Below are positions 1 to 36,619 of a stretch of DNA of 36,619 nucleotides, piece by piece (position 1 is the first letter of the stretch; every line of letters starts with the position of its first letter). The notes under the pieces are model-generated. The model saw nothing but the letters and a program-made list of their open reading frames with translations, had not been told where the DNA came from and searched no databases. A program made the position numbers and the translations under genes. The stretch comes from a virus (lineage: Duplodnaviria > Caudoviricetes): positions 1-36,619 of IMG/VR virus record IMGVR_UViG_3300011116_000913. One strand, written 5' to 3'.

Positions 1-1654
1 GCCCTTGGTTACCTTGTGGTCCTTGATTACCTTGTGGTCCTTGGTTGCCCTGCGGGCCTTGTCTTCCCTGTGGTCCTTGATTGCCTTGTGCTCCTGTTGT
101 ACCCTGTAAACCTGTAGGACCTTGGTTACCTTGCGGTCCGGTTGGTCCCTGATTCCCCTGTGATCCGGTAGTACCTTGTAATCCAGTTGGTCCTTGATTG
201 CCTTGTGCTCCTGTTGTACCCTGTAAACCTGTAGGACCTTGGTTACCTTGTGGTCCGGTTGGTCCCTGATTCCCCTGTGATCCGGTAGTACCTTGTAATC
301 CAGTTGGTCCTTGATTGCCTTGTGCTCCTGTTGTACCCTGTAAACCTGTAGGACCTTGGTTACCTTGAGGTCCTTGGGGACCGGGAATATACAGACTTCC
401 GCTGACTATATGACCTCCTTTAGCTACAACTACGTATCCTGTTGATGGGCTAGTAAAAGATAATTTTACTCTATTATTGTCTAGTAATTTAACTTGATTA
501 GGTACAAAGTAAAAATCGGAAGAATCATAAGCAGAAACAACAACACTTTTTGAATTGAAATTATGTGTTACTGTTATGGAAGATGTAGCAGAGAAAGATG
601 CAGATACTGTGGATACCTCGCTAACTTCTCTTATAGGGCCTTGAATACCTTGACTGCCTTGAGCACCTACTGTACCTTGAACTCCTTGAAAACCTTGAAA
701 TCCTTGTGGACCTGCAATGTACAAACTTCCACTAACAATATGACCTCCTTTTGCTACTACTGCGTGTCCTGTGGATGGATTTGAAAAAGTTAGTTTGACT
801 TTATTATTATCTACTAATTTTATTGTTTCAGGAACAAAATAAAAATCATCCGAATCATAGGCAGATATAACTACATTTTTAGAATTAAAATTATGTGTTA
901 TAGTTATAGAAGATGTAGATGAAAAAGAGGCTGTTACTGTATTTACTTCTGCTACTGTTATATTTGTTAGACTACTACCATCTCCAGAAAAAGATCCTGT
1001 GTAATTAAATATACTTCCCGATATAATATCTCCTAATGACCTAGCTATAGATTTATTGTTTACTCCATAAAAAACTTGACCATTTAATAAATTAGGAGTT
1101 GCATTTGCTCTACCTGCACCTAATACCACACCACCTCCGTTAGTAGGATGTACCTTAGTTACTATACCTAAATTTTGTATTAGGTTTGAACCTGTAGGCG
1201 GTACATTAGTATATCCTCCATTTACTCCTACGTATATAATTTCACCATTCTCAAAAGCTGATGTATCAACTCCACTTATTAAACCTGATATTATACCTAG
1301 ACCTTCAGCTCCTGCTGCTAATGTTTGAGCTAGTATAAAAGTTGCGGGCATCGAAGAGGCTAGGGATGCACTTGCAGGTATTACACCTACTATGTTTCCC
1401 ATGGTTCCAGAGCCTGTTGCATGTACAGGAGTTCCTTTGTATAGCGTATGTCCAGAAACATTCTTTACATTCTCAGTTACAGTAGATACCCCACTAAATG
1501 TTAAATTTCCTAGACCGTCTGTTTGTATGAATTGACCTGATAATCCATCCGATGTAGGGTAATGTATTCCACTTGCTGTAAATGATGTGGATACATTTAA
1601 TCTATTTAGTTCCGCGTTAGATCCGCTAACTAATACTTTTTTCCAGTTTGGCAT
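1..1654 (-). CDS. Tail fibre-like / collagen-repeat virion protein (3' end runs off the window)
   Basis: Not in the ORF track because it has no stop in the window. ATG at 1654 gives MPNWKKVLVSGSNAEL..., open to the window edge. It contains GSFSGDGSSLTN, two copies of a ~80-aa TITHNFNSK...YDS..FYFVP..DNN..KL.F..PSTG..VVAKGG domain and G-X-Q collagen repeats. Confidence 0.85.
   Translation of the reverse strand, partial: MPNWKKVLVSGSNAELNRLNVSTSFTASGIHYPTSDGLSGQFIQTDGLGNLTFSGVSTVTENVKNVSGHTLYKGTPVHATGSGTMGNIVGVIPASASLASSMPATFILAQTLAAGAEGLGIISGLISGVDTSAFENGEIIYVGVNGGYTNVPPTGSNLIQNLGIVTKVHPTNGGGVVLGAGRANATPNLLNGQVFYGVNNKSIARSLGDIISGSIFNYTGSFSGDGSSLTNITVAEVNTVTASFSSTSSITITHNFNSKNVVISAYDSDDFYFVPETIKLVDNNKVKLTFSNPSTGHAVVAKGGHIVSGSLYIAGPQGFQGFQGVQGTVGAQGSQGIQGPIREVSEVSTVSASFSATSSITVTHNFNSKSVVVSAYDSSDFYFVPNQVKLLDNNRVKLSFTSPSTGYVVVAKGGHIVSGSLYIPGPQGPQGNQGPTGLQGTTGAQGNQGPTGLQGTTGSQGNQGPTGPQGNQGPTGLQGTTGAQGNQGPTGLQGTTGSQGNQGPTGPQGNQGPTGLQGTTGAQGNQGPQGRQGPQGNQGPQGNQGPQGNQG
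71..367 (-). repeat. 117-bp (39-aa) tandem repeat, ~2.5 copies, collagen-coding
   Basis: tggtccttgattgccttgtgctcctgttgtaccctgtaaacctgtagg recurs at 71, 188 and 305. Confidence 0.9.
385..955 (-). repeat. Intragenic domain duplication, 330-bp period (~385-625 and ~715-955)
   Basis: tgacctcctt at 411 and 741; aaattatgtgtta near 559 and 888; the two translated domains are highly similar. Confidence 0.85.
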
Positions 1655-1665
1655 TTATATACATT

Positions 1666-1723
1666 TTATTACGGTTGGTAACTTCTTTTTTAGAAGCCCA
1701 CTTCCCCATAGGGCCAATAATAA
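1666..1723 (-). ncRNA. Candidate structured cis-regulatory RNA (three-way junction) in the fibre-gene leader
   Basis: Minus strand reads TTATTA-TTGG CCC-TATG-GGG AAGTGGG CTTCT-AAAAA-AGAAG TTA CCAA-CCG-TAATAA, i.e. nested complementary segments forming a GC island in an AT-rich spacer. Confidence 0.5.
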
Positions 1724-1744
1724 ATTTTACTATACTAAATAACT

Positions 1745-1960
1745 TTATTTTTTATTTAACAAAGTATAATTTTTTTGCAGTTTCATAATTAAATGATATA
1801 TAAACTCAATTTGTTTAATTTGCATGTTAGATTCTCCTAGAACCTGTAAAATAAATTCTATTTCTTTTGCATTTAAATCAAATAAAATATCATTTTTATC
1901 ACTTTTATTTTCAATCATAAAGTCATTTTCTTTTCTAGAAACTTTTGATACAATAGCCAT
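1745..1960 (-). CDS. Small hypothetical protein (helical)
   Basis: Track ORF 1745..2011. ATG at 1960 (MAIVSKV...) is preferred because it avoids overlap with the upstream gene. Confidence 0.65.
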   Translation of the reverse strand: MAIVSKVSRKENDFMIENKSDKNDILFDLNAKEIEFILQVLGESNMQIKQIEFIYHLIMKLQKNYTLLNKK

Positions 1961-1979
1961 AATATAATTTTTAAAAATT

Positions 1980-2918
1980 TTATACATATATGTAAATTTC
2001 ACCTGAATCAATCCTAATATTTCCTGGGTGGTCTGCTTTGTTAGTCGCTGCGTTTGCTTCTGTACCTTCGTAAACTCCTGCTACATAATAAGAAGGCGTA
2101 ACATTACCAGTGGTATTAGCTCCAAGATTATTTACTACAGATAATCTACCGTCATTTGTATTGTAGCTACCGTCCCAAACTAATGCTGAACCACTTTGAG
2201 CTACTCCTGTACTTCCTCCAAATATAATACCTGAATCACCTACAGATGCAGAACCGGATTTTAATAATATAAAAGCATCTTCTACTGCTAAATTAGAAAC
2301 ATTAAGGTAAGTTAAATCTCCGTTTACTACTAAATCTCCGCCTATAGTTAAATCATTAGTAATAGAAACATCATTCGGAAGACCTATAGTAACGGTTCCA
2401 TTTGTTCTACTTACTTCTACTTCATTTAAAGTTCCTGAAACAATTAATACAGCACCAGTAGAAGCATCTTTTAAAGATATAACTCCAGAAGCAGCGGAAA
2501 AATCTCCACTATCAAAGGTGGCTAAACCTTTATTTGTACCATTAGCTTGCGCATCTGCTACACTAATAGTTATAGTATTATTCGTTACTGCTGTCGTTAT
2601 AGGCGTACTTCCTCCTACTACGGATAGTTTATCTACTTTTAAATCTAATACATCATTTCCTGTAGACCCGCTTATTTTTAATGAAGTTACTAGACCGGTT
2701 AATCCAGAGCCATTTCCTACAAAAGATCCTGAAAATATAGAACCTGATACTATACTATTACCTAAATTTAAAGTACTGCTTATGTAAGTAAGACCACTAT
2801 CTTCAATAGAACCTCCTGCTCTAGAGACTAATATATTATTTGGTGATAAATTTGAAGCAGTTACTGCCGTAACATGAGCGCTAGATCCACTGACTAATAT
2901 TTTTTTCCAGGTTGCCAT
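1980..2918 (-). CDS. Tail fibre-like structural protein
   Basis: 312 aa, Ser/Gly/Thr/Val-rich. The N-terminus MATWKKILVSGS is paralogous to the 1654 gene. It has a fibre-type LTIGGDLVVNGDLTYLNVSNLAVEDAFILL segment. Confidence 0.75.
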   Translation of the reverse strand: MATWKKILVSGSSAHVTAVTASNLSPNNILVSRAGGSIEDSGLTYISSTLNLGNSIVSGSIFSGSFVGNGSGLTGLVTSLKISGSTGNDVLDLKVDKLSVVGGSTPITTAVTNNTITISVADAQANGTNKGLATFDSGDFSAASGVISLKDASTGAVLIVSGTLNEVEVSRTNGTVTIGLPNDVSITNDLTIGGDLVVNGDLTYLNVSNLAVEDAFILLKSGSASVGDSGIIFGGSTGVAQSGSALVWDGSYNTNDGRLSVVNNLGANTTGNVTPSYYVAGVYEGTEANAATNKADHPGNIRIDSGEIYIYV

Positions 2919-2967
2919 TTTTTTTTATTTAATTGTTATATAAATATATATTAGTTGTTTTCTGAAA

Positions 2968-3321
2968 TCAATCAAGTCCAATCCAATAATTTGATTCACT
3001 ATATATTATCCCACCAGATACAGGGTTAGGTTTAGAAGAAAAAGAACCTAATGAAATAACTCCTTTATTATTCACTTTCATAGAATCAAAAGAACCAGAT
3101 TTTATAATAAAGAAATCAAATGAACCTGTATCAATTTTTCTAACTATTAAAGATCCTGTTATAACTGCTTTGCCGATATAAGGAAAAGTCAATCTACTTA
3201 TTTCGTCATTAAAATTTACTATAGATGATGTAGGTATATTAGAAAGTCGAGAACCATCTCCATCAAAAGAACCAGAAAAATAACCAGACCCAGAAAATAT
3301 AGTAGGAAATAATATCCTCAT
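2968..3321 (-). CDS. Small fibre-associated structural protein
   Basis: 117 aa. The N-terminal PT..SGSGY.SGSFDGDGSRL.NIP.SS is shared with the 4321 gene. Confidence 0.7.
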   Translation of the reverse strand: MRILFPTIFSGSGYFSGSFDGDGSRLSNIPTSSIVNFNDEISRLTFPYIGKAVITGSLIVRKIDTGSFDFFIIKSGSFDSMKVNNKGVISLGSFSSKPNPVSGGIIYSESNYWIGLD

Positions 3322-3373
3322 TTTTATTTTTTTTATTTATTATTGCATGTTCTCATCTACATAAATATTATTT

Positions 3374-4321
3374 TTACACCCAAGAAGTTCCAGTATATAC
3401 TTCTAATTTAGCTAATGTTTTGTTATACCTAAAAGAACCTGTAGGAGGATTATTAGGTCTTTCGGAAGTAGTGCCTACAGGAATGACAATAGAAGATGAT
3501 GAGTTTATGTCTATTATAGCTCTTGGATTTTTTGTATTATATCCTACATATCCGCTACTTGAAACAAAAAAACTACTACTATTATTTGATTTGACTACAT
3601 TGAGATTACCTTTTATAATAACGCTTCCGGTATAAGGCGAACTTAAACTACCTTTTTCTCCTTTCTCTCCTTTTACTCCACTTGATATACTTATTGATCC
3701 GGTAAATCCTATCCCGAAGTCAACTTGAACAGTGTCCTTGTCTATTACATTAAAAGACTTAGGAAGTACTTCTTCGCCATTTGAATCATAAATATTAAAA
3801 ACAGGATATTGGATATCTAAATTATGAGATACAGTAACAAGGCTACCTTGAAAAGAAGAGCTGTAAATAGATTCTCCAAAATTTCCTTTGTTGCCTTTAG
3901 TTCCTTTAGTTCCCTTGTCCCCTTTAAAACCTTTCAATCCTTTCTCCCCACCAGCAATACTTAATGAACCAGTAAAAGGTATGCCAAATTCTATTTCAAC
4001 TGTATTATTATTAATTACTTCAAAACTCTTTGGTACAACCTCCTCCCCTGCTAAATCGTATATTGCATAAACAGGAAAATAAATATCTAAATTATGGTTT
4101 ACCGTTACTGTTTGACCTTGAATAGAAGATGTATAAACAGCACTTACAGTTTGACCCGGCTGTCCTTTCTGTCCTTTGGAACCACCTCCTGCATTTAAAG
4201 CATAAGAAGCAGTTACGGCATAAGAAGATGATGGTATGTTATATAACCTAGACCCGTCTCCATCGAAAGACCCGGAGTAGTATCCTGATCCAGAAATAAT
4301 CGTAGGCCTGTAAATTAGCAT
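3374..4321 (-). CDS. Fibre protein with Lys-rich collagen segments and a duplicated domain
   Basis: 315 aa with G-X-K triplets and two TV.HNLDI..PV..IYD..GEEV.PKSF.VI domains (270-bp period, atatctaaattatg at 3813 and 4083). The C-terminal IPVGTTSERP...G.FRYN...LEVY.G..W is a typical phage fibre motif. Confidence 0.8.
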   Translation of the reverse strand: MLIYRPTIISGSGYYSGSFDGDGSRLYNIPSSSYAVTASYALNAGGGSKGQKGQPGQTVSAVYTSSIQGQTVTVNHNLDIYFPVYAIYDLAGEEVVPKSFEVINNNTVEIEFGIPFTGSLSIAGGEKGLKGFKGDKGTKGTKGNKGNFGESIYSSSFQGSLVTVSHNLDIQYPVFNIYDSNGEEVLPKSFNVIDKDTVQVDFGIGFTGSISISSGVKGEKGEKGSLSSPYTGSVIIKGNLNVVKSNNSSSFFVSSSGYVGYNTKNPRAIIDINSSSSIVIPVGTTSERPNNPPTGSFRYNKTLAKLEVYTGTSWV

Positions 4322-4360
4322 AATTAACCTTTATTATAAATATTGCATAATGTACTAATT

Positions 4361-4390
4361 AAAAAGCCCCGCCAATTTTTTTAGCGGGGC
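4361..4390 (-). terminator. Rho-independent terminator
   Basis: Minus strand GCCCCGCTAA-AAAAA-TTGGCGGGGC followed by TTTTT, just downstream of the 4412..4792 gene. Confidence 0.85.
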
Positions 4391-4411
4391 GAAAAATCGA
4401 ATAGTTTTCAA

Positions 4412-4792
4412 TTACACTAAGTCTTGAACTTTTTGCTTGATTGCGAAGAATTTTGCCTGATTCCAAGCAAATACTTCATACAATTCAACTATGATTCCGA
4501 AGCCTTTGGTAACTGTATCAACTACCTTGTCTTGAGCTACACCTGTACGCTTTGAAATTTCTGCATGTGCTTTCTTAGCTTCTTCCACACTCAAATTTTT
4601 AAGTTGGTTGATTGCCATAGGAGCATCAGAAATAATCTCTTGAACTTTAAAGAATTCAGGAGTCAACGCAATAAGGTCGGGAATCACTTGGAATCCGTCA
4701 GCAAATACGTTTTTAACATTTTTACCCAATTCAATTACGTCGCAGATAGTGTCTACTACTTCGTCGTAACCTAGATCATCAAAATTTGCCAT
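4412..4792 (-). CDS. Hypothetical protein (126 aa, helical)
   Basis: Clean ORF with A-rich leader and its own terminator; no recognised motif. Confidence 0.75.
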   Translation of the reverse strand: MANFDDLGYDEVVDTICDVIELGKNVKNVFADGFQVIPDLIALTPEFFKVQEIISDAPMAINQLKNLSVEEAKKAHAEISKRTGVAQDKVVDTVTKGFGIIVELYEVFAWNQAKFFAIKQKVQDLV

Positions 4793-4865
4793 TTTATTAA
4801 TTTTAAAGAGTTAACTAATAATAGATATTACAGTATCTTCAAAATATATGCCATTTTATGTTAAA

Positions 4866-5447
4866 TTAATTGTAACAAATATCATTTTCTAACTTACCTA
4901 GTATCTTAAAAACTTTTTTATACTTATATCCTGTTACTATATCTAGTGTTTTTACCTTATCTAATTCAGAATCAGGTATTTTCGTATATATGTACCCGTC
5001 TAAAAAGCAATAATTGTAAATGTAGGTATGTATGTCTTCCTCAGTGTTAGAAAGTATCAATAGGATATCATCATTTATTATAACTTCTACTTGTACATCT
5101 TCGTCAGGATGTAAGGGATTGCCTTCATCATCCATTTCATCTAACATTTCATCCATTTCCTCGTCAGAATAAGAAAAAGCATCAAAGTTTTCATCATCCG
5201 GACCCATAAAATTGCTATTGTCATCTAAAAAGGAAAAAAAGTCATCCATTTCTTTAGAATCCTCCTTCACATTACCGAAAATGTCAGAATTATTGGAATC
5301 AGCAGAAAATATCATGTTAAATGTCTCCCTATTCAAATCAAAATTATCGTCGGGATTTTTTAATAAGATATTGTTGTATAAAAACAGTACTCTATCATGT
5401 TCCGACATGAAAGATAATGTGTCATTCAATCTTTTCTTTAAATTCAT
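4866..5447 (-). CDS. Hypothetical acidic protein
   Basis: 193-aa ORF with a D/E-rich centre, overlapping the upstream gene by 26 bp. Confidence 0.7.
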   Translation of the reverse strand: MNLKKRLNDTLSFMSEHDRVLFLYNNILLKNPDDNFDLNRETFNMIFSADSNNSDIFGNVKEDSKEMDDFFSFLDDNSNFMGPDDENFDAFSYSDEEMDEMLDEMDDEGNPLHPDEDVQVEVIINDDILLILSNTEEDIHTYIYNYCFLDGYIYTKIPDSELDKVKTLDIVTGYKYKKVFKILGKLENDICYN

Positions 5448-5781
5448 CCTGTAGCATTTGTTTTAATTTATCTAACAAATCTTCTACATCATTGTTTTCA
5501 TCTACATCCAAATCTATTATGTAGGGTACTAGGGCATTTCCCTTATTGTCAAAAACATCCTTATTTGCATAAATGTAGAATTGACATTTTATAGATGGAC
5601 ATAATGTAATTTCGGCTCTAACTTCTCCCTCGTCTCCTCCTATGGGTATTAAATTTTCTTTCTCTTTAAAATGTACTGTGAGTGATTTTATTTTAAAGAA
5701 TGCCTCCGGGAATATCTTCTTTAGATATACCATGTGTCCCATGTGTTCAAAATCAGATAATGCTTTTATCATTGTTGTCAT
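5422..5781 (-). CDS. Hypothetical protein
   Basis: 119-aa ORF, first gene of the leftward block. Confidence 0.7.
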   Translation of the reverse strand: MTTMIKALSDFEHMGHMVYLKKIFPEAFFKIKSLTVHFKEKENLIPIGGDEGEVRAEITLCPSIKCQFYIYANKDVFDNKGNALVPYIIDLDVDENNDVEDLLDKLKQMLQDEFKEKIE

Positions 5782-6213
5782 AATGTGTAATGTGTTTTAA
5801 TTTATAATCAATTATCAATAAATGTATGTTACATGTTTTATTATAAATAGATTTTACATGTATTTTTTAATTTTTTTATTTTACTGGGGGGCATGATTTC
5901 TATTTTGATATCCCCTCTAGAAATCTACATGTTAATAAAATGTTAAAATTTCATGATTATACCTCAATAGTCAACCTTTGTCAAAAAAATTATGTTAACA
6001 TCCACTATGTCTAAATGTATATTCATGTTTAATGCTCATTTAATATCTTTAAAACAAAATGATAATATCAATAACATGTAAATCTAACATAATTATATAA
6101 GTAATTGTTTTCTTTATATTACATAGCATTCATGTAAAAACATGTAGATAATAAAAAAATGCAAAAAAAGTTGATTATATAAAAAAATTGACTACCTTTG
6201 TAAAAAAAATAAC
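5782..6213. other. Divergent AT-rich intergenic region with CATG/ACATGT cluster (origin or control-region candidate)
   Basis: Only long non-coding stretch and the coding-strand switch point. CATG at 5832, 5857, 5892, 5928, 5952, 6024, 6075, 6131, 6141 and 6213. Confidence 0.55.
6171..6200 (+). promoter_or_regulatory. Bacteroidota housekeeping-sigma promoter (-33 TTG, -7 TAnnTTTG)
   Basis: TTG at 6171-6173, 19-nt spacer, TACCTTTG at 6193-6200, 13 nt before the ATG at 6214. Confidence 0.75.
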
Positions 6214-7767
6214 ATGATCAAAGACATTAAGACACAAAAAAGAATATCATATCTTCTTTTGACCTGCGCTATTTTCCTAGCTTCCGTCGTAGGTTTTTTC
6301 TCTGTAAAAGGACTAGCCCAAGTTTTCGCCGGAGCAGGAATGGCCATCATTCTTTTAGGTGCCGGAATAGAAGTATCAAAACTTGTCATTGCATCATTCC
6401 TTCATAGATACTGGCATAAACTAACATTCGGATATAAAGTGGGGGGACTAATTTTCTTATTCCTTGTCATCTTTGTAACATCCTCTGGAGTCTATGGCAT
6501 TCTTTCTCAAGCGTACACCGAGAATAAGAATAAGCTTATGGCATCTAAATCCGAAGTTGCATTAATTGAAGAGAAAAAGAAATTCTTTACTGATAAAAAA
6601 AATGATTTGCAAAATGAATATAAGCAAATTATTTCCGACATTGCTCAAACAAGATTACAAAGAAATACAACATCTTCTGGAATGATGAGTGATTCAAAAG
6701 ATGTTTACACGGATAGCAGAGGAAGAACATCATCAAGATCAAACGCATCCACTAGAAAAGATTATTTAAAGCAAGTAGAAGGTCTTAACTCTGATATTGG
6801 AAAAATGGAAAGTAGAAGGGATGAAGTATATGTGGACATTACAAATATTTCTGATTCCATCTTTTATTATGAAACAAAGATTATATCCATAAAATCAAGT
6901 AATGATGTGGCTGTAGAACTTGGGCCACTCATTTACCTTTCCGAAGTTACTAATACAAGTTTGGACAAGGTATTATTTTGGTTTCTAATGGTTATTGTAT
7001 TCTTAGCAGACCCATTGGCTATTGCACTTTTAACAGCTTATCATTTCACGCAAAAAGTAATACTAGAAGACGATGAAAAAGATTCTGATAATATTGAAGA
7101 GAATCCTGTTCCGGAAACACCGAAAGAGAGAAGCCCTTTAGCAGAGTTTTACTCGGATGATTTGACAGAAGAAGATACAAAGTATATTGAGGATTTTAAT
7201 GAAAAAGTTAAATTTACTAGTTCTTTCGAAGAATTCACTAGCTCTTTCGATGAACCTCTAGTTGGTTCAATAGTTCCTACAAATCCCAATTTTTTACAAG
7301 GTCCTTTTTCATGGTCAAGGTCAATCAACGAATTCTCAAAACCAAAAAGAAGAGGAAGACCTACAGGAAGTAAGAATAAATCAAAAAATAACAGTATAGA
7401 ATCCATCAATGAATTTGAAGATATGACTATAGTGAAAGGATCTTTTAATGAAATTAAGGAATATTCCGATGCAGCACTTGCAGAACAAGTAAAACTTCAA
7501 GAAGTAGTTACCGGAAGTTTTGACAGCTTTGTACAGGAAGAAATTGAATCCGAAGTAATAGAAGATATAGAATCTGAGGTTATAGAAGAAATTGAATCAG
7601 ATGTAGTAGAGGATATTACATTTGAGGCTATAGATGAAGATTATGATATATCTTCAGGAGAACTAGAGGAGGAAATCATAGTACCTGCTCCAAAAAATCA
7701 ATCAAAAAGCAGAAATTACAGAGAGCCTAAAGCTAACATAAAAAAAAACTCTCTGAGGCAGAATTAA
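6214..7767 (+). CDS. Multi-pass membrane protein with coiled coil, acidic tail and AT-hook motif
   Basis: Three N-terminal hydrophobic segments, a coiled coil, a further TM (FWFLMVIVFLADPLAIALL), and an acidic tail containing PKRRGRPTGSKNK. Confidence 0.8.
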   Translation: MIKDIKTQKRISYLLLTCAIFLASVVGFFSVKGLAQVFAGAGMAIILLGAGIEVSKLVIASFLHRYWHKLTFGYKVGGLIFLFLVIFVTSSGVYGILSQAYTENKNKLMASKSEVALIEEKKKFFTDKKNDLQNEYKQIISDIAQTRLQRNTTSSGMMSDSKDVYTDSRGRTSSRSNASTRKDYLKQVEGLNSDIGKMESRRDEVYVDITNISDSIFYYETKIISIKSSNDVAVELGPLIYLSEVTNTSLDKVLFWFLMVIVFLADPLAIALLTAYHFTQKVILEDDEKDSDNIEENPVPETPKERSPLAEFYSDDLTEEDTKYIEDFNEKVKFTSSFEEFTSSFDEPLVGSIVPTNPNFLQGPFSWSRSINEFSKPKRRGRPTGSKNKSKNNSIESINEFEDMTIVKGSFNEIKEYSDAALAEQVKLQEVVTGSFDSFVQEEIESEVIEDIESEVIEEIESDVVEDITFEAIDEDYDISSGELEEEIIVPAPKNQSKSRNYREPKANIKKNSLRQN

Positions 7768-7848
7768 GAAACATGTCCCCAGCTCAAATAAAAGAGTGGA
7801 ACAGGATAAACAAAACCATATATTAAATTGTTACACAAAAAAAGTTTT

Positions 7849-8448
7849 ATGAAATCACAAGAGTTGTTTAAAGAATTTACAGATTTATTAGAGTTACGCG
7901 TAGCTAGCGAAAGAAAAGAAAAGTTCTTAAAGTTACTATCGGACTATGAGACTACATTACAAGAAGCTCCAGCCTCTATGTTCTTAGACAATAATTATTG
8001 TTATAAAGGAGGTCTATTACAGTTTGCAATTAACACCTACAATTTCGGATTAGGTCTTTGTAAATTATACAAGTCAACCGATATTGCCTTAGATTTTAAT
8101 TTAGAAGAGTTTACCGTAGCTGCATTATTTAATTCCATTGGACTATGCGGTGTAGACGAAGATTCTTTCTTTGTAGAAGAAACTTCTGATTGGCACAGAA
8201 AAAATTTAAATAGAGGATATAAGTTTAATGACGCAGCTAAGTTTTTAGTAGCTTCAGATAAATCTTTATATCTATTGCAGAAATATGTGACTTTATCATA
8301 CAATGAATACGTCGCAATAAAAATTCAAGCGGGGCTATATGATGATTCAGCATCCAAATATTTACAAATTCCAGAAACTAAAAAAGTAACTTTAGGTTCT
8401 ATCATCATGGCATCTACAGACGCAGCAAGACAAATGATTTCTTCATAA
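7849..8448 (+). CDS. HD-domain (YhaM-like) protein with degenerate active site
   Basis: APAS...Y.GGLL and AALF..IG spacing match the HD phosphohydrolase family, but the His/Asp ligands are substituted. ATG at 7849 is preferred over TTG at 7828. Confidence 0.65.
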   Translation: MKSQELFKEFTDLLELRVASERKEKFLKLLSDYETTLQEAPASMFLDNNYCYKGGLLQFAINTYNFGLGLCKLYKSTDIALDFNLEEFTVAALFNSIGLCGVDEDSFFVEETSDWHRKNLNRGYKFNDAAKFLVASDKSLYLLQKYVTLSYNEYVAIKIQAGLYDDSASKYLQIPETKKVTLGSIIMASTDAARQMISS

Positions 8449-8458
8449 AAAACAAAAT

Positions 8459-8761
8459 ATGCTAATAATATCAATAATAATAAACATAATACTTTTATAC
8501 ATAGCCATAGTAAATTTCTCTAAAAATGAAAAATTACTTATAGAGTCAGAGAAATACTTAAATGATTTAGAAAAAGAAAATGATAATTACTTTAATATAA
8601 TACTATCCATAAGATCAAGAGTAAGAGATTCACTAAACACAATGAGAACTCTAGATAGAATCGGAGCATTTGAATCAGATGATGAAGTTGGGACAGTATT
8701 TAAACAGTTAAGTCACACGATAGAGGAACTAGATTTACTTTTTACAGAGAATAAGAAGTAG
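8459..8761 (+). CDS. Small membrane-anchored coiled-coil protein
   Basis: N-terminal hydrophobic helix followed by a heptad-like region and GAFESDDEVG. Confidence 0.75.
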   Translation: MLIISIIINIILLYIAIVNFSKNEKLLIESEKYLNDLEKENDNYFNIILSIRSRVRDSLNTMRTLDRIGAFESDDEVGTVFKQLSHTIEELDLLFTENKK

Positions 8762-8767
8762 TAACAT

Positions 8768-8797
8768 AAAAGTCATCTTTTAAGATGGCTTTTTTTT
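8768..8797 (+). terminator. Rho-independent terminator
   Basis: AAAAGTCATCT-TTTA-AGATGGCTTTT hairpin running into a T8 tract. Confidence 0.75.
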
Positions 8798-8809
8798 ATT
8801 GGATATAAC

Positions 8810-9490
8810 ATGAAAAGATTAAAGAAAAAAATGTACTTCGATGATACAGTACAAAATTCAATAGTAGAATATAATAAACTGACATCACAAAAAGAAAAAA
8901 ATACATTATACGAATTAAATATATATCCTGCATTTTGTAAACTCGCTGAGAATTTAATAAACATGGGTAAATATATGTACATTGATTTACCGTATGAAGA
9001 TTTACATTGTCAAGTAGTTTCTATGCTGACTATAAAAATGCACAGATATAATGAAGAACGAGCTAAAGCATATTCTTTTTTTACCCGGATTGCTATAAAT
9101 TATCTCATTATGGAAAATAAGAAAGGGTATAAGAATAGAGTAGGAGAAGCAGAGTTATGGGAAATAGATGAAGAGAGAGATATAATAAATGAAGTAGTCA
9201 CTAAACATTATAAGGATTCTTTAGATGACTTTATTAATTTATGGACGGGAGAATTATATGAAAAATTAAGATGCACATTTAAAAATAATTTAGATAAAGC
9301 GATAGCAGATTCCATTATCGACATTTTTAAGCATCGAAAATCTTTATATGCATTTAATAAGAAAGCATTATATGTATTAATAAGAGAAAGATCCAATATT
9401 CCCATGACAAATACAAACAGAATCACAAAGATAGTAAAAATATTTAAAGATGATTTTGATTTGCAATTTAATAAATACATGAAGAAATAA
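8810..9490 (+). CDS. Phage RNA polymerase sigma factor, T4 gp55-like (late transcription)
   Basis: AFCKLAENLI...YEDL...MHRYNEERAKAYSFFTRIAINYLI resembles sigma region 2 of gp55-type factors (F..IAE.L...FDPEK..PFAYFT.I). Confidence 0.65.
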   Translation: MKRLKKKMYFDDTVQNSIVEYNKLTSQKEKNTLYELNIYPAFCKLAENLINMGKYMYIDLPYEDLHCQVVSMLTIKMHRYNEERAKAYSFFTRIAINYLIMENKKGYKNRVGEAELWEIDEERDIINEVVTKHYKDSLDDFINLWTGELYEKLRCTFKNNLDKAIADSIIDIFKHRKSLYAFNKKALYVLIRERSNIPMTNTNRITKIVKIFKDDFDLQFNKYMKK

Positions 9491-9491
9491 T

Positions 9492-9944
9492 ATGGAAGAT
9501 ATAAAATTATTTGATGATTTTAGCATGTCAAATCTACTGAAAGAGATTTATGGCAATTCTAAAAAAAGATCAAAAGAATTAGATAAGACATTAAAAGGGT
9601 TAGACGGCGTTGTGCAAAGTGTAAATGATGCAGTAGTTATTCTACCGGTAGTTAAAGAATTTTTTGATGTAATGGTTAAAAATGATGACCAACTTATAAA
9701 AATGGCAGCTATTGTACAAAGGATGTATAGTAAAGCGGCATCTATTTCAAGTGGTGATTTTAACTTAACTGAAGAAGAAAAAGAAATGCTACTTCAAGAG
9801 TTATCTCAAGAAACACAGAAAGAACTGACGGAATTAAAGATGCTACAAAAAGCTGAAGATAACTTATTAGATGAATTTCAAGACATAGATAAACAACTAG
9901 AAGATGGGCTATTTAGTATCGGCGGAAGTGATAGAGACCTCTAA
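9492..9944 (+). CDS. Hypothetical helical protein
   Basis: 150-aa ORF coupled to both neighbours. Confidence 0.75.
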   Translation: MEDIKLFDDFSMSNLLKEIYGNSKKRSKELDKTLKGLDGVVQSVNDAVVILPVVKEFFDVMVKNDDQLIKMAAIVQRMYSKAASISSGDFNLTEEEKEMLLQELSQETQKELTELKMLQKAEDNLLDEFQDIDKQLEDGLFSIGGSDRDL

Positions 9945-11877
9945 GGCATATAGTAAAAACCAAAAAGACGACAAAGGTAGAATACTTCCATTAGGCTCTG
10001 TAAAAATTAAGTTGCACCCAAATTCTTTAATAGGGAATGTACGAGCTCACTATGCTAGACCTTTATTCACTAACTTTAGAAATATACCATTACGAGGAGA
10101 GCATGTAGTTGTTTTTGAGCTTACTGGGTATGATGGTACGGATGCTCCAAACTTAGATAAAGTACTATATTATATTCCATTACCTATTAATTCAACTAAT
10201 GATTCGGTAATAAATCAAATACCTCACGCTTCTAATAGATCTAAATCGTCTGATAATAAACCCGCACCTCCTTTCGTTACTCCTGGCAATACTTTCCCTA
10301 AAAGACCATACACTGCTAATTTCATACAACCATTTGAAGGAGATACTACTTTTACTGGTAGGGGTGGTTCTTCTATAAGACTAGGCATTGGGTCGGGTCC
10401 TCATCCACAACACGAAAATCAACCAACATGGAAATCCGGAAAAGCAGGAAATCCAATAACTATAGTAGCTAATAAACCTATAGGACCAAGTAAACCATTA
10501 CCAAACGAAGTAAAAGATATACCTAATAGAGAAATAAAAGATTCATTATCCTACGCTATAGAAGACGCAGCTAATGATTTCTCTACTACTTATTGGACTT
10601 CTGACCAAGCCTTATCAAGATTTGTTTCGGTTAGAGCATGCCCCTCTCCTTTGTCTAGTATTCCAAGTTTCAATAAATCTCAATCGGCTACAAATGCAGA
10701 TAGGATAGTAATGCAAGCAAAGAAAGACGATATGATGTTGATTGCAAAAAAAACAATGTACTTATCTGCTTCAAAAATAAGACTTACCACTAATAAACAT
10801 GATGTAGATTTTGATGACCTCGTAAATTTTGTTCAAGACTTACACAGCGAAGTACAAGCATTAGCCGGTCCTGGAGGTATAACCACATCACCACTTGGAG
10901 GGCCTTCTTTAGTTTCTCCGCGGCTACCTAAAATAATAGCATTAAGATTAAAGTATACCCTAAATCCTAGCAGAGGTGTTTGGGGTGGGGGATGTTCTCA
11001 AAGTTTTCCACAACCTCCATCATTACCTTCTAATTTCAAGTTAGGAACCGATGGATTATCACGAGTACCTTCTACAGGCTTTACAAATAGCATACCGGGA
11101 ATGGATGGTAAAGCCGGAGGTTCTGTAACAGCATCTCCCGATATGCCCGGAGGTACTGATTCTACTACAAATTCAATAGGTAATCCATCTGTTGATGTAC
11201 CTAATTTTTCTATTAATCCTAACAACGCTCTCCCCAAAATGAAACCGCCGGGAACTCCAAGTGGAGCTAGTAATTCTAATACAGATTCTATTCCTGAAGT
11301 TGGTGGCGATTCAACAGAACCTGACGGCACTCCATCAAATATACCCGGCACACCGCAAGGTGAAGGTACATCTCCATTGTCCGGTGAAAACGGAGCTCCT
11401 GGAACTCCTGCAGGACCCGGAGAACCTGGTGGGCCCGGTGGGCCTAACGGACCGGGAGGGCCCGGATCACCTGGCACTCCATTTAGTCCGGAAATTGATT
11501 TAATAAACATACCAATAGATTATGTATATCCTGATGGAAAATGTTACGGTCATCTATTTAAGATAGTTTCTATTATTAAGAGTAAAAGAACTTCAGCGAT
11601 AGTTTCTGACGTTGTTTATTTAATATTAGTTATAAAAGAAGAATGCAAACCTGGTTGGTATATAGTAGGAAATAAATTTAAGTATAACACAGACATAGAA
11701 AAATTACTTTCGACTAACTTATTTATATTAGAAGAATCTATGCTTGTTGAAAAAAAGATATTAGTTAATTCCGACTGTATAAGAAAAGAACTAGAAGTTA
11801 CTTTATACGAAGATAATTACGCTCACTTATCTCACGAATTAGTGGATTTAAATAAAATAGTAGAAGTTAATTTTTAG
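9904..11877 (+). CDS. Baseplate hub/spike protein (gp5/VgrG-like N-terminus) with Pro/Gly-rich extension
   Basis: IPLRGEHVVV (OB-fold-like), PFEGD...GRGGSSIRLG and NADRIVMQAKKD beta-repeat motifs; lies upstream of the gp25-like gene. Confidence 0.55.
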   Translation: MGYLVSAEVIETSKAYSKNQKDDKGRILPLGSVKIKLHPNSLIGNVRAHYARPLFTNFRNIPLRGEHVVVFELTGYDGTDAPNLDKVLYYIPLPINSTNDSVINQIPHASNRSKSSDNKPAPPFVTPGNTFPKRPYTANFIQPFEGDTTFTGRGGSSIRLGIGSGPHPQHENQPTWKSGKAGNPITIVANKPIGPSKPLPNEVKDIPNREIKDSLSYAIEDAANDFSTTYWTSDQALSRFVSVRACPSPLSSIPSFNKSQSATNADRIVMQAKKDDMMLIAKKTMYLSASKIRLTTNKHDVDFDDLVNFVQDLHSEVQALAGPGGITTSPLGGPSLVSPRLPKIIALRLKYTLNPSRGVWGGGCSQSFPQPPSLPSNFKLGTDGLSRVPSTGFTNSIPGMDGKAGGSVTASPDMPGGTDSTTNSIGNPSVDVPNFSINPNNALPKMKPPGTPSGASNSNTDSIPEVGGDSTEPDGTPSNIPGTPQGEGTSPLSGENGAPGTPAGPGEPGGPGGPNGPGGPGSPGTPFSPEIDLINIPIDYVYPDGKCYGHLFKIVSIIKSKRTSAIVSDVVYLILVIKEECKPGWYIVGNKFKYNTDIEKLLSTNLFILEESMLVEKKILVNSDCIRKELEVTLYEDNYAHLSHELVDLNKIVEVNF

Positions 11878-11896
11878 ATTTATTATGTAGTTTAAA

Positions 11897-11909
11897 TATT
11901 TATTATAAA
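11897..11909 (+). promoter_or_regulatory. Putative phage late promoter TATTTAT
   Basis: TATTTATTATAAA, identical to 22536-22548 and directly upstream of an ATG. Confidence 0.55.
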
Positions 11910-11910
11910 C

Positions 11911-12315
11911 ATGGACAAGAATTTACTTATAAAATACTTAGTAAAAGAAATATCTCAAGAATTAAAGAAAGAGATAAAATCTATAATTAGAGAAGAATTT
12001 AACAATCTTAATAATAAAAATACTAGTAGGGTAGTAGAAAATTCTTATGTTAGAGAACAAAGGCCTGTTAAATCTAATAGCTCTTTGGACTCTCTCTTAT
12101 CAGCAACTACTCCTTTCAATAGCTCCGACATGGAGTATGGTCCTTCAGTGACTACAGAAAACATAAATTCTTATGACTATTCATACGCAAACGAACCTGT
12201 AGTTGACATGGATGGTAAAGTAGTCCTGCCTTCATCAGAAGGTGGTAATCTAATGAGTAAATTACTTTCTAGAAATTATACACCAGTATTGAAAAAAGCT
12301 GAAAAAATAAAATAA
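11911..12315 (+). CDS. Hypothetical protein
   Basis: 134-aa ORF; stop overlaps the next start (TAATG). Confidence 0.75.
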   Translation: MDKNLLIKYLVKEISQELKKEIKSIIREEFNNLNNKNTSRVVENSYVREQRPVKSNSSLDSLLSATTPFNSSDMEYGPSVTTENINSYDYSYANEPVVDMDGKVVLPSSEGGNLMSKLLSRNYTPVLKKAEKIK

Positions 12316-12827
12316 TGGCTAGAATAATATACAAGGCATATCCACCTGATACGCAATTAGATAAAGCCGTTGGTATTTTATTACCCTTTAATAGAAATAC
12401 ATTTGTTAGGAGTGCTTTAGAAGCCTATAATAAAAAACCATCAAGGGATGTAGGACCTTTTAAATTATCATATACTACTGAAGAACAAGCAATTAGTAAT
12501 TTAATAAATTTACTAATGACTCGAAAAAGCGAACGGTATATGCAACCTAATTTCGGTACAATACTTAGAGATTTTGTTTTTGAGCAAAACAGTTCGTTTA
12601 ATAGAGGTTTTTTAGAATCTTCGCTAGAGGAAGATATAGGATTTTGGCTTCCTTATATAGTCCTTAAAGATTTAAGTGTGGGTATTGGAGGTAATCAAAA
12701 CTACGGGTATTCAGAGCAAGAAAATTCAGTTAATGTGAGAATAACATTTTCCGTTACAGAACGAGGTGCAAATAGAACAATAATAATCTATAATTCGGGT
12801 AATGATTTAGCCGCTGAAATATTATAA
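12315..12827 (+). CDS. Baseplate wedge protein, gp25/GPW-like
   Basis: NLINLLMTRKSERYMQPNFGTILRDFVFEQ is the gp25-family signature. Confidence 0.85.
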   Translation: MARIIYKAYPPDTQLDKAVGILLPFNRNTFVRSALEAYNKKPSRDVGPFKLSYTTEEQAISNLINLLMTRKSERYMQPNFGTILRDFVFEQNSSFNRGFLESSLEEDIGFWLPYIVLKDLSVGIGGNQNYGYSEQENSVNVRITFSVTERGANRTIIIYNSGNDLAAEIL

Positions 12828-12829
12828 AA

Positions 12830-14716
12830 ATGAGCAAGAGAAGTAATTTAATTAGTAAGGATGTAAAATATGTAAATAAAGATTTCGGAGAATTCAGACA
12901 ATCTTTAATAGATTTTTCTAGAAATTACTTTCCTGATACATACAATGATTTTAACGAGGCATCTCCTGGTATGATGTTTATAGAACTAGCTTCTTATGTA
13001 GGAGATGTTCTATCATTTTATACGGATATTCAGTTAAGAGAATCTTTATTATCCACCGTACAAGAAAAAATAAATTTATATAACATTGCTAACTCATTAG
13101 GTTTTAAGCCATCTTTAATTACTGGAGCTTCTGTGGACTTAGATATCTATCAAATAGTTCCTGCTACTGGAAATGGACCTAATAACAAGCCTGATTTTAA
13201 GTATGCTTTATCTATAGATTCTAGTTTAGTAGCTTCAAGTGGAGAAAATATAACATTTAGGACAATTGAATCTGTCGATTTTAGATATAGCTCTTCCTTA
13301 GATCCTACTGAAATATCTGTTTATTCAATTGATAATACAGGAGAAGTAGAAAATTATCTATTTAGGAAAAAAGTAAAAGCAGTATCCGGAACTATTTTAT
13401 CAAGACAATTTAGTTTTGCCTCGCCTAAACCTTACGATAAAATTACTTTACCTGAAACTAATGTTCTTGAAATATTAAGCATAACAGATTCAGATGGTAA
13501 CAAGTGGTACGAGGTACCATATTTGGCTCAAGATACCATACCAATTCCTGTACAAAATTTACCACATAACGACCAAAATTTGTCTCAATACAGAGATTCA
13601 GCACCTTATCTACTAACTTATTTACAAACAGAAAGAAGATTTGTAACTAGACTTAGATTAGATGATAGGACTGAAATACAATTTGGTGGTGGTGTTAGTA
13701 GTGAAGTCGATGAAGAAATTGTACCTAATCCTTTTAATGTTGGATCCGGTTTAAATTATTTTGAAAGAGTTGTTGATTTAAGCATATCCCCGGAAAATTT
13801 CTTATATACAAAAACTTATGGTTCAGCCCCTTCTAATACTACTCTTACAGTACAATACGCTATCGGTGGTGGTATTCCGGATAATGTCTCTGCAAATTCA
13901 ATAACTACCATAACATCTGTAAATGTATTAACTCCTTTAGGTGCCTTAGACCCTACTTTATATAATGCATCCGTAGGCTCTCTTGTCATAAACAATCCTG
14001 AACCTGCTAGAGGAGGTATAGCAGATAAGCCAATAGAAACTTTGAGAGAGGAAGCCATAAATCACTTTGCTTCTCAGAATAGAGCAGTAACAAAAGATGA
14101 TTATATAGTCAGATGCTATACTCTACCTCCTAAATTTGGAGCAGTAGCTAAAGCTCATATTGAAAGAGATGCACAAACTAGAGCTTACGGAACCTTTGAT
14201 TTTATTCCAAATCCACTTTCACTTAATTTGTATTTATTAGGATATGATAATAATAAGAACTTTACTCCTTTAAATATGGCAGTAAAAATGAATCTTAAAA
14301 ATTATCTATTACAATATAGAATGTTAACAGACGCTATAAACATAAGAGATGCTTTTATCATAAACATAGCCATAAGTTTTGAAATATTAACATCTCCTAC
14401 ATATAATTCAAATGAAGTTCTTTTACAATGCTTATCTAACCTCAGAGATTATTTTTCCAATGATAAAATGCAGATAGGTCAACCTATTTATATAAGTGAA
14501 GTTATGTGTTTAATTAAAGATGTACAGGGAGTGAAAAATATACTATCATTTGATATACATAATAAATATGAGGAGAGTGAAGGATACTCGGGTAATTACT
14601 ATGATATAGCCACAGCAACAAGGAATAATATTCTATATCCAGCATTAGACCCTTCGATTTTTGAAGTTAAGTATAAGAACAGAGACATATTAGGAAGAGT
14701 AGTAAATCTAACATAA
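12830..14716 (+). CDS. Baseplate wedge subunit, T4 gp6 / baseplate J-like
   Basis: DFGEFRQSL...DFNEASPGMMFIELASYVGDVLSFYTD, IQFGGG and QNRAVTKDDY motifs. Confidence 0.88.
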   Translation: MSKRSNLISKDVKYVNKDFGEFRQSLIDFSRNYFPDTYNDFNEASPGMMFIELASYVGDVLSFYTDIQLRESLLSTVQEKINLYNIANSLGFKPSLITGASVDLDIYQIVPATGNGPNNKPDFKYALSIDSSLVASSGENITFRTIESVDFRYSSSLDPTEISVYSIDNTGEVENYLFRKKVKAVSGTILSRQFSFASPKPYDKITLPETNVLEILSITDSDGNKWYEVPYLAQDTIPIPVQNLPHNDQNLSQYRDSAPYLLTYLQTERRFVTRLRLDDRTEIQFGGGVSSEVDEEIVPNPFNVGSGLNYFERVVDLSISPENFLYTKTYGSAPSNTTLTVQYAIGGGIPDNVSANSITTITSVNVLTPLGALDPTLYNASVGSLVINNPEPARGGIADKPIETLREEAINHFASQNRAVTKDDYIVRCYTLPPKFGAVAKAHIERDAQTRAYGTFDFIPNPLSLNLYLLGYDNNKNFTPLNMAVKMNLKNYLLQYRMLTDAINIRDAFIINIAISFEILTSPTYNSNEVLLQCLSNLRDYFSNDKMQIGQPIYISEVMCLIKDVQGVKNILSFDIHNKYEESEGYSGNYYDIATATRNNILYPALDPSIFEVKYKNRDILGRVVNLT

Positions 14717-14717
14717 A

Positions 14718-15842
14718 ATGCAGTATTCAGTATATCCCATAAGAGATGCCACTATATATGAAGGAAAACCTGATTTAAATTCAGGTTTAGATTCAATAAT
14801 AGAGTTAGAAAAGATATCTCACAATGTTGCAGATTCTAATGATGTTTACTATAATTACAATTATAATTCTAGAATATTGCTTCAAATAGATTCCACCGAA
14901 ATAAATAAATTAATTCAGAATGGAACTGTAAAAAAATCAAGCAAATATTATTTAAATTTATTCTCGGCGCAAGCTGATAATTTAGCCTTGTCTTATTCTA
15001 TATACGCATACCCGGTTAGTGAATCTTGGAGTCAAGGGAAGGGGTATTATAATTCTTCCCCTCAAATTAAAGATGGAGTTTCTTGGACTTACAGGAACGG
15101 CTCTTTTAACACGACAGGTAAAAAATGGACTTCTGGTTCGTTTGTTGCAGGAACTACAGGTTCATACGTAACACAAAAAGGAGGTGGTACTTGGTATTAT
15201 CAAAGTGGTTATGTCGCATCTCAATCTTTTGACCAAGAAAGTCCGGATGTAAGAATGGACATTACTAACATTGTTCATAAATGGATTTCAGGTTCTATTT
15301 CCAATAATGGCCTCATCATAAAAAGAAGTGACAATGATGAGAAAAGTTGTGATGTAATGGGATCAGTAAAATTTTTTAGCAGGGAAACTAATACTATCTT
15401 CATTCCAAGATTAGACATTGTATGGAATGATGCAGACTTCTCAGGAACATCATCATTCGCTCAAGTACCAAACGAAGATTTCGTACTACATTTCAAAAAT
15501 AAAAAAGCATCTTATTACCCAACAGACAAAACAAAGTTTAGATTCTTAGTAAGAGATAGGATTCCAGTTAAGACATATTCTACATCTTCAAATTACATTT
15601 TAAGTAAAAGATTACCAACATCTTCTTATTATGCAATACAAGATGAACAAACATCTATGTACGTTGTTCCATTTGATGATAGGAATGTGATAAGCTGTGA
15701 CAATAAAGGAAATTATTTTAAAGTAAATTTTAATACATTTCTTCCAAATAGATATTATAAAGTTCTAATTAAAGTGAAGATGGATGGAGGAGACATTGAA
15801 AAAACAATTGATGATTCTATATATTTTAAAGTTAGTAAGTAG
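14718..15842 (+). CDS. Virion protein with DNRLRE-like domain
   Basis: [38 protein letters not shown] and FFSRE....PRL.I.W pattern. Confidence 0.6.
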
Positions 15843-18040
15843 TGGAAGAAAATAATATCATAAATATACATAGATTATCAGATCCAAATAATAGAAGATC
15901 AGGCCCTAACTTATCTACTGGAGAATATACGTATTTAAATGGAGACATCTATAAAGGTCAATATCATGTGGATGAGTATGGAAAATACATGTCTGGAAGA
16001 TTTACCACAGAAGAATCTAAAGAGTTAATAAAAATTGGAGATGCCTTAGATGTAAATAATAAATTAGAAATATCTCTTCCTGTCCCAAAAAATGAAATTA
16101 ATACATCTACTGAAAAGGATGACTATGTAAATTATAAGATTGTTAGAAGATATGAAGGAAATGTAGAAAAAGTCATATTTGGAACCATAAATGAAAGGGT
16201 ACCTGAAGTAGAAGGACAAAATAAAAACAGATACTCTACCGAAGATATAAATAAAGCAAACAAGCCAAAATTAAAAGTAAATCTCAAGGGAATAAAATAC
16301 GTACCCATAAGTTATAAACTACAAGGAACTACTTTATCTGTAGACCCGGGATATTATTTTATAAGACCCGAAAAAGTTATTGTTTCTGACTTCATACTTT
16401 CTAAAATAATTGATGCAAATTTTAATTATTTCATTGGAGTTAATAATCAAGCACTAACAGATATCTCAATATGTCTTATTCCTAACAATGAGACATTAGA
16501 AGTTATGATGTTTGAGAGAAATAAAACCTATAATGACGTAGTATCCATTGAACGAATAGATTTTTCTGAATTATCTGCTTATCCTTTAGGAACCTTTGTT
16601 AAAATTGCGGAAGTTGGAGCAAGACCTTTAGAAGATTATACTTACTATTTTATAAACACTGACAATAACGGAAATTGTACTGATTTATCTTCCTCTTGGA
16701 CACTTGAGGTTAGGAAAAAAGTAAGAAACATTGTTGACCCTGTTGTTCCAATTATTAATAACGTTCCTTCAACAATAGTTAATAACATTCCGATTCCTGG
16801 CGTAGATGGTAAAGACGGTAGAGATGGTAGAGATGGTATAGATGGTAGAGACGGAATAGATGGGGGTAGTGGACCTGCCGGACCTGCGGGACCTGCGGGA
16901 CCTGCCGGACCTGCCGGACCTGCGGGAGGACTTGGGCCAATAGGACCTGCCGGACCTACCGGACCTGCGGGAGGACTTGGACCAATAGGACCTACCGGAC
17001 AGAATGGTACTAACGGAATACCCGGACAAAATGGACAACCCGGAGGATTAGGACCAATAGGACCACAGGGACCTGCCGGACCAACCGGAGCATCTGGCAC
17101 TAATTCTCTTTGTCCGGAATGTCCTAAAGATAATACAGGAGGAACAGGTCCTAGTACCGGAGGTGGTACAGGAGGAGGAACAGGTCCTAGTACCGGAGGT
17201 GGTACAGGAGGAGGAACAGGTCCTAGTACCGGAGGTGGTACAGGAGGAGGAACAGGTCCTGATACAGGGGGTGATACAGGTGGAGGAACAGGTGGTACTG
17301 ATACCGGAGGCGGAATAGGAGGTACTAGCACAGGGGCAGGAAATAAATACTGGCGAATGATTCCTTGTAATTCTTCTACTCCTCCCGCTTATACCGCCAC
17401 ACAACCTAAAGCAAACCAACTTTATCTTAGCATCGCAAAAAATCTTTCTTATTACTGGGATGAATTAGAACCAAATTTCTATCCTACCACATTAGACATA
17501 ACAATACTTACCGATTTACTTGAAATTAAAGGAGCTACGAATTGTCCAGGTATCGGAGGAGGAACTCCTGGTGGCGGAACTCCCGGAGGTGGTGGAGACA
17601 CTAATAAAATAGTAATATATGAACTCGTATCTTGTACTGACGAAAACGATAAAATATACACTTCTTTAAGTATAGGTAGTATTAATCAAATTTGCACTTT
17701 ATTTTTAAATAGTGGAAATAAGAGCTATCAATATAGAGGTAATTCTGCTCTTGTAGATAGAAATCAAGCTCCTACTTTGGTTACTGTTTCTATAGATTTA
17801 AACAATTTTAATTGTCCTACAATATTAGGCCCATCAGGAGGGGGAGGGCCCGGTGGGGGACAAGACACTAGTTCTATAGATATAAGAGGTGGTACGCCAG
17901 GAAATACTATAGACTTCATGAGTTATCAAAATATTAGTAATAATTCAGGTATTGATGATACAAGAGGTGGTGGCGGAGGTGGTACGGGTGGTGGTAATGG
18001 TAATCCTCCTTACGATCCATTTTCTCGAAAGAATAATTAA
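15842..18040 (+). CDS. Collagen- and Gly-rich virion protein
   Basis: 732 aa, GTG start. G-X-Y run at ~16798-17100, [12 protein letters not shown] repeats and Cys-bracketed C-terminal modules. Confidence 0.75.
17135..17290 (+). repeat. 36-bp tandem repeat, ~4 copies ([12 protein letters not shown])
   Basis: ggaacaggtcct at 17141, 17177, 17213 and 17249. Confidence 0.9.
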
Positions 18041-18060
18041 AATTACTTCAATAATCAGAT

Positions 18061-21000
18061 ATGATAGATAGATTCGTAAATAAAGATAAAATAAAAGATT
18101 CGTCATCATTAATTGAAGGAGTATCATTTGATTATGAGCCATTTATGAGTCTAGACATATCAAAAGCAATAGTAGATGAGATAAAAAATCCATTCTCCAT
18201 AGATTCTCATATTTATAATACAAGTTATGATTTAGTTAAGTCAGCTTATAATGTAAGAAATGATTTTGATTCTACCTACGATGATATAAATTTTGATGTA
18301 TGTAAATTATTTTTTGATTCAGAAATATTTGAGGGAACTTATAAAATTTGTTTTAATTTTCTTTATAACATTTTTGGAAACATAGATAATCAGTATTTTT
18401 ATATTCAAGAAATTAGCCCGGATGAGTTAGAATTAAAATTAGCTATAAGGCCTACATACTTAAAAAATAACCCAGATGTAATACAGAAATTAGAATTGTT
18501 TAAAAATAAAGTATCTTATTTAAGAACATTAGGTTTTATTAATAATATCGTAATAAATTTAGGAGAAAATAAAATTTATTCAATTATAAACATAAAAGTC
18601 GATTGTGATAATGAGTACGTTATTTATGTTAAATTGTTAAAACCTATAGAAAATTTAAAAACAGGAAATCTATTACATATTTGTTATAAAGTAGCCGAAG
18701 ATTATTTTGATTCATTCACTGTAACTTCTCCAGAAGTAGTCAGTGAGCCTAGAACTTTAACACCTAATTATTCCATAAACACCCCGAGTGGTGAATCAAC
18801 TAATTATAACACTTGGAATAGTTTACTCCCATCTAAAGATGAGGATATTTACCATTATTGGGATACTTTACTAGATTCAAATTACGAGACAGCTAACACA
18901 ATCATAAATAGAGTTATATCATCTTCAGCTTCCGTTCCTTTAAACATAGATTACTCTGTATTTTCTAATTTTGTATTTTACGGATCGGCTCAAGAAAGAT
19001 TAAAAAACTATAATTACAAGCTACAATTAATTGAATTTTATAATAGCCAAAGTAATGCAATAAAATCAAGCAATTCTTCAGGGAGTAATTTTGGTATTGC
19101 AGATCATAATAAAATAATAAAAAGAGCCTATCAAGTTAAAAATAGTTTCGATGAATTTGAGAATTATTTATATTATTCTTCAGGGAGTATTTTTTCTTAT
19201 GACATAACAGGTAGTATTACTCCTACACCTAAATACATATCTCAAAATAAGTATTACAATTATCATATAACATCTTCTGCCTATAATTATTGGTATTCTT
19301 CATCTTTGTCTAAAGCTAGAAAATTTGATAGTACAAATTACAATACATTATATGAAGCAACTCCGGGTCATATTGTTAATGATTCAGACAACTCCGAATA
19401 TTTTGTTTTTCTTGACATGATAGGTCAGCATTTTGATAATTTATATGCTTTTACTAAAGAATTAACATCTATTCACAGGAGAGATGAACATCCTAAAAGA
19501 GGTATTCCTAATGAACTACTTAAAACTTACGCAAAATCTTTAGGTTGGGAAGTAAATAATGGATATCAACTTAGTAATCTTTGGTTATATAAATTAGGTA
19601 CTGATAATACAGGAAGTTTCTTAGAGACAGGAACTTTAGCTTCTCAAGCACATGAGTATCTAACACATCAAATTTGGAGAAGAGTAGTAAATAACATACC
19701 TACTCTTTTAAAAACAAAAGGTACAGAGCGAAGTCTGAAATCTTTGCTTTCTATATATGGTATTCCTCAAACCTTAATTAGTATAAAGGAGTATGGTGGA
19801 GCAAGACCTCCTAAATATAATCCTACTCACAAAAGTTACAGGTATCAATACTTGTTAAAATTTGATGGCAATCAATTTGTTAAAATTCCGTGGGGACAAT
19901 CTATATCTCCTAACGAAAATCAAGTATCAGCTCCTAGAGTTTCTGAATTTAGGTTTAAAACAACTGAATCTTCTAGCCTTAGTATGAGTCTATGGTCTAT
20001 AGAGGATTCTAAAAATAGTAATAAAGTATATAATAATTTAGAATTAGTAAGTTATAGAGCATTTTCAACTTCATCAAGAAGTGGAAGTTATGCTTACGGT
20101 TTTTTAAGATACAAGAACGCACAAAGTACATCTAATTCAACATCTTCTTTCTCTATAAAAACAATTCAATCCCAGTATTATCCATTTTTTGATGGAGACG
20201 CTTGGAATGTTAGGATATACACAGATAGAAATATAACAGATACTAAAAAAACAGGTTCTATACATATTGAATGGAAAAAATCAAGTGGTAATTTTGAAAA
20301 TTGGATTAGTTTTTCTGGTTCTATGATTGTTACTTCTTCCTCTGACATTTCATTCTCTTGGGGTTCTACTAGTTCTCTATCTACTCCACACAACATAATA
20401 TTAGGAGGCTCTACAGGTAGTCAATATGCAGGAGTGAATTCAAGTAGATATAGAGGATTTTTACAGGCGTATAAAGATTACAGTGACATATATTCAGAAA
20501 AAGTATTTGAGGAACATACACTAAACCCAGCGGCTTATCATGGTTCTTCATACACGGCATCTTTTGACACATTAAATAGATTCTATCCAATGGGTGTGGA
20601 TGCTCTTAGATATGACCATTCTACTTATAGATTCGTATCTTCTAGTCACCCTAATCGAATAAAATCACAATATACTACTGCTAGCTTCATAGGATTCTCC
20701 GGGTCTCAAGAAAATCAGTATAAACCTTTTTCAGAAATTTACTATAGTTACTCACCTTCTATAGGAGCAAGTGTTATAAAAAGTGATAAAATACGAATAG
20801 AAGAATCTTTTTATACTAATCAATTATCTCCAGAAAAAAGAGTACAAATAAACACTTTTGATACAGACCCAGTTGATTCAAATAAATTAGCTGTAGTATT
20901 TAGTCCAACAGATCAAGTAAATAGAGATATATCAAATCAATATGGAGGTATAGATTTAGATAATTTAATTGGAGATCCTTCTGATTTATATAGAGACGAG

Positions 21001-22518
21001 TATAATAATCTTAGAATAAATCGAGAAAATTATTGGAAGAAGTACAAGAATAGAAATAATTACAACAAATACATAGAAATATTTTCACTTTATGATTATT
21101 CTATATTTGAGCAGATAAAACAATTAGTTCCCGCTAGAGCAAATCTTATAGCAGGTATCTTATTGGAGGAAAATATATTAGAGAGGGCTAAAGTCGCAAG
21201 AAAAAACCCTTCTATGACTAACCCACAATATGAAAAAACAATCATAAAAACCGATAGTCAAGTTGGAGAATATATATTGTACACAGGTTCTATAAGTTAC
21301 GAACCCCCGGTAGAGATGTCACATAAAAAATATACATCATCTTTAGATTTTAATATAGTACCTGATTTTGAACAAATAAAATATAGCACGAGTACAGATA
21401 TGCCACCTGATTTAGAATTAGAGTACAGGAAATATAAATCAGAATTACCGGTTGTTGTGACTCCTGACTTTAAACATGAAAAAATAACATCTACTTTAAA
21501 TTATTATGATGGATATTCTTTATTATTTTCAGATTTAGATTCTCATAAAGTTAATCAAAATGGAAAATTATATGAATTCGGCGGGGAAACATACTTGTAC
21601 AAATATGAAAATTTAATGGACACCCTAGAAATGAATAGAGACATATCAAATATATATTCTATTTCAGATTTAGGAACATTAGAACATGTAAGAGGTAATA
21701 TTAATCTACTCAATACAAATGAAGAAAATGATATTAACTCAAACATAGAATCCTTATACTATTTCAATGATGAAAGAAATTTAATTGAATCATACGCAAC
21801 TTTAAATAGATATTTATCGTTTATAGGAAATGTGTTGCATGCTAGCGGATCTACAGAGGAAAACATTGCATATAGATTTAAAAGAAATGGAACATATAGA
21901 GATAGAATATTAAATAGAAGAAAGATTAATTTTTATGATGGAAACACAAATGTAATATCAAATGATTTTAAATTAGATTCATCATGTTATAAGATAGAAA
22001 ATATAGTGGGTAAAGTTACTAATTTCAATATCGATAATTTTTACAATGACAATAATTCATACAATTATGTTTTGTCATCTAGTTTCCATAATTTTAATTC
22101 TACATTGACTAAATTACAACTAAAAGAATATTTATACAAGAATGAATATGTAATAAATGATGCTGGAAATATTTATAGGAATAAATTGTATGTTACTCAA
22201 TCTATTATAGAATCTGAAAGAACTAATTTAAAATATAAAAAAGTAGTATATCATTACTCATCTAGCACCGCCGTAAATTATTCTTCACAATATCAAAAAA
22301 ATTTAAATCTAGCGACATTGATAAACACAAAAAATTATTATTCATCTTCTCTCGTTCCTACTAATTATCAATACGTTGAAGACTCTGTACCTAATAGACT
22401 TAGATTTACTGGATGCAAATTAACCGGATTAGATTTTAATGTAGACACAACAGACACTATTGACGGTGGACCTGTTGTAGAATACAGAGAAGTTAGTGCG
22501 AATCAAATAATAGTGTAA
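18061..22518 (+). CDS. Large baseplate/tail structural protein (gp7 / P2 gpI-like motif)
   Basis: 1485 aa. LLKTKGTERSLKSLLSIYGIP resembles the tail protein I / gp7 KGT motif; located within the baseplate module. Confidence 0.6.
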   Translation: MIDRFVNKDKIKDSSSLIEGVSFDYEPFMSLDISKAIVDEIKNPFSIDSHIYNTSYDLVKSAYNVRNDFDSTYDDINFDVCKLFFDSEIFEGTYKICFNFLYNIFGNIDNQYFYIQEISPDELELKLAIRPTYLKNNPDVIQKLELFKNKVSYLRTLGFINNIVINLGENKIYSIINIKVDCDNEYVIYVKLLKPIENLKTGNLLHICYKVAEDYFDSFTVTSPEVVSEPRTLTPNYSINTPSGESTNYNTWNSLLPSKDEDIYHYWDTLLDSNYETANTIINRVISSSASVPLNIDYSVFSNFVFYGSAQERLKNYNYKLQLIEFYNSQSNAIKSSNSSGSNFGIADHNKIIKRAYQVKNSFDEFENYLYYSSGSIFSYDITGSITPTPKYISQNKYYNYHITSSAYNYWYSSSLSKARKFDSTNYNTLYEATPGHIVNDSDNSEYFVFLDMIGQHFDNLYAFTKELTSIHRRDEHPKRGIPNELLKTYAKSLGWEVNNGYQLSNLWLYKLGTDNTGSFLETGTLASQAHEYLTHQIWRRVVNNIPTLLKTKGTERSLKSLLSIYGIPQTLISIKEYGGARPPKYNPTHKSYRYQYLLKFDGNQFVKIPWGQSISPNENQVSAPRVSEFRFKTTESSSLSMSLWSIEDSKNSNKVYNNLELVSYRAFSTSSRSGSYAYGFLRYKNAQSTSNSTSSFSIKTIQSQYYPFFDGDAWNVRIYTDRNITDTKKTGSIHIEWKKSSGNFENWISFSGSMIVTSSSDISFSWGSTSSLSTPHNIILGGSTGSQYAGVNSSRYRGFLQAYKDYSDIYSEKVFEEHTLNPAAYHGSSYTASFDTLNRFYPMGVDALRYDHSTYRFVSSSHPNRIKSQYTTASFIGFSGSQENQYKPFSEIYYSYSPSIGASVIKSDKIRIEESFYTNQLSPEKRVQINTFDTDPVDSNKLAVVFSPTDQVNRDISNQYGGIDLDNLIGDPSDLYRDEYNNLRINRENYWKKYKNRNNYNKYIEIFSLYDYSIFEQIKQLVPARANLIAGILLEENILERAKVARKNPSMTNPQYEKTIIKTDSQVGEYILYTGSISYEPPVEMSHKKYTSSLDFNIVPDFEQIKYSTSTDMPPDLELEYRKYKSELPVVVTPDFKHEKITSTLNYYDGYSLLFSDLDSHKVNQNGKLYEFGGETYLYKYENLMDTLEMNRDISNIYSISDLGTLEHVRGNINLLNTNEENDINSNIESLYYFNDERNLIESYATLNRYLSFIGNVLHASGSTEENIAYRFKRNGTYRDRILNRRKINFYDGNTNVISNDFKLDSSCYKIENIVGKVTNFNIDNFYNDNNSYNYVLSSSFHNFNSTLTKLQLKEYLYKNEYVINDAGNIYRNKLYVTQSIIESERTNLKYKKVVYHYSSSTAVNYSSQYQKNLNLATLINTKNYYSSSLVPTNYQYVEDSVPNRLRFTGCKLTGLDFNVDTTDTIDGGPVVEYREVSANQIIV

Positions 22519-22535
22519 AATATTATATTTCAAAG

Positions 22536-22548
22536 TATTTATTATAAA
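22536..22548 (+). promoter_or_regulatory. Putative phage late promoter TATTTAT
   Basis: TATTTATTATAAA, 9 nt upstream of the ATG at 22558. Confidence 0.55.
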
Positions 22549-22557
22549 ACAAACAAA

Positions 22558-23241
22558 ATGGGATACCTAAACAATAACCAAATAACAGTAGATGCTATTT
22601 TAACCCGCAGAGGACGGGAATTACTTGCAAGAGGAAGAAATGAATTCCAAATTACACATTTTGCATTAGCCGACGATGAGATAGATTATTCATTATGGAA
22701 TACAGACCATCCACTTGGTACAGCATATTATGGAATTACCTTAGAGAACATGCCATTAACAGAAGCAGTAGTGGATGAAACTCAAATGATGAAATATAAA
22801 TTGGTCACACTACCTAAAAGAACGGTTAGAATACCAATTATATCTGTAGGTCAAACAGCAGTAACGTTAACAAACGGAGAAGAAATAACAATCTCTCCAA
22901 GAACTATAAATTTTGAAGGTGGAAATACTACTTTTGGATATACCGCGACTTTATCTGATAGTGACGTAGCCTCTTTTGTTGGTGTAACTAGAACCCCTGC
23001 TCAAAATAATGGTCAAGATACAGCTGCGTCAACTCCAAGAACTATCACAGACACGGAAGCAGCGCAGGCAATAAGTGTAACTGGTTTATCATTCACTTTA
23101 AAAGCAAAAGGTTCTACGCTAAATCAAAGAAAAGCCACGTTAGCAATAGTAGGAAACGAAACCGGAGGTAGAGTATCCATTAGCTTAACAGTGAATAGAA
23201 TTACTACAGGAACAACTCCTGGAGCTGGTATAACTGAATAA
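22558..23241 (+). CDS. Baseplate/fibre-attachment structural protein
   Basis: ILTRRGRELLARG...ITHFALADD resembles the N-terminus of tail-collar fibre (DUF3751-like) proteins. Confidence 0.6.
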   Translation: MGYLNNNQITVDAILTRRGRELLARGRNEFQITHFALADDEIDYSLWNTDHPLGTAYYGITLENMPLTEAVVDETQMMKYKLVTLPKRTVRIPIISVGQTAVTLTNGEEITISPRTINFEGGNTTFGYTATLSDSDVASFVGVTRTPAQNNGQDTAASTPRTITDTEAAQAISVTGLSFTLKAKGSTLNQRKATLAIVGNETGGRVSISLTVNRITTGTTPGAGITE

Positions 23242-23255
23242 ACAATAAAATAAAA

Positions 23256-24353
23256 ATGGCAAATACAGATATATTTACTACATTCAATACGGCCGATATT
23301 GTACCTAACCAAGAGGAAGTAATTACTAGAGCTTTATTCTCAAATAATGATGGTAACTTAACAACCTTTTTTACATCTTCCGGACAAACGGCAACACAAA
23401 AGAGGTATTATTATGAAATTTTTAATAGCTCTTCAAATGCTTTGGGATCTGAAGCTCAATTTAGTATTGCTTATGGTCAATACAATGGCTCTGGTTCCGC
23501 TGATGAAGGTGGTCAAATAAACGATACACCTACTAGAGCCATCTATGGACAGTATAAACAGTTATGTTTAGACCCGGGAGAAAGAAAATTTGTGATTAAT
23601 GGAAAATCTACTGATAGTATTTATGTAATTAATGTAAATAGAGCTAGATTGAGAGAATCCTTAGATGTAGGTACTTTAGAAATAAACTTAGCTCATCTAT
23701 CTGGTTCTCAATTTATTGCTGGACCTGGAAAGAATTCCACGCATACCGGATCAAATGTAAGATTAGCAGGTAACGGTAAATACATGAGATTAATTGATGA
23801 TTCTAAGTCTAATCCTGCTTCTGTTACCACAGCAGGAAAGGTTTACAATTTAGTATCGGGGTCTTTAGAATCTGGCGTTTATAATCCTAGTAATCCTCAA
23901 AAATTTGGTCTAGTGTATCCAAATTTAGGTATTGTCGTAATGGATGGTACTGCACTTGATAAATCCGCTTCTTTTGGTACAGTATCTGGCTCTGAAGTTG
24001 CAGGAGATAATGCTTTTAAATTATACAGGTCTATGTCTGGTTCCGCAAAGTTCCAAGATTTATCAGGAGACAAATTAGGTTTTCAAGCTAGAAGTTCAGA
24101 GAAAGTAAAATCTACTCATTATTTTGTAAGAGTTAGAAATGATAGGTATAACTTTAGCAATAATCCAACATTTATAACAGGTTCAGAAGGAGATTTCTCC
24201 CAACCTACTTTTATAAATGACCCTAAAGTGTATATTACAACAGTAGGTATGTATTCCGATTCTTATGAATTACTTGCGGTAGCTAAATTATCAAAACCAC
24301 TACAAAAAAGTTTTACTAGAGAAGCTCTTTTGAAAGTAAAATTAGATTTCTAA
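23256..24353 (+). CDS. Tail collar/baseplate protein, paralog 1
   Basis: C-terminal YITTVGMYSDSYELLAVAKLSKPLQK...VKLDF (DUF3751-like). Confidence 0.65.
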   Translation: MANTDIFTTFNTADIVPNQEEVITRALFSNNDGNLTTFFTSSGQTATQKRYYYEIFNSSSNALGSEAQFSIAYGQYNGSGSADEGGQINDTPTRAIYGQYKQLCLDPGERKFVINGKSTDSIYVINVNRARLRESLDVGTLEINLAHLSGSQFIAGPGKNSTHTGSNVRLAGNGKYMRLIDDSKSNPASVTTAGKVYNLVSGSLESGVYNPSNPQKFGLVYPNLGIVVMDGTALDKSASFGTVSGSEVAGDNAFKLYRSMSGSAKFQDLSGDKLGFQARSSEKVKSTHYFVRVRNDRYNFSNNPTFITGSEGDFSQPTFINDPKVYITTVGMYSDSYELLAVAKLSKPLQKSFTREALLKVKLDF

Positions 24354-24387
24354 GAATCAATATTTAATAGCGAAAACATAATGTGCA

Positions 24388-27300
24388 ATGGATTTTGAAG
24401 TATATTATTATTTGTCCGAACAAGATAAACAAATTTTTATAGAGTCTCTTCCATTTTCTGCAAGAGGGCAATATTTAAGAGATTATGATTCATGGTTTTA
24501 CAATCCTAGTAATCCTATTACAAATAGAGAAGCTGTTATAAGTAAAACAGTAAATTTTTTAGTTTGCGCAAATGGTAATCTACAGACGAATTCATATACT
24601 GTAACAGGAACAGCTTCTAGTATAGACAATCAAATAAACGCAATTATAGCTAATTTTACTTTAGCTGAAACATTAAATACTAATTATTCCTTTACATTCG
24701 GTATAGATTCGACTCCTAGTAGTATAAATTGTCCTCCTATAATTGACACTTCTAACACTACAGGTTCTTCTAGAGTTACTCCTACCCCACCTACACCTCC
24801 GCCAATTCCTACCTTTACATTATATTCTGCTTATTGTTTAAACGGAGTTGCAACTACCTCTGAACAAACATTCCCGTTATCTATAGATAGAAATCAAGCT
24901 ACGCTTAATATTTATGAAACATTAAGCAATATTCCGGGAGTAGACCCAGGATCTATTAAGACTAGTCCCTCAGTTATTCCAATAAATACAGTACAATGCT
25001 CTACAGTTCCGCCTATCCCTTCTACAGTAACTTTAAATGCTTCTTTTTGTAGCCCTCAAGGACCTAGAACTTCTTCTTTTGGACAAGTTAATTTTGCCAT
25101 TAGGAATCAGATTGGAGCTGCCTATAAATCACAATTAGAAAGGGAAGGAAATACAAACGTATCAATTGCTTTTGATTCTGTTCCTGCATTACCTACAAAT
25201 TGCGTTTCTACTAGCGGAGGAGGTTCTACCGGAGGTGGTAATCCAACACCTCCTGCAAATATTATTTTATCAGAAGAATTAAGAGCATCTGGCTGTTTAA
25301 ATGGTGGAATTAGGAGAACTTTTAAAAGAATTGAAATTGAAGCATCTCTAGGAACTACTAAAACTTCTGAATTTTTTAGAGATTTTCTATCCATTCAAAC
25401 TGTAGTATTTAGAAATCAACTATTATCCGAAGGTTATACTAATTTAAATATAACAACTAGTCCTAATCTTCCTCAAGATTCAGATTGTACAACAACAGAA
25501 AATAATAATAAAACATCTGCAATACCTCAAGTATTAGCTGCCGTACAATTTCAAGAGTGTGATGGGTCTATCGTTAACCTAAGTAATTCTATAGCTCCGC
25601 CCGCTCCTTCTGTTAGTATTAATGGAATTGGAATTTCCTTAGATATAATAAACAAAGGAATACTAGGAGATTTTGCATACACTTACAAGGCAGCTACAAG
25701 TACCGTTTTTTCAAAACCAGGTACATATACTGTAACTTTTGGAAACGTTTCAGGTTGGAAAACTCCATCACCTGTAACATTTAATTTAAATTCCGTTAAT
25801 GAATACGGAGGTGGAAATGCAGGAGCTGGAATATACGTTAGGTCTAATTGTAATGAACCTCGAACTACCGCTCAAATTCAAGCCGCTGTACAATTTCAAG
25901 AATGTGATGGTACAATAGTGAATTTAAGAAATTCTAGCAGACCTCCCGCCCCATCACTGACAATAAATGGTAAAAATCTCCCATTAGATAGATTTGGTCC
26001 AACAACTTATGAATCATTCATATTAGGAGATAATGCCTATATATACAGAGAATTAACTAGTTTAATATATTCAACACCCGGAACATATACTGTAAATTTT
26101 GGTGATATTCCGGGCTGGGTAACTCCTACTCCCGCATCTTTTACTTTAAACTCAAATAATGAATCCAAAGGAGGAAATGAGGCAATCAGGATATACAGAA
26201 GACCTGGATGTGAAGGTGAAGGCGGAGGAACAACAGGAGGTGAAACACCTACAGGACCTGGACCTACGCCCCCACCGCCCCCACCGCCCCCACCGCCCCC
26301 ACCAACTACAACAACTACTACTACATTAAGAATTCCAGACTCTAATTGGTTAAAACGCATAAACCCAATAGATAATAGAAAATATGTATTTGATGTTACC
26401 GAAGGTTTATTCTCTAATAACGTAAGGAACTTAATTACTTTCTTTACAGGTAGTACTTCTGAAAATTATAGTAGATATTATACACATGTGTATGATGAAA
26501 ATCCTAAAACATCATTAACATCTTCTATTCAGTTTAGCATAGCTTACGGACATAGCGGAGGTTCTGGATCTTTAGACGAAGGTAATAAAATTAACATAAC
26601 TCCCACTAGAGCTATTTATAGCCAATATAGAAATTTAGTTTTAGGTAGACCTGACGTTAAGTTTAATCTAACAGGAAGAGATACAGATAGCATATATGTA
26701 ATTAACTACCAATCTAAAAGATTAAAAGATAGATTAGATGCAGGAGTATTGGAACTTAACATTGCTCATTTATCAGGCTCTCAGTTTTTAGCAGGAGGTG
26801 GTACAATAGCAACTCACACAGGTTCAAATGTAAAATTGGCGGGAAACAACAGAGTTTTAAGATTAATTGATGATTCTAAGATAAACATAAATCCTGATTA
26901 CACGGATGTTGGTTATTCTTATAATATAGTTTCCGGAACTCTAGAAACAGGAGTTTACAATGAATCTAATCCTCATTATTACGGCAAATTGATTCCATCT
27001 CTAGGCGTAGTTCTTTTAGACGGTAATAAATTAGATTTGTCTGCTTCTTTCGCAACATCTAAAGCGTCAGAGATAGAAGGATATAACGCTATTAAATTAT
27101 ATAAATCATTTTCAGGGTCTGCATTAGTACAAGACATTAGCGGAGATTACTTAGGAATGAAAGCTAGAAGAGTAATTAGAGAATATAATGATTACTACTT
27201 TATTAGAATTAACAACAGGGAATTTAACTTTACAAATAATAACAGCTACTTTATTTACAACAAGAGAGAAAATTCTACTAATCCCGGAGATTTATCTATG

Positions 27301-27522
27301 CCATTAGACCCTAATTCACCGGAAGGTAGAGAACTAGCCAAAAGACTTACAGAGACTAATGGAGAAATATATGAAAACTTTGTAAATAACCCTCAAGTCT
27401 ATATAACTACCGTAGGTTTATATAATGCTCAAAGAGAACTTGTTGCAGTAGGTAAATTAGCTAAACCCATACTAAAAAACTTTACAGAAGAATCTATATT
27501 TACTGTAAAACTCAAGTATTAA
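24388..27522 (+). CDS. Tail collar/baseplate protein, paralog 2, with ~650-aa N-terminal repeat extension
   Basis: The C-terminal ~380 aa align with the whole 23256 gene (LFSNN..NL.TFFT, QFSIAYG..GSGS.DEG, TPTRAIY.QY, HLSGSQF, HTGSNV.LAGN). Poly-Pro/poly-Thr linker at ~26265-26325. Confidence 0.75.
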   Translation: MDFEVYYYLSEQDKQIFIESLPFSARGQYLRDYDSWFYNPSNPITNREAVISKTVNFLVCANGNLQTNSYTVTGTASSIDNQINAIIANFTLAETLNTNYSFTFGIDSTPSSINCPPIIDTSNTTGSSRVTPTPPTPPPIPTFTLYSAYCLNGVATTSEQTFPLSIDRNQATLNIYETLSNIPGVDPGSIKTSPSVIPINTVQCSTVPPIPSTVTLNASFCSPQGPRTSSFGQVNFAIRNQIGAAYKSQLEREGNTNVSIAFDSVPALPTNCVSTSGGGSTGGGNPTPPANIILSEELRASGCLNGGIRRTFKRIEIEASLGTTKTSEFFRDFLSIQTVVFRNQLLSEGYTNLNITTSPNLPQDSDCTTTENNNKTSAIPQVLAAVQFQECDGSIVNLSNSIAPPAPSVSINGIGISLDIINKGILGDFAYTYKAATSTVFSKPGTYTVTFGNVSGWKTPSPVTFNLNSVNEYGGGNAGAGIYVRSNCNEPRTTAQIQAAVQFQECDGTIVNLRNSSRPPAPSLTINGKNLPLDRFGPTTYESFILGDNAYIYRELTSLIYSTPGTYTVNFGDIPGWVTPTPASFTLNSNNESKGGNEAIRIYRRPGCEGEGGGTTGGETPTGPGPTPPPPPPPPPPPPTTTTTTTLRIPDSNWLKRINPIDNRKYVFDVTEGLFSNNVRNLITFFTGSTSENYSRYYTHVYDENPKTSLTSSIQFSIAYGHSGGSGSLDEGNKINITPTRAIYSQYRNLVLGRPDVKFNLTGRDTDSIYVINYQSKRLKDRLDAGVLELNIAHLSGSQFLAGGGTIATHTGSNVKLAGNNRVLRLIDDSKININPDYTDVGYSYNIVSGTLETGVYNESNPHYYGKLIPSLGVVLLDGNKLDLSASFATSKASEIEGYNAIKLYKSFSGSALVQDISGDYLGMKARRVIREYNDYYFIRINNREFNFTNNNSYFIYNKRENSTNPGDLSMPLDPNSPEGRELAKRLTETNGEIYENFVNNPQVYITTVGLYNAQRELVAVGKLAKPILKNFTEESIFTVKLKY

Positions 27523-27523
27523 T

Positions 27524-29179
27524 ATGAGTACATTTGCGCCAATAAGAGGTGAGGATTTTAATATTGCGCCGTTTGAAGTAAACAAGGAATATTATATCCT
27601 CACCGGAAGTTATACTAAACAAGGTTACAAAGTACAACAGGGATTTTATTATAATGGGCCTATTCACATAAGTTCATCAAAAGACATAACATACCCAAAA
27701 AATTCCGATGGATCTTACAAGTATATTGTCTATAGTTCACTTAATCATCTATATTATAAGAGAGGATTTGCATGGACTAATTCTTTAGAAGGGTGGGACA
27801 GAAATAGAACTACTAAAAATTTGTTTTTAACTGCTAGTTTACTTTCTATTCCTTCTTTAAATTACGGAGACAAGATTAAAGAAACCACATTATATTTAAA
27901 AGGACTAAACAACAATGTACTTTTAGTAGATGATGGACACAATAACTTATATGACAAGAATATAAATACGAGCTCTTTCCTAAATACGGATAACTTATGC
28001 GGATATTGGGGATTCCAGGACGCGCATAAAGCATATCGATATGGTAGAGGAGGTAAGAAAACATTATTTATAAGATACGAAAGTGAAGTTATTGAGCCCC
28101 AAGAAAAATCAAAATCATATCAAGTAGCTTATTCAAGTGGTATTCCTATTAACGGCACGAGAACAGGTTTAGCTGCGGAATTTTATGGTGATGGTTATAT
28201 TCACACTAAAAACTTTGACACAGTTAGCTTTGAGTCGGCAGACAATTTTACCATAAGTTTTTGGTTGAAAGCGCCGGTATCTCAGAGTGTATTAACTAGC
28301 AATAAAAATACAGTAATTGACAAGAAGTCCATATTATACAGGGAAGAATTTGGTAGATTAAAGAGAATAAACAAAGGTAATTTAATTGTAACAGATGTAT
28401 TTTCTTCGTCTTCTTTCAAATATTATCCGGTAGATTATTATCCGTATGATTTTTCCGTACACAATCACACTCATCCACAGCCAGGAAAATTATCTTTCAG
28501 TAGGTCAGATGGATTTTCAACATTGCAATTGACATCTTCTAATTCCATTTTAGATAATAATTTTCATCATGTATGTTTAGTTAAGACAGGCTCAAACATT
28601 CAATTATATGTAGATGGAACCTTAAATTCATCAAGAGCAGATGTTAAAGATGAAACTGTCAATGTAAGTGATATAATGATAGGTGCATCTTCTTTTGATG
28701 GAAGAAATGGATATACAGGACTTATAGATGAATTAAGATTTTACAATAGAGCAGCAACATCTCAAAATGTAGCTAGCTTATATAATACATCATCTATTTC
28801 ATGTTACCAGACAAGTAGAGTGGGTAATGTGTTTTATAGAACAGGTAATTTAGTAATTACAAGCCTAGATAAAAAATATCATGAAATATTATCTAACAAT
28901 TGGTTGCTTTATTATAAAAATAGTTTAACTTTGTATGAATTTGAAATGTTATGCAGAATTAAAAGAGGTGATTTTAATCTCACATTGAACCCTTCCTCTA
29001 CTAAGACTGTTAAGAGTACAGAGTATTTGGATGATTTCACAGGTTCTTTATCTCCTTACATAACTACTATTGGCTTGTACAACAAATATAACGAGCTAAT
29101 TGCAGTAGGTAAAATGGGACAAGCAATAAAGAAAAGAGATGATGTGGATTTAAATGTTATTGTAAAATTTGATTATTGA
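27524..29179 (+). CDS. Tail collar/baseplate protein, paralog 3, with LamG/concanavalin-like domain
   Basis: FTISFWLK, FHHVCLVK, LYVDG and GLIDELRFYNRA LamG motifs, plus the shared YITTIGLYN...ELIAVGK C-terminus. Confidence 0.75.
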   Translation: MSTFAPIRGEDFNIAPFEVNKEYYILTGSYTKQGYKVQQGFYYNGPIHISSSKDITYPKNSDGSYKYIVYSSLNHLYYKRGFAWTNSLEGWDRNRTTKNLFLTASLLSIPSLNYGDKIKETTLYLKGLNNNVLLVDDGHNNLYDKNINTSSFLNTDNLCGYWGFQDAHKAYRYGRGGKKTLFIRYESEVIEPQEKSKSYQVAYSSGIPINGTRTGLAAEFYGDGYIHTKNFDTVSFESADNFTISFWLKAPVSQSVLTSNKNTVIDKKSILYREEFGRLKRINKGNLIVTDVFSSSSFKYYPVDYYPYDFSVHNHTHPQPGKLSFSRSDGFSTLQLTSSNSILDNNFHHVCLVKTGSNIQLYVDGTLNSSRADVKDETVNVSDIMIGASSFDGRNGYTGLIDELRFYNRAATSQNVASLYNTSSISCYQTSRVGNVFYRTGNLVITSLDKKYHEILSNNWLLYYKNSLTLYEFEMLCRIKRGDFNLTLNPSSTKTVKSTEYLDDFTGSLSPYITTIGLYNKYNELIAVGKMGQAIKKRDDVDLNVIVKFDY

Positions 29180-29180
29180 C

Positions 29181-29606
29181 ATGGCAGGATTTTTTAACAA
29201 TTCATTTAAGACTAGACTAGCGCAGAAAGAGGGGTACAGATCTAATTTCGAAAAGTCTATTGCTTTACAAATATCAGGCTCTTTGGGAGTAAACCCTAAA
29301 GATTTGTATGAGAAAAAGGTTATTAAGTACATAAAACCGGAAACTCCTAGAACTTATTTAGCAGATTTCGAGTTACCCAATAATATTATCATAGAAGCTA
29401 AAGGAAGATGGACTTTAGAAGAACGTAAAAAAATGATGGATATTATTTCATGTAATCCTCATTTAGACATCAGGATTGTATTCCAGGACCCTCATGTAAG
29501 AATTTCAAAAGGAGCCAAAACCACTTACGCCGAGTGGTGCAATAAACACAATATAAAATGGGCGGCTTATTCCATACCTAAGCAATGGTTTGAAGAAAAA
29601 AAATAA
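29181..29606 (+). CDS. Endonuclease I (T7 gp3-like Holliday junction resolvase)
   Basis: GYRSNFE, YLADF.LPN.IIIEAKG, LDIRIVFQ, KTTYAEWC and IPKQW motifs. ATG at 29181. Confidence 0.88.
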   Translation: MAGFFNNSFKTRLAQKEGYRSNFEKSIALQISGSLGVNPKDLYEKKVIKYIKPETPRTYLADFELPNNIIIEAKGRWTLEERKKMMDIISCNPHLDIRIVFQDPHVRISKGAKTTYAEWCNKHNIKWAAYSIPKQWFEEKK

Positions 29607-29612
29607 TTATAT

Positions 29613-30521
29613 ATGCGTTTTAGATTATTATCGGTTTTAGAGGAAGTGCTAGGTTCTTCGGAATCAGCGGGTAAATCAGACATTGTTTTTCATTGTCCCT
29701 TCTGCAATCACCACAAAAAGAAGTTAAGTATAAATTTAACTAATCAAAAGTATCACTGTTGGATTTGTGAAACTAAGGGGAGGAGTGTAAGTAATCTTTT
29801 CTACAAATGCGGTGCCACAAAGACTCAAATTGACCAACTTAGAAATGTTTTAGAGTATTATCAGATGAAAGATGATACTCAAATAGACACTCCTACAGCA
29901 TTATTGAAATTGCCCGATGAGTATGTATCATTGGACAAGGTTCCGAACAAATCTGTATTAAATTTCTTAAGGAGATTTAAACCTTTTTTTACAAGTCAGG
30001 ACATAATAAGACATAAGGTTGGATATTGTCTAACAGGTAAGTACGCAGGTAGGATTATACTACCATCTTATGACAAGAACGGCACACTTAATTTTTTTGA
30101 AGGTAGAGATTTTACAGGTCTTTCGCCTTACAAATACTTAGGCGCTCCTGTTAAGATAAATGATATTATAGTCAATGAGTTTTTCTTAGATTTTAAATTC
30201 CCTATAGTTATCGTAGAGGGTTTTTTCGACAGTGTATCAGTAAGAAGAAATGTGACTTATTTAACGGGCAGTATTATTTCAGAAAAGTTAAAACATAGAC
30301 TACTTATGGAGGAAACTCCGTTAGTATATGTGGCTATTGACCCGGACAAAAAGAAACAAGCTATAAAGTATTGTTTGGAATTAGGAGCCATTGGCATTCC
30401 TACCAAGCTAGTTGACTTAGGTACAAAAGATCCTAGCGATTTAGGGTATGATGACACATGGGATGCTATAGAAGGAGCAGTTGAAATTAATGAGTATTCA
30501 GCAATAACAAATTTACTATGA
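29613..30521 (+). CDS. DNA primase (Zn-finger + TOPRIM)
   Basis: CPFC..H...YHCWIC zinc finger, GRIILP, FEGR, IVEGFFD, IDPD and KDPSD. Confidence 0.88.
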   Translation: MRFRLLSVLEEVLGSSESAGKSDIVFHCPFCNHHKKKLSINLTNQKYHCWICETKGRSVSNLFYKCGATKTQIDQLRNVLEYYQMKDDTQIDTPTALLKLPDEYVSLDKVPNKSVLNFLRRFKPFFTSQDIIRHKVGYCLTGKYAGRIILPSYDKNGTLNFFEGRDFTGLSPYKYLGAPVKINDIIVNEFFLDFKFPIVIVEGFFDSVSVRRNVTYLTGSIISEKLKHRLLMEETPLVYVAIDPDKKKQAIKYCLELGAIGIPTKLVDLGTKDPSDLGYDDTWDAIEGAVEINEYSAITNLL

Positions 30522-33500
30522 TTCTAATAAAGGACACAGGAAGAAAAGTGGATAAGATTTTTCACATTTCAGATATTCATGTTTACAATTATCAAAGACA
30601 TGAAGAATATATAGAAGTGTTTGAGAAACTGTATAAAATCATTCGAGAGAGAATGACAGACAATTCCATTATATTTTTGGGCGGGGATATCGTACATTCA
30701 AAAACAAATATGTCTCCAGAATTATTCTCTGTAGTATCTAACTTATTATCTACATTATGCAACATGCTTCCTACCATAGTGATATTAGGAAACCATGACT
30801 TAAATCTAAATAATAAAACAAGATTAGATGCATTAACTCCCATTATAAACAGCTTAAATCTACCTACATTACATTTCTTGAATGAAACAAATGTATATAA
30901 ATATGAACAAATAGCATTTAGTTTATTACATGTCAAAGATAAGATTGAAAATGTAATCCCCGCAAAATCCTTTGATGCAGAAACAAAAATATTAATGTAT
31001 CATGGACCGGTAAAGAATTCGGCAACAGCATACGGATATCTACTAGAAGGAAATTATTTAGATGTATTAGATCATGCAGATTATGATTACATCTTATTGG
31101 GAGACATTCATAAACATCAATATCTCAATTTAGAAAGAACAGCAGCTTATCCATCTAGTTTGATACAACAGAACTTTGGAGAAGATTTAACACATGGGAT
31201 TATAGAATGGGATTTAAATAAGAAAACAAGTGAGTTCATTAAGATAGCATCCTCTAATGGCTATTATACATTTAAATTAAAAAATGATAAAGTAGCTGAA
31301 AAAATACCTGGAGATTTACCCTATAATCTTAATGTAGCTATCACCGCGGAAAATTGTACTCAAGAATTTATAGACTCCTTTTGTGTAGCATTGGAGAAGA
31401 AATATAATGTTCTACGTATAAAAAAACCAAAAGTAACTAAATTTATTATAGACAATGGTAAGGGAGAAGTATCACTAGACAAAGAGAACATAATAAGAGA
31501 CTTTGAATGGAGACACTCGATGCTAGAGAGATATGTTCAAAACGAGTTAAAACAAGAGTACCAAGCGGATAAATTCTTAGATATACATAAAACAGCCTCC
31601 TTAGAATTAGACGAGCCTTCTGAATTTATAGGTGTTACATGGAAGCCTTTACGATTTGAGTTCTCTAATATGTTTTCCTACGGAGAGGGTAATGTGTTTA
31701 ATTTAGGAGAATTAGGAGGACTGGTTGGATTATTTTCACCAAACGCCTCCGGGAAGTCTACCCTATTAGATGCTATGACCTACTGTATTTTTGATAAATG
31801 TAGTAAGACAAGTAGCGGCGCTGAGGTTATGAATACATCTTCTGATTTCTTTTCCTGTAAATTAGAATTATCGGTTGCAGGAGAGTCTTATTTTATCGAA
31901 CGTAATGGCAAGAAAGGAAAAGACGGGAAAGTAAAGGTTGTAGTTAATTTCTATAAAGAGGATGGAACTTCTTTAAACGGCGAACAAAGATACGAGACAA
32001 ATGACAGCATTAGAAAGTATCTGGGAAGTTATGAGAATTTTATGCTTATAACAATGTATGACCAACATAATAAATCTGATTTTATTGATAAGACACAAAA
32101 AGATAAAAAGGATTTATTGTATAAGTATTTCGATATAGACATCTTTGAGAAATTAAATGATACATCTAAAGAGCATCTCAAACAATTAAAATATGAAATT
32201 GAGAACCACCAAAAACAAAAATACAATGAATCTATAACGGAGTATGAAAATATTATAATAGATATAAAGTCTAAGCTAACACAAGTAGAGGCTAGTCTAG
32301 ATTTAAATAAAAAGAATTCTGACATCCTTTCCGTACAAATAGAAAACAAAAGAAAAGAACTTATACCTTATCCTAAGCAATCTATAAATTATGCCACAAA
32401 AATAGACGAGGAGAGCAGAAATGAAGCTACCCTTAGTTCATCCTTAGAAGACAAGAGAAAGTCTTTTGTAGAGGCTAGAAATGCCCTTAAAACGAATCTC
32501 TCCGAATTAGATGACATGGGAGAAATAGTTGACGTATCTTCTAATCTAGTTGAGGTAAGGAAAAAATTATCTGATTTTGACAGAGACATCGTAGTAACGG
32601 AATCCGAAATAAAATCTAGCAGTAAATTAATAGAACATCTACAAGGTTATGAACACGATCCTAACTGTGTGTATTGTGTAAAAAACAATAAGTATGCATT
32701 AGATGGAGAGAAGGCTAAAAAAGATTTACCAGAATTACTAGATAAACTAGAAAAACTAAAACAGAATAAAAATGAAGTAGCAGAATATATGGAGCATCTA
32801 GAAATAGCTGATTCTACATATAAAAAATATAAGGACAAGAAAGTCGAATCAGATAGACTAAAATCTAACTTGGACAATATAGAAAGCCAAGCAAATATTA
32901 TAAAAGAGAAAATACAAATCTCAAAAAACTTAATTATAGAATACTCTGAGAAACTAAAAGAACAGGAGTCTTACAAAGAAATAGAGCAAAAAAACGCTGA
33001 AATAGAAAGTGAAATAGCTAAATTGCTAGATGAGAAAAAATCAATAGATGACGCTATATACCAACTAGCTTATACTATCGGTGGACATAAATCTACAATA
33101 ACTAGCAATGAATTAAAAATCAAAGACATAAAATTAAAAATTAAAAAGTTTAAGGATGATACTTTGACTTATAATAATTATTTTGTTTTTGAGAAGGCTA
33201 CTAGAAGAGATGGAATTCCTCTTTTCATTATTAAAAATTATCTACCTGTTTTAGAAAATGTTGTAAATGATGCCTTAAAAAATGTAGCAGCATTCAATGT
33301 TCAATTTGAGTTATCGGATAAAACATTAGAAGTATTTATATCTTATGTAAATGGACCTAAGTGGCCTCTTTCTTTAGCATCCGGCATGGAAAGATTTATA
33401 TCATCCTTAGCCATAAGAGCAGCATTAAATCATGTTACTGTACTTCCAAAACCTGACTTCTTTTTTATAGATGAGGGATTTGGTGTTCTAGATTCTGATA

Positions 33501-33649
33501 ATATTGCTAACGTAGGATTATTCTTAGAAGAGCTTACATCATATTTTAGATTCATACTATGCATATCACATTTGGATGTAGTTAAAGATTATGTAGCAAA
33601 GGAACTATTTATTGTAAAGGATAACGGACATTCTCAATTAATATCATAA
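30518..33649 (+). CDS. Mre11-Rad50 (SbcD-SbcC; gp47-gp46-like) fusion nuclease-ATPase
   Basis: Phosphoesterase motifs SDIH, GDIVH, GNHD and GDIH; Walker A PNASGKST; coiled coils with CVYC hook (32666-32677); ASGMERF signature; FIDEGFGVLD Walker B; ISH switch. Confidence 0.92.
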   Translation: MILIKDTGRKVDKIFHISDIHVYNYQRHEEYIEVFEKLYKIIRERMTDNSIIFLGGDIVHSKTNMSPELFSVVSNLLSTLCNMLPTIVILGNHDLNLNNKTRLDALTPIINSLNLPTLHFLNETNVYKYEQIAFSLLHVKDKIENVIPAKSFDAETKILMYHGPVKNSATAYGYLLEGNYLDVLDHADYDYILLGDIHKHQYLNLERTAAYPSSLIQQNFGEDLTHGIIEWDLNKKTSEFIKIASSNGYYTFKLKNDKVAEKIPGDLPYNLNVAITAENCTQEFIDSFCVALEKKYNVLRIKKPKVTKFIIDNGKGEVSLDKENIIRDFEWRHSMLERYVQNELKQEYQADKFLDIHKTASLELDEPSEFIGVTWKPLRFEFSNMFSYGEGNVFNLGELGGLVGLFSPNASGKSTLLDAMTYCIFDKCSKTSSGAEVMNTSSDFFSCKLELSVAGESYFIERNGKKGKDGKVKVVVNFYKEDGTSLNGEQRYETNDSIRKYLGSYENFMLITMYDQHNKSDFIDKTQKDKKDLLYKYFDIDIFEKLNDTSKEHLKQLKYEIENHQKQKYNESITEYENIIIDIKSKLTQVEASLDLNKKNSDILSVQIENKRKELIPYPKQSINYATKIDEESRNEATLSSSLEDKRKSFVEARNALKTNLSELDDMGEIVDVSSNLVEVRKKLSDFDRDIVVTESEIKSSSKLIEHLQGYEHDPNCVYCVKNNKYALDGEKAKKDLPELLDKLEKLKQNKNEVAEYMEHLEIADSTYKKYKDKKVESDRLKSNLDNIESQANIIKEKIQISKNLIIEYSEKLKEQESYKEIEQKNAEIESEIAKLLDEKKSIDDAIYQLAYTIGGHKSTITSNELKIKDIKLKIKKFKDDTLTYNNYFVFEKATRRDGIPLFIIKNYLPVLENVVNDALKNVAAFNVQFELSDKTLEVFISYVNGPKWPLSLASGMERFISSLAIRAALNHVTVLPKPDFFFIDEGFGVLDSDNIANVGLFLEELTSYFRFILCISHLDVVKDYVAKELFIVKDNGHSQLIS

Positions 33650-33652
33650 TAA

Positions 33653-36619
33653 ATGGCTTTTGGATTAACATCACCATCATCTGAAGAAAATAAAAGACTG
33701 ATTAGCTCTGGTATAAAGAGTTATATAAACGAATTTACTCTTTTTGATGGAGATGCTTTAAGTTCTAATTATTTTGGTTTATCCTTACCCACGGAGTTTT
33801 TAAAAGGATCTAATGAAATAGGAATAAACCCCACGCAAAACTTAGTTAAAGGAACTCAAGTTTTTGTTGAAGTTTATGATTCGGAGGGTAACTTAATTCC
33901 GCATGAAATAAAGAATGTTGCAAATGCTAATGGTTCTGCTATTGTAACTGTTACCATAGGAGATAAGGTACCGATAGGAAATTGTGAAATATACATAGCA
34001 GGTACAGCTAATTTTGACGTACTTAGAAATAGACGATTAACAAATTTATCTTCTCCTAATATTATATGGGTGGGTAAGTTGTTGTGTAATACTAAGAAAA
34101 AAACAATAGGAGATATAAAATATACTATACCTCCTAAAGTAGATTTAACTCCCGAAACAAGAGCTTTTCAAAATTTTTCCGGAAGTAGAGCTACAGGTAG
34201 TTGTCATGCAGTTAGTTTATCTTTTATATCTTCAGCTCCTCCTTCGCAATATTCCTCTAACTATTCTTCTAATACACCCGAATTATTTGACGGAACACCT
34301 ATCTCATCCACTCCCACTGTAAACACATCTGGAAGTTTAGCTAATTCCGGTAACTTTTCTATAACGACTGACGCAAATAACCTTAGCACAATAGTAGCTA
34401 ATACAGGCGCTCCGTTTAAAAAAGAGATGGAAAAGGGCACAATATCTTTAACCCCTGATATTTCCAAGTATTTACCCGGGGATTTACCCTCCGGATATTC
34501 GCCAACAGTTCCCTCTTACACTGCAACTATTGTAGAGGTAATTAGTAGCACTCAAATAAAAGTAGATAAGCAATTTTTTTATAGAGAATCTTATGTAAAT
34601 AAAAGAAAAGAATCTTCTGAAATCTACATAACTAGATTTGATTCATCTAATATATGTATAGACTATTTCAAAAGCCCGGACACAAGCGATGGACAAAAGA
34701 AAACAGGATATGCAAAAATATGTGTTAAGAATGCTAAACCTGTATCAGGAGATGTCGATAGAGTAAAAGTTTCCGCAAAAGCAGCCGGAGGGGTGGGAAG
34801 TCCTGTTAGCTTAGGAGAATTTAAAATACCTAAAACAAGTAAATTAACAGACAATTCTTCCTATGACTTTTCAGCTAATGGAGGTATAGAAAATAAAAAA
34901 GTAGGTAATATAAAAGATAGTTCCGATATATCCACTTATTTCGATATCAATAAATTCAGAAAACAGAATTCTTCTTACGAAAATATAGGAACAGGTGGAA
35001 TAACTACTTCTGCAAATAGTGGAAACATAATTAACGCCTTAGATGTACAGCACAATAAACAAGAAAATGAAGTAGTAAACATAACAGTAAAAGATTCTTT
35101 TTTATCTAAATCGGTACCTAACACTGAATACACTGTACAAATATCTGCATTTTCTGAAAAAGACGCGAATGGAAAAACCCCACAACTTGACATATACATT
35201 CAAGGACCTGATGTAGAAAAATCTCCATTATCTGTAAATCAAGTAAACGCGGCATCTCCATCTGGTACATCTGAAAAAAATTCATTTGGAACTTTTTTAG
35301 GGTCTTTAATAGGAGGTAATAATAAGTCTGAAATAAAAAAGACTTTTACATTTAAAGCTACATCTGAAGATAACATAAAACCCAATTTTATTATAAATGC
35401 GGGCCAATGGAATGTTTCCGATATAGATATATTTCCTAGCGCGTCAGACGGAGGAACACCAAATGAATTCTGTATTGATATCCCATTAGATAATCTACCT
35501 ATAGCTAAAATAGACACAGAGTATATTTTTGAAATAGAATACATAAATGCTAATGGAATTTCTGCTAATTTTTCTACAACAGTTTATGGAGTAAAAGTTA
35601 ATACAGACGTAACTATAGATGAACAACTATTAATAAATACATTTAACAGCAGTCCGGCATTTCAAGCATTAGTAGCAAGTTCTTCAACAAAAGGAGATAA
35701 AGGAAATAAAGGAGATTTTAAAGGAAGCAAAGGACAAAAAGGGGAGGCCGGACTTAAGGGAATAAGTGGGTCTAAAGGAGAATTAGGAGACGCAGTATTT
35801 ACCGGTTCTTTGAATAGTTGTAATGTTATTACAATTAACCACGGTACAGGAATACAATACCCGGTATTTACTATATATTCCTATGACGGTAACTCTGTTA
35901 TCCCGGAAAATTATACTGCCATAGATGAAAATACTATAGAAATAACTTTTGGAGAATGTTTTAAAGGATTTGTTTCTATAGCTGGAGGGGGTGAAAAAGG
36001 ACCGAAAGGAGAAAAAGGAAATTTTAAAGGATCTCAAGGTATACAAGGTCCACAAGGTGTTATTGGATTGCAGGGATTACAAGGAATTATAGGCACACAA
36101 GGTTTTCAAGGAAGGCAAGGACCTCAAGGCAATCAAGGAATACAAGGTCTTCAAGGAGTACAAGGCCCTACGGGTTTACAGGGTAGTATAGGACTACAAG
36201 GATTAACAGGTCTTCAAGGAAGCACAGGTTTACAAGGTAATACCGGTCCTCAAGGAGATACAGGTTCACAAGGAAATCAAGGACCTACGGGATTACAGGG
36301 TACTACCGGAGCTCAAGGTAATCAAGGACCACAGGGAAATCAAGGACCAACTGGTTTACAAGGTACTACCGGATCACAAGGTAATCAAGGACCACAGGGA
36401 AATCAAGGACCAACTGGTTTACAAGGTACAACAGGAGCACAAGGAAATCAAGGACCAACAGGACCGCAAGGTAACCAAGGACCTACAGGTTTGTCAGGAG
36501 TAGGGGTTCAAGGACCCACCGGAGAACCCGGAGGAAGCGGTCCACAAGGCAACCAAGGACCGCAAGGAAGACAAGGTCCTAGCATAATAAGTCCTCCCGG
36601 TAATCCTGACAAACCTGTA
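33653..36619 (+). CDS. Large tail fibre-like protein with collagen repeats (3' end runs off the window)
   Basis: Not in the ORF track. ATG at 33653 (MAFGLTSPSS...) is open to the window end. It has G-X-K collagen, a TINHGTGIQYPVFTIYSYDG..VIPENY..IDENTIEITF domain, then G-X-Q collagen from ~36030. Confidence 0.85.
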   Translation, partial: MAFGLTSPSSEENKRLISSGIKSYINEFTLFDGDALSSNYFGLSLPTEFLKGSNEIGINPTQNLVKGTQVFVEVYDSEGNLIPHEIKNVANANGSAIVTVTIGDKVPIGNCEIYIAGTANFDVLRNRRLTNLSSPNIIWVGKLLCNTKKKTIGDIKYTIPPKVDLTPETRAFQNFSGSRATGSCHAVSLSFISSAPPSQYSSNYSSNTPELFDGTPISSTPTVNTSGSLANSGNFSITTDANNLSTIVANTGAPFKKEMEKGTISLTPDISKYLPGDLPSGYSPTVPSYTATIVEVISSTQIKVDKQFFYRESYVNKRKESSEIYITRFDSSNICIDYFKSPDTSDGQKKTGYAKICVKNAKPVSGDVDRVKVSAKAAGGVGSPVSLGEFKIPKTSKLTDNSSYDFSANGGIENKKVGNIKDSSDISTYFDINKFRKQNSSYENIGTGGITTSANSGNIINALDVQHNKQENEVVNITVKDSFLSKSVPNTEYTVQISAFSEKDANGKTPQLDIYIQGPDVEKSPLSVNQVNAASPSGTSEKNSFGTFLGSLIGGNNKSEIKKTFTFKATSEDNIKPNFIINAGQWNVSDIDIFPSASDGGTPNEFCIDIPLDNLPIAKIDTEYIFEIEYINANGISANFSTTVYGVKVNTDVTIDEQLLINTFNSSPAFQALVASSSTKGDKGNKGDFKGSKGQKGEAGLKGISGSKGELGDAVFTGSLNSCNVITINHGTGIQYPVFTIYSYDGNSVIPENYTAIDENTIEITFGECFKGFVSIAGGGEKGPKGEKGNFKGSQGIQGPQGVIGLQGLQGIIGTQGFQGRQGPQGNQGIQGLQGVQGPTGLQGSIGLQGLTGLQGSTGLQGNTGPQGDTGSQGNQGPTGLQGTTGAQGNQGPQGNQGPTGLQGTTGSQGNQGPQGNQGPTGLQGTTGAQGNQGPTGPQGNQGPTGLSGVGVQGPTGEPGGSGPQGNQGPQGRQGPSIISPPGNPDKPV
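36030..36585 (+). repeat. Gln-rich collagen-coding repeats
   Basis: Units such as GNQGPTGLQGTTG(A/S)Q; caaggtaatcaaggaccacagggaaatcaaggaccaactggtttacaaggtac occurs twice, 63 bp apart. Confidence 0.9.

What the first reader, a model, noticed from the sequence alone, without database searches (positions are those of the whole stretch)
1666..1741. Candidate three-way-junction RNA in the 5' leader of a fibre gene
Seen on the minus strand: P1 UUAUUA-UUGG / CCAA-(CCG bulge)-UAAUAA, P2 CCC-UAUG-GGG, junction AAGUGGG, P3 CUUCU-AAAAA-AGAAG, junction UUA. It starts ~10 nt after a TATTTAGT promoter-like motif (1741-1734) and ends 11 nt before the ATG. GGCCC could alternatively pair with GGGCU, giving a second fold. 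It has no terminator U-tract and I do not recognise it as a known riboswitch or ribozyme. Inference: a phage cis-regulatory RNA (ligand- or protein-binding) controlling fibre translation.
Basis: partly seen in the sequence, partly recalled or inferred. Interest (0 to 1): 0.75.

Follow-up and report, generated by a model that had tools for sequence, protein, structure and literature searches.

The report
Phage fibre-gene RNA off-switch
A 58-base three-armed RNA structure, kept by compensating mutations in front of one fibre-type gene in hundreds of aquatic Flavobacterium-type phages and absent from the Rfam catalogue, likely switches off translation of that gene when a still unidentified partner, most likely a phage protein, holds it folded over the start region.

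Summary
Covariation over about 300 distinct leaders gives P1a (A/U-rich), a 1-nt bulge, P1b GG/CC, P2, junction AAG, P3a UGG/CCA (UAG/CUA in 69 of 300), a 2-nt bulge, P3b and junction A. The proposed UUGG/CCAA helix breaks. The RNA is single-copy and starts at an inferred late transcription start after TATTTAT. It leads only the MPxWKK fibre-like gene of large Bacteroidota myoviruses, including cultured Flavobacterium phage immuto_2-6A. Rfam has no match. Three subfamilies add different platforms, each predicted to bury the start codon when the junction is folded: a P3 loop GGCAU, a P2 loop UGGCR, and a switch strand in a long spacer. In this window only P1a overlaps positions -18 to -13. Best reading: a translational OFF element held folded by a protein in feedback (0.45); small-molecule riboswitch 0.28. 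The P1b-A-P3a-bulge module resembles c-di-GMP-II, but it fails that membership test, and 0 of 81 sampled Bacteroidia encode GGDEF. Transcription, repression and ligand are untested. The scan already noted this RNA on at least eight other genomes.

The parts
1735..1741 (-). Degenerate late-promoter-like heptamer TATTTAG (family consensus TATTTAT); inferred transcription start about 5 nt downstream, near 1730
   Evidence: TATTTAT upstream in 176 of 217 leaders; 14 of 16 plus-strand copies in 30 kb of the immuto structural region are intergenic; +5 is a purine in 152 of 163 and P1a starts at least 5 nt after the heptamer in 157 of 163. Function inferred.
1717..1722 (-). P1a 5' strand UAUUAU (pairs with 1672-1667)
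   Evidence: Covariation A-U/G-C 57/37 and U-A/U-G 45/50
1716..1716 (-). Single bulged base (U, A or C)
   Evidence: U148, A35, C12 of 195 with no partner change
1714..1715 (-). P1b 5' strand GG (pairs with CC 1674-1673)
   Evidence: GG/CC 287, GA/UC 10, GA/CC 3 of 300; immuto has GA/UC
1704..1713 (-). P2 hairpin CCC-UAUG-GGG; length variable; loop UGGCR in a 34-member subfamily
   Evidence: 98.6% of cells paired; subfamily
1701..1703 (-). Junction J2/3 AAG
   Evidence: AAG 296, GAG 4 of 300
1698..1700 (-). P3a 5' strand UGG (pairs with CCA 1678-1676)
   Evidence: UGG/CCA 230, UAG/CUA 69, UGG/CUA 1 of 300; 75/27/0 mixed in the protein-anchored sample
1681..1697 (-). P3b hairpin G-CUUCU-AAAAA-AGAAG-U (G.U then C-G, then variable); loop GGCAU(A) in a 53-54-member subfamily
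1679..1680 (-). 2-nt bulge (UA here; AA in 184 of 300)
1673..1678 (-). CCA (P3a 3') - A (J3/1, 1675) - CC (P1b 3')
1667..1672 (-). P1a 3' strand GUAAUA, at -18 to -13 from the AUG
   Evidence: P1a reaches -13 or closer in 130 of 212 short-spacer leaders
2..1654 (-). Controlled gene: MPNWKK fibre-like protein with collagen repeats, running off the contig end
   Evidence: PHROG tail-fibre hits E 4e-53, Pfam Collagen; only about the first 20 aa are conserved across the family
1745..1960 (-). Upstream small helical-hairpin protein (71 aa); candidate binder, unproven
   Evidence: AlphaFold helices 31-43 and 48-70; no informative fold, family or Atlas match
1980..2918 (-). Paralogous MATWKK structural gene with the same N-terminal motif, its own TATTTAT (2946) and no RNA motif

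Best explanation
This is a conserved three-way-junction RNA at the front of the message for one fibre-like virion protein, and it likely works as a translational off-switch: a partner, most likely a phage late protein acting in feedback (unassembled fibre through its conserved MPxWKK N-terminus, or the small hairpin protein next door), would bind the invariant junction, hold the weak A/U-rich closing helix shut and so keep the ribosome off the start region. Steps: (1) fold and strand, shown by covariation and G.U wobbles; (2) transcript starting at the helix from a TATTTAT late promoter, inferred from spacing; (3) folded state covers the initiation region, predicted: by P1a at -18..-13 here, and by loop:AUGCC pairing or a switch strand in three subfamilies; (4) a bound partner tips the balance, inferred from marginal P1 stability and an invariant core; (5) the partner is a protein, inferred by elimination and untested.
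For: Fold: 94.0% of 1,889 cells paired and 13 of 19 pairs with two-sided change, against 31-50% paired in slid controls. Joint changes recur on a neighbour-gene tree: 14 for P3a and 7 for P1b among 127 loci (noisy tree). U-A/U.G interchange 95/91 fixes RNA and strand. Gene link: 321 of 324 MPxW starts have the motif. Six loci with the hairpin genes but no MPxW gene after them lack it. One copy per genome in 5 IMG/VR records and immuto. Folded = OFF: in four long-spacer leaders, forcing the junction raises the cost of opening -15..+15 by 3.1-6.0 kcal/mol, reached by 0, 0, 1 and 0 of 50 spacer shuffles. 54 leaders have a P3 loop that can pair 5-6 bp with (U)AUGCC in 53 cases, with spacer median 21 against 15. 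34 have a P2 loop UGGYR, stems of ten different sequences and codon 2 always CCR. Duplexes are -5.7 to -6.6 kcal/mol. P1 is marginal, median probability 0.23. A-12, A-13 and an unstructured start promote initiation in Flavobacterium (PMC6847099, passages). For a phage protein: no host copy was found, and the putative small-molecule pocket residues vary.
Against: No RNA, reporter or binding data. In the 210 short-spacer leaders the computed effect is small: median +0.96 kcal/mol for -15..+9 (126 above +0.5, 27 below -0.5) and none for -10..+9. P1a stops short of -13 in 82 of 212. The window copy has no loop complementary to the start. The -15..+15 window was chosen after seeing the folds; -15..+9 gives only +1.1 to +2.2. 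The long-spacer leaders are one clade, and each loop subfamily may be one origin; no two-sided change links loop and start codon (CCR enrichment p=0.05). The conserved N-terminus is shared with a paralog that lacks the RNA. The hairpin proteins are only about 25-37% identical to each other while the RNA core is nearly invariant, which fits an unchanging ligand better than a drifting protein.
Confidence: 0.45

Rival explanations
1. A true riboswitch: the junction binds a host small molecule (a nucleotide second messenger such as c-di-AMP, or another metabolite) and turns fibre translation off according to host state.
For: One invariant core with three different attached platforms is the usual riboswitch layout. 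The module GG/CC, one purine, three pairs, AA bulge, R-Y, C-G matches the P1/P4 geometry of 14 fetched c-di-GMP-II-like RNAs, where the bulged adenines and the next base contact the ligand (PMC13715770, Results). Diadenylate cyclase is found in 62 of 81 Bacteroidia.
Against: The A69- and A70-equivalent bases are both A in only 184 of 300, and this copy has UA. The G73 equivalent is A in 300 of 300 and can simply pair with U. There is no kink-turn or pseudoknot arm. GGDEF is over cut-off in 0 of 81 Bacteroidia. No bacterial copy was found in the genomes searched. The model R1 does not hit c-di-GMP-II RNAs.
Confidence: 0.28
2. A ligand-free structure that sets a fixed low translation rate or shields the 5' end, matching fibre output to its few sites on the virion.
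For: The helix starts at the inferred transcript end; other late leaders of immuto are mostly short and A-rich; the loop:start pairings need no ligand.
Against: A plain hairpin would do, yet junction bases are nearly invariant while stems vary freely. The long-spacer clade has two exclusive folds.
Confidence: 0.14
3. An ON element that recruits the ribosome or a host or phage translation factor (for example phage bS21-containing 30S) to boost fibre synthesis.
For: 3 of 5 motif-bearing genomes encode bS21 about 10 kb away. Three unrelated endonuclease genes have inserted directly behind the motif, as expected of a good expression site.
Against: immuto and G005 have the motif without bS21. Every added platform predicts occlusion. 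SD-like sequence tracks the genome, not the motif.
Confidence: 0.07
4. A self-cleaving or processing RNA, a separately acting small RNA, or a DNA recombination site for swapping fibre modules.
For: Compact invariant core; the gene bodies behind it are exchanged freely (92-916 aa; collagen, S74 chaperone, tail-tip or no known domain).
Against: No terminator after it, tight spacing to the AUG, strand-specific G.U pairs, and no ribozyme family hit.
Confidence: 0.06

Closest known systems
c-di-GMP-II riboswitch aptamer (Rfam RF01786; PDB 3Q3Z as described in PMC13715770)
   Same: P1-top GG/CC, one purine linker, U-GG opposite CC-R, 2-nt AA bulge, then R-Y and C-G pairs, with nearly the same letters.
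   Different: There that helix is a pseudoknot positioned by a kink-turn arm; here it is a simple hairpin with P2 stacked on P1 and AAG after it. The ligand-reading G is an A here, the bulged adenines vary, and the sampled host class lacks GGDEF. No Rfam hit.
Glutamine-I riboswitch (glnA, Rfam RF01739)
   Same: Three-way junction of similar size; the UAG subtype shares GGAAGUAGGC with the Rfam consensus.
   Different: In glnA these bases are an unpaired junction facing GAAG. Here GG closes P2 and UAG pairs with CUA, swapping to UGG/CCA in 230 of 300; the GAAG partner is absent.
Protein-bound translational operators of phages (P22 scaffolding protein, T4 gp32, MS2 coat; recalled, not from a call)
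   Same: A leader structure next to the start of a single gene whose product level must be balanced.
   Different: No binding protein is shown; this is a three-way junction with several interchangeable platforms, ahead of a fibre gene.
GP20-type and other candidate cis-regulatory RNAs of phage structural genes (Fremin et al., PMC10690425)
   Same: Covarying RNA within 25 nt of a phage structural gene, from the same IMG/VR source.
   Different: Different gene. The paper's alignment files could not be searched, so this motif may be one of its 8,495 unnamed candidates.

Membership tests
c-di-GMP-II riboswitch (RF01786) | Scores at or above the Rfam gathering threshold | tested here: not met
   No hit in the window, immuto region or 10 diverse loci at E<=10; true members score 62-76 bits
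c-di-GMP-II riboswitch (RF01786) | P2/kink-turn/P3 arm with P4 as a pseudoknot | tested here: not met
   Covariation gives nested hairpins; P2 is 8-10 nt in 202 of 300
c-di-GMP-II riboswitch (RF01786) | Ligand-contact bases A69, A70, G73 | tested here: not met
   Equivalents: A in 263, A in 213, and A (never G) in 300 of 300; window has U, A, A
c-di-GMP-II riboswitch (RF01786) | P1-top and P4 helix geometry with a 2-nt bulge | tested here: met
c-di-GMP-II riboswitch (RF01786) | Binds c-di-GMP | not testable with these tools
   GGDEF over cut-off in 0 of 81 Bacteroidia sampled makes it unlikely
Glutamine-I riboswitch (RF01739) | Unpaired AGUA facing GAA(G) at the junction, and Rfam score | tested here: not met
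   URG pairs with CYA; no GAAG strand; real glnA RNAs score 61-64 bits, this motif none
Translational riboswitch or protein operator (functional class) | Conserved structured 5' leader tied to one gene, overlapping or able to cover the initiation region | tested here: met
   (coverage is predicted, not measured)
Translational riboswitch or protein operator (functional class) | Ligand- or protein-dependent change in expression | not testable with these tools
   needs probing and reporters
T4-type early-transcript hairpin disrupted by a late start inside the stem (recalled) | Late start lies within the 5' arm of the stem | tested here: not met
   P1a begins at or after the inferred start in 157 of 163
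Rho-independent terminator or attenuator | GC stem followed by a U tract | tested here: not met
   none at 1500-4360 on the minus strand

The most novel reading that the evidence does not exclude
A phage-borne riboswitch class with no host counterpart: a compact, rearranged c-di-GMP-II-like pocket retuned (G73 to A) to a nucleotide signal that Bacteroidia do make, such as c-di-AMP. It would let a lytic phage decide from the host's physiological state how much of an interchangeable adhesion fibre to build into its progeny.
Probability: 0.12. Interest if true: 0.92.

Novelty: new variant of a known kind. Interest (0 to 1): 0.63.

Why it matters
Few structured regulatory RNAs are known to be native to lytic phages. 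This one is very common in aquatic viromes: about 720 IMG/VR stretches carry the linked gene start and about 2,900 metagenome stretches match the RNA pattern. It guards the most variable, probably host-contacting, virion protein. It has a cultured phage-host pair (immuto_2-6A on Flavobacterium LMO8), a well-determined fold and natural variants that define the switch, so the ligand question can be tested directly. A protein partner would give a new RNA-protein feedback loop for virion stoichiometry; a small molecule would give a phage-specific riboswitch class.

Tried and rejected
Rfam: nothing at gathering in the window or the immuto region; only unrelated chance hits at E<=10. RNA-level constraint on codon 2 across the whole family: CCA is 164 of 217, but the paralog without the motif likewise has GCA in 56 of 61, so this is a general A-ending bias. 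T4-type early-only hairpin: rejected. SD as part of the motif: rejected, since it agrees between paralog and motif gene in 66 of 71 loci. Second copies: the weak G001 hit lies inside a coding sequence; the G008 hit at 15 bits and two Bacteroidia hits at 23-24 bits lack P3 or junction bases. GTDB pattern scan: 6 matches, of which 1 is a true copy ahead of an MPSWKK gene on a short MAG contig and 5 look like chance. Relaxed patterns gave many chance hits: 33 of 120 (which include real glnA riboswitches and a few true motifs the gene filter missed) and 100 of 113. A pattern scan for c-di-GMP-II in viral contigs gave 3 matches that Rfam does not recognise. Upstream hairpin protein: best Z 5.3, a common helical hairpin; no Pfam, PHROG or Atlas identity. 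No RNA holder was listed for the window, so expression is open. Microcystis phage Mel-JY01 has a homologous structural gene but no motif. Literature searches found no description of this RNA. In Fremin et al., four supplementary tables had no match, but the two zip files and three large files with the alignments could not be read. PMC10085705 and PMC3764141 (passages) had nothing relevant.

Full report
Setting. The window is a 36.6-kb fragment of a large myovirus: baseplate wedge, primase, SbcC-like and fibre genes. The element lies on the minus strand between a 71-aa ORF (1960-1745) and a collagen-repeat fibre-like gene starting MPNWKK at 1654. The closest annotated match is Flavobacterium phage vB_FspM_immuto_2-6A (Immutovirus, Baltic Sea, host Flavobacterium sp. 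LMO8), where the same leader precedes a 'putative tail fiber-like protein' between the head and tail-sheath genes. Three of five motif-bearing genomes encode ribosomal protein bS21, like the Bacteroidetes phages of Chen et al. (PMC9723584, abstract and passages; it does not mention promoters or non-coding RNA). The window's own host is inferred from these relatives.

The observation. The single sequence is no more stable than shuffles (z -0.13 and -0.57), and Rfam has no match. Comparative evidence settles it. A scan with the 5' half only gave 118 loci plus the window: 100 had the 3' half and an M..W[KR][KR] gene behind, and 19 had neither. A scan anchored only on the protein start (about 720 stretches estimated, 119 fetched) showed the motif, with variants, throughout. 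Over all loci then held, 321 of 324 MPxW starts had it. The 3 misses were two upstream paralogs and one gene pushed away by an endonuclease insertion. In metagenome contigs about 2,900 stretches match; of 120 fetched, 113 lead an xW[KR][KR] gene, 4 are cut by contig ends, 1 leads an endonuclease and 2 look like chance.

The fold. But the second U varies (U148, A35, C12 of 195) with no partner change. Instead UGG/CCA swaps to UAG/CUA (230 and 69 of 300, 1 wobble; 75, 27 and no mixed pair in the protein-anchored sample) and GG/CC swaps to GA/UC (287, 10, 3 broken). On 101 diverse leaders the revised structure has 94.0% of cells paired against 31-50% for slid controls. The revised fold is the MFE of the window copy (-12.4 against -8.3 kcal/mol). 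In window coordinates: P1a 1722-1717 with 1672-1667; bulge 1716; P1b 1715-1714 with 1674-1673; P2 1713-1704; AAG 1703-1701; P3a 1700-1698 with 1678-1676; bulge 1680-1679; P3b 1697-1681; A1675. U-A/U.G interchange (95/91) shows an RNA on the gene's strand. The U-A and outer G-C pairs of P3a and one pair of P1b never covary, so they are inferred from their neighbours.

Context. A covariance model finds one copy in the window, in immuto and in each of five IMG/VR records. Among 80 loci anchored on the upstream MAxWKK paralog, 48 had a strong hit. Six in which the small hairpin genes are followed by another gene had none (the five contigs searched whole are only 4-27% complete). So the RNA follows the MPxWKK gene. 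That gene is conserved for about 20 residues, shared with the motif-less paralog, and then carries unrelated bodies. No bacterial copy was found: one true GTDB match sits ahead of an MPSWKK gene on a short MAG contig, and 121 Bacteroidia gave two partial weak hits. TATTTAT lies upstream in 176 of 217 leaders and marks structural genes in immuto (14 of 16 copies intergenic). The +5 base is a purine in 152 of 163 and P1a starts at or beyond it in 157 of 163, so a late transcript most likely begins at the helix. The window's copy is degenerate (TATTTAG) and may also be read through from the promoter at 2946, with no terminator between.

How it likely works. P1 is marginal in calculation (median pair probability 0.23; P2 0.85, P3a 0.66), as expected of an arm closed by a partner. 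In this window P1a covers -18 to -13; it reaches -13 or closer in 130 of 212 leaders. A-12, A-13 and low structure at -20..+20 promote initiation in F. johnsoniae (PMC6847099, abstract and passages). The computed effect for short leaders is modest: median +0.96 kcal/mol for -15..+9 and none for -10..+9.

Three subfamilies are more telling. (a) 54 of 296 leaders have a P3 loop GGCAU(A) that can pair 5-6 bp with (U)AUGCC in 53 cases; their spacer is longer (median 21 against 15) and U at -1 is enriched (46 of 53 against 145 of 209, p=0.01, sequences not independent). (b) 34 have a long P2 whose stem takes ten different sequences while the loop stays UGGYR, complementary to UGCCR with wobble-only variation; codon 2 is CCR in 34 of 34. 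(c) A clade with 117-126-nt spacers (five distinct sequences) has a distal strand that pairs either with the motif's 5' arm or with the first codons. With the junction forced, opening -15..+15 costs 3.1-6.0 kcal/mol more in the four tested, a value reached by 0, 0, 1 and 0 of 50 spacer shuffles; for -15..+9 the gain is 1.1-2.2. All three point to folded = OFF, but each may be a single origin, none shows a two-sided change with the start codon, and all are predictions. Two HNH genes inserted behind GGCAU-loop leaders keep AUGCCA, while a NUMOD1/GIY-YIG-like gene behind a loop-less leader does not. This fits the model but is also explained by recombination inside the first codons.

The partner. 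Fetched members do share the GG/CC, purine, three-pair, AA-bulge, R-Y, C-G module. But in that riboswitch A69, A70 and G73 contact the ligand (PMC13715770, Results section). Here the equivalents are A in 263, A in 213 and never G in 300, the window has UA in the bulge, and the kink-turn/pseudoknot arm is missing. GGDEF domains were over cut-off in 0 of 81 Bacteroidia (8 of 14 controls ring), whereas diadenylate cyclase was found in 62 of 81. It is therefore not a member, though a related pocket for another nucleotide stays open. The glnA likeness is limited to ten letters in one subtype with different pairing. With no host copy, a single target gene and variable bulge bases, feedback by a phage protein is slightly the better bet (0.45), on precedents recalled from P22, T4 and MS2. 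Against it, the small neighbouring proteins drift far more than the RNA core, their fold is uninformative, and the candidate N-terminal peptide is shared with an unregulated paralog.

Novelty and verdict. It is not in Rfam 15 and was not found in nine literature searches. The alignment files of Fremin et al. (PMC10690425; passages and four searchable supplements seen) could not be read, so it may be an unnamed candidate there. This scan noted the same RNA on at least eight other genomes; those notes are not independent support. Added here from my own calls: the inferred start boundary, the P2-loop and long-spacer platforms, the endonuclease insertions and the GGDEF/DAC host check. Verdict: a real, undescribed cis-regulatory RNA class of Bacteroidota myoviruses, most likely a translational OFF switch, with ligand and expression untested. 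Interest 0.63.

Noticed in passing
L314 457-978 (-), L656 672-1250 (+), L549 1778-2500 (-), L624 contig end: Free-standing homing-endonuclease-type genes (two HNH, one NUMOD1/GIY-YIG-like) inserted between the RNA and the fibre gene; in L314 and L549 the displaced fibre gene has its own SD-like site, and in L314 its start overlaps the endonuclease stop.
   Followed up: partly
window 1741, 2946, 3367, 4342, 5849 (-); 11897, 22536, 33606 (+): TATTTAT(A) behaves as the late promoter of this phage family; it is the reverse complement of the T4 late promoter as recalled.
   Followed up: partly
L238 22098-22160 (immuto, record about 145027-145089): A second GC-richer 52-nt leader after TATTTAT, ahead of a 44-codon ORF, followed by about 150 non-coding bases; possible further structured RNA or intron remnant, with no Rfam hit at gathering.
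   Followed up: no
window 1745-1960 (-) and homologues: One or two paralogous 50-100-aa helical-hairpin proteins (LxxxExxFLL...F.G..E..Y....KL) sit after the MAxWKK gene in nearly all loci; no family, possible fibre chaperone or adaptor.
   Followed up: partly
L260 979-1030, L287 978-1030: Genuine glutamine-I (glnA) riboswitches on IMG/VR viral contigs (61-64 bits).
   Followed up: no
L660 584-793; L619 168-288; L690 232-352 (-): Two further independent spacer expansions (128 and 57 nt) with strands complementary to the core or hairpins over an SD and the start codon.
   Followed up: partly
G001, G003, G004: bS21 gene about 10 kb from the motif; 33 of 34 P2-loop leaders carry SD-like GGAG/AGGA, unusual for Bacteroidia hosts.
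   Followed up: partly
L729, L731-L735: c-di-GMP-II-like RNAs in Clostridia with A-U in place of G-C below the AA bulge, three of the six under the Rfam cut-off; possible variant class.
   Followed up: no
window 4390-4366 (-): Intrinsic terminator just upstream of the fibre-gene cluster and its promoter at 4342.
   Followed up: no
window 8810-9490 (+): 226-aa ORF without a PHROG match among the late genes; possible phage sigma-like factor for TATTTAT (impression only).
   Followed up: no
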